A DNA stretch of 41,400 nucleotides from Candidatus Eiseniibacteriota bacterium. GTDB lineage: Bacteria; Arandabacterota; Arandabacteria; Arandabacterales; Arandabacteraceae. The notes below the pieces were generated by a model. The model was not told the origin of the DNA and made no database searches. It saw only the letters and a program-made list of their open reading frames with translations. Positions 1-41,400 of this stretch are shown here, piece after piece. Within the stretch, counting starts at the first letter, position 1, and every line of letters begins with the position of its first letter. The DNA lies in the NCBI GenBank assembly GCA_043810925.1, contig JBDRNT010000068.1, positions 1-41,400 on the forward strand, read 5' to 3'. A program made the translations under genes and the position numbers.

Positions 1-105
1 CTTCAAAGCCTTCGCCTCCACTTCATCCCAAAACATCGCCTGATGAATTCTCTTGAGTTCCCGCCATTCTGTGCTACTATAATCTCCAAACACTAATTCT
101 TGCAT
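1..105 (-). CDS. N-terminus of probable transposase (IS256-like), runs off the window
   Basis: Minus-strand ATG at 105 preceded by GAAAGGAGG; open to the window edge (MQELVFGDYSSTEWRELKRIHQAMFWDEVEAKALK). The family call rests on resemblance of this N-terminus and the upstream end sequence, not on a catalytic motif. Confidence 0.5.
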   Translation of the reverse strand, partial: MQELVFGDYSSTEWRELKRIHQAMFWDEVEAKALK

Positions 106-215
106 GGGTACGGCCTCCTTTCGGTTGACTAGCCAAAAGACTCTGGAGACTGTACCCATCTCTACATCAACCCAAAATCCCGCTCAACTCAAATCCCCAC
201 ACTTTCCTATACATC
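1..215 (-). mobile_element. Probable left end of an insertion sequence (IS256-like)
   Basis: Minus-strand GATGTATAGGAAAGTGTG (215-198) resembles IS256-family termini. An inverted repeat (104-118 / 145-159) covers the SD and ATG of the downstream ORF. Confidence 0.4.
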
Positions 216-244
216 AAGGGCCTTGAAATCATCCAACATTTAAG

Positions 245-273
245 TTGCAACGGTGTATGTACAGTATTATAGT
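245..273 (+). promoter_or_regulatory. sigma70-type promoter for the DUF4912-GH57 operon
   Basis: TTGCAA-17 nt-TATAGT in an AT-rich intergenic stretch. Confidence 0.6.
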
Positions 274-339
274 GTTTCTAACACATTTTGACTAGATGTA
301 GTGGAATGTCCACAGGTACGCGTGCTGGGAGGGATTATC

Positions 340-1467
340 ATGACGAAGAAGGAACTTCTCTCCGCTGCAAAGCGAGATCTCCTCGCCAGGGCCCGAGATT
401 TGCGTATACGTGGCCGCACGAGCATGACCAAAGAGCAGCTGGCCGCCGCGATTGTGAAGGCCAGCAAGCAGGAGGGCGTAGGCGGCTCCTCCGAAACAAT
501 GCCGGGAGGGGGCCCGGGGCCGCAGAAGAGACGAGGGACCCCCATTAGAGAGCGGACTCTTGTCAGGCGAAGCTGGCGGGAGCAGCAGGCGTTGGTACAG
601 CATGCCAAGTATGAAGCGGAGTCGGGTAGAGCCGTAAAGGCGCCGCCCGAGCCCATGCCCGAACCGCATGAGCTGCCGCCGGCGTATGGCGGGGACCGAA
701 TTGTGCTCCTGGTTAGAGATCCGTACTGGCTTCATGTCTACTGGGAGATCTCAAGGGACACGCTGCTCAATGCAAAGAAGATACTTAGGGAAGAGTGGGA
801 GACGGCGCGGTCCGTACTCAGGGTCTATGATGTTACCGGAGTCGATTTCGATGGAAACAACGCCGAATCGTTTTTCGACATAGAGATCGACGGTGGTGCG
901 AATAACTGGTACGTCAATACGGGCGTGCCCAACCGGACCTACTGTATTGAGATAGGACTCCTCTCGAAGTCCGGGAAGTTCGTGATGCTGGCGAGGTCGA
1001 ACAAGGCCACCACCCCGAGAGACGCGCCATCGGATGTGTCCGACGAAGAGTGGATGATCCCCGACTGGCAGTTCGAACAGATCTATGCACTCTCGGGTGG
1101 TTTCAGCGTGGGCACGGGCTCTGCGGAACTCAAGGAGATGATGGAGAAAGCTCTTGGGCAGGCGTTGAGCTCAGGGGCGCCGAGCAGTTTCGCCGTATCG
1201 AGCCCGGGAATGGGGGCCGAGGCCGGAGTCCGGGCGCGCGGCTTCTGGTTCAGGCTGGGTACCGAGCTCATTGTCTACGGCGCCACAGAGCCGGATGCCA
1301 AGGTCACGCTCCAAGGAAGACCGATCAAGCTGAGACCCGACGGGACATTCACAGTTAGAATGGATCTACCCGATGGGGAGCAGGTTATCCCCGCCGTTGC
1401 AGTGTCGGCCGACGGCATCGACACTATCACCATAACGCCGACCGTGAGCAAGAAAACGAAGAAATAG
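340..1467 (+). CDS. DUF4912 domain protein with N-terminal Rho-N-like helix-extension-helix domain and C-terminal Ig-like domain
   Basis: ELPPAYGGDRIVLLVRDPYWLHVYWE, NNWYV, ARSN (DUF4912); N-terminal KRDLLARARDLRIRGRTSMTKEQL; C-terminal ELIVYGATEPDAKVT...PDGTF. ATG at 340 follows GGGAGGG. Confidence 0.85.
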   Translation: MTKKELLSAAKRDLLARARDLRIRGRTSMTKEQLAAAIVKASKQEGVGGSSETMPGGGPGPQKRRGTPIRERTLVRRSWREQQALVQHAKYEAESGRAVKAPPEPMPEPHELPPAYGGDRIVLLVRDPYWLHVYWEISRDTLLNAKKILREEWETARSVLRVYDVTGVDFDGNNAESFFDIEIDGGANNWYVNTGVPNRTYCIEIGLLSKSGKFVMLARSNKATTPRDAPSDVSDEEWMIPDWQFEQIYALSGGFSVGTGSAELKEMMEKALGQALSSGAPSSFAVSSPGMGAEAGVRARGFWFRLGTELIVYGATEPDAKVTLQGRPIKLRPDGTFTVRMDLPDGEQVIPAVAVSADGIDTITITPTVSKKTKK

Positions 1468-1470
1468 GTT

Positions 1471-3123
1471 TTGCCTTTGGGTACGCATAAAGACCAGGAG
1501 CCGCGAGGCCACCTCTCTATAGTTCTTCACGCGCATCTTCCGTTCGTGCGCCATCCGGAGTATGAGGAGTTTCTCGAAGAAGATTGGCTATTTGAAGCAA
1601 TAACAGAGACTTACATTCCTTTGCTCAGGGTCTTTGAGAAGTTGGACGCCGATTCGGTTCCCTTCAAGATAACGGTTTCCTTAAGTCCCACCGTGGTGGC
1701 CATGCTCAACGACTGGATGCTCCAGGAGCGCTACTTAAAACGCCTCAATAAACTGGTGGAACTTGCCTCGAAGGAAGTGGAGCGAACCCGCTGGGACTCT
1801 CGGCTGAACCGGCTGGCGCTTATGTATCACTGGCTTTTCGAGAACACGCGCCGGATCTACGCGGACGAATACTCACGGGACCTCGTGGGGGCTTTCCGCA
1901 GGGCGAGCGAGAGAGGAAACGTCGAGATCATAACCTGTTCGGCCACACATGGCTTCTTGCCGCTCATGTCCGTCAACAAGAACGCCGTCAGGGCCCAGAT
2001 AGAGACGGCCTGCAGATACCATCATAGGAACTTCGGTCAGCGGCCCCGCGGCATGTGGCTTCCTGAGTGTGCATACGAGCCGGGTATCGATGAGATGCTC
2101 AAGGCTTCGGGGATCAGGTTCTTTTTCACGGATACCCACGGGATACTCAATGCCGTACCGAGACCGAGATACGGTGTGTTTGCACCGATCTACTGTCCGT
2201 CCGGTGTGGCGGCCTTCGGACGCGACATGGAATCCTCAAGGCAGGTCTGGAGTGCTCAGGACGGGTACCCGGGTGATTTCACCTACCGGGATTTCTACCG
2301 CGACATAGGCTTTGATCTGGACCTCGATTACGTGCGGCCATATCTGCACGGTAATGTCACGCGAGTGCATACCGGTATCAAGTACTATCGCATAACAGGC
2401 AGGGGCGGCGAGAAGGAGCCCTACGATAGTGATGCGGCACTTGAAAAGGCAGCCGAGCATGCCGGGAACTTCGTCCACAACCGGGAACGCCAGATAGAGT
2501 ATCTCCAGGGTATTCTCGAAAGACCGCCAATGGTGATTGCGCCCTATGATGCAGAGCTCTTCGGTCACTGGTGGTTTGAGGGACCGCAGTGGCTCGAGTT
2601 TGTGATGAGGAAGGCGGCGTTCGACCAGAATACGTTCACGCTCACAACTCCTTCTGAGTACCTTTCACGCTATCCGGAGTGCCAGGTTGCCACACCATCG
2701 CAATCGAGCTGGGGTTGGAAGGGCTACAATGAGGTGTGGCTGGGTGGCTCCAACGACTGGATCTACAGGCATCTTCACTGGGCGGCGGACAGGATGGTGG
2801 AGCTTGCCAATGAGGATGACGGTGGAAACGCTCTCAAGGCAAGGGCCTTGACCCAGGCCGCCCGGGAGTTGTTGCTTGCCCAGGGTAGTGACTGGGCCTT
2901 CATCATGAAGACCGGGACCGCGGTTGACTATGCCGTAAAGCGGACCAAGGAGCACATCCTCAGGTTCCGGAGACTCTACAACGATATCAAGCGGGGTTCT
3001 ATTGACATAGAGTGGTTGAGTAATGTAGAAAATAAGGACAATCTGTTTCCCGAATTGGACTATCGAATCTACTCAGACCGGTTCTCCGTGGCCGGAAATA
3101 CCACAGCTGATACGAGGAGGTAA
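1471..3123 (+). CDS. GH57 family 1,4-alpha-glucan branching enzyme (DUF1957 C-terminal domain)
   Basis: LHAHLPFV, WLFEAITETYIPL, ATHGFLP, GMWLPECAY, PYDAELFGHWWFEG, ARELLLAQGSDWAF. Confidence 0.93.
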   Translation: MPLGTHKDQEPRGHLSIVLHAHLPFVRHPEYEEFLEEDWLFEAITETYIPLLRVFEKLDADSVPFKITVSLSPTVVAMLNDWMLQERYLKRLNKLVELASKEVERTRWDSRLNRLALMYHWLFENTRRIYADEYSRDLVGAFRRASERGNVEIITCSATHGFLPLMSVNKNAVRAQIETACRYHHRNFGQRPRGMWLPECAYEPGIDEMLKASGIRFFFTDTHGILNAVPRPRYGVFAPIYCPSGVAAFGRDMESSRQVWSAQDGYPGDFTYRDFYRDIGFDLDLDYVRPYLHGNVTRVHTGIKYYRITGRGGEKEPYDSDAALEKAAEHAGNFVHNRERQIEYLQGILERPPMVIAPYDAELFGHWWFEGPQWLEFVMRKAAFDQNTFTLTTPSEYLSRYPECQVATPSQSSWGWKGYNEVWLGGSNDWIYRHLHWAADRMVELANEDDGGNALKARALTQAARELLLAQGSDWAFIMKTGTAVDYAVKRTKEHILRFRRLYNDIKRGSIDIEWLSNVENKDNLFPELDYRIYSDRFSVAGNTTADTRR

Positions 3124-3129
3124 CTTTCG

Positions 3130-6100
3130 ATGTCGGATGCGACTGAACGCCTCTCCACAAAGGACACCAAGTCGGGCGGCGAGACCGGAGGGCTCGTACT
3201 CGGGCTTGACCTTGGTTCGGTGAGCCTCAATTCGGTGGTGCTGTCCGAAGAAGGCGAAATACTCCATGAGCGGTACACCCGGACCAGGGGCCTGCCAATG
3301 GAGGCCGCGCTATCGGTACTTGAGGACCTCTTCAAGCGTTATCCTGCGCGGAGCTTCAAGGCTGTCGGGGTGACCGGGTCGGGTGGAAAAGCGCTGGCAG
3401 GACTCCTTGACGGTTACTTCGTAAACGAGATCATTTCCCAGGCCAAGGCCATGGAGAAGCTTCATCCGGATGTGAGGAGCATAATCGAGATCGGGGGAGA
3501 GGATTCGAAGCTTATCCTCGTCGAACATGACAAGAAACTCGGCGCTACGATAATCAAAGACTTTGCGATGAACACGATCTGTGCTGCAGGTACGGGCTCA
3601 TTCCTGGATCAACAGGCCAGCAGGCTTGAGGTCAGCATAGAGAAATTCGGTGAGATATCACTTAAGTCCGAGCACCCTCCGAGGATAGCCGGAAGGTGCA
3701 GTGTCTTCGCAAAGACCGATATGATCCATCTCCAGCAGGAAGCGACCCCGGACTATGACATCGTGGCGGGTCTGTGCTTCGCGATGGCCAGGAACTTCAA
3801 GAGCAACATCGCGAAGGGCAAGCAATTCCTCAAACCGATTTCATTCCAGGGCGGCGTCGCTGCAAACAAGGGAATGGTGCGTGCCTCTGAAGAGGTATTA
3901 GATCTTGAAAATGGCGAGCTCGTAATCCCGGGGTACTACGCAGCGATGGGCGCCATTGGTGCCGGCCTTACTGCGATTGCGGGTGGTATTGAGCTTTCGG
4001 AGCCGCTGTCGCTTTCGTCCCTGAAAGACCACATCCGTGCACATGCGGTCCTTGAAGCCGGTCTTGAACAGCTTGTCCTTGATGAGGACAAGCGGTATAA
4101 GCACCGGAAGAAGAAGACGATCCATGCACCCGACGGCAAGACCAGGATCAAAGCCTACCTGGGTATTGATGTGGGCTCGCTCAGTACCAATGTGGTTGCA
4201 ATAGATGAAGACCGGCGGGTGCTTTCGCGGCGGTATCTTATGACCGCCGGCCGACCGATTGAAGCGGTGCGGCAGGGCCTCGATGAGGTCGGTGGCGAGA
4301 TTGCCGGTAAGGTAGAGGTCTGTGGTGTATGTACGACGGGCTCCGGCCGTTATCTTACAGGGGATTTTGTCGGTGCCGATGTTGTGAGAAACGAAATCAC
4401 GTGTCAGGCGATGGGGGCTGCAAGCATAGACCCTACGGTGGACACGGTTTTTGAAATAGGTGGTCAGGACTCCAAGTACATAAGTCTCGAAAACGGAGCT
4501 GTAGTCGATTTCGAGATGAACAAGGTGTGTGCTGCGGGTACCGGGTCTTTCCTGGAGGAGCAGGCCGAAAAGCTCGGTATCAACATCAAAGAGCAGTTCG
4601 GCGATATCGCTCTCACGGCCAAGTCTCCCGTGAGGCTCGGCGAGCGGTGCACGGTGTTTATGGAATCCGACCTGGTGCACCACCAGCAGAAGGGTGCCGA
4701 AAGGGACAATCTCGTCGGGGGCTTGAGTTACTCGATTGTGCACAACTACCTCAACAAGGTGGTGGCAGGCAAGCGCGTCGGGAAGAACATCTTCTTCCAG
4801 GGCGGTCCTGCGGCCAACGATGGTGTGGTTGCCGCCTTTGAGAAGGTGACGGGCGAGAAGATCACGGTCCCTGAGCATCATGATGTGACGGGTGCCATCG
4901 GTGCCGCGATAATCGCACTTGAAACCAACAAGGGGAAGCCGAGCAAGTTCAAGGGCTTCGATCTCAGCAAGAAGAAGTACGAGATCACGAGTTTCGAGTG
5001 CACCGACTGTGCCAACATGTGCGAGGTCAGGAAGGTCACCGTCGAAGGCGAGAAGCCGCTGTTCTTCGGATCCAGATGTGAGAAGTACGAGGTGGACAAG
5101 AAGAAGTCGAAGGGTGAGGGTATACCCGATCTATTCGCCGAGCGTGAGAAGTTCCTCCATAAGCTCTACGTGGAGCCTGATAAGAGTGTTAAGCCGGACA
5201 CCCGGAAGATCGGCGTGCCGCGTATGCTTCTCTTCCATGAGCTCTACCCGCTGTGGCACGCATTCCTGAAGCAACTCGGTTTCGATCCTGTGCTCTCAAG
5301 CAAGACCAACAAGAAGATCATACACTCAGGCATAGAGTCCGTTCCGGCCGAGACGTGTTTCCCTGCCAAGGTTGCGCACGGCCACATCGAGAATCTCATG
5401 AAGAAGGATATCGATTACATCTTTCTTCCGAGCGTGATCAATCTCAAGCAGCGGAATCCATTCATCGAACAGAGTTTCGCGTGTCCTTATGCCCAGACCT
5501 TACCCTATATAGCGAGTGCCGCCTTTGACTTTGAAAAGGAAGGGATCAAGGTCCTCAAGCCCCATGTTTATCTATCACGCGGCAAGGCGGACGTTGCGCG
5601 CACGCTGCGCGAGATGGGTCGCGAGCTCGGCAAGTCGGATAAGCAGATCAAGAAGGCGGTCGAGGCCGGGCTTGAGGCTCAGGATATGTTCTATGCGGCC
5701 TGTAAGAAGCGCGGCGAAGAGATACTCGCCGGTCTCGGCGAGAGGGACAGGGCATTTGTGGTTGTGAGCAGACCCTATAACGGCTGCGACAACGCGGTCA
5801 ATCTTGAGCTACCCAAGAAGCTGAGAGAACTGGGCGCGCTCGCCATGCCTATGGACTTCCTGCCGCTTGACAAGGTCAATCTCTCCCAGGAATGGGAGAA
5901 TATGTACTGGAGATACGGTCAGAAGATAATGTCGGCGGCCGAGCTGATAAGGAAGAACAAGCGGCTCTTCGCGATTTATATCACCAATTTCGGGTGTGGT
6001 CCGGATTCGTTCATTGCGCACTTCTTCAGGGAAGCCATGAGAGGCAAGCCCTACCTCCAGATAGAGATCGACGAACACAGTGCCGATGTCGGTGCGATCA

Positions 6101-7425
6101 CACGCTGTGAGGCGTTCCTGGACAGTCTTGAGCACGCGCGGGTTGTGGAGTTCCAGGATGAGGTTGTTGTTGTCGACGACTCAAACCGGCTGACCGCCGA
6201 CGCGGGTGGCATGAAGCGGAAGCTCTACGTTCCCAACATGTCGCCACACGCCTATCCGTTTGCGGCTGCTTTTACCCGGTCGGGGCTTCCCGCCGAGGTG
6301 CTTCCGGAGTCCGACGGGAAGACGCTTGAGTACGGAAGGAGTTTCACATCGGGCAAAGAGTGCTATCCCTGTATCGTTACGACCGGTGACATGGTCAAGA
6401 AAGTGATGGAGCCGGATTTTGATCCCAACGCCTCCGCATTCTTCATGCCGTCGGGAACGGGGCCGTGCCGGTTCGGTCAGTATAACCGTCTCCAGCGACT
6501 TGTTTTAAAGGAGCTGGGGCATGAGGATGTTCCGATAATATCCCCGAACCAGGGCAGGCAGTTCTATAACGAAATGGGACAGGTTGCCAAGGGCTTCGAC
6601 AGGCTTGCCTGGCGCGGGCTGCTCGCGGTCGACTTCCTCGAGAGGCTGACGCATGAGCGAAGGCCGTATGAGAAGATAAAAGGCAAGTGTGACGACCTCT
6701 TCTGGGAAGGTGTAGAGGATGTGTCCCAGGCCATTCTCGATGGCGTGGACATCTTTGATACGCTTGAAGCATGGAAACAGAAGATGATGGCGATCGAAAT
6801 CGTACCCGACGACACCAAGCCCCTGATCGGTATCGTGGGCGAGGTGTTTGTCCGGACCAACAGGTTCAGCAACAACAACATCGTCATCGAAATCGAGCGG
6901 CTTGGCGGAGAGGCCTGGCTGCCACCCTTTACCGAGTGGGTACTCTATACGAACTTCACCCGGAAGCGGGCCAACTGGGCCGGCAAAGACTACAAGGAAT
7001 GGCTGGTTACCGTGGTCAAGGACCGGGTCCAGAAGAAAGACGAACACACGATGAAGGAGATATTCAGAGGCGCGATTAAGAAACTCGATGAGCCTACGAC
7101 TGAAGAAGTACTCGCTCTGGCCCAGCCTTATGTTCATGACAGTTTCGAGGGTGAGGCGGGTTTGAGCGTGGGTAAGGCCATCGACTTCGTACGGCACGGT
7201 GCGAGCGGGATAATAAACGCGATGCCGTTTACCTGCATGCCCGGTACGATCGTAACCGGTGTGATGAAGCGGGTCCGTCAGGATCTCGATAACGTTCCCT
7301 TCCTTCAGATGGCATATGATGGGTTGGAGCAGACCAACACGCTGATGCGCCTTGAAGCCTTCATGTACCAGGCGGCCCAGTACAATCTCACACGGAAGGC
7401 CGTCCCCGTTAGTCAGAGGGGATAG
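3130..7425 (+). CDS. Fused acyl-CoA dehydratase activase-like protein (two ASKHA BcrAD/BadFG domains + DUF2229 + C-terminal dehydratase-like domain)
   Basis: Two GxDxGS / EIGGxDSK / MNxxCAAGTGSFL / RCxVF sets; CFPAKVAHGH, NFGCGPDSF, CYP, CRFGQY, PFTCMPG. Confidence 0.9.
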   Translation: MSDATERLSTKDTKSGGETGGLVLGLDLGSVSLNSVVLSEEGEILHERYTRTRGLPMEAALSVLEDLFKRYPARSFKAVGVTGSGGKALAGLLDGYFVNEIISQAKAMEKLHPDVRSIIEIGGEDSKLILVEHDKKLGATIIKDFAMNTICAAGTGSFLDQQASRLEVSIEKFGEISLKSEHPPRIAGRCSVFAKTDMIHLQQEATPDYDIVAGLCFAMARNFKSNIAKGKQFLKPISFQGGVAANKGMVRASEEVLDLENGELVIPGYYAAMGAIGAGLTAIAGGIELSEPLSLSSLKDHIRAHAVLEAGLEQLVLDEDKRYKHRKKKTIHAPDGKTRIKAYLGIDVGSLSTNVVAIDEDRRVLSRRYLMTAGRPIEAVRQGLDEVGGEIAGKVEVCGVCTTGSGRYLTGDFVGADVVRNEITCQAMGAASIDPTVDTVFEIGGQDSKYISLENGAVVDFEMNKVCAAGTGSFLEEQAEKLGINIKEQFGDIALTAKSPVRLGERCTVFMESDLVHHQQKGAERDNLVGGLSYSIVHNYLNKVVAGKRVGKNIFFQGGPAANDGVVAAFEKVTGEKITVPEHHDVTGAIGAAIIALETNKGKPSKFKGFDLSKKKYEITSFECTDCANMCEVRKVTVEGEKPLFFGSRCEKYEVDKKKSKGEGIPDLFAEREKFLHKLYVEPDKSVKPDTRKIGVPRMLLFHELYPLWHAFLKQLGFDPVLSSKTNKKIIHSGIESVPAETCFPAKVAHGHIENLMKKDIDYIFLPSVINLKQRNPFIEQSFACPYAQTLPYIASAAFDFEKEGIKVLKPHVYLSRGKADVARTLREMGRELGKSDKQIKKAVEAGLEAQDMFYAACKKRGEEILAGLGERDRAFVVVSRPYNGCDNAVNLELPKKLRELGALAMPMDFLPLDKVNLSQEWENMYWRYGQKIMSAAELIRKNKRLFAIYITNFGCGPDSFIAHFFREAMRGKPYLQIEIDEHSADVGAITRCEAFLDSLEHARVVEFQDEVVVVDDSNRLTADAGGMKRKLYVPNMSPHAYPFAAAFTRSGLPAEVLPESDGKTLEYGRSFTSGKECYPCIVTTGDMVKKVMEPDFDPNASAFFMPSGTGPCRFGQYNRLQRLVLKELGHEDVPIISPNQGRQFYNEMGQVAKGFDRLAWRGLLAVDFLERLTHERRPYEKIKGKCDDLFWEGVEDVSQAILDGVDIFDTLEAWKQKMMAIEIVPDDTKPLIGIVGEVFVRTNRFSNNNIVIEIERLGGEAWLPPFTEWVLYTNFTRKRANWAGKDYKEWLVTVVKDRVQKKDEHTMKEIFRGAIKKLDEPTTEEVLALAQPYVHDSFEGEAGLSVGKAIDFVRHGASGIINAMPFTCMPGTIVTGVMKRVRQDLDNVPFLQMAYDGLEQTNTLMRLEAFMYQAAQYNLTRKAVPVSQRG

Positions 7426-7492
7426 CCTCAAAGAGAGCCGCTACCTTCTATGTCTGCATCGTGCGGACGAACAAACAGAGGATGGGTCTGAC

Positions 7493-7627
7493 GTGGACAA
7501 TATAAGTGATAGGGGTTCATTGGCCATTGGTGGGACGACTCTTATAGGAATCGGTGTTGGATTCGTATTTCTTAGGACATCAGCCTTATTCTTTGTTGCG
7601 TCCCTCATTTCAAAAACCAAAGCGTAA
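7493..7627 (+). CDS. Small hydrophobic membrane protein (44 aa), possibly internally shortened
   Basis: GTG at 7493 after GAGGATGG; Gly-rich TM stretch AIGGTTLIGIGVGFVFLRTSALFFVASLISK. Confidence 0.45.
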   Translation: MDNISDRGSLAIGGTTLIGIGVGFVFLRTSALFFVASLISKTKA

Positions 7628-7709
7628 AACAGGTTTTTTGAGACGAATATGCCGCGTTGACAGCTTGCTCCCCTCGCCATCAGGTGAAGCGCAGTGTTAG
7701 GCATGGACG

Positions 7710-8216
7710 ATGCTTGAGACAAATCGCTTAAGACTTCGAAAAATGACCGCCGGTGATGTCGACGCCATCATGGTGATCTTCTCAGATCCGGAAGTGATGA
7801 GGTCTTTCGGTGGGGACCTGTTCGACCGGAGTCAGACCGAGAAATGGGTCGACCGCAATCTGGGCCACCAGAGGCAGTATGGCTATGGGCTCTTCTCTGT
7901 GATTCTCAAATCGGATCAGACTCTGGTTGGTGATTGCGGGTTGGAACATATGGAAGTGGACGGTCGGGCCGAGGTGGAGATTGGCTACGACTTCCGGAGC
8001 GACTACTGGGGACAGGGCCTGGCGACGGAGGCCGCGTCCGCCGTTCGTGATTTCGCTCTTATAGAGCTGGGCCTGCCGCGCGTCATCAGTCTGATAAGGC
8101 CCGACAATATAGCGTCACGCCGCGTCGCCGAGAAGATCGGCATGGTGAAGGAGAGAGACATACTGCGCGGGGGGCAGACCTACTGGATCTATTCGCTGTC
8201 GTCCGCCAAGTCCTAA
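7710..8216 (+). CDS. GNAT N-acetyltransferase, RimJ/RimL type
   Basis: LETNRLRLR, EVEIGY, YWGQGLATEAA, NIASRRVAEKIGM. Confidence 0.92.
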   Translation: MLETNRLRLRKMTAGDVDAIMVIFSDPEVMRSFGGDLFDRSQTEKWVDRNLGHQRQYGYGLFSVILKSDQTLVGDCGLEHMEVDGRAEVEIGYDFRSDYWGQGLATEAASAVRDFALIELGLPRVISLIRPDNIASRRVAEKIGMVKERDILRGGQTYWIYSLSSAKS

Positions 8217-8232
8217 CCCCACGCTTTCTTTA

Positions 8233-8457
8233 TCATTGCGAACTCCCGAAGGGAGCGCGGCAATCCGGCGGCCTGAACCTATGTAGAGATTGCCACGGCT
8301 CCTTCGGAGCCTCGCAACGACACCTCCATGCGTCGGATTGCTTCGTCACTTGGTACCTCGCAACGACACCTCCATGTGTCGGATTGCCTCGTCACTTGGT
8401 ACCTCGCAACGACACCTCCTGGGAGATTGCCACGTCACTGCACTCCTCGCAATGACA
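8233..8457. repeat. Array of REP/RPE-like palindromic units (one inverted unit followed by four direct units, core period 46 bp)
   Basis: TCATTGCG...GGCAATCC (8233-8266), then GATTGC...CCTCGCAA(C/T)GACA units at 8286, 8335, 8381 and 8424 with near-identical linkers. Confidence 0.85.
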
Positions 8458-8497
8458 TGTGCGTGCACCATCCCTCCATATTAGCTGTCAATACAGC

Positions 8498-8525
8498 TTG
8501 ACTCTACGCCAAGTACCGCTAAAAT
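8498..8525 (+). promoter_or_regulatory. sigma70-type promoter
   Basis: TTGACT-16 nt-TAAAAT upstream of the flavin reductase gene (SD AAGGAGG). Confidence 0.6.
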
Positions 8526-8561
8526 ACTTAAGAAACAGGCAAGATCGCCAAGGAGGCGCTG

Positions 8562-9062
8562 ATGGAGGATGTGAGCAAAGTAACCAGCGAATTCTCAGAG
8601 TCTGTCACGGTCGTCACCGTGAAAAAGGGTGACAAAGTCAATGCCATGACTGCCGCCTGGGCGATTCCCGTTTCCCACCGACCGGCCTTGGTTGTCGTGC
8701 ACATAGCCCCACAGAGATACACCCATGACATGATAATGGAAGCCAAGGAATTCGGTTTGAGTGTACTTGCTGAGGATCAGATGGCAATCTCGCAGCATGC
8801 CGGTATCACATCCGGCAGGAAGATCGACAAGTTCGAGAATGGGATAATGAAGCAGAAGCCGTCCAAGGTGATAGCTTCCCCCGTGCTCGAAGGCTGCGCC
8901 GCCACCATGGAATGCAAACTCGAGAAAGCGATAGCGATGGGCGATCATACTATATTCGTTGGACGGGTCGTGGCTATGGAGCGAGATCTCAGCAAGAAGC
9001 CGCTCACTCTGCATCGAGGTACCTATTACGGACTCGGTGAGTCCGTGGGGAAGTACTACTGA
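8562..9062 (+). CDS. Flavin reductase family protein (RutF/DIM6/NTAB-like)
   Basis: NAMTAAW, RYTHDMI, SGRKIDKF, MECKL, GDHTIFVGRV. Confidence 0.92.
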   Translation: MEDVSKVTSEFSESVTVVTVKKGDKVNAMTAAWAIPVSHRPALVVVHIAPQRYTHDMIMEAKEFGLSVLAEDQMAISQHAGITSGRKIDKFENGIMKQKPSKVIASPVLEGCAATMECKLEKAIAMGDHTIFVGRVVAMERDLSKKPLTLHRGTYYGLGESVGKYY

Positions 9063-9135
9063 GTCTCAGCTCTTGACAGTCCGGCCGTGAAGGCCCATCA
9101 CTCAGGTTCTGGTTCTTATTGCTACGGGGAGGCTT

Positions 9136-10227
9136 TTGACAGTGAGAACGATTGCCATTGCGAATCAGAAGGGCGGGTGCGGCAAGACAACGACTGCGAT
9201 AAACCTGTCTGCGTGCCTGTCGCTCAAGGGTAGGACGGTACTCCTGATCGATCTCGATCCGCAGGCGCATGCTACTACCGGTGTCGGTATTGATGTCGAG
9301 GATGTAGAACACAGTGTCTATGATGCACTCTTAGGCGACTGTGGTTTCAGCGACATCACGCGGATGGTCCGGACCGGATTCGATGTCGCGCCGGCAACGG
9401 TGATGCTGAGCGTCTTCGAGCAGAAGCTCGCGGGTGAGCCGGGCAGGGAAAACAAGCTGCGGGAAGTTCTTCTGGGCATGGAGCAGGCTTATGACTACGT
9501 AATAGTGGATTGTCCGCCGAGCATAGGGCTTCTCACCTTCAATGCGCTCAGGGCATGCAACGAGACGATAATCCCGATTGAGAGCAGTTTCTTCTCTTTG
9601 TGGGGAGTAGGCAGGCTCCTCGATATGATCGAGATGATAAGAGAGGAGCTCTCCCACGAGGTCAGGATCAAGGCGCTCTGTACGATCCATGACGGCAGGG
9701 CGCGGTTCTCCGCGGAGATCGTGGAGGATGTGAGGAAGCATTTCAAGGACCGGACCTTCGAGACGGTCGTTCGTGTCAATGTGAAGTTGAGGGAGGCGGC
9801 AAGCTTCGGCCTCCCGATCACTGAATACGACAGGCGTTCGAGGGGATACAGGGAGTACCTCTCGGTTGCGCGGGAGGTCATTGCGGATGAGGATCAGGTC
9901 AGGGTGGAAGAAGCTGTTCAGGTTTCCCTTCCGGCGCCGGAAAAGGAGTCCTATGGACCGAGATCGGTTCCGGGCGGTGTGCTCTTCAAGATCGATGCAC
10001 CGAAAGCCAGCCGAGTCGGCGTTTCCGGGGACTTCAATTCCTGGGAGGATCCGATCCTGCTTAACGATGACGATGAAGACGGTATCTGGATCGCAATAGC
10101 GCGGGTGGATCCCGGGACCTACCAGTACAAGTTCGTTGTGGACGGCGAGTGGATAACGGACCCGTCCAACCCTGTGGGTATCGATGATACTCACGGCGGC
10201 CGTAACTCGATTATGGTGGTGAAATAG
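9136..10227 (+). CDS. ParA/Soj family ATPase fused to C-terminal AMPK-beta-like CBM48 glycogen-binding domain
   Basis: NQKGGCGKTT, IDLDPQAHAT, VDCPPSIG, NVKLREAAS; C-terminal GDFNSW...DGIW...PGTYQYKFVVDGEWITDPSNP...GGRNS. Confidence 0.9.
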   Translation: MTVRTIAIANQKGGCGKTTTAINLSACLSLKGRTVLLIDLDPQAHATTGVGIDVEDVEHSVYDALLGDCGFSDITRMVRTGFDVAPATVMLSVFEQKLAGEPGRENKLREVLLGMEQAYDYVIVDCPPSIGLLTFNALRACNETIIPIESSFFSLWGVGRLLDMIEMIREELSHEVRIKALCTIHDGRARFSAEIVEDVRKHFKDRTFETVVRVNVKLREAASFGLPITEYDRRSRGYREYLSVAREVIADEDQVRVEEAVQVSLPAPEKESYGPRSVPGGVLFKIDAPKASRVGVSGDFNSWEDPILLNDDDEDGIWIAIARVDPGTYQYKFVVDGEWITDPSNPVGIDDTHGGRNSIMVVK

Positions 10228-10228
10228 A

Positions 10229-11185
10229 GTGACCGACGCTAACACGGAGGAAGCGAGGCCCGATCGCAGGGCGAAGACCACCAGACACAGCCGCAAGCTC
10301 GGCCGGGGACTCTCGCAGGTCTCCCACGTGTTCTTGTCGGGTGCCACACGCGAGAAGACTGGGACGACGGCAGGCATCGATGATGCTGCGGACATCAGAT
10401 TCTGGTTGCCGGATGCCAGGCTGATAAGTATCACGTCGGGTGCGGGTGTGTGCGGGAAGAGCATGGTGGCCGCCAATATTGGTTTCGGGCTCTATGAGAG
10501 AGGGCGTAAGGTCGCGTTTGTGGATGCGGATTCCGACAGCCCGGGTATCATGGTGATCACAGGTAGCGTGCTGGCCGAAGCCGGGCACCGGTTGATGAAA
10601 ACCAATGAGGCATTCGGAAACATTGTCATGGTCGGGACTGGTGCCAGGGCGGAAGCTTCGGCCGAAGAAGGATCGGGCTCGACGGCTGCCGCCGGCCATA
10701 TTGAAGAGGCCGCAAGGCAGGCGCGTACCGTGCTGGTAGATACATCGCCGCGGGCGGAATCGAGTTTGACCGTCTGGCAGCTTGCGCGTCTCATACTGGT
10801 CATCACGGAACCGGCCACAGAGAGCATGCAAGCCTCGTACGCGACCATAAAGCGTATCCGCTCAGCTTCGAGGCGCGCAAGGATTGGGGTGATCGTTAAC
10901 AAGGCCAAGGACCACGATGAGGCGGAACAGTGTTTCCGCAAGATATCCAATGTGTCGAGACGTTTCTTGAAGATTAATATCAGAAACTGTGGTTTCATTG
11001 TCCATAGCGATGATGTGAGAGAGGCTTGTGAGCGAGCGGTACCTCTGAGCCGGGCGTTTCCCGGTTCGAGGGCTGCCAGGTGTATGAATTCGATCCTGGC
11101 ACTTATAGTGATGGATGAGTCTGCAATTGCCAGGAGGAGGAGGGAGGTGACAGTAGAAGCGTGCGCATCGAGAGGAGGACAATAG
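10229..11185 (+). CDS. Degenerate MinD/FlhG-like P-loop protein with N-terminal ParB-like LGRGL peptide
   Basis: ITSGAGVCGKS, VAFVDAD, LVDTSP, VITEP..SMQASYATIK, IGVIVNKA, VSRRFL; N-terminal RKLGRGLSQVSHVFLS. Confidence 0.8.
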   Translation: MTDANTEEARPDRRAKTTRHSRKLGRGLSQVSHVFLSGATREKTGTTAGIDDAADIRFWLPDARLISITSGAGVCGKSMVAANIGFGLYERGRKVAFVDADSDSPGIMVITGSVLAEAGHRLMKTNEAFGNIVMVGTGARAEASAEEGSGSTAAAGHIEEAARQARTVLVDTSPRAESSLTVWQLARLILVITEPATESMQASYATIKRIRSASRRARIGVIVNKAKDHDEAEQCFRKISNVSRRFLKINIRNCGFIVHSDDVREACERAVPLSRAFPGSRAARCMNSILALIVMDESAIARRRREVTVEACASRGGQ

Positions 11186-11961
11186 ACAGCGCTAGTGAGC
11201 TTACCACGCTGGTCACGGAGGTCCTCGAGGGAGAAATCAAGGGGTTTCACCTGATTGATCGTGTAGACTTTCCCGGTGACGAGGTTGAAATCGGCCTGCT
11301 TGCAAGTGATGCAGACGGCCGGTTGCTGATCGTCGGTGCAAGGGAACGTTCGGGTGACAGCCTCATCCTCAGCTATGGAAAGCACGTGTCATGGCTCAAG
11401 AGCAGAAAAGATGCATTAGCTAAGAAACATCCCGGGTTGGACTGGACGGGTGAGCCCGGGATTGTGCTTTTATCAGAGAGCTTCAGTCCGCATGTATTGA
11501 CTCTGATCTCAATGCTCGGGACTGAACCGAGGATGTGTTATGGCATCAAATGCCTTGGCATAGGTTCCGAGAAGGGGCTCTATCTGGAGTCGATCCTGCT
11601 TCCCCGGTTCGAACAGGTGAAACAGCCTGTTCCCAGGGAGACCGATCTGCTCTCGAGAGCGGTTTCAAGTGTAGTCGGTGTTGCGGATGACTTGTCCGTC
11701 TCCGCGTCATTCGGCTACGTCAGCGAATCGCTTGATTGGGTGCCGGTTGCCAATGTCAGGAAACGCAGCGGCACCGTCTGGGTGGAATCAGGACCCGGGA
11801 AATGGACGACCAAGAGAGTAGAGGACGAAGAGTCTCTGGTGGATGCGCTTGGCAAGGTCAAGGCGAGCTACGACGAAGTCCTCAGGACGAAGGGCGAAGC
11901 GAAGAACATGAGCGATTCCGAGTTGTCGGATGCCGAGCGCAAGAGTCTGAAGTGGGAATAG
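11161..11961 (+). CDS. Hypothetical protein, NucS/EndoMS-like PD-(D/E)XK fold with apparently lost catalytic residues
   Basis: EIGLLASDADGRLLIVGAR matches the IDxLAxDxxGxLVIxExK pattern except at the catalytic positions; PGIVLLSESFS follows; overlaps the upstream gene by 25 nt. Confidence 0.6.
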   Translation: MRIERRTIDSASELTTLVTEVLEGEIKGFHLIDRVDFPGDEVEIGLLASDADGRLLIVGARERSGDSLILSYGKHVSWLKSRKDALAKKHPGLDWTGEPGIVLLSESFSPHVLTLISMLGTEPRMCYGIKCLGIGSEKGLYLESILLPRFEQVKQPVPRETDLLSRAVSSVVGVADDLSVSASFGYVSESLDWVPVANVRKRSGTVWVESGPGKWTTKRVEDEESLVDALGKVKASYDEVLRTKGEAKNMSDSELSDAERKSLKWE

Positions 11962-11975
11962 CTCTGTGATCAAGG

Positions 11976-12818
11976 ATGCCTGATAAGCCGAGAAGGCTGC
12001 GGCCGATTGACGGGATAGTAATATTCGCGGTATCCCAGGTCGTCGCGGTCGTTGCGACGGTTGTGCTGGCCCTCCGGATATCGATAAGGGCTAACACGGG
12101 TATCTCAGCAGTGGTGGTGCTGTGTGTAGCGGCAGCGCTGCTGAGATACACCGGCCGCAGCCCGTTTCGGTGTGTCAAGTTGGATCGCTTTCGACCGGGT
12201 CTGGTCCTCTATTCCATCCTGGCCAGCCTGGCACTGATCGTACCCACGTTGAGTCTACAGACCATCATTGCCCGCTACCTCACGATCCCGGATGCGGTGA
12301 TAGAAGCCCTGGAGGCGATAGTGCGGGCCGAGAGCCTTCCGGAGCTCATGTACGTATGGCTTATAGCCGCGCTCGGGGCCGCCGTAAGCGAGGAGTTCAT
12401 ATTCCGGGGAGTGCTTCAGAACGGTTTCTCGTCCAGGCTGCGCGGCTGGATCGCAGTTCTGATAACTGCATCCGTCTTCGCGATTCTGCACACCATCTGG
12501 CGGTTTCCGCCGGCCTTCATTCTGGGGGTCTTTCTTGGTGTTCTCTACTGGAGAACAGGTTCGCTCTGGCCGCCGATTGCCGCGCATCTTACGATCAACA
12601 CCGTTACGATCGTTACGCTCTACGTTGCGGAGGTGTTTGGTGATACGGCTGTGCCTCAGTGGCTCGTTGAGGAGCGGCCCGCCCCGATCTGGATGATTGT
12701 GCTCTCCATGATCGCGTTTGCGGGTCTTATCCGGTTGATATGGACTAGGTCGGCTGCCGAGCAGGAAGAAACGCAATCCGACGGACCGGACGAAACTGTC
12801 ACGGTTGATACCCCATGA
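11976..12818 (+). CDS. CPBP (CAAX protease/Abi) family intramembrane metalloprotease
   Basis: EEFIFRG, FAILH, AHLTIN motifs; multiple TM segments. Confidence 0.9.
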   Translation: MPDKPRRLRPIDGIVIFAVSQVVAVVATVVLALRISIRANTGISAVVVLCVAAALLRYTGRSPFRCVKLDRFRPGLVLYSILASLALIVPTLSLQTIIARYLTIPDAVIEALEAIVRAESLPELMYVWLIAALGAAVSEEFIFRGVLQNGFSSRLRGWIAVLITASVFAILHTIWRFPPAFILGVFLGVLYWRTGSLWPPIAAHLTINTVTIVTLYVAEVFGDTAVPQWLVEERPAPIWMIVLSMIAFAGLIRLIWTRSAAEQEETQSDGPDETVTVDTP

Positions 12819-13882
12819 CCTCAAGAGAGCGAATACGCACCGTACTTGCGGGTGGGATTCCCGATCGTGTCCCTATTCACGACGGTTACTGGGATGAGGC
12901 CCTGGCGCGGTGGCAGGATGAAGGGCTCCCGGCCGAGGCGGCGCGCGACCGGGATTCCGTGGGTGACTTCTTCGGCTGGGAAATAAGGATGATCTCGGTA
13001 GATGCCTCGTTCCTTATCGAGGAGCGAATCCTCGATGAGGACGATAGGTATGTCACCAAGGTGACCAAGAACGGAACAGTGCTTAAGCACATAAAGGGTA
13101 AGACATCCACGCCCGGGCTCATCTCATTTCCCGTCAACGGCATGAAGGAGTGGGAGGAACAGAAATGGCGTCTGACCTCGATCGAAGGCCGGCTTCCTGA
13201 AGATCTCGAGCGGAGCTACAGGAGCTACCGCGACGGCGATCGGTTCGTGGTCGTTGTCGTACATGATCCCATCGAGGCATCATGGTCGAAACTCGGTCCG
13301 ACCTACATGATGGAAGCAATGAAACTCGAACCCAAACTGATCCACGATGTCTTCACGACGATTACGGAGCTCAACATAGCGGTATGCGAAGACCTGTTTG
13401 CGAGGGGCTATGAAGTCGACGGAGCATGGATATGGGGTGATATTGCCTACTCCAGGGGAACGTTCTTCTCACCGCAGATGTACCGCGAGATGCTCTATCC
13501 CTATCACAGACGTCTGATCGGTTTCTTCAGGGATCGGAACCTGCCGGTCGTCTATCACAGCGACGGAGACTTCCGCCGGGTGATACCACTGTTGATTGAG
13601 GCGGGTGTGAAGTGTCTGCAGCCGTTGGAGTCGAAGGCAAACATGGATCTCTTCGAGCTCAAGCGCGAGTACGGCGGTCAACTGGCGTTTATGGGCAACG
13701 TCGATTTCGAGAAGATCGCCAGGGGCAAGGACGAGGCGGAGGAGGAGATACGGCTGAAGGTCGGCCGGGGCAAGGAAGGCGGAGGTTACATCTATCACTC
13801 CGACCACTCCGTACCCCCGACGGTAAGCCTCGAAGAGTATAGATGGGTGCTCGACCGGGTGAGGCACCACGGGCGCTACTGA
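12815..13882 (+). CDS. Uroporphyrinogen decarboxylase family (UroD/MtaA-like) TIM-barrel protein
   Basis: MTSRERI...PDRVP, GDIAY...FSP.MYRE, YHSDG, GGGYIYHSDHSVP; ATGA overlap with the CPBP gene. Confidence 0.88.
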   Translation: MTSRERIRTVLAGGIPDRVPIHDGYWDEALARWQDEGLPAEAARDRDSVGDFFGWEIRMISVDASFLIEERILDEDDRYVTKVTKNGTVLKHIKGKTSTPGLISFPVNGMKEWEEQKWRLTSIEGRLPEDLERSYRSYRDGDRFVVVVVHDPIEASWSKLGPTYMMEAMKLEPKLIHDVFTTITELNIAVCEDLFARGYEVDGAWIWGDIAYSRGTFFSPQMYREMLYPYHRRLIGFFRDRNLPVVYHSDGDFRRVIPLLIEAGVKCLQPLESKANMDLFELKREYGGQLAFMGNVDFEKIARGKDEAEEEIRLKVGRGKEGGGYIYHSDHSVPPTVSLEEYRWVLDRVRHHGRY

Positions 13883-13894
13883 TACGGCATCGTC

Positions 13895-14020
13895 TCATCG
13901 CGGGCAAAGCGCGGCGATCTCCTGCGCGGGACATCCTGAGAGATCGCGTCGTCGCTGTCGCTCCTCGCAACGACACGTCCGTGGGTCGGATTTCACGGCC
14001 CTTTGGAACCTCGCAATGTC
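13895..14020. repeat. Diverged copy of the REP/RPE-like palindromic element
   Basis: TCATCGCG...GCGATCTC, GAGATCGCGTCGTCGC...CTCCTCGCAACGACA, GGATTTCACGG...CCTCGCAATGTC; same layout as 8233-8457. Confidence 0.75.
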
Positions 14021-14173
14021 GCCCGTGTGAAAGCCGCTTGTTGGCCGTCTCACACCGGCCCGGAGGGTGTGTTTTGCATGGGCCCAAGGTGCAGAAAGCA
14101 ACCCCCTGTGGAGTGCACAATGCCCGTTTCCAAGCGACCAGGCGGTATCGCCTTTAAAGGTTCAAAAGACACC

Positions 14174-14203
14174 TTGACACCGATCAGTGGCATGGCTTAT
14201 GCT
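14174..14203 (+). promoter_or_regulatory. Possible sigma70-type promoter
   Basis: TTGACA-18 nt-TATGCT upstream of 14229. Confidence 0.5.
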
Positions 14204-14228
14204 CATCTTCCTGCCCGGTAGGTGAACA

Positions 14229-16115
14229 ATGGGAATGTGCTATCGACCCAAACATTTCGTAGTGGTGGTTTTCCTCGCTCTCACGCTACTGAGCGCTCGG
14301 GGACCTGCTGCTCATGAGTATCCCAAGACCGCTTGCTTCTATCCCGGGGATGCAAGGATCGAGCACTGCGAGGCCCTGAGCAAGTACGACCTCGTGATCC
14401 TTGGCAGCAGCACGCAGGATTTCTGTCCGGGTCTGCCGGACACACTACGCTCCCTGAATCCGGACATAATCCTTCTTGCGTATTACCCATGCTGTTTCGT
14501 GTGGGCGCGGTATGAATCGATGCCTCCAACACCGGCCGCATACGGTCACAAGATAGCGGACCGTGACTGGTGGCTCTATGACACCAAGGGTTATAAGATC
14601 GGCAACGATACGGCGCAGAATCTTTACTTCGTTAATTTCAGTCCGGCCTGCCCGCTTGATGGTTCAGGCCAGACAATAGCCGAGTGGCTTGCGCACTACA
14701 TCGCTCAGAATATCATCTCGACGGGTCTGTGGGATGGAATCTTCATCGACGGTCCCTATGAGAATCCCATCTGGATCAACAATTCGGATCACTTCTTCGC
14801 CGATCCACCGGCCGCGATTGATGCCGACCGTGATGGTATCGCCGACCATCCCGACAGTGTCCATGCCTGGTGGAGAGGAATGCTTGAGTCTTTCCTGGTC
14901 ACGCTCAAAGGAGACATCGGTGATTCGTATGTCCTTGTGGGCAACGGCGGCAATACCATGTCACAGTATCTGCATGGGGGCACCCTGGAGGCGTTTCCGT
15001 ATATGCTCAATGGGTGGGACAACAGCATGTACGGACCCTACGGCTTTGACACGATGTCACGCGACTGGTTGCAGGATCCCATCAACGCCACTCTGATGCT
15101 CTGCTACTACAGAAACGACGACAACACACAGTGCGCGCCGAAGAGAACGATTTCATATGAGAGATTCTTACGCTACACACTGACGAGTGCCCTCTTGAGT
15201 GACGGTTATTACTACATGGGTGATCCCCATAAGACACTTTGGTGGGAGGACCTATACGATCTTGATCTGGGAGATCCGACGGGGGACGCATACCCGGATT
15301 CGATCTGGAACAGCGTCTACGGCTACTACTGCCCCGTATGGAAACGCGAATTCGAAAACGCTACCATTATCTGTAACCCGGGCCCCCGCTATGCGATATT
15401 GTCCGATGGCACGTGGATAGTCCCTGAGGACGGTCTGATCCAGCCACATGTTACGCCATGCTGTCTGGATGTGGAGATAACCGGACCCAGTGCAGCTCGC
15501 TTTTTCAATCGCGGTGGAACTTCCATTGAGTACAATGCCGCTCTTGTCAACGCATCAGATAATGCCGCCTACGGCTACATCTGGACCAGGCTGACTGCCG
15601 GCGGTGACACCGTCCTGTACGGCAACATCCGCCAGTTCCTTATCGGAGCAGGCGATTCAATCGAGAAATTCCAGTTCCTGAGGGTGACCTCGCCGCTACC
15701 TAAGGGGACCTACTGTCTTGAAGTCTTCGTAGGTGGACCCAACTACGTTCCAACCGATCATGACACCATCTATGTAACGAGAACCATAGATTTCCGCGAT
15801 ACGCCGCGCAAAAGCAATGACAGCGGTGAGGAGGGTAATCTTGGAGTTCGCCTTTGGCCCTCTGTTACACGTGACGGACGCACAAGATTGGAGGTGACCG
15901 GCAGTCCTGCGAGAGCCAGTGTGTGTACCGTCAAGATCTACGATGTCAGAGGGCGTCTCATCAGTACCGTCCTTGAGGGTGAACTGGATCAAGGTGCAGG
16001 TCTCGAGATTGACTTAAGTGGCGAAGGGGGTGAATTCATCGCACCCGGAGTCTATTACGTGTCTGCTAAAGTGAGAGGCGAGATCCGCACCGGCAAGATT
16101 GTCCTCCTCCGCTAA
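14229..16115 (+). CDS. Secreted putative glycoside hydrolase-like protein with Ig-like domain and FlgD-Ig/T9SS-like C-terminal domain
   Basis: Signal peptide; LSKYDLVIL..LRSLNPDIILLAY, WDGIFID, VGNGG..LHGGTLE, YTLTSALLSDGYY, WKREFENA; C-terminal VKIYDVRGRLI...PGVYYV...KIVLLR. Confidence 0.72.
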   Translation: MGMCYRPKHFVVVVFLALTLLSARGPAAHEYPKTACFYPGDARIEHCEALSKYDLVILGSSTQDFCPGLPDTLRSLNPDIILLAYYPCCFVWARYESMPPTPAAYGHKIADRDWWLYDTKGYKIGNDTAQNLYFVNFSPACPLDGSGQTIAEWLAHYIAQNIISTGLWDGIFIDGPYENPIWINNSDHFFADPPAAIDADRDGIADHPDSVHAWWRGMLESFLVTLKGDIGDSYVLVGNGGNTMSQYLHGGTLEAFPYMLNGWDNSMYGPYGFDTMSRDWLQDPINATLMLCYYRNDDNTQCAPKRTISYERFLRYTLTSALLSDGYYYMGDPHKTLWWEDLYDLDLGDPTGDAYPDSIWNSVYGYYCPVWKREFENATIICNPGPRYAILSDGTWIVPEDGLIQPHVTPCCLDVEITGPSAARFFNRGGTSIEYNAALVNASDNAAYGYIWTRLTAGGDTVLYGNIRQFLIGAGDSIEKFQFLRVTSPLPKGTYCLEVFVGGPNYVPTDHDTIYVTRTIDFRDTPRKSNDSGEEGNLGVRLWPSVTRDGRTRLEVTGSPARASVCTVKIYDVRGRLISTVLEGELDQGAGLEIDLSGEGGEFIAPGVYYVSAKVRGEIRTGKIVLLR

Positions 16116-16120
16116 TTACA

Positions 16121-16195
16121 GGGGCTTGTGAAAAGCGTCTCTGCCGTTTTTCTCCTCACGCTCAAATTGGCTCGAGGGACGCTTTCACCAGCCCC
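16121..16195. repeat. Long imperfect inverted repeat (MITE-like or terminator)
   Basis: GGGGCTTGTGAAAAGCGTCTCT ... AGGGACGCTTTCACCAGCCCC directly after the 16115 stop. Confidence 0.6.
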
Positions 16196-16288
16196 GTTTC
16201 ACTTGCTGAACTAGGTTCTTGACTTCTGCCACCCCAAAATGTTAAGAAATACATGGACAGTAGGCGGAGGTGAAGTACCACGGAAGAC

Positions 16289-16375
16289 ATGTTTGCATAT
16301 GTAATCATTGTAATCATGGCCCTTTTCATGTTAACCGGCCTCTGGTATGTGGGTATACAGCAACTGTTCGCGTGA
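16289..16375 (+). CDS. Putative 28-aa single-pass membrane microprotein
   Basis: MFAYVIIVIMALFMLTGLWYVGIQQLFA*; GGAGGTGA about 15 nt upstream; not in the ORF track (below its length cut-off). Confidence 0.45.
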   Translation: MFAYVIIVIMALFMLTGLWYVGIQQLFA

Positions 16376-16398
16376 CCTGATGAGGATGGGGAACTGAT

Positions 16399-16581
16399 AT
16401 GCTGAGAGTGCTGGAGATAGTGATCGGAATAGCCCTGATATACATGAGCCTTGACAGGTTGACCGTTTCTGAGAGGCTGATGTCGGTATTGTACGGCCTT
16501 GTGGCCGTGGCAGGGTTGATCCTGGCGGTCCATGGTATCCTGCTCCTTACCGTCCCGGAGTTCTTTACGCCCTCCATGTAA
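16399..16581 (+). CDS. Small two-TM membrane protein (60 aa)
   Basis: Two hydrophobic helices; purine-rich GAGGATGGGGA upstream. Confidence 0.6.
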   Translation: MLRVLEIVIGIALIYMSLDRLTVSERLMSVLYGLVAVAGLILAVHGILLLTVPEFFTPSM

Positions 16582-16597
16582 GTCACTTCGAATTGCC

Positions 16598-16625
16598 TAA
16601 AGGCTTTTCTCGCCCTCGCCGAATA
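16598..16625 (+). promoter_or_regulatory. sigma28 (FliA/SigD/WhiG)-type promoter
   Basis: TAAA-16 nt-GCCGAATA upstream of the receiver gene. Confidence 0.55.
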
Positions 16626-16684
16626 TACATATAGAGATAAACGGACCGCCGTAACCTTGATAACAGGGGCTATAGGCTCAAGGA

Positions 16685-17074
16685 GTGCCCGTGGAGGACA
16701 CCCGCAGGATACTTGTAGTCGATGACCAGGAGAGCATGCGAACCTTGTTACGGGACATGCTTGAGGTCATCGGACATGAGGTGGTGCTCGCCGACGGTGG
16801 TGAGCAGGCCCTCGCAGCCCTGCAGCAAAAAGAATTCCACCTTGTCCTGAGCGACCTCAACATGCCGGGAATGGACGGGACTGCATTGCTCAAGGCGATC
16901 AAGTCCACTTACACGAATCTTCCGGTTGTGATCATCACGGGGTACGGTACCTTCCATACCGAGAAGCGAGTGATGAAAGAGGGCGCAGACGGCTACATCT
17001 CCAAGCCATGCACCCTGGCCAAGATCGAAAGAACTCTCACCTCAATCCTCAGTGCCAAACAGCGATGGAGCTAA
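16685..17074 (+). CDS. Stand-alone response regulator receiver domain
   Basis: ILVVDD, SDLNMPGMDG, IITGYG, YISKP; SD AAGGAG region. Confidence 0.93.
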   Translation: MPVEDTRRILVVDDQESMRTLLRDMLEVIGHEVVLADGGEQALAALQQKEFHLVLSDLNMPGMDGTALLKAIKSTYTNLPVVIITGYGTFHTEKRVMKEGADGYISKPCTLAKIERTLTSILSAKQRWS

Positions 17075-17099
17075 ACAGCCTCCTACGAGACGCCGATAG
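17072..17099 (+). promoter_or_regulatory. sigma28 (FliA/SigD/WhiG)-type promoter
   Basis: TAAA-16 nt-GCCGATAG upstream of the small Cys-rich ORF. Confidence 0.6.
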
Positions 17100-17141
17100 T
17101 TTTCATGTGGCGATTGCGTCAAACAATAAGGAGGTTGTTAA

Positions 17142-17345
17142 ATGGCTGTGTGCCCTTACCTGACCGGTCTCTGGACTTTTCGTTGCCTGGCAAGGGATGA
17201 TTTCGTCATCCCGACGATAACCGAGGAAACGCGCTATTGCCTCGGCGAGCATCCGGAGCAATGCCCGCACTACCTGAGTGCCAACGGTGAGAGTCACCGC
17301 GCCGATCTTGTCACAAGGCGCTATCCCTGTGGTGAGGCTGGTTGA
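17142..17345 (+). CDS. Small Cys-rich hypothetical protein (67 aa)
   Basis: Strong SD AAGGAGGT; CPYL...C...YC...CPHY pattern. Confidence 0.7.
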   Translation: MAVCPYLTGLWTFRCLARDDFVIPTITEETRYCLGEHPEQCPHYLSANGESHRADLVTRRYPCGEAG

Positions 17346-17437
17346 CACCTGTAACCTGGTGTTGACACCAGCTTAGTACCGCGTGCAATAAGAAGGGGGC
17401 TCTTCGCGGGCACCTTTCTTGCCTTTAGGCGTGGCGC

Positions 17438-19813
17438 ATGTTGGAAGCGGCACGTCGACCATCACTCTTCATAATCAGTGCGCTGTGGCCGGGACTGCTG
17501 TTTGGCTACCGGCTTGGCCTCTGTCTTCCGGCTGTCATTGTGATTCTGGCGGGCCTTGGCGTGTGCCTCGCGGCTACGCCCCTTCGTCTCCGTCCGGTGT
17601 TTCTTGTTGCCGGGTTTTTCATGCTCGGGATTCTGCGGAGTCCGGAAGCGCAGTGGAATGCCCAGAGGTCGCCGGACCCTGGATCCATCGAGCGAAAGTT
17701 CCCGGTCATTGCCCGCGTCAAGACACCGCCCCTGGTCGGCGAATGTACCGATCGCGTGAGGGCACGGGTGTGTGAAGTCATTGCAGGCTACACCGGGATC
17801 ACCGGCAGCCATGTGTTTCTGAGGGGGCTTGAGAGTGTCACGAGACCCCGTGGAACCGGATTTACAGTGATTGGCAGGTTCCGGGCGTCGAGGCCGGGGC
17901 TCAATCCATACGCGCAAGACGGGCAGACACACAATCTCCGGCAGGGAGTCATCGGAGAGATCGATGTGGAGAACGTTGTCGAACAGCCACAAAAAGGCTC
18001 CCGTTCCGTGCTCACCGGTCTCCGCGAAAGTCTCACGAATCTCATAGCTGACTGCTCTGGGCCCGAGAGCCGCGGCATGCTCGAGGCTCTGCTTCTGGGG
18101 AGAAGATCGAACCTCAGTGCACGGCTTCGGACCCTGATGATCAAGACCGGGACGTATCATGTGCTGGCAATCTCGGGTTTGCATGTGGGAATCGTGGTGC
18201 TCGTTCTCACCTCGTTCTTAAGCGTGCTGCGACTGGGAAGGACCGGCCGGATCCTGGTGGCCCTGGTGTGTGTGTTCTGTTATGTGGTCTTTACAGGTGC
18301 ACGGCCGTCGGCCGAGCGGGCGTGGACACTTTTCATGCTTGTCGGCCTTGCGAAGCTGCTCCAGTGGAAGACGGATTACCCCAACTGCGTCTGCGCCGCT
18401 GGGACCGTGCTGCTTCTGGCCGCCCCGCACCTGGCATGGGATGTCGGCTTCAAACTCTCGCTCGGCGCCGTATTCGGGATAACCCTGCTCGTGCCGCAGC
18501 TCGGCGCGGGGATGACCCGTGCGGTCTCGAAACTCGACAAAGCCAGGAACTATGTCACGCTTGGGCTTGCCGCATCGTTTGCCGCCCAGGCATTCACACT
18601 CCCGGTGGTGCTCTACCATTTCGGACGCGTGTCATTGATGGGTCCGCTTGCCAATCTGGTGTTGCTCCCGCTGGTTACTTTGATTGTGGCATCAGGTCTG
18701 GAAGCGACAATAGCGATGCCGGTCTGTCATGGTCTGGCAAAGGTATTCATGCGGGGAGCGTCCAGCCTGGTCATGGTCCTCGTCATGACCGCCTCGGCAC
18801 TCACCCGTTTTGTGAATCCTCTCATTTATGCCGGGCGGCCGAGCACGATGAGGATAGTGGTCTATACCGGGGCGCTGGCGTATCTGTGTCTTGGGAAGCC
18901 CCGTATGGATAGAAGGCTTAAGGTCATCCTGCTCGTTTCGCTCTTTGTCTTTCTCACAGTCCCGTTTCCGGAGGGACGGGCCCGTCATTTGAGGATTGTG
19001 TTCTTCTACGTCGGCAACGGCGATGCCTGCCTGGTGGAAATGCCGGGGGGGAGGACCATGCTGATTGATGCCGGCGCCTGTGGCGAGACATTTGATGCGG
19101 GACTTACGTATCTCGATCCCTTTCTTGCCATCGAGGGACGGCGGAGGATTGACACTGTTGTTATCACCCATTCCCACAATGACCACTATGGCGGGCTGAC
19201 GTCGCTCATAGACGCGGTCGAGATAGGGGAGGTGCTGGTGGGTACGACACGGGGCGAAGAGCAGTATGAGGCCCTGCTCCGCGAAATGGTTAAGAGTGGT
19301 ATCGTGGTTAAGTCGATTGGAAGAGGGGATAGTCTTAAGTTCGAAGATGTCTTTATCGAGGTGCTTCATCCTTCGGAGCGTGACACCGACAGCGTCGCCG
19401 GCGATCCCAATGATCTTTCAGTGGTACTTCGTCTCACCTGCGGCAACCTGCGTGTTCTCTTTACCGGAGATGCGACCCCGGCGGTGCAGGGGAGGCTGGT
19501 CGCAGGCGGCGATGACCTCACGTGCGACATACTCAAGGTTCCCCATCACGGGGCCCCCGACGGTGTCGACACTGCCTTCGCGGACGCGCTGGGGGCGAGG
19601 GTCGCCGTGATCTCGGTTGGCTCGAGATTCAGCTCGCACCCGTGTCCGCGGACCATAAACCTGCTTGAGAACTCCGGTATGCGAACCTTCTCGACCTTAA
19701 CCGACGGGGCCGTCCTGGTCGTAAGCGACGGTGATTCTACAACAGTTGAGTGCCACGCCTCCGGCACCATAGAGGTGTTCGGGCCCAAGGTGTCGTTGCG
19801 AGGAACGCCGTGA
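17438..19813 (+). CDS. comEC: DNA internalization competence protein ComEC/Rec2
   Basis: HVLAISGLHVG, GFKLS, MBL domain VGNGDA, ITHSHNDHYGG, NDLSVV, LFTGD, LKVPHHG. Confidence 0.93.
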   Translation: MLEAARRPSLFIISALWPGLLFGYRLGLCLPAVIVILAGLGVCLAATPLRLRPVFLVAGFFMLGILRSPEAQWNAQRSPDPGSIERKFPVIARVKTPPLVGECTDRVRARVCEVIAGYTGITGSHVFLRGLESVTRPRGTGFTVIGRFRASRPGLNPYAQDGQTHNLRQGVIGEIDVENVVEQPQKGSRSVLTGLRESLTNLIADCSGPESRGMLEALLLGRRSNLSARLRTLMIKTGTYHVLAISGLHVGIVVLVLTSFLSVLRLGRTGRILVALVCVFCYVVFTGARPSAERAWTLFMLVGLAKLLQWKTDYPNCVCAAGTVLLLAAPHLAWDVGFKLSLGAVFGITLLVPQLGAGMTRAVSKLDKARNYVTLGLAASFAAQAFTLPVVLYHFGRVSLMGPLANLVLLPLVTLIVASGLEATIAMPVCHGLAKVFMRGASSLVMVLVMTASALTRFVNPLIYAGRPSTMRIVVYTGALAYLCLGKPRMDRRLKVILLVSLFVFLTVPFPEGRARHLRIVFFYVGNGDACLVEMPGGRTMLIDAGACGETFDAGLTYLDPFLAIEGRRRIDTVVITHSHNDHYGGLTSLIDAVEIGEVLVGTTRGEEQYEALLREMVKSGIVVKSIGRGDSLKFEDVFIEVLHPSERDTDSVAGDPNDLSVVLRLTCGNLRVLFTGDATPAVQGRLVAGGDDLTCDILKVPHHGAPDGVDTAFADALGARVAVISVGSRFSSHPCPRTINLLENSGMRTFSTLTDGAVLVVSDGDSTTVECHASGTIEVFGPKVSLRGTP

Positions 19814-19875
19814 CCTGGCAATCCGACACATGAAGGTGTCGTTGCGAGGCTTCGCAGGAGCCGTGGCAATCTCTA
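19788..19875 (-). repeat. Inverted copy of two units of the 8284-8370 repeat, overlapping the comEC 3' end
   Basis: Reverse complement reads TAGAGATTGCCACGGCTCCTGCGAAGCCTCGCAACGACACCTTCATGTGTCGGATTGCC...CCTCGCAACGACACC. Confidence 0.88.
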
Positions 19876-19909
19876 GAAATCACGACACTTCGCCCGCGGT
19901 GACATCATA

Positions 19910-19970
19910 GTGGCGTTGGGGTTCCGCCCCGACGATTCCCTTCACGTCGGATACGGAGCCCTGGCGCTAC
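19910..19970. repeat. Inverted pair of GTAG-type REP-like palindromes
   Basis: GTGG-CGTTGGGG-TTCCG-CCCCGACG ... CGTCGGATACGGAGCCCTGGCG-CTAC. Confidence 0.55.
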
Positions 19971-20088
19971 AGCGCTCTGATCGCAGGGGTTGCCGCGTTT
20001 GTGGTTGACGCGAAATAGGGGTGCTGATAATCTTCTGGCCGATGGCGTTTAGAAGGAGACCGTCCCACCTTGCAGGAGGTTCTTTGCA

Positions 20089-20754
20089 TTGTCACGGATA
20101 CGAATCGGTGTTCTAGCATCGGGGCGGGGATCCAATCTCCAGGCTATCATCGACTCGGTTAAGGCAGGAAGACTGGACGCCGAAGTCGCAGTCGTCGTAA
20201 GCGATGTGGAAGATGCTCACGCGCTTTGTCGTGCACGAAGCGCCGGTATCGAAGCACGCTATATCGACCCGGCACGGAAAGGGGCTCGGCTGAGCAAGGA
20301 AAGTGAACGCAAGGTGACCGAAGTCCTCGAGGAATTCCGGGTCGATCTAATCGCACTTGCAGGTTTCATGCGTATACTCAGGACTGATTTCGTCAGACAC
20401 TTCAGCGGTCGTATCATGAATATCCATCCGTCGCTGCTACCATCGTTTCCCGGTCTCAAGGTGCAGAAGAAGGCCCTCGAATACGGGGTCAAGTATTCGG
20501 GCTGCACGGTTCACTTCGTTGATGAGGGTGTGGATACGGGTCCCATAATAATCCAGGCAGCAGTGCCCGTTCTTGAAGGTGACACCGAAGAGTTGCTCTC
20601 AAACAGGATATTCAAGGAGGAACACCGGATCTACACGGAGGCTATGAGGCTGTTTGCGCAAGGCAGGCTCAGGATCGAAGGCAGAGTCGTGCGTATACTG
20701 CCGGAAAGGAGAAATGATGCAGGTGGTGACGAGTCTCGAGATCAGCGGGCTTGA
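20089..20754 (+). CDS. purN: Phosphoribosylglycinamide formyltransferase
   Basis: ASGRGSNLQA, LAGFMRIL, NIHPSLLPSFPG, GCTVHFVDEGVDTGPII. Confidence 0.97.
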   Translation: MSRIRIGVLASGRGSNLQAIIDSVKAGRLDAEVAVVVSDVEDAHALCRARSAGIEARYIDPARKGARLSKESERKVTEVLEEFRVDLIALAGFMRILRTDFVRHFSGRIMNIHPSLLPSFPGLKVQKKALEYGVKYSGCTVHFVDEGVDTGPIIIQAAVPVLEGDTEELLSNRIFKEEHRIYTEAMRLFAQGRLRIEGRVVRILPERRNDAGGDESRDQRA

Positions 20755-21607
20755 AGTTTTCTCGAAGGGCAAAGTCAGGGATGTATACGATCTCGGTGAG
20801 AACCTCCTCATAGTAGCTTCGGACAGGATCTCGGTGTTCGACATTGTCCTGCCGTCAGGAATTCCGGATAAGGGTAAGATACTCACTGCGCTGTCATCGT
20901 TCTGGTTCAAACACCTGGAGAACACATCGCAGCATCACCTGATTACTGACCGGGTTGAGGAGTTCCCCGATAGTGTCAAGATGTATCAGGATGTTTTGCG
21001 TCACAGGTCTATGCTTGTGAAGAAAGCAAGGAGGATGGATTTCGAGTGTATAGTGCGGGGCTATCTTGCGGGTTCAGCGTGGAAGGAGTACTCAGTCTCG
21101 GGTACCGTTGGAGGATGCAGTCTCCCCGAGGGCATAAAGGAAAACTCAAAGCTTGAAAAACCGCTGTTCACTCCTTCCACCAAGGCGGACGATGGTCACG
21201 ATCGAAACATAACGATCGACGAGATGCGCGCACTTGCCGGGTCTAAGCCCACTGAAGAGGTAATGGCCAGGAGTCTGCGGTTGTTTGAAGCGGCCAGCGC
21301 ATTTGCTGAGGCAAGAGGTGTGACGCTTCTCGACACTAAGTTTGAATTCGGGTACCTCGGCGATAAGATCATCCTGATAGACGAGGCGCTGACCCCCGAT
21401 TCTTCACGCTTCCTGGTCGAGGGGAGCGCTGGTTCGGAACCGGTAAACCTTGACAAGCAGTTTGTCCGCGATTTCGCTGAGGCTACGGGGTGGGACAAGA
21501 GCTCACAGCCGCCGGTGCTTCCAGGCGAAGTCGTTACCGAGTGCAGGAGGCGGTATCTCATGTTGTTTGAAAAACTGACGGGAGAGACGCCGCCATGGGC
21601 AAGATAG
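20714..21607 (+). CDS. purC: SAICAR synthetase
   Basis: GKVRDVY, ASDRISVFD, ECIVRGYLAGS, FTPSTKA, DTKFEFG, TPDSSRF; ATG at 20714 after AAGGAG. Confidence 0.96.
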   Translation: MMQVVTSLEISGLEVFSKGKVRDVYDLGENLLIVASDRISVFDIVLPSGIPDKGKILTALSSFWFKHLENTSQHHLITDRVEEFPDSVKMYQDVLRHRSMLVKKARRMDFECIVRGYLAGSAWKEYSVSGTVGGCSLPEGIKENSKLEKPLFTPSTKADDGHDRNITIDEMRALAGSKPTEEVMARSLRLFEAASAFAEARGVTLLDTKFEFGYLGDKIILIDEALTPDSSRFLVEGSAGSEPVNLDKQFVRDFAEATGWDKSSQPPVLPGEVVTECRRRYLMLFEKLTGETPPWAR

Positions 21608-23103
21608 AAACCGCGCTCATAAGCGTTGCAGATAAGAGTGACCTGATCGAATTCGCCCGTGGTCTATCAGGGCTTGGAGTCAGGATCCTGGCTACCGGAG
21701 GGACGGGACGCCATCTTAAGGAACAGGGCATCGAGGCAGCAGACATTTCCTCCGTCACAGGGAAGGTCGAGTTTCTGGGCGGACTTGTAAAGACCCTCCA
21801 TACGGCGATTCATGCCGGTATCCTCGCCGGCAGGGACAACGCATCCCACATGGAGGAGCTCGCCTCGCTGGGCTGGCAGAAGATAGACATGGTAGTCGTG
21901 AACTTCTACCCGCTTAAGGAAGGCACCGAAAAGCGGGACCTCTCCTTCATCGACATAGGCGGTCCCGCGATGGCAAGGGCGGCGGCGAAGAACTTCAGAT
22001 CGTGTGTCCCGGTGCCGGCTCCGTCATGGTACTCCCGCGTGCTTGATGAGATCAAGAAGGCGGGGGAGATCGGTGAGGATCTCCGCTGGGCACTTGCGAC
22101 GGATGTTCTGGCGCGGACCGGTGGGTATGACGCCCGGACCCTGGCTGCCGTGCCCGGGAGTCCCGAACGCGGCGCGACGCCTGACTCACTCCTGGTGGGT
22201 GCCGCCAAGGCGATCGATCTCAGGTACGGCGAGAACCCTCACCAGCAGGCCGCATTCTACTTTCCGGGCAATGATCCGGGCTTCGATGTCATAAAGGGGG
22301 CCCTCTCTTATAACAACCTGCTGGATGTCGACTGTTGTCTTGACCAACTCGCCGAATTCGAGGGCAGGGCGGCGGTTGTCGTTAAACATGTAGGGCCCTG
22401 CGGTACCGCCGAGGCCGAGACCGGGCCCGACGCGCTTGAATCAGCCTATGCCTGCGATCCGCTTTCGGCGTTTGGCGGAGTCATAGGCGTCAGTTTCACT
22501 TTTGATGACGAGTGTGCGGCCCTGCTGGCGAAGCGTTTCGTTGAGTGTATAGTCGCACCGAAGTTCGAAGAGCAGGCGCTTGAGCGCCTGCGGAAAAAGA
22601 AGCGGACGCGACTCGTCGTCAGCCGCGCCCGCAGGCGGGAGCCGCTTGTCTTAAGAACTGCGCTCGGAGGCATTCTGGCCCAGGCCCGCGATGACGTCCT
22701 TGTGGCGGGAGATCTTAAGTTCGTTACGGGTGAGACCCCGCCCCAGCCGGTTATCGACGATCTCATCTTCGCATGGAAGACGGTAAAACATGTGAAGTCA
22801 AATGCCATCGTCTTTGCCCGGTCGAAGCGGACGCTGGGTATAGGCGCAGGCCAGCCAAGCCGGGTTGACGCAACAAAGATAGCAATCAGGAAGGCCGGAG
22901 AAGCCGGTCATGACCTTGAGGGCGGCGTGATGGCAAGTGACGGTTTCTTCCCATTCCCTGACTGTATCGAACTTGCTGCTGAGGCCGGTGCCCGGGCGGC
23001 AGTCCAACCCGGTGGAAGCATCCGGGATGAAGAGGTCATCGAACGTGCGAAGGCTCTCGGCATCACAATGGCTCTAACTTCGACCAGACACTTCAGACAC
23101 TAG
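21595..23103 (+). CDS. purH: Bifunctional AICAR transformylase/IMP cyclohydrolase
   Basis: ALISVADK, VKTLH, IDIGGP, LRYGENPHQ, LSYNN, KHVKSNAI, SDGFFPF, QPGGSIRD, RHFRH. Confidence 0.96.
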   Translation: MGKIETALISVADKSDLIEFARGLSGLGVRILATGGTGRHLKEQGIEAADISSVTGKVEFLGGLVKTLHTAIHAGILAGRDNASHMEELASLGWQKIDMVVVNFYPLKEGTEKRDLSFIDIGGPAMARAAAKNFRSCVPVPAPSWYSRVLDEIKKAGEIGEDLRWALATDVLARTGGYDARTLAAVPGSPERGATPDSLLVGAAKAIDLRYGENPHQQAAFYFPGNDPGFDVIKGALSYNNLLDVDCCLDQLAEFEGRAAVVVKHVGPCGTAEAETGPDALESAYACDPLSAFGGVIGVSFTFDDECAALLAKRFVECIVAPKFEEQALERLRKKKRTRLVVSRARRREPLVLRTALGGILAQARDDVLVAGDLKFVTGETPPQPVIDDLIFAWKTVKHVKSNAIVFARSKRTLGIGAGQPSRVDATKIAIRKAGEAGHDLEGGVMASDGFFPFPDCIELAAEAGARAAVQPGGSIRDEEVIERAKALGITMALTSTRHFRH

Positions 23104-23120
23104 GACGGGATCGGCAACTG

Positions 23121-24659
23121 ATGAAACACGAGCATCACATCGTAGTCCTCGACTTCGGATCTCAGTACACCCAGCTGATAGCGCGGCGGATACGAGAGAT
23201 GGGTGTCTACTGTGAGATCGTACCCTACTGGTCGACCGTGAAGGAGATAGCTGCGAGGCATCCCAGGGGCATCATACTCTCTGGAGGACCACGGAGCGTT
23301 CACGAGAAGGACGCACCCATGCCTGCAAAAGGCATTTTCGATCTCGGCATGCCCGTACTGGGAATCTGTTACGGTCTCCAGGTGATCGCCAAGGTGTTCG
23401 GTGGCAAGGTGACGGCAACAGCCGGAGAGGAGTATGGTCCGCGTGTTGTCACCTCAGTAGGCCGGCACCGGCTCTTCACGGGCGTCAGGAAGCGCATAAG
23501 GGTGTGGATGAGTCACGCTGATTACGTTCAAGCCCTTCCGCGCGGATGGCGGGCGATCGCCGGGACCGAATCATGCCGGTACTGCGCCGTTCACAGTCCG
23601 GATGACCGGGTCTTCGGTCTCCAGTTCCATCCCGAAGTTTCGCACAGCGATGACGGTACCAAAGTGCTTCGGAACTTCGTATTTCGTATCTGCGGGGCAC
23701 GCAAGAACTGGAGCATGGAGTCTTTCGTCGAAAGTGCGGTGGAGAAGATAAAGGAGGAGGTGGGCGAGAATCCGGTCGTGTGTGCGCTGAGTGGAGGCGT
23801 CGATTCCTCGGTGGCCGCTTCGCTGGTCTCTCGTGCGGTGGGAGACCGGCTGACCGCGATATTCGTCGATAACGGCCTCCAGAGGAAGCATGAGGGTGAC
23901 GCCGTGCGAATGCTCTGCAAGGAATGCGGAATAAGGCTGAGGTATATCAAAGCCGCAGGCCGATTCCTCGCAAAACTCAGAGGCGTATCATCTCCGGAAC
24001 GAAAGCGCAGGTTGATCGGCCGTGAATTCATAAAGGTCTTTGAGGAGGCGGCGGTGCGGGAGGGAGGTGTGAAGTATCTCGTCCAGGGCACGCTCTACCC
24101 GGATGTGATTGAAAGCGTCTCGGTCAGGGGCCCTTCGTCTACTATAAAGAGCCACCACAACGTAGGCGGGCTGCCGCGGCGCATGAAACTGCGTCTGGTC
24201 GAACCGCTTCGGGAGCTCTTCAAGGACGAGGTGAGGGAGGTCGGAAAGATAATCGGGGTCCCCCCCGGGATACTTGCCAGACATCCGTTTCCCGGTCCCG
24301 GCCTTGCGGTCAGAATAATCGGCGAGGTCACCGGCGGAAGGTTGAGTATTTTAAGGGACGTGGATTGGATCTTCATAGATGAGATAGAGAAGGCAGGACT
24401 CTACTCAGAGATCTGGCAGGCCTTCGGGGTTCTGCTGCCCGTCAGGAGTGTAGGCGTGATGGGGGACAGACGAACATATGAGTTCGTTGTTGCGCTCCGG
24501 GCCGTTACGAGCAGGGACGGCATGACGGCCGACTGGGCGCGAATCCCGCCTCGCGTCCTTGAGAAGATCTCGGCGCGAATCGTCAATTCGGTAAGACGCG
24601 TTAACCGCGTGGTCTACGATGTTACGTCCAAACCGCCGGGTACTATTGAATGGGAATAG
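23121..24659 (+). CDS. guaA: GMP synthase (glutamine-hydrolysing)
   Basis: LDFGSQY, GICYG, QFHPEV, SGGVDS, IKSHHNVGGLP, SKPPGTIEWE. Confidence 0.98.
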   Translation: MKHEHHIVVLDFGSQYTQLIARRIREMGVYCEIVPYWSTVKEIAARHPRGIILSGGPRSVHEKDAPMPAKGIFDLGMPVLGICYGLQVIAKVFGGKVTATAGEEYGPRVVTSVGRHRLFTGVRKRIRVWMSHADYVQALPRGWRAIAGTESCRYCAVHSPDDRVFGLQFHPEVSHSDDGTKVLRNFVFRICGARKNWSMESFVESAVEKIKEEVGENPVVCALSGGVDSSVAASLVSRAVGDRLTAIFVDNGLQRKHEGDAVRMLCKECGIRLRYIKAAGRFLAKLRGVSSPERKRRLIGREFIKVFEEAAVREGGVKYLVQGTLYPDVIESVSVRGPSSTIKSHHNVGGLPRRMKLRLVEPLRELFKDEVREVGKIIGVPPGILARHPFPGPGLAVRIIGEVTGGRLSILRDVDWIFIDEIEKAGLYSEIWQAFGVLLPVRSVGVMGDRRTYEFVVALRAVTSRDGMTADWARIPPRVLEKISARIVNSVRRVNRVVYDVTSKPPGTIEWE

Positions 24660-24676
24660 ACAAGGCCTGACCCCAT

Positions 24677-24709
24677 AAGAGAAAGGGCAACCGCCCCGCT
24701 CGGCTGCCC
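24677..24709 (-). terminator. Intrinsic terminator of the minus-strand ncRNA (may also serve guaA)
   Basis: Minus strand GGGCAGCCG-loop-CGGTTGCCC followed by TTTCTCTT. Confidence 0.7.
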
Positions 24710-24712
24710 AGC

Positions 24713-24865
24713 ACTTTCAAGGAGTTCCCCGCAAACCGGACCGTGCCTCGTTCACTCTTGAACCCAGGGGCGCTAATAAGCGTCTGTCCATCGAGGATCG
24801 GTCCAAACAAGCGCGAAGTCACAACCCGTGCAGGGAACTCAGATCCGCTAGTTTGAAACGTCTTC
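24713..24865 (-). ncRNA. 6S RNA-like structured RNA (short form)
   Basis: Rod-like hairpin GAGUUCCCUGCA...GUGACUUCG...UUUGGACCGAU / GGGUUCAAGAG...CGAGGCAC...UGCGGGGAACUC. Several C-A mismatches on + become G-U pairs on -. Has its own promoter and terminator. Confidence 0.6.
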
Positions 24866-24876
24866 GCTAAATATAG

Positions 24877-24905
24877 TTAGTACACGTCCGGCCTATACAT
24901 GTCAA
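24877..24905 (-). promoter_or_regulatory. sigma70-type promoter for the ncRNA
   Basis: Minus strand TTGACA-17 nt-TACTAA with an upstream A-tract. Confidence 0.55.
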
Positions 24906-25144
24906 GCTTTTTTTGGAATATCTTATTCCCCGCAGGCCGCATGGAATATGGCTCCCGGGCTCTTCGCCGAGGATAGAGTCTCGACGCTATTGCAGGGCGG
25001 AGCGAAAAGTGCACCACCGTTCAGCCACCCGAAACGATCGAATCCGCATGAACGAGCTCTGCCGCGCGCCGTGCCCTGTGGAGCAGGCTCGATGGACCGG
25101 AATGAGGCCGGGACAATTAATGTACACAAGCACGTCTAATTCGC

Positions 25145-25173
25145 TTGACATAAGAACGCAATTATCGTAAAGT
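25145..25173 (+). promoter_or_regulatory. sigma70-type promoter for the cold-shock gene
   Basis: TTGACA-17 nt-TAAAGT. Confidence 0.65.
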
Positions 25174-25228
25174 CTTAGCGTAGTTGTGGCCCGTATTTGC
25201 TTTATGCAAGAAGGAGGGTAGTACCCAT

Positions 25229-25429
25229 ATGCCGCGTGGCAAGGTTAAATGGTTCAATGAAGCCAAGGGCTACGGCTTTATTGAACAGGAAGACGGGCCT
25301 GATGTGTTCGTGCACTATTCTGCTATTGAGGACCAGGGCTTCAAAACACTGTCCGAAGGACAGGAAGTCGAGTTCGAAGTTAAGCAGGGAGACAAGGGAC
25401 CACAGGCAACAAGAGTAGTCAAGTTGTAG
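25229..25429 (+). CDS. cspA: Cold-shock protein (CspA family)
   Basis: [44 protein letters not shown]. Confidence 0.97.
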
Positions 25430-25468
25430 GAGTTAGTCGTAATATAGACGATTTCTCAAGCAACGGCG

Positions 25469-25503
25469 AATCCCGGTTGGCAACCGCCGACCGGGATTTG
25501 TTA
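25469..25503 (+). terminator. Hairpin/terminator after the cold-shock gene
   Basis: AATCCCGGTTGGC-AACC-GCCGACCGGGATT followed by TGTTA. Confidence 0.6.
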
Positions 25504-25561
25504 TACTAGCTATTGCCCGCCAACTCCGCGTCTGATAGATTCACTAGCAGGATCGGAGACA

Positions 25562-28500
25562 ATGTTTAACAAAATCCTCACCAAGGTATTTGGCACGAAG
25601 TCAGGTCGTGATCTTAAGAAGTCTGTACCTGTTCTGGAGCAGACGAATGACTTCTACCTGAGTTACCATACGCTCTCGGACCACGCCCTTCGCCGTAAAA
25701 CCGAGGAGCTCAGACAGGCCCTCTCCGATGGCGCGCCGGTCGATGACGTTTTTCCCGAGGCCGCAGCTACCGTCAAGGAACTGTCGAGAAGACTTGTGGG
25801 CAAGACATGGCCGGTCTGCGATATAGATACGCACTGGAACATGGTTCCCTTCGATGTGCAGCTCCAGGGTGCGATGGTGCTTCACGAAGGCAAGATCGCC
25901 GAGATGGCTACGGGTGAGGGTAAGACTCTTGCTGCAACCATACCTCTTTACCTCAACGGAGTGACAGGCAAGGGCGCACATCTTGTCACCGTGAACGACT
26001 ATCTTGCCAGGAGGGATTCCGAGTGGATGGGCAAGATCTACGAACACCTGGGTCTTGTCGTCGGTTGTATACAACATGACATAGAGCCGCAACAGAGGAA
26101 GACTGCCTACCGGGCCGATGTGACCTATGGCACCAACAATGAGTTCGGTTTCGACTACCTGAGGGACAACATGGCGACCAGTCTCGAGGGAAGGGTGCAG
26201 CGTGGTCATCACTACGCCATCGTCGATGAGGTCGACAGCATCCTCATAGATGAGGCCAGGACGCCGCTGATCATCTCCGGGCCCGTGTCGGTGTCGAGAC
26301 ACAAGTTTGAAAGCCTCAAGCCCGCCGTCGAGAAACTGGCAAAAGAACAGATCAGATTGGTCAACGACATGCTGGCCGATGCTGAGAAGATGCTGGATAC
26401 CGATGATGAGTACACTGCGGGTATCAACATGCTCGCCGCCCGGAGAGGTGCTCCCAAGCACAGGAAGCTCTTCAAACTGATGCAGGACGGGAATCTTCGC
26501 CGTCTGGTCGACCGGGTCGAGCGTGATTACATGAGGGAGAAGCGGCTCCACGACATAGACGAGCAACTCTATTTTGCCATAGATGAGCGAGGCCACAGTG
26601 TCGACCTTTCCGAGAAGGGCAGGCTCTATCTCGAGAAGGGTTCGAAGCCGGGGCGTTCGACGGGATCACGTTCAAGCGATCGTCCCGATATCCGGCTCAT
26701 TGCCGGAGACGGCGGGCTGGACTTCTCTCCTAAGACCAAGCAGATCCTCGCTGAAGAGCAGACCCTGGACTATCTCGCGGAGAAGACATACCCGCTGGTG
26801 GTGGCGGCGGATTCAGGTCACGATTCGCTTTTCCTGCTGCCGGACTCCGCGCTTGCCTTCCAGCGGATAGACTCCGATGCGGGCGGACTTCTTAGATCGG
26901 TGCTGCTTGAGGAGGCGCGCCCCCAAGGCCCAGACAAGGTTGAAGACGGCCGGATGGAGACCTTCCTTGAGAACTGGATCGAGCTCAACTCCGGATTTCT
27001 CTCGCTCGTCCAGGTCAGACTGAGACAGCGATTCGAGGACGATTACGGTGAGCGGAGCGGACGACTCCACAACATATCACAGCTCCTCAAGGCCTACTCG
27101 CTTTTTGATAAGGACGTCGATTACGTGGTCAAGGAAGACAAGGTGCTCATCGTGGACCAGTTTACGGGGCGTCTCATGCCTGGCCGGCGTTACAGCGACG
27201 GTCTCCACCAGGCCCTCGAGGCCAAGGAGGGTGTTACCGTCGAACGGGAGACCCAGACGCTGGCGACGATCACCATCCAGAACTACTTCAGGCTCTATGA
27301 GAAGCTGGCCGGTATGACCGGAACGGCCGAAACCGAGGCGGGTGAGTTCTATGAGATCTACAAACTCGATGTTGTGGTGGTCCCGACGAACGAGCCTGTC
27401 CGCAGGGCCGATTACGAGGACGTGATCTATCTTACGAGGCGTGAGAAGTATGCCGCGATCATCGATGAGATAGTAAGGATGCATGAGATGGGAAGACCCG
27501 TGCTCGTGGGTACCGTCAACGTCGAGGTTTCAGAGGTACTGAGCCGGCTACTCAAGCGCAAGAAGATAGAGCACTCGGTGTTGAATGCCAAGTATCACGA
27601 AGAAGAAGCGCGAATAGTGGCCAAGGCCGGAGAGCGGGGGGCCGTAACCATTGCGACCAACATGGCGGGTCGTGGAACCGATATAAAGCTCGGTGACGGT
27701 GTGGTCGCATGTGAGATGTGCTGTTACAAGTGTACGGATCGTGATTGTGCGGCGTGTGCCAAGGAGAAGGATACGAGTGACGAGTGTCTCAAGGACATGC
27801 CGTGCGGGCTTCACATAATGGGTACCGAGAGACATGAGAGCAGACGAATAGACAGGCAGCTCAGAGGGAGAAGCGGCAGGCAGGGCGATCCAGGTTCCTC
27901 AAGGTTCTACCTCTCGCTTGAAGATGACCTGATGCGGCTCTTCGGAAGTGACCGTCTCTCCGGTGTGATATCGAAGCTCGGCATCCAGGAGGGCGAGGCA
28001 ATCGAACACTCGCTCATAACAAGACAGATCGGGCGGGCCCAGAAGCGTGTGGAGGCCAATAACTTCGGCATAAGAAAGCATCTTCTCGAATACGATGACG
28101 TGATGAACAAGCAGAGAGAAGTCGTTTATGACAAGAGACTGCTTTCGCTCGAGAGCGAAGATATCGGCAACGAGATCTCCAGCGTGATCGAGTCCGTCAT
28201 CGACCGGAAGCTCGAAACCCATATTCCCGGCGGCAGTCATCCTGAAGACTGGGACATGGATGGTTTCAAGCGGGAGCTTGAAACGATGTTTCTCTGGCCC
28301 TTCGACCTGGGCGGTACCGCAGAGCCGGGAGCGCGCGTAGAAAACCTCGCCGACAGGGTGAAGAACACAGCCCATCTTGCTTACGAGTCCAGACAGAGAG
28401 AGATCGGCTATGAGACGATCAAAGAGATAGAGCGTAATGTGCTTCTCTATGTGATCGACAGGCGGTGGCGCGATCATCTCTACGATCTGGACGGGGTCAA

Positions 28501-28900
28501 GTCCGGTATAGGGTTGAGAGCATACGGGCAGAAGGATCCGCTCTTAGAGTATAAGGCCGAAGCGTTTGAGCTCTTCTTAAAGATGCTTGACAGCATCGAT
28601 GAGGAGACGGTATCGCTCGTCTTCCACGGCAGGTGGGTGAAGCCCGATGAGGAAGAGGCGAGACAGGCTGCTCGCTACAGAGCCGTCAAACCCGAGATGG
28701 CAACGCTTGGCCCGGGACCGCAGGCGGATCCGGCGGCGCAACCTGGTCCCGGATCCGGGGTGACTTCAGCCCGGGGCGGGCAGATGTCAGGACGGCCTGT
28801 GAGCCGCAGGAAACCAGTCGTCGCGGCGCCCAGAGTGGGCAGGAATGACCCCTGCCCGTGCGGCAGTGGAAAGAAACACAAGAAATGCTGTGGACGCTGA
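25562..28900 (+). CDS. secA: Preprotein translocase ATPase SecA (with inserts and C-terminal SEC-C motif)
   Basis: EMATGEGKT, VTVNDYLA, DEVDSILIDEARTPLIISG, IATNMAGRGTDI, RIDRQLRGRSGRQGDPG, GRNDPCPCGSGKKHKKCCG. Confidence 0.98.
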   Translation: MFNKILTKVFGTKSGRDLKKSVPVLEQTNDFYLSYHTLSDHALRRKTEELRQALSDGAPVDDVFPEAAATVKELSRRLVGKTWPVCDIDTHWNMVPFDVQLQGAMVLHEGKIAEMATGEGKTLAATIPLYLNGVTGKGAHLVTVNDYLARRDSEWMGKIYEHLGLVVGCIQHDIEPQQRKTAYRADVTYGTNNEFGFDYLRDNMATSLEGRVQRGHHYAIVDEVDSILIDEARTPLIISGPVSVSRHKFESLKPAVEKLAKEQIRLVNDMLADAEKMLDTDDEYTAGINMLAARRGAPKHRKLFKLMQDGNLRRLVDRVERDYMREKRLHDIDEQLYFAIDERGHSVDLSEKGRLYLEKGSKPGRSTGSRSSDRPDIRLIAGDGGLDFSPKTKQILAEEQTLDYLAEKTYPLVVAADSGHDSLFLLPDSALAFQRIDSDAGGLLRSVLLEEARPQGPDKVEDGRMETFLENWIELNSGFLSLVQVRLRQRFEDDYGERSGRLHNISQLLKAYSLFDKDVDYVVKEDKVLIVDQFTGRLMPGRRYSDGLHQALEAKEGVTVERETQTLATITIQNYFRLYEKLAGMTGTAETEAGEFYEIYKLDVVVVPTNEPVRRADYEDVIYLTRREKYAAIIDEIVRMHEMGRPVLVGTVNVEVSEVLSRLLKRKKIEHSVLNAKYHEEEARIVAKAGERGAVTIATNMAGRGTDIKLGDGVVACEMCCYKCTDRDCAACAKEKDTSDECLKDMPCGLHIMGTERHESRRIDRQLRGRSGRQGDPGSSRFYLSLEDDLMRLFGSDRLSGVISKLGIQEGEAIEHSLITRQIGRAQKRVEANNFGIRKHLLEYDDVMNKQREVVYDKRLLSLESEDIGNEISSVIESVIDRKLETHIPGGSHPEDWDMDGFKRELETMFLWPFDLGGTAEPGARVENLADRVKNTAHLAYESRQREIGYETIKEIERNVLLYVIDRRWRDHLYDLDGVKSGIGLRAYGQKDPLLEYKAEAFELFLKMLDSIDEETVSLVFHGRWVKPDEEEARQAARYRAVKPEMATLGPGPQADPAAQPGPGSGVTSARGGQMSGRPVSRRKPVVAAPRVGRNDPCPCGSGKKHKKCCGR

Positions 28901-28971
28901 TCTGAGAGCTTGCTTTTGGGGGTGGTATATGTTACGCTTTGGAACGCCAGACAATTCGGACGAGGTTAAGC

Positions 28972-29454
28972 ATGGATGAGCGACTCGTTGAAATAATTAT
29001 CGCGATTGTGGATAAGCTTGCGGACCGGGAAATCCCATCGAAGACCGTTGAGGGTCTGACCAGTTCGCTGGTAGCAGATGGGTACTCAATCGGGGAGATA
29101 AACACAGCCTTCATGTGGCTCTATCATACCGTTGATGAGAGCTTCTTCGAAGAAGGCAGAATACTTGCTGAGTATGGATCAAAGTCCACACTCAGGATGC
29201 TGAATGATTTCGAGAAATCTCTTATAACTCCCCAGGCATACGGTTACATACTTCAGCTGAGCCAGCTGGGACTGCTTGATGACCTTCAGATAGAGGATCT
29301 GATCGAAAGAGCGATCTTCACCTGTGTCGATTCAGTAGAGCTGAATGACGTCAAGCGAATGGTGCCGACTGTAATTCTGGAGGGTGTTCCTGGATTCCGT
29401 CCAAGGCTCATATCCTGGCGGAGCAGCGAGCCGGACGGATCACTTTCACACTGA
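28972..29454 (+). CDS. DUF494 (Smg-like) protein
   Basis: ERLVEII, GYSIGEINTAFMWL, R.LNDFEK..ITPQAYGYILQL..LGLL; sits immediately upstream of topA. Confidence 0.85.
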   Translation: MDERLVEIIIAIVDKLADREIPSKTVEGLTSSLVADGYSIGEINTAFMWLYHTVDESFFEEGRILAEYGSKSTLRMLNDFEKSLITPQAYGYILQLSQLGLLDDLQIEDLIERAIFTCVDSVELNDVKRMVPTVILEGVPGFRPRLISWRSSEPDGSLSH

Positions 29455-29464
29455 AGAACTCTGC

Positions 29465-29493
29465 TTGCAATCCGGTAGGTCTCGTTCTATCCT
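29465..29493 (+). promoter_or_regulatory. Possible sigma70-type promoter for topA
   Basis: TTGCAA-17 nt-TATCCT. Confidence 0.45.
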
Positions 29494-29519
29494 CAGTCTA
29501 GCTTAACGTGGAGAGGTGT

Positions 29520-31724
29520 ATGGCTGCTAAGCAGAAATCACTGGTCATAGTGGAGTCACCGGCCAAGGCCAAAACCATAAACCGGTTCCTGGGTACATCG
29601 TACGTCGTCAAAGCCTCTATGGGGCACGTGCGCGACCTGCCCAAGAAGACCCTCGGTGTCGATGTCGACAAAGACTTCGAACCCAAGTACGTGACGATCA
29701 CCGGTAAGAAGAAGACGATTACCGAACTCAAGACCGCCGCCAAGAAGGCAAAAGACATCTTCCTTGCCCCCGATATGGACCGGGAGGGAGAAGCCATAGC
29801 CTGGCACCTTGCCGCTCTTATTGATAAGGACCGGAGCAAGGTCAAGAGGGTGATCTTCAACGAGATCACCGGGACGGCCATCAAGGAGGCGTTCGCCAAC
29901 CCGATCGACATCGACATGCGAAAGGTGGATGCCCAGCAGGCGAGAAGGGTGCTTGACCGGCTGGTGGGTTACAAGGTAAGCCCTCTGCTCTGGAGGATTT
30001 TCCACAAGCGAACCAGTGCAGGCAGAGTACAGTCGGTGGCCCTGAGGTTGATCTGCGAACGGGAAGAAGAGATAGAGAAGTTCGTTGCCAGGGAGTACTG
30101 GACCATTGACGGGAAGTTCAAATCTCTGAGGGACGATGAGTTCATGGCCAAACTCGAGCGGATCGGGAAGGCCAAGGTGGAGCTGGGCACGCTTAAGGAT
30201 GCTACGGATGTCGAGACCGATCTTAAACAGCAGACCTACCTCATCAAGGACGTCAAGAAACGGACAACGAAGCGAAACCCCAGACCACCCTATATCACGA
30301 GCACCCTCCAGCAGGATGCCGCAAGAAGGCTGGGCTTCAGTGCGCGCAAGACAATGGTCATAGCCCAGGAGCTTTACGAGGGCATTGACCTCGGAGAAAA
30401 GGACCGTGCAGGTCTCATAACCTACATGAGAACCGACTCGACACGGGTGGCGTCCAGTGCAAGTGATTCCGCCCGGACCTACATAAGCGAGACGTTCGGA
30501 GAAGAGTACATCCCTAAGAAGGCCACGAAGTTCAGAAAGGGCAAGGCTTCCCAGGATGCCCACGAAGCAGTCAGACCGACCGCTGTTGAGCGTACACCTG
30601 ATGCGGTCTCCTCGTTTCTTACCAAGGACCAGGCAAGAGTCTATAAGCTTATCTGGTCGCGGTTCGTTGCGAGCCAGATGGCCCAGGCCCTGTTCGACCA
30701 GACCACGATAGAGGTTGAAGGCGGCCGGTACCTATTCAAGGTCACGGGATCCGTCATGAAATTCGACGGTTTCCTCAAGGTCTACAGTGAGAAGACAGAC
30801 GATAAGGATAACCTTCTTCCCGTCCTCAATACGGGTGAGGCTGTGGATCTCCTCTCGCTTGATGTCAAGCGTCACGAGACTCAGCCGCCGCCGCGCTACA
30901 CCGAGGCAAGTCTTATAAAAGAGCTCGAGGAGAAGGGAATCGGACGGCCGAGCACCTACGCGGCGATCATCACGACCGTGCTCGACAGAGGGTATGTGGA
31001 AAAGGCCAAGGGGTCACTTGAACCGACCGAGTTAGGCCGGACGGTCCTCAGGGTCCTGCTCAAGATCTTTCCCGATATCTTCGATGTCGGCTTCACCGCC
31101 CACATGGAAACCGAGCTCGACCGTGTCGAAACGGGACAGGACGGCTGGGTAAGTGTGGTCAGAAATTTCTACGAGCCCTTTGCGCGGAGTCTCGAGCATG
31201 CGGATGCGATGAAAGACGAGCTCAAGCGTACGGTCGAGGAGCAGACCGATACGAAGTGTGAAACGTGCGGTAGCCCCATGATCAAGAAGTGGGGCAGGCA
31301 CGGCAGGTTCCTCGCGTGTTCGGCTTTTCCCGAGTGTAAGACCACAAAGCCGCTTGAAGAAGAGGAAGAACACACGGATGCCAAGTGTCCCGAATGCGAG
31401 GGGGAGATGATCGTCCGTACAGGCCGGTACGGCAAGTTCCTGGCCTGCAAACGTTACCCCGACTGCAAAGGAACAAAAGCGTTCACGCTCGGTATCAAGT
31501 GCCCCAATGAGGGTTGTGAAGGGGAACTCAAGGAAAAGCGGACCAAGAAGGGCCGGATATTCTACGGTTGTGAGAGCTACCCCAAGTGCAAGTTTGCTAC
31601 GTGGGACAAACCCATAGGCGAGCCCTGCCCGGAATGCAATTACCCGATTATGCTGGTCAAGACCACGCGTGACAAGGGCAGTCGCCTTAAATGTCCCAAG
31701 TGCGGCAACGAGGCGAAATCATGA
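29520..31724 (+). CDS. topA: DNA topoisomerase I with C-terminal zinc ribbons
   Basis: LVIVESPAKAKTI, DREGEAI, SAGRVQS, ITYMRTDS, GIGRPSTY, repeated CxxC ribbons. Confidence 0.98.
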   Translation: MAAKQKSLVIVESPAKAKTINRFLGTSYVVKASMGHVRDLPKKTLGVDVDKDFEPKYVTITGKKKTITELKTAAKKAKDIFLAPDMDREGEAIAWHLAALIDKDRSKVKRVIFNEITGTAIKEAFANPIDIDMRKVDAQQARRVLDRLVGYKVSPLLWRIFHKRTSAGRVQSVALRLICEREEEIEKFVAREYWTIDGKFKSLRDDEFMAKLERIGKAKVELGTLKDATDVETDLKQQTYLIKDVKKRTTKRNPRPPYITSTLQQDAARRLGFSARKTMVIAQELYEGIDLGEKDRAGLITYMRTDSTRVASSASDSARTYISETFGEEYIPKKATKFRKGKASQDAHEAVRPTAVERTPDAVSSFLTKDQARVYKLIWSRFVASQMAQALFDQTTIEVEGGRYLFKVTGSVMKFDGFLKVYSEKTDDKDNLLPVLNTGEAVDLLSLDVKRHETQPPPRYTEASLIKELEEKGIGRPSTYAAIITTVLDRGYVEKAKGSLEPTELGRTVLRVLLKIFPDIFDVGFTAHMETELDRVETGQDGWVSVVRNFYEPFARSLEHADAMKDELKRTVEEQTDTKCETCGSPMIKKWGRHGRFLACSAFPECKTTKPLEEEEEHTDAKCPECEGEMIVRTGRYGKFLACKRYPDCKGTKAFTLGIKCPNEGCEGELKEKRTKKGRIFYGCESYPKCKFATWDKPIGEPCPECNYPIMLVKTTRDKGSRLKCPKCGNEAKS

Positions 31725-33088
31725 GCAGGTCGGCCCCCAGGGTAGTGGTGATAGGCGGGGGGCTGGCTGGTTCAGAGGCCGCATGGCAGGCCGCCAGGCT
31801 GGGGGCGGACGTAACCCTCTTCGAGATGCGCCCGCGGAAGATGACCGAGGCGCACACGACCGGCAACCTGGCAGAGCTCGTATGTTCCAACTCGTTTAAG
31901 TCGGACAGCATCTCAAATGCAAATGGGCTTTTAAAGCTCGAGCTCAGGATGCTTGGATCGATGTTGATGGATGTGGCCGCCGAGGCCCGCGTACCGGCCG
32001 GGAGCGCGCTTTGTGTGGATAGGTCGCTTTTTGGATCGGGTGTGACACGTTCGATCGAGTCCTCCGGTCGGGTCACCCTCCTGAGGGAGGAAGCTGTCAC
32101 CTTGACCGACGATGCCGTCAATGTCCTTGCCCCGGGTCCGCTTGCATCAGCGGCCGTTTCACGGGTGCTCGAGACAATCGTCGGCACACGTAACCTTTTT
32201 TTCTACGACGCCGTTTCACCAATCATTGAAACGGAATCCATAGACCTGTCGCGTATGTACAGGTCGGCGCGCTATGGTAAGGGTGACTCAACCTACATCA
32301 ATCTGCCGCTTGACCGTCAGCAGTATATGGACTTCCTTAACGGCCTGAGGCAGGCAGAGTTGGTTCCCAAACGGGACTTTGAGGATGTGAGGTTCTTCTC
32401 GGGTTGTATGCCGATCGAGGAGCTGGCCGGCATGGGTGACGAGACGCTGGCTCATGGATGTATGAAGCCTGTGGGACTCGTCGATCCCCGGACCGGCAGA
32501 ATTCCTCATGCTGTAGTTCAGCTCCGGCCGGAAAACCTCGAGGGCTCACTTCACGGTATGGTGGGTTTTCAGACGAGGCTCAGGCACGGTGAGCAGAAGC
32601 GGGTGTTCCGGTTGCTGCCGGGGCTTGAAAACGCCCGGTTTGCCCGTCTCGGCAGCATTCACAGAAACACCTATGTGAATGCGCCGGTGACACTGGGCCC
32701 CACGCTTGAACACCTGCAGCTGGAGAACGTCGTTTTTGCCGGACAGATAACGGGTGCGGAAGGATACATGGCTGCTATCGCAACCGGGCTCCTGGCAGGT
32801 ATAAACGCCGCACGCAAAGCGTTCAAGATCCCTTGCGTCGTGCCCCCGGCAGAAACCATGCTGGGAGGTCTCGTAAGGTACGTTTCCGTGGCTCCTTCCA
32901 GATCTTTCCAGCCCATGAACCCGAATTTCGGTCTCCTGCCGCGGCTTGGGCCCCGGATGCGTGACAAGCAGCGAAGGAACCTGCTTTTGAGTGAGAGATC
33001 GGCCGTCGTTCTGAAGGCCTGGATCGACGAGACGGGTATCGCAAAGACTTTAGACGGAGCGGTGGACTACAGTGGAGTCTTACCTTAA
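31721..33088 (+). CDS. trmFO: Folate/FAD-dependent tRNA (uracil-54) methyltransferase
   Basis: IGGGLAGSEAAWQ, ELVCSNS, FYDAVSP, VVQLR, MVGFQT, HRNTY, AGQITG.EGY, FQPMNPNFG. Confidence 0.96.
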   Translation: MSRSAPRVVVIGGGLAGSEAAWQAARLGADVTLFEMRPRKMTEAHTTGNLAELVCSNSFKSDSISNANGLLKLELRMLGSMLMDVAAEARVPAGSALCVDRSLFGSGVTRSIESSGRVTLLREEAVTLTDDAVNVLAPGPLASAAVSRVLETIVGTRNLFFYDAVSPIIETESIDLSRMYRSARYGKGDSTYINLPLDRQQYMDFLNGLRQAELVPKRDFEDVRFFSGCMPIEELAGMGDETLAHGCMKPVGLVDPRTGRIPHAVVQLRPENLEGSLHGMVGFQTRLRHGEQKRVFRLLPGLENARFARLGSIHRNTYVNAPVTLGPTLEHLQLENVVFAGQITGAEGYMAAIATGLLAGINAARKAFKIPCVVPPAETMLGGLVRYVSVAPSRSFQPMNPNFGLLPRLGPRMRDKQRRNLLLSERSAVVLKAWIDETGIAKTLDGAVDYSGVLP

Positions 33089-33974
33089 AAGGTTCATTCT
33101 GCATCTGGGACTGGAACGCAATCTATCTGACAATACTATAAGTGCTTACGAGAATGATCTAAGGCAGTTTACTTCATTTCTGAGAGAACAGCTCGGCTGC
33201 CGGAAACTGAGCATCAAGCAGGTTGACAAGCTGTCGATCCGTCACTTCTTGAGCCACCTCAAGGCCGGGGGGGCGAAGGGAAGCACACTGCGTCGCAAAC
33301 TTGCCGCGATAAGGTGTTTCATGAAATACATGTGTACAAGGGAGAGCCTCAGTGTGAACCCGGCAGCCGCAATAAGGATGCCCCAGAAGGAGAAGCACCT
33401 GCCGTCGTTTCTCGATCTCGCCGATGTGGACTCACTTATGGAGCTTCCCGGGGGTAATGGATTCGCCGGGTCAAGGGATCTGGCGATCCTCGAGCTCTTC
33501 TACAGCACCGGTATCCGGCTGGGCGAACTTCATTGGCTGAACGTTGCCGATATGGATCTTTTCGGCGAGGTGATACGAGTCAGGGGCAAGGGCAGAAAAG
33601 AGCGGCTGGTGCCCGTGGGCAGGATGGCGGCAAAGGCGATCAAGTCCTATGTGCCGGAGCGCACCCGGTTTCTTACAAAGAAGACGCGGATCGAAGAGGC
33701 TGCCCTCTTCGTAAACAGGTTCGGCCGCAGGTTGACACCCAGGGGGATCCAGAAGATCGTCAGGTATTACCTCGAGCAGGTGTGTGATCTCAAGCAGATG
33801 AGTCCTCACGTGTTGAGACACACGTTTGCCACTCATATGCTCGAGGGCGGTGCCGATCTCCGCGCGGTCCAGGAACTTCTGGGTCATGCGAGCCTCTCGA
33901 GTACGCAGGTCTATACGCACGTGACTACCGAGCGGCTCAAGAAAGTCTACGGTCAGGCCCATCCGAGAGCATGA
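33072..33974 (+). CDS. xerC: Tyrosine recombinase XerC
   Basis: [51 protein letters not shown]; topA-trmFO-xerC-hslVU context. Confidence 0.92.
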
Positions 33975-33984
33975 GGTGGTGAGA

Positions 33985-34524
33985 ATGAAAGCAAGAATAA
34001 GAAGCACGACGATTATCGGCGTAAGACGCGGCGGCCTGGCGGCCATGGCCGGTGACGGCCAGGTCAGTCTTGGCGAGACCGTGATGAAACAGAAGGCCCG
34101 CAAGATACGGAAGATCTATGATGATAAGATACTCGCGGGCTTCGCGGGAGCATCGGCTGATGCGCTCACCCTGTTTGAGAAGTTCGAATCCAAGTGCGAG
34201 CAGTACAAGGGAAACCTGACGAGGGCTGTGGTGGAGCTTGCGAAGGAGTGGCGAACAGATAAGTTTCTAAGAAGACTGGAGGCCCTGCTCGTCGTTATGG
34301 ACAAGGAGAAATCTTTCGTGGTATCGGGGACGGGTGAGATAATAGAGCCCGACGACGGCATAGTGGCGATCGGCTCCGGCGGGGGATTCGCGCTTGCCGC
34401 CGCAAGATCCCTGCTCGCCCACTCGGACCTGGATGCTAAAGCGGTGGCCGAGGAGTCACTCAAGATAGCGTCGCAAATATGTGTTTACACCAATGATCAA
34501 ATCACAGTCGAGGTTCTGAAATAG
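33985..34524 (+). CDS. hslV: ATP-dependent protease peptidase subunit
   Basis: STTI, AGDGQVS, AGFAG, WRTD, IGSGG, ICVYTN. Confidence 0.98.
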
Positions 34525-35880
34525 ATGACAAGCGGTGAACTGACACCCAGACAGATCGTACGGGAGCTGGACAAGTACGTTATCGGCCAGGAGGACGCCA
34601 AGAAGTGCGTGGCGATCGCGCTTCGCAACCGCTGGCGCCGCCAGCAGGTGACCGGGGAGCTCCGGGACGAGATAATGCCGAATAACATCATAATGATCGG
34701 ACCCACCGGTGTGGGGAAGACCGAGATCGCGAGACGTCTTGCCAAACTCGCACGGGCCCCCTTTATGAAGGTGGAGGCGTCCAAGTTCACCGAGGTCGGC
34801 TACGTGGGCCGTGACGTCGAATCGATGATACGAGAGCTCACCGAACTTTCCGTCAACATGATACGCCAGGAAAAAACGGCGGAGATAGCGGACGCCGCGG
34901 CGGCCAATGCCGAAGAGCGGCTCCTCGACCTCCTGCTTCCCCCGATAAAGAGGCGGACCGGGCATCCACCTGAGGAACCGGTTACGGACGAGGAGAAATA
35001 CAAGGCCACCCGGGAGAAGCTCAGAGCGAAGCTCAGGAAGGGAGAACTCGACGACAGGAAGGTTGAAGTCGAGGTGGCGCTCAAGGCGCTTCCCATGATT
35101 GAGATCTTCACACCGGGCGGCATAGAAGAGATGGACATAAACGTACAGGAGATGTTCGGAGGACTGCTTCCGCCCAAACGCAAGCGGAGAAGAGTCAGTG
35201 TCGGTGAGGCGGCCGGGATCCTGAACCAGGAGGAGGCCCAGAAACTCGTCGACATGGACAAGGTCGTAAGCGAGGCGATCAGCCGTGTGGAGAACTCAGG
35301 CATCGTCTTCATAGACGAGATAGACAAGATCGCCATGGACAAGAGTTCCAGCGGTCCCGATGTGTCAAGGGAAGGTGTCCAGCGCGATCTTCTACCAATA
35401 GTGGAAGGGTCGAGTGTCCCGACCAAGTACGGGATCGTCCGGACCGAGCACGTTCTCTTTGTCGCAGCCGGAGCGTTTCATTCCTCAAAGCCCTCCGACC
35501 TGATTCCCGAACTCCAGGGACGCTTCCCGATAAGAGTCGAGCTCGGAAGTCTCTCAGAGACCGACTTCGTGCGGATCCTCACCGAGCCCAGGAATGCCCT
35601 CATAAAGCAATACAAAGCGCTTCTAAAGACTGAGGGCGTCGATGTCACCTTTACCGAGGATGCGATCAAGGAGATCGCTTCGATCGCAGCACAGGTGAAC
35701 GAGATAACCGAGAATATCGGGGCAAGACGCCTTCACACGGTGATGACAAGACTGCTTGAGGACATACTTTTTGAAGTTCCCGATCTGAAGAAGAAGCGGA
35801 TAAAGATAACGGCCAAGGTGGTGAGGGACAGGCTGAAAGACATTGTTGAGAATGTGGATCTGACGCGGTACATACTTTAG
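34525..35880 (+). CDS. hslU: ATP-dependent protease ATPase subunit
   Basis: [50 protein letters not shown]. Confidence 0.98.
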
Positions 35881-35940
35881 CCAGGACCATTCAGAGACCT
35901 CCGGCTTCTTGGTGGTCATGGTTGAGCAAAGGAGCCATCA

Positions 35941-36858
35941 ATGTGGGACCGGAAACACTTCCTCTCGATATATGATCTGACTGCGGATGACGCAAAGAAG
36001 CTCGTCACGAGGGGAATCGCTCTTAAAGAGGACCATCATGCCGGACGGCTTCAGCCGTTGCTTAAGGGCAAGTCGATGGCCATGATCTTTAGAAAGCCGA
36101 GCTTGAGAACACGCATGAGCTTTGAAATGTGCATCGTGGGGCTCGGGGGCCATGCTCTTTATGTGTCGGATGAAGAGATCAAGCTGGGCCGGCGTGAGGC
36201 CGTCTGCGATGTTTCGCGTGTGATGTCACGCTATGTCGATGTACTGATGATCAGGACCTTTGCTCAGGCCGAGGTCGAAGACCTCGCGAGGTACGCTTCT
36301 GTTCCGGTTGTCAACGCCCTGACCGACCTCTATCATCCATGCCAGGTACTCGGTGATGTGATGACAGTTGTTGAGAAGAAGGGACGTATCGACGGTCTCA
36401 AGGTCGTTTTCCTGGGAGACGGCAACAATGTCGTGAATTCCTGGATCAACGCCGCCACCAAGTTTGATTTCGAGTTCGTGCTCGCAACTGCAAAGGGCTA
36501 TGAGCCGGATGCCACGATTCTTAAGAGAGGCAAAGCGGACGGGGCCAAAGTTGAGATAGTCTACGACGCGCTCGAAGCCGCAGGTGACGCCGATGTCATT
36601 TACACCGATGTATGGGCGAGTATGGGTGCAGAGGCAGAGGCAGAGGAGAGAAAGGCGGCGTTTAAGCCTTTTCAGGTGAACGATAGGGTCCTCGCCGCGG
36701 CGCGGCCCGATGCGATCGTCATGCACTGTCTCCCGGCTCACAGGGGCGATGAGATCACCGATAGCGTAATGGACAGCGACCAATCAGTGGTTTATGACGA
36801 AGCCGAGAACCGTATGCACATTCAAAGAGCCGTGATTCTAGAGCTCCTGGGGAAATGA
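35941..36858 (+). CDS. argF: Ornithine carbamoyltransferase
   Basis: SLRTR, HPCQ, GDGNNV, DVWASMG, HCLPAHRG, AENR. Confidence 0.95.
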   Translation: MWDRKHFLSIYDLTADDAKKLVTRGIALKEDHHAGRLQPLLKGKSMAMIFRKPSLRTRMSFEMCIVGLGGHALYVSDEEIKLGRREAVCDVSRVMSRYVDVLMIRTFAQAEVEDLARYASVPVVNALTDLYHPCQVLGDVMTVVEKKGRIDGLKVVFLGDGNNVVNSWINAATKFDFEFVLATAKGYEPDATILKRGKADGAKVEIVYDALEAAGDADVIYTDVWASMGAEAEAEERKAAFKPFQVNDRVLAAARPDAIVMHCLPAHRGDEITDSVMDSDQSVVYDEAENRMHIQRAVILELLGK

Positions 36859-37901
36859 AAAGAACATACCGGTGGCCGCCTCTCCTCCTGTGTGCCGTCC
36901 TGTCCGTGCTTGTGTTAAGCTGTGCCAAGCGCGGGTCTCCGCCGGGCGGACCTGCCGACACGACTGTGCCCTATGTAGATGAGGTCATCCCACCGAGTGG
37001 TTCGGTGCGTGTCGGAGCGGACAGCCTGATGAGCGTCGAATTCAGTGAGACGATGAAGAAGCGCACTGTGGAGACGGGCATCATTGTCAGCCCACCGTCC
37101 CGGTGGAAGAAGAGGTACTGGAAGAAAAACACCTATTACCTCATTCCCGAGACGGGTCTTAAGCCCAACACCACCTACCTGATTTCGGTGTCGAACAAGG
37201 TCAAGGACTCACACGACGTAGCCATGAAATCGACTTTCATATCAGGCTTTTCAACCGGTGACAGCATAAATGCAGGAATCATTACGGGCGCGATAAAGTG
37301 GAAGAATGTGACGGTTGAGGCCGCCGTGGTCGAGCTATTTGACATTGGAGATTATGACACCTCCGGTGTAGTCCGGCCGGGTGACCCTCTCTATGTGACG
37401 CTCTCGGGCGCCGGTGGTTTGTATGAGATTCCTTTCGTGGATACCGGCAAGCGCTACAGGCTCCAGGCGTTTCTCGATAAGGATGTCAACTCCGAGTACG
37501 ATGACGGTGAAGCCGTGGGTTGCTACAACGGGGATGTGGTGTTCGAGGGTGTCTCTGAGCTTGACAGTGTCGATTTCACAATCTGCGGGAACACCTTAAG
37601 CGGCGCTATCCGGGGTCTGATAGATACGGCGTCGGTCGCCGACACGCTGACGATCACCGTCCTGGCGGAGTCCGTGACGGATTCGTCGGTCACCTACTGG
37701 GCGGCCCCGAAGAAGTCCGGCGAGTTTGAGATCAAGTGTGTTACGCCCGGAGCGTACCTCATCCAGGCCTTCTCCGACGTCAATGTCAATCATGAGAAGG
37801 ACCCGGGGGATACGTTTTTCGTTGAGGTCGCCGATACGCTCAGTGTAGAGTCGTGTTCGAAGCCGCGAGAGGTGAGGTTCGGTTTCGGTGAAGACGATTA
37901 A
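36855..37901 (+). CDS. Lipoprotein with Ig-like (Big_5) domain
   Basis: Lipobox VLSC followed by AKRGSPPGGP.D..P; LKPNTTY, FSTGDSI, AF.D.D.N..YD. Confidence 0.82.
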   Translation: MKRTYRWPPLLLCAVLSVLVLSCAKRGSPPGGPADTTVPYVDEVIPPSGSVRVGADSLMSVEFSETMKKRTVETGIIVSPPSRWKKRYWKKNTYYLIPETGLKPNTTYLISVSNKVKDSHDVAMKSTFISGFSTGDSINAGIITGAIKWKNVTVEAAVVELFDIGDYDTSGVVRPGDPLYVTLSGAGGLYEIPFVDTGKRYRLQAFLDKDVNSEYDDGEAVGCYNGDVVFEGVSELDSVDFTICGNTLSGAIRGLIDTASVADTLTITVLAESVTDSSVTYWAAPKKSGEFEIKCVTPGAYLIQAFSDVNVNHEKDPGDTFFVEVADTLSVESCSKPREVRFGFGEDD

Positions 37902-38691
37902 GTTTACGAAGATGTCGGGTGCAGGTAATGATTTCATATTCCTGGGACCCGAGTATGCCTCGCTCAAGGAGTGGGCACCAGCGGGCGCCAGGTACCTGTG
38001 CAGGCGGCGGCTTGCGGTCGGCGCAGATGGTCTGATCCTGGTTGAAAAGACCTCCGACGGCATCTTCATGCACTACTATAATAGCGACGGCAGCAAGCCT
38101 GCGTTTTGCGGAAACGGAGCGCGGTGTCTTGTTCGCTTCTGCGATGCCAAGGGTGTGGCGCCGAGTCCTGTCACATTCCGTTCCGAGGCGGGTGTCCATA
38201 CCGGAGAGGTTACGGACTGCGGTGTGAGACTGAGTGTCCGGCCACCCAGATCGATTGACGAGGCCGAGATACAAATCGACGGTGAGTCCTATGCCGTAAC
38301 GCATGTCGAGGCGGGTGTTCCACATGCGGTCTTGCTTGTGAGTGACACTGACGCCATCGACGTCGACGGCCTCGGGCGTGAGATTAGAAATCACCCTTCC
38401 TTTGGCATGGAAGGGGCCAACGCCGATTTTGTGGGCGCCGGGGACGGGGGTGAGTTCAGTATCAGAACCTACGAGCGTGGTGTCGAACGTGAAACACTTG
38501 CCTGTGGAAGTGGATGTATTGCCGCTGCACACGTCTTAAGAGAAAAGGGGATGGCCGGTGACCGTGTGCGGCTCAAGGTGCGCTCGGGTGCCGTGCTCAC
38601 TGCGGAGTTTGCGCCTGACACGACTCCTGCAGTCTACCTTAGCGGATCGGCGGACATCGTTTATGAGGGCGAGATAGAACTGTCCCGATAG
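37888..38691 (+). CDS. dapF: Diaminopimelate epimerase
   Basis: FTKMSGAGNDF, GADG, FCGNGARC, GVPH, RTYERGVE.ETLACGSG. Confidence 0.96.
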   Translation: MKTIKFTKMSGAGNDFIFLGPEYASLKEWAPAGARYLCRRRLAVGADGLILVEKTSDGIFMHYYNSDGSKPAFCGNGARCLVRFCDAKGVAPSPVTFRSEAGVHTGEVTDCGVRLSVRPPRSIDEAEIQIDGESYAVTHVEAGVPHAVLLVSDTDAIDVDGLGREIRNHPSFGMEGANADFVGAGDGGEFSIRTYERGVERETLACGSGCIAAAHVLREKGMAGDRVRLKVRSGAVLTAEFAPDTTPAVYLSGSADIVYEGEIELSR

Positions 38692-38702
38692 GAGTGGAAG
38701 AG

Positions 38703-39575
38703 ATGTTTGACGGAACATACGTAGCGATGGTCACGGATTTCAAAAATGGCAGCCTCGATCTCGATGGCGTGAGATCACTTGCCCGAAAGTTGATTGACGG
38801 CGGTGTCACGGGACTCGTGCCTGCAGGCTGCACCGGTGAGGCTGCGACGCTTTCGACCGAAGAGCGGGTGGCCATGATAAAGGCCGTGCTTGACGAGCGG
38901 GGAGACAACACCGCTGTCAAAGTGATCCCCGGCACCGGAACGAATTCAACGGCCTCGAGTATCGAGCTTACGCAGGTCGCGGCCGATCTCGGTGCAGATG
39001 CGGCCATGCTCATAACACCGTATTACAACAAACCCACTCAGGGTGGACTCATCAAACACTTCGAGACCGTAGCGTCGAGTGTGAAGATTCCGCTCGTGCT
39101 TTACAACGTTCCCGGACGTACCGGGGTCAATATGCTCCCTGAGACCGTGACCGAGCTGGCGAAGATCGAAAACATAGTCGCCGTGAAGGAAGCCAGCGGC
39201 TCGGTGGACCAGGTCTCACGTATCATCGCGGGATCGGATATAACGGTGCTCTCGGGTGATGATTCGCTCACGCTTCCCATGCTCTCAGTCGGTGCGAAAG
39301 GTGTGGTGTCGGTCGTGGCCAACGTGGTCCCCGACACGGTGTCCAGGATGGTATCGGCTTTTCTTGAAGGGCGCGCCGAAGAAGCCAGAGAGATACACCT
39401 TAAAATCTTATCGCTGATGCATGTGCTATTTATTGAAACCAATCCCGGGCCCGTCAAGGCGGCGCTTCAGATGCTGGGGCACGGGACGGGTGAGATGAGA
39501 CTCCCGCTTGTTGCGATCTCACGGCAGAGTGCGGACAGGGTGCGGGACGTGCTGGCTCAGCTGGCGCTCCTTTGA
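38703..39575 (+). CDS. dapA: 4-hydroxy-tetrahydrodipicolinate synthase
   Basis: GCTGE, PYYNKP, YNVPGRT, KEASG, SGDD, ETNP.PVK (alternative GTG start at 38694). Confidence 0.97.
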   Translation: MFDGTYVAMVTDFKNGSLDLDGVRSLARKLIDGGVTGLVPAGCTGEAATLSTEERVAMIKAVLDERGDNTAVKVIPGTGTNSTASSIELTQVAADLGADAAMLITPYYNKPTQGGLIKHFETVASSVKIPLVLYNVPGRTGVNMLPETVTELAKIENIVAVKEASGSVDQVSRIIAGSDITVLSGDDSLTLPMLSVGAKGVVSVVANVVPDTVSRMVSAFLEGRAEEAREIHLKILSLMHVLFIETNPGPVKAALQMLGHGTGEMRLPLVAISRQSADRVRDVLAQLALL

Positions 39576-39584
39576 GGTAGATGG

Positions 39585-40370
39585 ATGCTTAAACTGTGTC
39601 TTGTTGGTGGTCTCGGCAGGATGGGGAGAGCGATCGCATCGCTTGTCACAGACGAGGCTGACATCGAAATCGCTTCGGTCTGGGAAGGCGCACCGGTGCT
39701 TTCTCAAGTTTCCAACTATAGGGCCGCCACGGGTTATGCCAAGAACCCGGTGACATTGACCTCCGACGGACGGGCAGCCGTGGAGCTCTCAGATGTGGTC
39801 GTCGATTTTGCGACAAGCGCGGTTTTCGATGAGATCATCGAAGTCTGCGGGAGTCTCTCGAAACCACTTGTGACGGGTACCACCGCAATCCCCGATAAGG
39901 AGGCGAGGCTCAAGGCCCTTGCCGGAAAAGTCGCGGTCGTGAGCGCGCCCAATATGGCTGTAGGAATGAACGTTCTCTTTGGAATCTGTGAGAAACTGGG
40001 TCTTGTGATGGGCAAGGCATCCGACATCGAGATAGTCGAATCCCATCACCGTACCAAGAGGGACGTCCCGAGCGGAACAGCTCTTGAAATAGGCAGGATC
40101 CTGAGTGAATCGACGGGCAAACGTGTCGTTGTCGGTAGACTGGCGGAGAGTGGGCAGCGCGGAGACGAGATAGTGATCCACTCGCTTCGAGTCGGAGATG
40201 TTGCAGGTACGCATACGGTCGGTTTCTCACCCGGGGGTGAGTCACTTGAGATAACACACACCGCCAGGTCACGGGCGTGTCTTGCAGCGGGAGCCTTGCG
40301 GGCGGCCCGCTTTGCCGCGGCATCACCGCCGGGGCTTTACAGTATGCGTGATGTACTCGGTCTAAAGTAG
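39585..40370 (+). CDS. dapB: 4-hydroxy-tetrahydrodipicolinate reductase
   Basis: GGLGRMG, VTGTT, APNMAVG, EIVESHHRTKRDVPSGTA. Confidence 0.96.
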   Translation: MLKLCLVGGLGRMGRAIASLVTDEADIEIASVWEGAPVLSQVSNYRAATGYAKNPVTLTSDGRAAVELSDVVVDFATSAVFDEIIEVCGSLSKPLVTGTTAIPDKEARLKALAGKVAVVSAPNMAVGMNVLFGICEKLGLVMGKASDIEIVESHHRTKRDVPSGTALEIGRILSESTGKRVVVGRLAESGQRGDEIVIHSLRVGDVAGTHTVGFSPGGESLEITHTARSRACLAAGALRAARFAAASPPGLYSMRDVLGLK

Positions 40371-40384
40371 AAGAGGGGGAAGCT

Positions 40385-41263
40385 GTGTCTGGTAAATCAT
40401 GGGTCTTCATATTCGTCATCGCCATATGTGTCGCGGGCGCGATTGCTTTCATGTTGTTGATCGCTATGGGTTCCTTTCTTCCCGACGGGAGAAGTTTCGC
40501 GTTTGGAGACAGGGTTGGGCTCGTTGAGATCACGGGCACCATGATCGATCCCGACCCTGTTGTAAACGAAATAGTGCGCTTCGCAAAAGACGACGATGTC
40601 AGGGCCATCGTTGTAAGAATCGAAAGCCCGGGCGGAGTCGTGGCTGCCGCACAGGAGATATACACCGAACTTGCGCGGACCCGTGATGAGGGTAAGCCGA
40701 TCGTGGCCTCCATGGGTGGCATCGCCGCCAGCGGAGGCTACTACGTCGCCTGTGGTGCAACCTCCATCGTTGCGAATCCCGGTACGCTCACCGGGAGCAT
40801 CGGCGTGATCATGAGTTTTCCCCATTCCGAGGAGCTCTTCAGGAAACTCGGAATCGGCTTCGATGTCATAAAGACCGGCGAGTATAAGGACCTCGGTTCG
40901 CTATCAAGGCCGCTCACGGCAGACGAGAAGCAGCTGATGCTGGAGCTCTTAAACGACGTCTATGACCAGTTTGTCACGGTCGTCTCGCTCGAACGGGACA
41001 TTGAGCCCGATGTGGTCAAGGAGTTTGCCGACGGGAGGCTCCTGACGGGAAGGCAGGCGTATGATCTCGGGCTCGTGGACAGTCTGGGAGGTTTCAGGGA
41101 GGCGGTTATGCTTGCAGGCGATCTTGCGGGCATAAGCGGGGAGCCCACGCTTCTCAGGCCACGGCGGCGGACGCTAAGCTGGTGGGACATTCTTGAGGAT
41201 ATACTCGGCCGGGCTTCAGAGGCCGCGCGAACTTGTGTAAGCCTCGAATATTCACTTAACTAG
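40385..41263 (+). CDS. sppA: Signal peptide peptidase SppA (36K type, S49)
   Basis: RIESPGG, AASGGYY, TGSIGV, K.GEYKD, GRQA..LGLVD.LG. Confidence 0.95.
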   Translation: MSGKSWVFIFVIAICVAGAIAFMLLIAMGSFLPDGRSFAFGDRVGLVEITGTMIDPDPVVNEIVRFAKDDDVRAIVVRIESPGGVVAAAQEIYTELARTRDEGKPIVASMGGIAASGGYYVACGATSIVANPGTLTGSIGVIMSFPHSEELFRKLGIGFDVIKTGEYKDLGSLSRPLTADEKQLMLELLNDVYDQFVTVVSLERDIEPDVVKEFADGRLLTGRQAYDLGLVDSLGGFREAVMLAGDLAGISGEPTLLRPRRRTLSWWDILEDILGRASEAARTCVSLEYSLN

Positions 41264-41390
41264 TTCCCATCCCAAAACTGTTTACTGTATTTAGATCAAG
41301 AAGTTGGCAAAAAAGACGGGGCGCAAACTAACCCCATGGTGTAAGATGTTTGCAATCAACCAACACCTTATACACGGAGGTAACGCCCCG

Positions 41391-41400
41391 ATGCGAAAGA
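41391..41400 (+). CDS. Probable start of the next gene (truncated by the window)
   Basis: ACGGAGGT SD followed by ATGCGAAAG. Confidence 0.4.

Follow-up and report, generated by a model that had tools for sequence, protein, structure and literature searches.

Three adjacent genes of a Candidatus Eiseniibacteriota bacterium may well encode a housekeeping ParA/MinD-type ATPase system acting on intracellular alpha-glucan (glycogen), which is our preferred, still tentative, reading. The trio most likely serves to tether or position glycogen on the nucleoid, by a mechanism that we infer. Established cases of ParA-type systems concern chromosomes, plasmids, carboxysomes, chemoreceptor arrays and the division site. 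We know of none established for any carbohydrate store. A literature search likewise found no characterised ParA-type positioning system for glycogen, and the initial annotation knew of none either. The trio may be a means of organising glycogen inside bacterial cells and, since its ATPase carries its own cargo-binding module, the question of glycogen placement and inheritance becomes directly testable. Domain make-up, conservation, co-occurrence, selection and gene neighbourhoods of the trio are described here. Two opposed readings of the same genes, as an immune sensor or as a housekeeping organiser, can be discriminated by comparative evidence, namely selection, core-gene status and GH57 adjacency.

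Gene order and distribution of the trio

The window, the whole stretch of 41,400 nt that was analysed, carries the trio on its forward strand. Gene 1 (9136..10227, a 363-aa ORF) encodes a ParA/Soj-type ATPase with a CBM48 module, gene 2 (10229..11185, a 318-aa ORF) a P-loop protein of the FlhG/MinD clade, and gene 3 (11161..11961, a 266-aa ORF) a protein with a NucS/EndoMS-like fold. These ORFs and the tight coupling initially reported for them are confirmed, with a gap of 1 nt between genes 1 and 2 and an overlap of 25 nt between genes 2 and 3. The true start of gene 1 is probably the GTG codon at 9142, because all 361-aa orthologues start at the corresponding residue. The trio is part of a longer co-directional run in the window, which includes a flavin reductase gene upstream (8562-9062) and genes for a CAAX protease (11976) and a URO-D-like protein (12815) downstream. 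Thus, close spacing alone cannot delimit the trio.

The initial annotation had noticed neither a parB nor an obvious parS in the vicinity, and both observations stand. ParB_N matches are absent from the window's contig, the two in the genome being located on other contigs, and no parS site is present in the window within two mismatches. The sole parS-like site of the window is a three-mismatch match at 38481, and at least one such match occurs in 11 of 100 shuffles. The genome's own parAB is found elsewhere, separate from the trio. In the window, neither mobile-element nor defence genes flank the trio, and flagellar genes are absent from the locus.

Of the phylum's 18 genomes, 16 carry the trio as a single copy, and these 16 belong to one order (family f1, 13/13; f2, 3/3; f3, 0/2). 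At every trio locus where the DNA reaches, the flanks are identical and form the same housekeeping neighbourhood. This single-copy, order-wide occurrence with constant flanks corresponds to the pattern of a core gene and not to that of a defence island. The proposed co-conservation of the two downstream genes with the ParA-CBM48 gene is also borne out: the trio co-occurs wherever the DNA reaches, including a lineage of 25-49% identity. In this distant metagenomic lineage (contigs L026 and L027), the same trio is found with 49% identity in the ParA domain, 25-27% in gene 2 and 27-29% in gene 3. Clusters combining ParA with AMPK1_CBM are present in several phyla (Atlas), and a solo ParA-CBM48 paralogue without partners exists in no fewer than 10 of the phylum's 18 genomes.

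The ATPase and its CBM48 module

Gene 1 had been described as an intact Soj-like ATPase with a glycogen-binding-type module, and its domain calls and motifs hold. The ATPase (residues 1-~250) is followed by an acidic linker (~251-275) and a C-terminal CBM48/AMPK-beta-type module (~276-363). The ATPase matches Pfam AAA_31 (E 2e-52; 178 bits, cut-off 27) and shows the ParA/Soj hallmarks, i.e., a deviant Walker A with signature lysine, a Walker A' and a Walker B, with an intact Walker A KGGCGKT at residues 12-18, DLDPQ at 39-43 and VDCPPS at 124-129. K12, G13, G14, G16, K17 and T18 do not vary among the 14 aligned sequences. Among solved structures, M. xanthus ParA (8ray; 2e-59) and T. thermophilus Soj (1e-48) are nearest, and the identity to the genome's own ParA is 43%. 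The NCBIfam model ParA_partition scores 105 bits, below its cut-off of 180.

Positions of nsDNA contact were mapped through alignments of gene 1 to HpSoj and TtSoj, using the residue list in PMC6393308. B. subtilis Soj R189 and R218, cited there as required for nucleoid binding, correspond to R188 and K217 of gene 1, both basic, and the equivalent of HpSoj K247 is the basic R234. Two of the five mapped positions, A193 (HpSoj K199) and V214 (HpSoj K227), are non-basic, which counts against nucleoid tethering as an explanation. A signal peptide or membrane segment is not evident in gene 1 and ParA domains are cytoplasmic; hence, the ligand should be cytoplasmic, too.

The CBM48 module (9964..10224, + strand) matches AMPK1_CBM over residues 291-361 (E 8.4e-14; 52 bits, cut-off 26.8) and CBM_48 (26.3 bits, cut-off 22.4; E 9.2e-6), and contains the motifs FNSW (300-303), YQYKF (329-333), DGEW (336-339) and GRNS (355-358). 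It aligns to the AMPK beta-2 CBM (3.3e-10) and to SEX4, LSF1 and a pullulanase, with AMPK beta CBMs as its nearest solved relatives. FNSW, YKF, DGEW and N357, which we take to be the sugar-contact residues of CBM48, are identical to the aligned residues of the AMPK beta-2 CBM. The aromatic and polar motifs are retained in 10 of 10 aligned orthologues, as well as in the distant L027 and L029 proteins. Although the AMPK beta CBM and the plant SEX4/LSF1 CBM48 are the closest solved sequences (3.3e-10 to 4e-4), these eukaryotic modules are joined to kinase-scaffold or phosphatase domains, while that of gene 1 is joined to a P-loop ATPase.

The CBM is under strong purifying selection, with dN/dS values of 0.05-0.12 in five of five close pairs. 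Ranges from 4-5 close pairs place it at the same level as the ParA domain (0.04-0.09) and its housekeeping neighbours, the flavin reductase (0.05-0.13) and the URO-D-like gene (0.07-0.10).

A pseudo-MinD protein and an inactivated nuclease fold as candidate partners

Gene 2 matches Pfam CbiA (E 4.3e-11; 43.3 bits, cut-off 25.4), and the NCBIfam model minD_bact scores 37.4 bits, below its cut-off of 212.9. The initial annotation had assigned to it a ParB-type activator peptide on a degenerate MinD fold. Peptide and fold are retained in the present analysis, but "degenerate" overstates the state of the window copy, because its P-loop (SGAGVCGKS) still fits GxxxxGK[ST] and the signature lysine of the deviant Walker A alone is lost. 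Only one of the 13 orthologues, L015, has K at this position, which is occupied by A in the window and by V, E or G in the other 11. In the distant homologues P0126, P0147 and P0154, the P-loop is wholly lost. Gene 2 also evolves faster than its neighbours (dN/dS 0.16-0.25).

The candidate ParA-activating peptide, RKLGRGLSQVSHVFLSG, spans residues 22-38 (10292..10342, + strand), with LGRGL at residues 24-28. All 13 orthologues share L24, G25, R26, G27, L28, S32, H33, F35, S37 and G38, and the peptide resembles the N-terminus of the genome's own ParB, which begins MSRKALGKGLNALI. The C-terminal tail of gene 2, MDESAIARRRRE (residues 295-306), is basic and conserved. In ParB proteins, a Lys/Arg-bearing N-terminal tail is essential for ParA stimulation, according to PMC11229316. 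A complex was predicted for the gene 1 dimer (residues 1-262, with ATP and Mg) and residues 1-60 of gene 2, yielding a median ipSAE of 0.34 (runs 0.00, 0.40 and 0.34; best control 0.00) and a partner pLDDT of 29-50, with 12% or more of the contacts shared between runs. The prediction thus lends weak support to the interaction; similar complexes have been solved (8jmj-8jml) and the score may therefore reflect memorisation of these by the predictor.

Gene 3 of the window matches no Pfam or NCBIfam family. It is composed of a NucS/EndoMS-like REase fold (residues 1-150), a lineage-specific C-terminal domain (~160-250) and a conserved tail, LSDAERKSLKWE. Its AF2 model has a pLDDT of 80, exceeding 90 across residues 1-150, and is similar to EndoMS 5gkj_B (Foldseek E 2.2e-4, probability 1.00). 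The best structural match of residues 10-132 is the C-terminal nuclease domain of NucS/EndoMS, with a VIA-align Z of 8.9 for NucS 2vld_B (rmsd 2.9 A over 102 residues, 20% identity), but gene 3 lacks the N-terminal domain of NucS. Distant orthologues match Pfam NucS_C (28.1 bits, cut-off 24). The catalytic D-E-K triad of TkoEndoMS consists of D165, E179 and K181 (PMC4838380). When mapped by sequence alignment rather than by superposed coordinates, these positions read G45, G59 and R61 in the window, with the same 14/16-residue spacing, and one of the three catalytic positions is kept. None of the 30 orthologues has an acidic residue at position 59, whereas 25 of them have a basic one at position 61; the triad positions read D, D and T in L026 and L027. 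The NucS-like fold in the model and the absent catalytic triad agree with the earlier view of gene 3 as an inactivated nuclease.

Glycogen, rival readings and other ParA systems

The initially proposed link to alpha-glucan is supported by the AMPK-beta/SEX4/LSF1 type of the CBM, by a GH57 gene following the distant trio and by the presence of a glycogen synthase in 13 of the 16 trio genomes. The genome itself contains genes for a GT5 glycogen synthase and for four or more GH57 enzymes, and related CBM48 modules are joined to a GH57 enzyme in this genome. A GH57 1,4-alpha-glucan branching enzyme is indeed encoded about 6 kb upstream of the trio, outside the operon (1471..3123, + strand; Glyco_hydro_57 1.1e-39, BE_C 3.5e-40), preceded by a gene for a DUF4912 protein (301-1467). 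GH57 is located 6-9 kb upstream in the window and in 4/4 relatives fetched far enough, and all four family-f1 genomes whose fetched DNA reached that far have the same DUF4912-GH57-activase run upstream of their trio; within the window's order, this nearness could be plain synteny. In L026 and L027, a GH57 gene follows the trio after about 90-120 nt on the same strand, an adjacency seen in one distant lineage on two related contigs. In the other distant lineage, represented by the two near-identical contigs L028 and L029, GH57 is absent within 6 kb of the trio. Both f3 genomes contain a glycogen synthase but no trio, indicating that glycogen can be made without the system.

For the binding of DNA and glucan, the stimulation of the ATPase and any positioning, we propose the following mechanism. 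As in Soj, gene 1 would form ATP-bound sandwich dimers and bind the nucleoid via its retained basic residues, and the two CBM48 modules of each dimer would hold glycogen particles or glycogen-bound enzymes. Glycogen would thereby be attached to the nucleoid and distributed across it, and would be apportioned when the cell divides. The LGRGL peptide of gene 2 would stimulate ATP hydrolysis by gene 1 and so cause its release, and the result would be turnover, or a diffusion-ratchet if genes 2 and 3 reside on the granule. The pseudo-ATPase body of gene 2 and the inactive nuclease fold of gene 3 may act as a joint adaptor, anchored on the granule, on DNA or on a GH57 enzyme. With the cargo module on the ATPase itself, a ratchet would need gene 2/3 on the granule, which counts against this explanation. 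A bolder form of the proposal is possible, if doubtful: the trio could represent the first case of a partition-type system that serves a polysaccharide storage granule, and one of reversed topology, in which a nucleoid-bound ParA grips its cargo via CBM48, while an FlhG-clade pseudo-ATPase that has acquired the activating peptide of ParB and a dead NucS-like nuclease time ParA release, so that glycogen is spaced along the nucleoid and shared at division in several bacterial phyla.

Alternatively, the trio could be a glycogen-sensing switch, in which CBM48 reports the state of the store in an AMPK-beta-like manner, glycogen titrates ParA off the nucleoid or alters its dimerisation, and the output via genes 2 and 3 regulates a DNA- or division-linked process or glycogen enzymes. 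The close relation of the CBM to those of AMPK beta agrees with this option, as do the DNA-enzyme fold of gene 3 without catalytic residues, which suits binding or sensing, the dispensability of the trio for glycogen synthesis as such, and the partnerless paralogue. We nevertheless regard it as unlikely, because Pfam and NCBIfam searches of the trio reveal neither a transcription-factor domain nor a kinase or any further output module, a regulated target cannot be named, and all its evidence suits positioning equally well.

The architecture has already been published by Li, Burroughs and Aravind (bioRxiv, October 2026, 10.64898/2026.10.19.760177), who interpret it as an immune sensor. In this preprint by experts on the superfamily, variant 2 comprises a ParA with C-terminal AMPK1_CBM, a second, rapidly evolving and divergent ParA-like protein and an REase, the latter two predicted to be inactive. 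This gene architecture is identical to that of the trio, with the caveat that gene 2 of the window keeps GxxxxGK[ST]. The CBM lectin is proposed to sense infection or the depletion of polysaccharide through a carbohydrate signal and to trigger ParA multimerisation, which limits the invader, with a DNA signal possibly contributed by the inactive REase. The preprint, which is purely computational, places the ParA in the conflict-associated branch ConB5 and cites rapid CBM divergence and sporadic phyletic spread; its main text mentions neither the LGRGL peptide nor GH57 or branching enzymes. The fast evolution of gene 2 and the ParA+AMPK1_CBM clusters across several phyla are in line with an immune function, and the gene 3 homologue of L027 weakly matches the PADLOC candidate family PDC-S11 over the nuclease N-terminus. 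In PADLOC-DB 2.0, genes 2 and 3 of the window have no match, and gene 1 has only a P-loop-local one (PDC-M28B; E 3e-4, residues 4-41). In contrast to the divergence cited in the preprint, the CBM of the window's lineage is as slow-evolving as its housekeeping neighbours in all five pairs. Moreover, each of the order's 16 genomes carries one copy of the trio, always within the same housekeeping neighbourhood, mobile-element or defence genes do not flank it in the window, an effector domain is absent, the nuclease is inactive, and the distant lineage places the trio immediately before GH57. The evidence thus favours a housekeeping, alpha-glucan-linked role and makes the immune reading improbable. 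Least probable is a scaffold for granule initiation or enzyme recruitment, by which ParA-CBM48 and its partners might gather GH57-type glycogen enzymes at set places in the manner of plant PTST CBM48 proteins that bring glucans or enzymes to starch granules: the GH57 gene immediately after the trio in L026/L027, the genome's CBM48 modules joined to a GH57 enzyme and published CBM48 proteins with starch-targeting roles (e.g., PMC4339375) would suit it, but the plant analogy is purely functional between proteins that are unrelated outside the CBM, and the proposal overlaps with glycogen tethering or positioning.

The preferred system, which would tether or position glycogen, can be compared with known ParA systems. 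It resembles ParABS (Soj/Spo0J) in its Soj-like gene 1 and in the gene 2 peptide, which is similar to the ParA-stimulating ParB N-terminus described in PMC11229316. It differs in having no ParB (no ParB_N, HTH or CTPase domain) and no parS, in carrying the peptide on a MinD-fold protein and in bearing a glucan-binding module on its ATPase. McdAB of carboxysomes, PomXYZ and ParC/PpfA combine an orphan ParA-type ATPase with a dedicated partner that has an N-terminal activating peptide, and their cargo is non-DNA. In these systems the partner marks the cargo and ParA alone binds the nucleoid, whereas the trio contains the cargo module within ParA, and its topology is the reverse of that of ParABS, McdAB and PomXYZ. 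The partner proteins of McdAB, PomXYZ and ParC/PpfA are also unrelated in sequence to those of the trio.

The apparent transfer of a ParB-type, putatively activating peptide onto a MinD-fold scaffold bears on the evolution of ParA partners. In a profile search of 1.84 billion proteins, the nearest relatives of gene 2 beyond its orthologues are FlhG-like proteins of about 290 aa. Ordinary members of this clade (P0125 and P0130) start with a DQAEKLR-type peptide, presumably the activator by which FlhG acts on its partner NTPase FlhF. Such an N-terminal activator in the FlhG clade provides a precedent for an activator peptide on the gene 2 scaffold, and in gene 2 the N-terminal peptide of the FlhG/MinD clade is swapped for a ParB-like one.

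Layout and conservation of the three-gene locus

The three genes form a real and well-delimited trio, for which a ParA-type system linked to alpha-glucan is the best reading. They lie on the + strand as open reading frames of 363 aa (gene 1, ParA-CBM48, 9136-10227), 318 aa (gene 2, an LGRGL-bearing protein of the FlhG/MinD clade, 10229-11185) and 266 aa (gene 3, a NucS-like fold, 11161-11961). The true start of gene 1 is most likely the GTG at 9142, since its orthologues are all 361 aa long and begin there. Checking of the sequence gave a spacing of one base between genes 1 and 2 and an overlap of 25 bases between genes 2 and 3; the tight coupling described in the initial annotation thus stands, although the trio is embedded in a longer same-strand run that extends from a flavin reductase through a URO-D-like gene. 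The promoter scan (6 promoter-like sites versus 3.3 ± 2.1 expected) and the terminator scan (7 versus 4.5 ± 2.2) were not informative; the best + strand site of the uninformative promoter scan, 8498-8525, precedes the flavin reductase. Public sequencing runs were looked for over 8400-14000, and none was listed. About 3.3 tandem copies of a 46-nt unit occupy 8310-8462, in the interval separating a GNAT gene from the flavin reductase. The first 21 bases of the unit recur at the intergenic positions 13963-13983 and 19829-19849 (- strand), with five matches within three mismatches compared to none in 100 shuffles, and the unit may represent a dispersed intergenic repeat family.

The absence of a nearby parB or parS was confirmed: no ParB_N domain is encoded on the window's contig, and the best parS-like site in the window is a three-mismatch match 27 kb away, which is at chance level. 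The GH57 branching enzyme proposed upstream of the trio was found at 1471-3123, preceded by a DUF4912 gene. The DUF4912 protein (301-1467), directly upstream of and syntenic with the GH57 gene, has a weakly Rho_N-like N-terminus and a weakly glucodextranase-B-like C-terminus. Between GH57 and the trio, every relative examined contains a 1431-aa fusion (3130-7425 in the window; 74-78% identical) of two BcrAD/BadFG-type activase ATPase domains, a DUF2229 and an HGD-D-like domain.

Co-occurrence of the three genes holds in the window's phylum wherever the DNA reaches. The gene 3 family is tight: of 3108 candidates, 73 clusters belong to it, none of them below 48% identity, and wherever the source gives a name the members are called 'hypothetical'. 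In 15 reference-genome loci, all from MAGs and some labelled Candidatus Eisenbacteria, gene 2 precedes gene 3 in 13 of the 13 loci with any DNA upstream, and gene 2 is in turn preceded by the CBM-encoding end of gene 1 in all 12 that reach further. All three genes are whole in 10 loci and the others are cut by contig ends, without exception to this order. Gene 3 is single-copy in 16 of 18 species genomes: all 13 genomes of family f1 (counting the window's own genome), all three of f2, which together with f1 makes up the trio-bearing order, but neither of the two in f3, each of which is 96% complete. Full-length orthologues of gene 1 are distributed in the same way across the 18 genomes. The flanks, with the flavin reductase upstream and a CAAX protease and the URO-D-like gene downstream, are shared. 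This presence pattern and the conserved flanks identify the trio as a vertically inherited core locus within the order. The DUF4912-GH57-activase run lies further upstream in all four f1 genomes that were fetched far enough; since the synteny of the locus is conserved, the nearness of GH57 within the order is weak evidence by itself.

Scanning of metagenome contigs with P0126, P0147 and P0154, three relatives of gene 2, yielded four distant loci, L026-L029. L027 contains, in this order, ParA-CBM48, a gene-2-like gene, a gene-3-like gene (NucS_C, E 1.7e-4) and GH57. L026 begins inside the gene-2-like gene and continues with a gene-3-like gene (NucS_C, 28.1 bits, cut-off 24) and GH57. L026 and L027 closely resemble one another and were therefore counted as one lineage; relative to the window proteins, their identity is 48-49% in the ParA domain and 42-44% in the CBM, with lower values of 25-27% in gene 2 and 27-29% in gene 3. 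The near-identical pair L028/L029 encodes ParA-CBM48 (444 aa), a gene-2-like protein and a 388-aa protein, with no GH57 within the flank, so an alpha-glucan enzyme immediately follows the trio in one of the two distant lineages. The 388-aa protein (L029, 6774-7940) matches the gene 3 profile weakly (hhalign probability 73%, E 3e-5, residues 97-201) and could represent the nuclease-fold partner in strongly diverged form. These loci indicate that the trio is an old module travelling together beyond the window's phylum. As leads only, the commonest labelled phyla of ESM Atlas ParA+AMPK1_CBM clusters are Myxococcota, Thermodesulfobacteriota, Omnitrophota and Planctomycetota, and a further close cluster comes from Krumholzibacteriota.

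The ATPase, its putative MinD-fold partner and the nuclease fold

Neither gene 1, gene 2 nor gene 3 reached any NCBIfam model at its own cut-off. Gene 1 exceeds the Pfam cut-offs for AAA_31 (E 2e-52), CBM_48 and AMPK1_CBM (E 8.4e-14, residues 291-361), and its ParA catalytic motifs are all intact in sequence and alignment, in agreement with its description as an intact Soj-like ATPase carrying a CBM48. The closest solved proteins are Myxococcus xanthus ParA and Thermus thermophilus Soj. DNA contacts were mapped by means of printed alignments to HpSoj and TtSoj, combined with the residue lists in PMC6393308; these place R188 and K217 of gene 1 at R189 and R218 of Bacillus subtilis Soj and R234 at K247 of HpSoj, while HpSoj K199 and K227 correspond to A193 and V214. 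With R188, K217 and R234 basic, as against A193 and V214, nucleoid binding by gene 1 appears plausible. The CBM aligns to AMPK beta-2 (3.3e-10), SEX4, LSF1 and one pullulanase, and all orthologues as well as both distant homologues retain its motifs FNSW, YKF, DGEW and N.

The match of gene 2 is to CbiA (E 4.3e-11), with weaker matches to MinD/ParA models. Positions without variation among its 13 orthologues are L24, G25, R26, G27 and L28, S32 and H33, F35, S37 and G38, the P-loop residues T69, S70, G71, G76 and K77, as well as D101, N224 and parts of the basic C-terminal stretch. The proposed degenerate MinD fold is only partly borne out: the signature lysine is absent in 12 of the 13, but the window protein still has a classical GxxxxGK[ST] P-loop. 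A profile built from the 13 orthologues and searched over 1.84 billion representatives retrieved about seven orthologue clusters at E < 1e-70, followed by a gap to E 3e-34, where a very large family of FlhG/MinD-like proteins begins, 3365 of them with E values no higher than 1e-10. Ordinary members of this family carry a DQAEKLR-type peptide at the N-terminus; some begin, as gene 2 does, with the KLGRGLxDVSHxFLS peptide, including P0126, P0147 and P0154, in which the P-loop is entirely absent. Five FlhG-like proteins from other lineages (P0124, P0134, P0170, P0182 and P0219) have an N-terminal peptide of the LGRGL/LGRSL type where DQAEKLR would be usual, although their Walker A, SGKGGTGKS, is intact.

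The complex predicted for a dimer of gene 1 (residues 1-262, ATP and Mg included) and residues 1-60 of gene 2 had a median ipSAE of 0.34 (runs 0.00, 0.40 and 0.34; three controls 0.00), which the tool rated as weak support. By the tool's calibration, a pass at 0.60 or lower is wrong in more cases than it is right, except where the pairing was likely from the outset. Partner pLDDT was 29-50, with agreement between runs in at least 12% of contacts. As ParA-ParB-peptide complexes have already been solved, this prediction carries no weight.

For gene 3, no Pfam or NCBIfam family was found in the window protein, the gene 3 profile gave no match among all PDB sequences at E up to 10, and Pfam searches of 30 orthologues at E up to 10 returned chance matches only (CARME in 10 of 30). 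Residues 1-150 are modelled with pLDDT > 90, and their best structural match is the NucS/EndoMS nuclease domain, with numerous proteins of the restriction-endonuclease fold coming next, at Z 5-7.5. Best hits of Z 7-8 are commonplace in this type of search. The link to nucleases comes from structure and distant orthologues, not from Pfam searches of the orthologues, and the NucS assignment is firm because the distant orthologues match Pfam NucS_C. In TkoEndoMS, D165, E179 and K181 are each reported to be required for cleavage (PMC4838380). At the same spacing, gene 3 has G45, G59 and R61, and L026/L027 have D, D and T; position 59 is non-acidic in 30 of 30 orthologues. These substitutions suggest that the nuclease is most likely inactive, as first annotated and in agreement with a recent preprint (Li, Burroughs and Aravind). 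The C-terminal half (about residues 160-250) is confined to the window's order and absent from L026 and L027. Folded alone, it reached a pLDDT of 60.3, too poor for structure search, and the matches to this part in a whole-model VIA search (Z 4.3-4.8) are not trusted. No fused form of gene 3 occurred among 6848 longer candidates, which is weak evidence.

A probable glycogen-linked cellular role versus the proposed immune sensing

In full-text literature searches on ParA, CBM48/AMPK1_CBM and glycogen positioning, the sole relevant paper was this preprint (bioRxiv 10.64898/2026.10.19.760177, 22 October 2026); a search on NucS Asp160/Lys176 gave nothing useful. The preprint lists a 'CBM-containing system' with ParA fused to AMPK1_CBM. 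The initial annotation knew of no characterised glycogen-positioning ParA, and none was found, but the architecture itself is already catalogued there, in a computational description. GH57, branching enzymes and the LGRGL peptide are not mentioned in the preprint's main text.

On the ground of rapid CBM divergence, the preprint proposes an immune function in which carbohydrate sensing sets off multimerisation of ParA. In the lineage studied here, the CBM is under the same degree of constraint as the housekeeping genes beside it: for five close locus pairs (four for URO-D), NG86 dN/dS is 0.05-0.12 for the CBM and 0.04-0.09 for the ParA domain, compared to 0.05-0.13 for the flavin reductase and 0.07-0.10 for the URO-D-like gene. 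Values are 0.04-0.21 for the gene 3 domains and 0.16-0.25 for gene 2, the only somewhat relaxed member, and no segment is near neutrality. The locus is furthermore single-copy in a fixed neighbourhood in every genome of the order, the trio has no PADLOC family match and contains no effector domain, and GH57 adjoins it in a distant lineage. These findings favour a housekeeping role over an immune sensor in this lineage, without extending to the whole family, and a non-immune, glycogen-linked cellular system is the reading that we consider probable.

ATP-bound ParA dimers bind DNA non-specifically, and CBM48 modules bind alpha-glucans. A Lys/Arg-bearing N-terminal peptide of the partner stimulates ParA hydrolysis and release, according to PMC11229316. 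By combining these established roles, a mechanism can be proposed in which gene 1 would tether glycogen to the nucleoid in an ATP-dependent manner, while the release signal would come from gene 2 (and gene 3). This specific tethering or positioning mechanism is put forward tentatively, at somewhat less than an even chance. The trio is unusual in that the cargo module resides on the ATPase itself and not on a partner. The cellular location of the gene 2 and gene 3 proteins would determine whether the system provides true spacing by a ratchet or simply lets its cargo hitch-hike on the nucleoid.

Glycogen genes and ParA homologues elsewhere in the genome

A GT5 glycogen synthase and several GH57 enzymes are encoded in the window's own assembly, which comprises 185 contigs and is 92% complete. 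Glycogen synthase was detected in 15 of the 18 phylum genomes, namely 13 of the 16 with the trio and both without it; the three trio-bearing MAGs lacking a match are 95%, 57% and 83% complete. The fusions are therefore not concentrated where glycogen synthesis is absent (such a concentration is what the initial annotation had regarded as contrary to its proposal), and the glycogen synthase of the trio-less genomes indicates that the system is not required for glycogen synthesis.

That the trio is the chromosomal parAB locus is ruled out, as a canonical rsmG-parA-parB run, whose ParB has the N-terminus MSRKALGKGLNALI, lies on another contig. A second ParA-CBM48 gene, a solitary one on contig C169 (L004: 285-1355), faces an ATP-cone/uridine-kinase-like gene. 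Its product has 356 aa (43% identical) and has lost the second conserved CBM tryptophan; at least 10 of the 18 genomes carry a counterpart. Contig C151 carries a starch-utilisation-like locus (L035: 3311-12672) with two CBM48 proteins and an ABC sugar transporter (two permeases and a solute-binding protein), together with a 1182-aa CBM48-GH57-Glucodextran_C protein; the CBMs of this locus are 38-50% identical to that of gene 1.

Follow-up and report, generated by a model that had tools for sequence, protein, structure and literature searches.

Bacterial glycogen is usually regarded as passively placed, and the literature we searched described no ATPase or positioning machinery for it, whereas positioning systems are known for PHA granules (PhaM/PhaF) and for carboxysomes (McdAB). 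ParA/MinD ATPases are defined by a Walker A motif of deviant type, KGGxxK[S/T], with a signature lysine, and their partners generally contact the ATPase through a basic, disordered N-terminus, according to the available parts of PMC11407121 (for both statements) and of bioRxiv 2022.06.09.495121 and PMC9178275 (for the second). In ParABS and McdAB, it is the activator that holds the cargo. PhaM (Cupriavidus necator) and PhaF (Pseudomonas putida) are built differently, as histone-like DNA-binding PHA-granule tethers with no ATPase as described and no CBM, in which a single polypeptide connects the carbon-storage granule with the nucleoid and promotes inheritance (PMC9049629, in the part available). 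CipG, a different kind of protein, ties carboxysomes to GlgC (PMC13506006, likewise in part).

We analysed a window of 41,400 nucleotides (contig JBDRNT010000068.1, Candidatus Eiseniibacteriota bacterium) that encodes a Soj/ParA-type ATPase fused to an AMPK1_CBM/CBM48 domain, directly followed by a gene for a tagged partner. As judged from sequence, this is a further form of ParA/MinD positioning system, one that has a CBM48 built in. It resembles McdA/McdB and other cargo-positioning ParA/MinD systems (PMC11407121, available part) in pairing an orphan ParA-like ATPase with a coupled partner that has a basic disordered N-terminus, and the nucleoid is the likely matrix here too. It differs from McdAB and ParABS in that the ATPase itself bears the predicted cargo-binding domain; McdA is 22% identical to the fusion ATPase, and there are no microcompartment genes near the fusion, with shell and Rubisco families absent from the 30 window ORFs and from the scanned neighbours in other phyla. 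As in PhaM and PhaF, one polypeptide is predicted to bridge granule and nucleoid. Literature searches on ParA with glycogen or CBM48 gave no description of the fusion, with the proviso that subscription papers and supplements might mention the family. In the parts of the texts available, the 2024 ParA/MinD cargo review (PMC11407121) contains neither 'glycogen' nor 'granule', the Frontiers ParA review (PMC9178275) does not contain 'glycogen', and the Chemical Reviews article on prokaryotic alpha-glucans (PMC11046441) contains neither 'ParA' nor 'nucleoid'.

Reading frame, domains and conserved residues of the fusion

The fusion gene and its parts are as follows.

9126..9132, + strand: GGGGAGG, ribosome-binding-site-like, 9 nt 5' of GTG 9142 (from sequence)
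9142..10227, + strand: ParA-CBM48 fusion gene, 361 aa from GTG 9142
9142..9891, + strand: Soj/ParA-type ATPase domain, residues 1-250 (Pfam AAA_31, PDB 8ray, Foldseek, residue map)
9169..9192, + strand: deviant Walker A; further ATPase landmarks are D37/D39, D123, R186 (9697-9699) and K215 (9784-9786)
9892..9975, + strand: linker, residues 251-278, low-confidence at 260-271 in the AlphaFold2 model
9976..10224, + strand: AMPK1_CBM/CBM48 domain, residues 279-361, with W301, K330, W337 and N355

The gene is a single open frame on the + strand (9136/9142-10227), and its start is likely GTG 9142, since GGGGAGG lies at 9126-9132 and close homologues are 361 aa long. Counts of promoters and terminators came close to those of shuffled sequence (6 vs 3.2 and 7 vs 4.5, respectively). 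The protein opens directly with the ATPase, without a signal peptide, while by eye other CBM48 proteins of this genome have hydrophobic leaders.

A Pfam scan matched the ATPase part to AAA_31 (E 2e-52) and CbiA (E 9.6e-20), and placed the tail above the cut-offs of both CBM profiles: AMPK1_CBM (PF16561; E 8.4e-14, 52 bits against a cut-off of 26.8) and CBM_48 (PF02922; E 9.2e-6, 26.3 bits against 22.4). The assignment of the C-terminal ~83 aa to the AMPK-beta/CBM48 family, made in a preliminary description of this DNA, is thereby upheld; positions 9976-10227 correspond to residues 279-361 (83 aa) and the stop codon. The AlphaFold2 model (mean pLDDT 85, pTM 0.69) comprises two domains, and Foldseek ranks Soj/ParA first for the ATPase (9a6n, 8ray and 2bek; TMt 0.92-0.94; ~1.7 Å rmsd). 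Its closest solved relatives are ParA 8ray (5e-59) and Soj 1wcv, and identity to chromosomal ParA/Soj structures (8ray, 1wcv/2bek, 6iub/8jmj) is 40-44%. The CBM aligns with AMPK beta-2 (E 2.6e-10) and beta-1 (structures 4y0g, 2f15 and 1z0m), and the Trp, Lys and Trp of the sugar site are in register. W301, K330 and W337 of the fusion align with AMPK beta residues that we take to be W100, K126 and W133. Mutating those three residues abolishes or reduces glycogen binding by AMPK beta (PMC6274970, in the part available). The shared domain is silent on shared regulation: the fusion is bacterial, joined to ParA and outside a kinase complex. The AMPK parallel drawn earlier thus holds for the CBM48 and stops there, a kinase or AMPK-like complex being absent here.

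The ATPase shares with chromosomal ParA/Soj its deviant Walker A (KGGCGKTT, residues 10-17, including the signature lysine), its catalytic Asp and its basic pair. A residue map places K10, K15, D39, R186 and K215 on K11, K16, D40, R189 and R218 of the 253-aa Bacillus Soj (L055), and the available part of PMC3778016 names Soj R189 and R218 for non-specific DNA binding. The preliminary description was therefore right that basic residues occupy the Soj DNA-binding positions, and every motif it quoted is present: KGGCGKTT, HDGRARF (R186), RVNVKLRE (K215), GDFNSW (W301) and YKFVVDGEW (K330, W337). Its 'terminal N' exists, but at N355, six residues short of the last residue.

Conservation was counted over 223 other fusions, each denominator being the number with a residue at that position. 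K10, K15, D37 and D39 are present in 217/217, R186 in 221/223, and W301 and K/R330 each in 222/222. A lysine or arginine occupies position 215 in 187/222, with the other 35 having no basic residue there; W337 is kept in 210/221 and N/D355 in 209/221. Ten of the 11 exceptions at W337 form one paralogue lineage of the window's own phylum, in which all 10 copies have lost W337 and N355 and carry Thr at 215, none of the 10 has a tagged gene downstream, and none of the five examined has an alpha-glucan neighbour. Read from these sequences, the sugar site, one putative DNA-binding residue and the partner are missing together in this lineage, and this is one evolutionary event. The second fusion copy of this genome (C169:285-1355; L003, L115; 356 aa) belongs to this partnerless lineage. 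The linker in fusion relatives has a median length of 24 aa and a maximum of 183 aa.

Distribution and phylogenetic placement

Both PF13614 and PF16561 are found in 119 of the 120 homologues among the matches listed (45-89% identity), the exception being a 201-aa fragment, and seven or more phylum-level groups have fusions. We searched whole genomes with a 32-sequence profile, using outside the window's own phylum a strict cut-off of E 1e-92, so that the genome counts are lower bounds. The fusion is common in its hosts, being unbroken in 16/18 genomes of its own phylum and present in 24/25 genomes of another phylum and in 82/121 of Omnitrophota. The wider clade reaches 83/121 Omnitrophota genomes, as 81 fusions, one stop-split copy and one plain ParA. 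Its other members are in Nitrospirota (8/101 genomes, 7 with the CBM), a deltaproteobacterial phylum (10/151; 7 with the CBM, one of these cut by a contig end) and Planctomycetota (5/151, 4 with the CBM), and one further genome outside those groups also has the fusion. In 151 Myxococcota genomes the fusion was absent at E 1e-92, the sole match being CBM-less; the top ESM Atlas cluster, with 13 members, names Myxococcota as its commonest taxon. ESM Atlas clusters at 0.98 carry AAA_31 and AMPK1_CBM on 99-100% of their members, by automatic names only. Some homologues bear a Desulfobacterales label. An assembly chimera, or a chance fusion confined to this genome, has a negligible probability: the both-domain homologues, the own-phylum genomes and the fusions in other phyla rule it out, and this settles the doubt about a chimera absent from relatives that had been raised earlier.

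A search of genome contigs for related loci returned mostly ordinary ParA, with both domains matched in 3 of 80 loci. We placed 125 ATPase domains in a quick IQ-TREE tree (midpoint root; five truncated or split rows omitted; Omnitrophota, the 25-genome phylum and ordinary ParAs thinned). All 72 CBM fusions lie within one 81-row branch (SH-aLRT 97), in which nine CBM-less proteins also nest; the ParB-linked ParAs of the window's own phylum sit in a different branch. The fusion further differs from chromosomal ParA/Soj in its C-terminal CBM48 and in having no adjoining ParB; by Pfam, the next gene is not ParB. A separate parA-parB pair lies on contig C91, beside genes that look by eye like rsmG, mnmG and mnmE. 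Given this separate parAB and its own tree branch, the fusion is not the chromosome-partition ATPase. The earlier label of a chromosome-partition-type ATPase fits the Soj/ParA fold and the Walker A, but not the placement in an orphan clade of a genome with its own parAB. As judged from sequence, the fusions constitute a genuine orphan subfamily of ParA, conserved and to all appearances undescribed, with a CBM48 domain and a tagged partner.

In one Omnitrophota copy (L160; G094:C2:37478-38569), a stop splits the ATPase from the CBM. The seven CBM-less paralogues L207-L213, whose acidic tails measure 70-85 aa, group together in a single branch within the fusion clade, and 4/7 of their genomes additionally carry a CBM fusion. 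L185 (G029:C37) is a plain ParA outside the fusion branch; behind it lie a 469-aa gene, basic at its N-terminus, and pilus-like genes.

The tagged partner, the third gene and their neighbourhood

Two conserved genes follow the fusion, and three of the genes 5' of it give context.

301..1467, + strand: DUF4912 gene, coupled to the GH57 gene (context)
1471..3123, + strand: GH57 branching-enzyme-type gene (GH57 + BE_C), 6.0 kb 5' of the fusion (context)
8562..9062, + strand: flavin-reductase-like gene, directly 5' of the fusion in 10/10 own-phylum loci shown (context)
10229..11185, + strand: partner gene, 318 aa, starting 1 nt past the fusion stop; disordered N-terminus, then a FlhG/FleN/MinD-like fold
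10289..10342, + strand: partner N-terminal tag, 18 residues, SRKLGRGLSQVSHVFLSG; ParB-like first half, family-specific second half
11161..11961, + strand: third conserved gene, 266 aa, whose first 25 nt lie within the partner gene; conserved C-terminal motif

In its model, residues 1-53 of the partner are disordered (pLDDT <50), and the top fold matches of the body are FlhG (4rz3/4rz2) and FleN. Many partner homologues carry the JGI label FlhG. Unlike FlhG, FleN and MinD, the partner has an added N-terminal tag and a P-loop (SGAGVCGKS) that is without the signature lysine in 25/25 aligned homologues, and FliG (FliG_C) was not found in this 91.7%-complete genome; on these two grounds, the missing lysine and the unfound FliG, we rejected the FlhG label for the partner. 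No cargo-binding domain was recognised in a Pfam scan of the partner.

Across the 25 aligned homologues, the block RKLGRGLSxVSHVFLSG is near-invariant between very variable flanks. ParB N-termini resemble the start of the tag and differ from its second half: 43 ParB-like N-termini match the first half only, averaging -5.2 bits on a tag profile whose 34 source partners all belong to phyla other than the window's own. On this profile, the window's partner ranks 1st of 3207 genome ORFs with 33.1 bits, the runner-up scoring 15.0. No second convincing carrier was found among the 3207, so the tag profile gives no pointer to a cargo. With a loose pattern applied just downstream of the fusion (matches far from a gene start or in unrelated genes being discounted by eye), the tag was present at 14/14 main loci of the own phylum, 24/24 of the 25-genome phylum, 6/7 of Nitrospirota, 6/7 of the deltaproteobacterial phylum, 3/4 of Planctomycetota and 14/44 Omnitrophota fusion loci; the same pattern found it in 0/5 ParB-linked loci. 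By analogy with ParA/MinD partners, the tag is likely to be the peptide that contacts the ParA-type ATPase. When a complex was predicted from the dimeric ATPase, ATP, Mg and residues 15-50 of the partner, the scores, without controls, were 0.26 and 0.12 against a mark of 0.32 and weigh neither way. At least two CBM-less members of the clade (L198, L208) have a tagged partner, so the ATPase-partner pair can exist without the CBM. One partner carries a weak HTH behind its tag.

In some Omnitrophota, the gene 5' of the fusion looks, by eye, tag-like at its N-terminus and also has a patch rich in lysine and a hydrophobic stretch (L189:6227-6781, L264:1928-2485, L270:7287-7994 and L281:7398-7973), a sequence pattern which suggests a membrane-anchored partner. 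Several of the fusions beside these genes are without a basic residue at 215.

The third gene directly follows the partner in several phyla. It had no Pfam match at E 0.05 and no PDB match beyond E 0.04; Atlas clusters with PF01939 on 43% and 13% of their members provide a lead to a putative NucS-like fold. The order that recurs in relatives is DUF4912, GH57, activase, GalT-like, flavin reductase, fusion, partner and third gene, with the GalT-like gene at most 0.8 kb away in 9/12 loci. Where those 9/12 relatives have it, the window has a GNAT acetyltransferase (7710-8216), and the nearest relative, L121, has other genes at this spot, which is therefore variable; the closest GalT-like gene of this genome adjoins glgA. 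URO-D-family genes lie 3' of the module in the window (12815-13882) and in deltaproteobacterial loci (L253:1341-2618, L254:6139-7350), possibly by chance. In Nitrospirota, a MerR-type HTH gene lies directly 5' of the ATPase, whether the CBM is present or absent (L082:7415-7897, L246:7369-7839, L247:2689-3207, L249:2909-3454). Further along the window, 25562-28900 encodes a long SecA of 1112 aa, whose SecA_DEAD match takes up 590 residues although the profile has 290 positions, which points to a large insertion.

Alpha-glucan neighbours and explanations for the system

The genome encodes GlgA, the GH57 branching-type enzyme and a GlgC-like protein that, at 403.7 bits, falls just short of its cut-off of 424.9. 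Using nine alpha-glucan queries, most of them taken from fusion loci, we found an alpha-glucan gene within 8 kb in 35/106 fusion loci, some of which had a 5 kb flank only. These comprised 5/12 loci of the own phylum, 16/59 of Omnitrophota, 12/16 of the 25-genome phylum and 2/7 of the deltaproteobacterial phylum, with 0/7 in Nitrospirota, 0/4 in Planctomycetota and 0/1 elsewhere. The controls gave 0/75 for other ParA loci (mostly chromosomal ParA of other phyla, taken from the 80-locus contig search) and 0/9 for those clade members that have no CBM; of places picked at random in this genome, 3.0% have such a gene. The other 71/106 fusion loci have no alpha-glucan gene within 8 kb, and many contigs end early. 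Twelve of the 35 linked loci come from one phylum, beside a GH13 whose orthologue in this genome looks secreted, and seven have GlgC 3-5 kb away on the opposite strand; with these two sets, and kin being non-independent, the independent links number about five. The neighbour varies by lineage (GH57 branching type, another GH57, GlgC, a synthase-phosphorylase fusion, GlgB). The clearest links are those of L250, where a 1441-aa fusion of GT3 glycogen synthase and alpha-glucan phosphorylase (L250:9067-13389) lies 295 nt 5' of the ParA-CBM48 gene, of L251, where GlgB is directly behind the partner, and of eight Omnitrophota loci with a GH57 two genes 5' of the fusion. Among Omnitrophota, GlgA is present in 41/41 fusion-positive genomes (41 of the 82 positives tested) against 29/39 negative ones (P 0.0004). 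In size-matched genomes of 1.3-1.9 Mb the figures are 19/19 and 20/24 (P 0.12, not significant), and we rejected this co-occurrence as support because its significance is gone after genome-size matching. Glycogen is likely to be the target of the fusion system.

In the reading we favour, whose chances we put at about even, the fusion would be an ATP-switched tether between nucleoid and glycogen, released by the tagged partner. With ATP bound, the ATPase would dimerise and bind DNA non-specifically through R186 and K215, coating the nucleoid, as extrapolated from ParA/MinD biochemistry (PMC11407121, available part). Two CBM48 domains on flexible linkers would give this dimer avidity for branched alpha-glucan. 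The basic N-terminal tag of the partner would stimulate hydrolysis, on which the dimer would fall apart and drop the DNA, and monomerisation would cost the avidity and let the glycogen go. The outcome would be glycogen spread out and passed to both daughter cells. The preliminary description had proposed a bridge between nucleoid and glycogen; the predicted domains, the family-wide residues, the wide spread and the alpha-glucan neighbours are consistent with it, while the orphan clade, the tagged partner and the third gene were no part of that proposal. Cargo held by the ATPase misfits the standard diffusion ratchet unless the partner is localised. A broader version of the tether, which we rate slightly below an even chance, would be an inverted, ATP-driven system for glycogen positioning and inheritance across many mostly uncultured phyla, in which the ATPase grips the cargo and a ParB-like tag on interchangeable partners sets its release; as part of it, the carriers of the tag would be a dead FlhG-like protein here and a membrane protein in some Omnitrophota. 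If glycogen is positioned in this way, a polysaccharide joins the ParA/MinD cargo list, with the ATPase and not the activator holding the cargo.

The same parts could instead report on carbon reserves, an alternative we consider possible but rather unlikely: glycogen would sequester the ATPase through CBM48, and low reserves would free it to regulate, jointly with the FlhG/FleN-like partner, replication, division or transcription, which would link carbon reserves to a ParA switch. The fold of the partner suits this, FleN being an antiactivator according to PDB titles, as do the MerR-type regulators directly 5' in Nitrospirota, the weak HTH after one tag, the retention of the partner by CBM-less members, and the glycogen inhibition that the AMPK beta CBM mediates (PMC6274970, available part). 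A conserved regulatory target was not found among these loci, however, MerR is absent from the window's lineage, and a long variable linker (up to 183 aa) suits a tether over allosteric coupling, though sequestration is still compatible with it. Alternatively, glycogen may serve as matrix or landmark, with the ATPase using granules to place glycogen enzymes, a complex of the partner and third gene, or a membrane anchor. Tags on unrelated carriers (FlhG-like here; the Omnitrophota protein with a hydrophobic stretch, by eye), the Omnitrophota fusions beside it that have no basic residue at 215, and glycogen enzymes as recurring neighbours would fit such a use of granules, but the glycogen enzymes of this genome are absent from the top 20 tag-profile matches and R186 in nearly all fusions favours DNA as the matrix; we hold this to be distinctly unlikely. 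The CBM48 could also be a passenger, or bind another glycan or a protein, in a system unrelated to glycogen. The nesting of CBM-less members in the clade, the paralogue lineage that keeps the fold without W337 and N355, the majority of loci that have no glycogen neighbour, and the fact that conserved aromatics can be structural all lean that way, against which stand three AMPK-site residues that are near-invariant outside the paralogue lineage and alpha-glucan links that recur with different enzymes, so that we regard it as very improbable.

Two further observations concern glycogen enzymes. The L250 phosphorylase had no tblastn match at E 1e-8 in this 91.7%-complete genome, despite its GlgA and GlgC-like genes. 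In four fusion-negative Omnitrophota genomes, GT5 glycogen-synthase domains lie in frames of ~1030 aa (G079:C95, G097:C46, G034:C14 and G109:C27), which suggests another fused form.

Follow-up and report, generated by a model that had tools for sequence, protein, structure and literature searches.

Closest described systems

The closest described relative of the locus studied here is the second variant of the ParA-CBM system (branch ConB5), presented in section 29 of the preprint by Li, Burroughs and Aravind (bioRxiv 10.64898/2026.10.19.760177). According to that section, the partners of a ParA-AMPK1_CBM protein are a second, fast-evolving ParA-like protein and an REase, both predicted to be inactive, and carbohydrate-sensing immunity is proposed as the function, with rapid CBM divergence cited. 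For ParB of M. xanthus, R13 is reported to be needed for stimulation of ParA and not for binding, and I19 is reported to be required, its change impairing binding (PMC12462528). Partners of ParA/MinD ATPases are reported to act via basic, disordered N-termini (PMC10241942), and the deviant Walker A motif with its signature lysine is given as KGGxGK[ST] (PMC9178275, Table 1). McdA is described as active without a signature lysine in Walker A, via a relocated lysine.

We analysed a stretch of 41,400 nucleotides from a Candidatus Eiseniibacteriota bacterium (contig JBDRNT010000068.1), referred to as the window. The following features are relevant.

301..3123, + strand: DUF4912 gene and GH57 1,4-alpha-glucan branching enzyme gene, about 6-9 kb upstream; linked context, operon membership only putative
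9136..10227, + strand: ParA/Soj-type ATPase with C-terminal CBM48/AMPK-type glucan-binding domain (ParA-CBM48); intact KGGCGKT, D39/D41/D125 and DNA-binding R188/K217; presumed target of the peptide
9967..10218, + strand: CBM48/AMPK1_CBM domain; W303, W318 and W339 in 106/107 homologues, K/R332 in 106, N357 in 97 (D in 9)
10229..11185, + strand: FlhG/FleN-fold protein of 318 aa with degenerate Walker A (predicted pseudo-ATPase), disordered N-terminus and conserved basic C-terminal helix
10292..10342, + strand: ParB-like N-terminal peptide, residues 22-38, RKLGRGLSQVSHVFLSG; predicted ParA-docking module, portable between carriers
10433..10462, + strand: degenerate deviant Walker A, residues 69-78, TSGAGVCGKS; A in place of the signature Lys (family-wide mostly E/D), with the catalytic GK[ST] retained
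11161..11961, + strand: NucS/EndoMS-like PD-(D/E)xK-fold protein (ORF3), predicted dead nuclease without catalytic motif; 25-nt overlap with the FlhG-like gene

Judged by sequence, the locus is a member of the computationally described three-gene system. As in the second ConB5 variant, a ParA is fused to a C-terminal AMPK1_CBM, and next to it lie a fast-evolving, predicted inactive second ParA-fold protein and a predicted inactive REase (NucS fold, Z 9.4). The initial annotation had called the architecture of the protein unusual; the three-gene layout of the operon had already been described in the preprint. What the present analysis adds to the main text of the preprint, as searched, is the peptide and its portability, the origin from FlhG and the reading linked to glycogen. 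GRGL, granule and signature lysine have 0 occurrences in that main text, which is also without the peptide, a peptide-REase fusion or an FlhG origin and adopts the immunity reading. In the openly accessible literature, we found no paper joining LGRGL with ParA and ParB.

Likenesses to other systems are partial. The L-G-R-G-L-x-x-hydrophobic spacing matches L11, R13, L15 and L18 of M. xanthus ParB/Spo0J (PMC12462528), and as in ParABS, the target of the peptide would be a Soj-type ParA. In contrast to ParB, the carrier has neither a CTPase nor an HTH domain, Ser takes the place of I19 and is followed by a conserved HxFLS extension, and the neighbouring ParA is without equivalents of D110/E117. 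The protein encoded at 10229..11185 is closest to FlhG/FleN in fold and tree neighbourhood, but it differs from them in the lost signature lysine, in its N-terminus, in a basic C-terminal helix that replaces the FlhG-type end and in a presence that is independent of FlhA. Like McdAB and other ParA/MinD cargo pairs (PMC10241942, PMC8684754), the locus pairs an additional ParA with a partner of its own, whose N-terminal peptide is basic and disordered. Unlike in those pairs, the putative cargo-binding domain sits on the ATPase and not on the partner, the body of the partner is a predicted dead ATPase and/or dead nuclease fold, and the cargo is putative.

The operon and its neighbourhood

The FlhG-like gene sits between the ParA-CBM48 fusion and the NucS-fold gene. 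Among GTDB loci, ParA-CBM is found upstream in 13/13 with upstream DNA and ORF3 follows in 12/12 with downstream DNA, and the ParA-CBM and FlhG-like genes co-occur in the same 16/18 genomes of the phylum. Housekeeping genes make up the remainder of the window (purine synthesis, SecA, topoisomerase I, HslVU, lysine synthesis). In six genomes, DUF4912 is encoded on the same contig, 9-11 kb upstream, and it is present in 14/16 carriers of the system versus 0/2 non-carriers. The DUF4912 protein of the window has a weak Rho_N-type match at its N-terminus.

The ParA-CBM48 protein has domain matches to AAA_31 (residues 4-177) and AMPK1_CBM (residues 291-361), with the Soj-type ParA 8ray as best PDB match (E 5e-59). 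Among the homologues, the signature K12 and D39/D41/D125 are found in 107/107, R188 in 106 and K/R217 in 106. Going by this alignment, ParA-CBM48 keeps every catalytic and DNA-binding residue checked except N64, which is His in 106/107. The CBM keeps the residues aligned with the glucan site of AMPK. A second ParA-CBM48 paralogue is encoded on another contig of this genome (C169:276-1352, + strand). It is 43% identical, has no adjacent peptide gene and is more degenerate, with altered equivalents of K217, W339 and N357; paralogues like it are found in about nine genomes of the phylum. In addition, this genome encodes a canonical parAB elsewhere, on contig C91.

The N-terminal domain of ORF3 aligns with NucS (2vld) at Z 9.4 (rmsd 2.9, 102 aligned residues). 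ORF3 is without the catalytic PD-(D/E)xK motif. It had no Pfam or NCBIfam match, and Foldseek returned nothing at E<=0.001, the best match being EndoMS at 1.1e-3. Its C-terminal part (11611-11961, + strand; residues about 158-245) is more conserved than the nuclease-fold part, with dN/dS 0.045 among close relatives, and has only weak fold matches, at Z about 5, to ribosome hibernation factors. Further ORF3-like NucS-fold domains form part of longer proteins or have no ParA nearby (loci L185, L186 in genome G289, L187, L188 and L193-L195).

The N-terminal peptide and the degenerate P-loop

An LGRGL motif near the N-terminus of the FlhG-like protein and the absence of the signature lysine from its P-loop were the starting observations of the initial annotation, and both are borne out. 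The gene starts with GTG, 1 nt past the stop codon of the upstream ParA-CBM48 gene, and is preceded by GGTGGTG inside the last codons of that gene. The same 1-nt spacing, with an ATG, GTG or TTG start, was seen in all 11 related loci inspected, out of 13 for which DNA upstream is available, so the start is placed upstream of the motif. A start codon downstream of the motif is ruled out by this conserved spacing.

We aligned 57 of the 59 homologues, excluding two short fragments. LG[RK]GL is present in 51/57, and the remaining sequences are four without N-terminus and two ARGL variants. Without exception, the 53 rows that have letters in this region show R26, G27, L28, S32, F35, L36 and S37. 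The signature lysine column contains E (35), D (9), V (5), A (4), G (3) and S (1), and never K (0/57); none of the 57 has the KGGxGK[ST] form. Neither of the two sequence-level objections foreseen in the initial annotation, a start beyond the motif and a motif that homologues lack, holds. K77, D101 and D171 are present in 57/57, and D99 is replaced by N in 47/57.

In comparison with the closest relative (L001), the motif is identical in 18/18 residues (pS 0.38, pN 0), with flanks only 61-67% identical. A relaxed motif pattern, applied to all six frames of the genome, matched this ORF alone. Since the motif is identical to that of L001 despite a pS of 0.38, and unique in six frames, it is not a chance similarity. 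The protein as a whole diverges fast, with a median identity of 46% versus 68% for ParA and 70% for UROD.

The basic C-terminal helix (residues 295-318; 11111-11185, + strand) is lineage-specific and partly overlaps the start of ORF3. M295, A299, R303, R304, E306 and V307 are invariant and C312 is found in 56/57; the helix is a possible candidate for contact with ORF3, DNA or the membrane.

The peptide occurs on different carriers

A scan of metagenome DNA for the motif only, with a pattern built from the FlhG-like family, gave at least 120 stretches, 119 of those in an open frame. Among these 119 listed matches, 85 carriers were NucS-fold proteins, 25 FlhG-like and 1 a DUF4912 protein, with 8 unclassified (mostly cut off). 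Flanks were available for 80 of the listed loci; the motif ORF was present in 79, and the upstream DNA reached 500 nt or more in 70. In 69/70 of these listed loci, a ParA or its CBM ends at most 700 nt upstream on the same strand, a proportion that overstates independence because the matches fall into roughly 40 clusters and were found with a pattern from the same family. The peptide is a portable module linked to ParA-CBM48.

The ATPase fold is optional, as most of the motif carriers listed are NucS-fold proteins without an FlhG domain. The initial annotation had described a ParA-fold protein as the carrier of the motif; 85/119 of the listed carriers have the NucS fold. The part of the partner that stays constant appears to be the dead NucS-fold domain, and the FlhG fold is an optional scaffold between this domain and the peptide.

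The sole exception among the 70 listed loci is a DUF4912 protein adjoining a GH57 branching enzyme (L096:3614-5191, - strand), in which the same peptide is contained in a long lysine-rich N-terminus. This suggests that DUF4912 may also contact ParA.

Outside the phylum, a ParA of this type was found in 13/283 genomes, with a motif-like gene directly behind it in 10/13 (by eye) and no motif gene behind it in 3/13. In the distant motif-like genes, the LG-G part is variable; the basic residue at the position of ParB R13 and the later S-x-x-F/Y half are kept. The partner lies beside a CBM-less ParA in two of the 13 distant genomes (G024, G193) and in G083.

Predicted docking on the neighbouring ParA

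A ParA dimer with ATP, Mg and peptide residues 14-46 was co-folded and compared with controls other than the housekeeping Soj. The score was 0.65 versus 0.00 for the best control, with contacts via peptide residues 22-35, but the runs hardly agreed (in at least 1% of contacts), one run gave 0.32, the partner pLDDT was 54, and complexes of ParB and MinE peptides may be memorised. The mark used is reached by 116/157 solved complexes and 2/215 mismatched pairs. Given the synteny (13/13), the 69/70 listed motif loci and this co-fold pass, the FlhG-like protein is very likely a dedicated partner of the adjacent ParA. Of the earlier proposal that it is a ParA-fold adaptor of its neighbour, the pairing thus stands, and the body has to be described as FlhG/FleN-like and not as ParA proper. 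We are fairly confident that the peptide binds ParA-CBM48.

The best pose contacts ParA residues 48, 152-163, 189-202 and 216-225. This site may resemble the MinE site or the ParF-ParG site, for which papers give partial support. The pose misses the pocket used by M. xanthus ParB (window equivalents 96, 130, 132, 135, 167 and 172, mapped through 8ray), and conservation at the predicted interface is barely higher than the domain average (0.70 versus 0.67). In the ParB pocket of the neighbour, the equivalents of L150, G151, L152, L155 and L187 are conserved in kind, V116 is Gln and L192 is mostly Thr. The equivalents of the acidic D110/E117 are M90/K97 and vary across the family, so that two of the four arginine-receiving residues are gone. 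Those of Y81/E82 are mostly kept (Y in 69/107, D/E in 76/107). On its side, the peptide keeps the equivalents of ParB L11, R13, L15 and L18, and has the invariant Ser32 at the position of I19. Sequence differences of this kind would prevent cross-talk between the pair and the housekeeping ParAB.

We lean slightly towards stimulation of ParA-CBM48 by the peptide rather than inhibition. The alternative is that the peptide binds but inhibits or sequesters ParA-CBM48, for instance by covering its DNA-binding face; the system would then act as a glucan-sensing switch between carbon stores and replication, division or enzyme activity, and not as a granule mover. The location of the best pose, beside R188/K217/E220, points in this direction, as does the arginine-receiving acidic patch, of which only half is kept; the basic equivalent of ParB R13 is nevertheless invariant in 53/53 rows and kept even in divergent variants, and most of the Y81/E82 equivalents have been retained. 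Inhibition would also fit a sugar-binding domain placed on the ATPase, unlike in known positioning systems, and partners that accompany a CBM-less ParA. On balance, we consider it somewhat unlikely.

Possible association with glycogen metabolism

Outside the phylum, glgA was found in 13/13 carriers versus 182/270 other genomes (Fisher p 0.007), and a GH57 branching enzyme in 11/13 versus 109/270 (Fisher p 0.002); counted by family, p is about 0.02 and 0.015, respectively. Within the phylum, GH57 is present in 16/16 carriers and 0/2 non-carriers. Against a glucan link, G016 and G017 have glgA without the system, some partners accompany a CBM-less ParA, and, with GH57 and DUF4912 as the only glucan genes queried, one or the other was found inside only 5/79 listed motif loci, namely 4/18 of the FlhG type and the DUF4912 carrier, versus 0/57 of the NucS-fused type.

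A stand-alone CBM48 gene of 100-110 aa converges on the operon in one lineage (L049:2561-2860, - strand; L055:331-663, + strand; L090; L104), and is followed at L049 by GH57 and DUF4912. Elsewhere in the genome of the window, a gene cluster (C151:20295-29668) encodes proteins that each have at least one CBM48-like domain.

Neither a study of ParA-dependent glycogen positioning nor a paper linking DUF4912 to glycogen was found in the openly accessible literature. We favour a glycogen-linked role because the genes are under purifying selection, the glucan-binding residues are fixed and glycogen genes co-occur with the system, and we put the chance that glycogen is the ligand or cargo of ParA-CBM48 at about even.

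Li, Burroughs and Aravind have read the same genes as an anti-phage sensor: the CBM would recognise a carbohydrate related to infection, multimerisation of ParA would restrict the infection, and the two inactive proteins, one ParA-like and one nuclease-like, would add to the sensing. The layout is that of section 29 of their preprint, the CBM indeed shows lower conservation than the ParA core (47.7% versus 56.6% mean pairwise identity, 5565 pairs), and the FlhG-like protein diverges fast (median 46% versus 68% for ParA). However, dN/dS is 0.096 for the CBM versus 0.084 for UROD, all folded domains fall at 0.07-0.13, like the neighbouring enzymes, and the sugar-site residues are fixed. One ORF3 homologue weakly matches the PADLOC candidate models PDC-S11/S18 (best E 2.6e-6), but PADLOC gave no match for the FlhG-like protein or ORF3 of the window. 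Occurrence outside the phylum is sparse (13/283), yet gene order is fixed among housekeeping genes in 16/18 genomes, the window holds no defence neighbours, and the fused form had no match in 72,556 plasmids. We regard an immunity function as improbable here.

FlhG ancestry and loss of the signature lysine

The predicted structure of the partner has pLDDT <50 over residues 1-49, followed by one MinD-type domain, and its best fold matches are FlhG (4rz3, E 1.2e-16) and FleN. Family matches were of the MinD/ParA type only, ParB/Srx CTPase and parS-binding domains being absent, and a search of the ESM Atlas gave generic MinD/ParA clusters only.

A profile search for distant relatives identified, among 148 newly listed representatives, at least seven proteins in which an LGR-type N-terminus is joined to an intact GKGGTGKS loop (P0184, P0189, P0193, P0223, P0227, P0237 and P0279). 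From their sequences, this subfamily may represent the ancestral, active form. Several other relatives show further P-loop decay, some lineages lacking even GK[ST]. In a quick tree with long branches, 19/20 ordinary FlhGs and the ParA outgroup split from all peptide carriers with an SH-aLRT of 99, although four peptide-less GGTG-type proteins and one ordinary FlhG also fall on the carrier side; the degenerate forms group at 92. The data suggest that acquisition of the peptide preceded decay of the P-loop: lysine loss is likely the later event because certain FlhG-like relatives carry the peptide and still have the lysine. A coupling of motif and lysine loss, which the initial annotation had noted side by side, does not survive these comparisons, and the two as one defining unit are ruled out by the proteins with intact loops.

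Other searches for intact-loop carriers gave, from 301 genomes, ordinary FlhG only in the 30 loci examined, and 0 matches at E 1e-85 in 201 genomes of another phylum, in a search run without a positive control. Viral contigs gave two weak matches.

FlhA is absent from 7/16 carrier genomes, including this one (92% complete), and present in 2/2 non-carriers, which rules out an ordinary flagellar FlhG. Homologues are named FlhG by JGI, and proteins with this label in these genomes are likely misannotated. Catalytic death of the FlhG-like protein is a prediction; loss of the signature lysine is by itself no proof, and the protein may still bind nucleotide. K208 is invariant in ordinary FlhG too. 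That the protein is an active ATPase, either as ordinary flagellar FlhG or as a McdA-like variant with a relocated signature residue, is highly improbable: the FlhG label, the invariant K77, D101 and D171, R/K at position 75 in 45/57 and at position 73 in 25/57, the precedent of McdA and the relatives with an intact loop would be compatible with activity, but the window protein itself has G73/C75, the homologue alignment has no conserved Lys at 190-203 (the rough McdA-type position), other lineages have lost even the catalytic GK[ST], ordinary FlhGs split off in the quick tree, and 7/16 carriers dispense with FlhA.

Proposed mechanism and implications

In the glycogen-linked reading that we prefer, an ATP-bound ParA-CBM48 dimer would bridge the nucleoid and a glycogen-type glucan, the ParB-like peptide of the predicted dead FlhG derivative would dock on this dimer, and docking would likely trigger hydrolysis and release. 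As a whole, this model of a dead-FlhG partner releasing a ParA-CBM48 that tethers glucan to the nucleoid seems to us evenly poised between right and wrong. With somewhat less confidence, and tentatively, we propose a novel glycogen-granule ParA system with inverted wiring. The ATPase would grip the glucan via CBM48, and a ParB-like tag, passed among an intact FlhG-like ATPase, its dead descendants, a dead NucS-fold protein and a DUF4912 protein, would be the release trigger, possibly acting at a non-ParB site.

With one ATPase, one 17-residue peptide and one sugar-binding domain, the family is a small test system. The same genes allow two opposite readings, storage-granule handling and phage sensing, and the peptide is a handle with which to separate them. 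A portable tag, if specific for ParA, would also be useful for engineered positioning.
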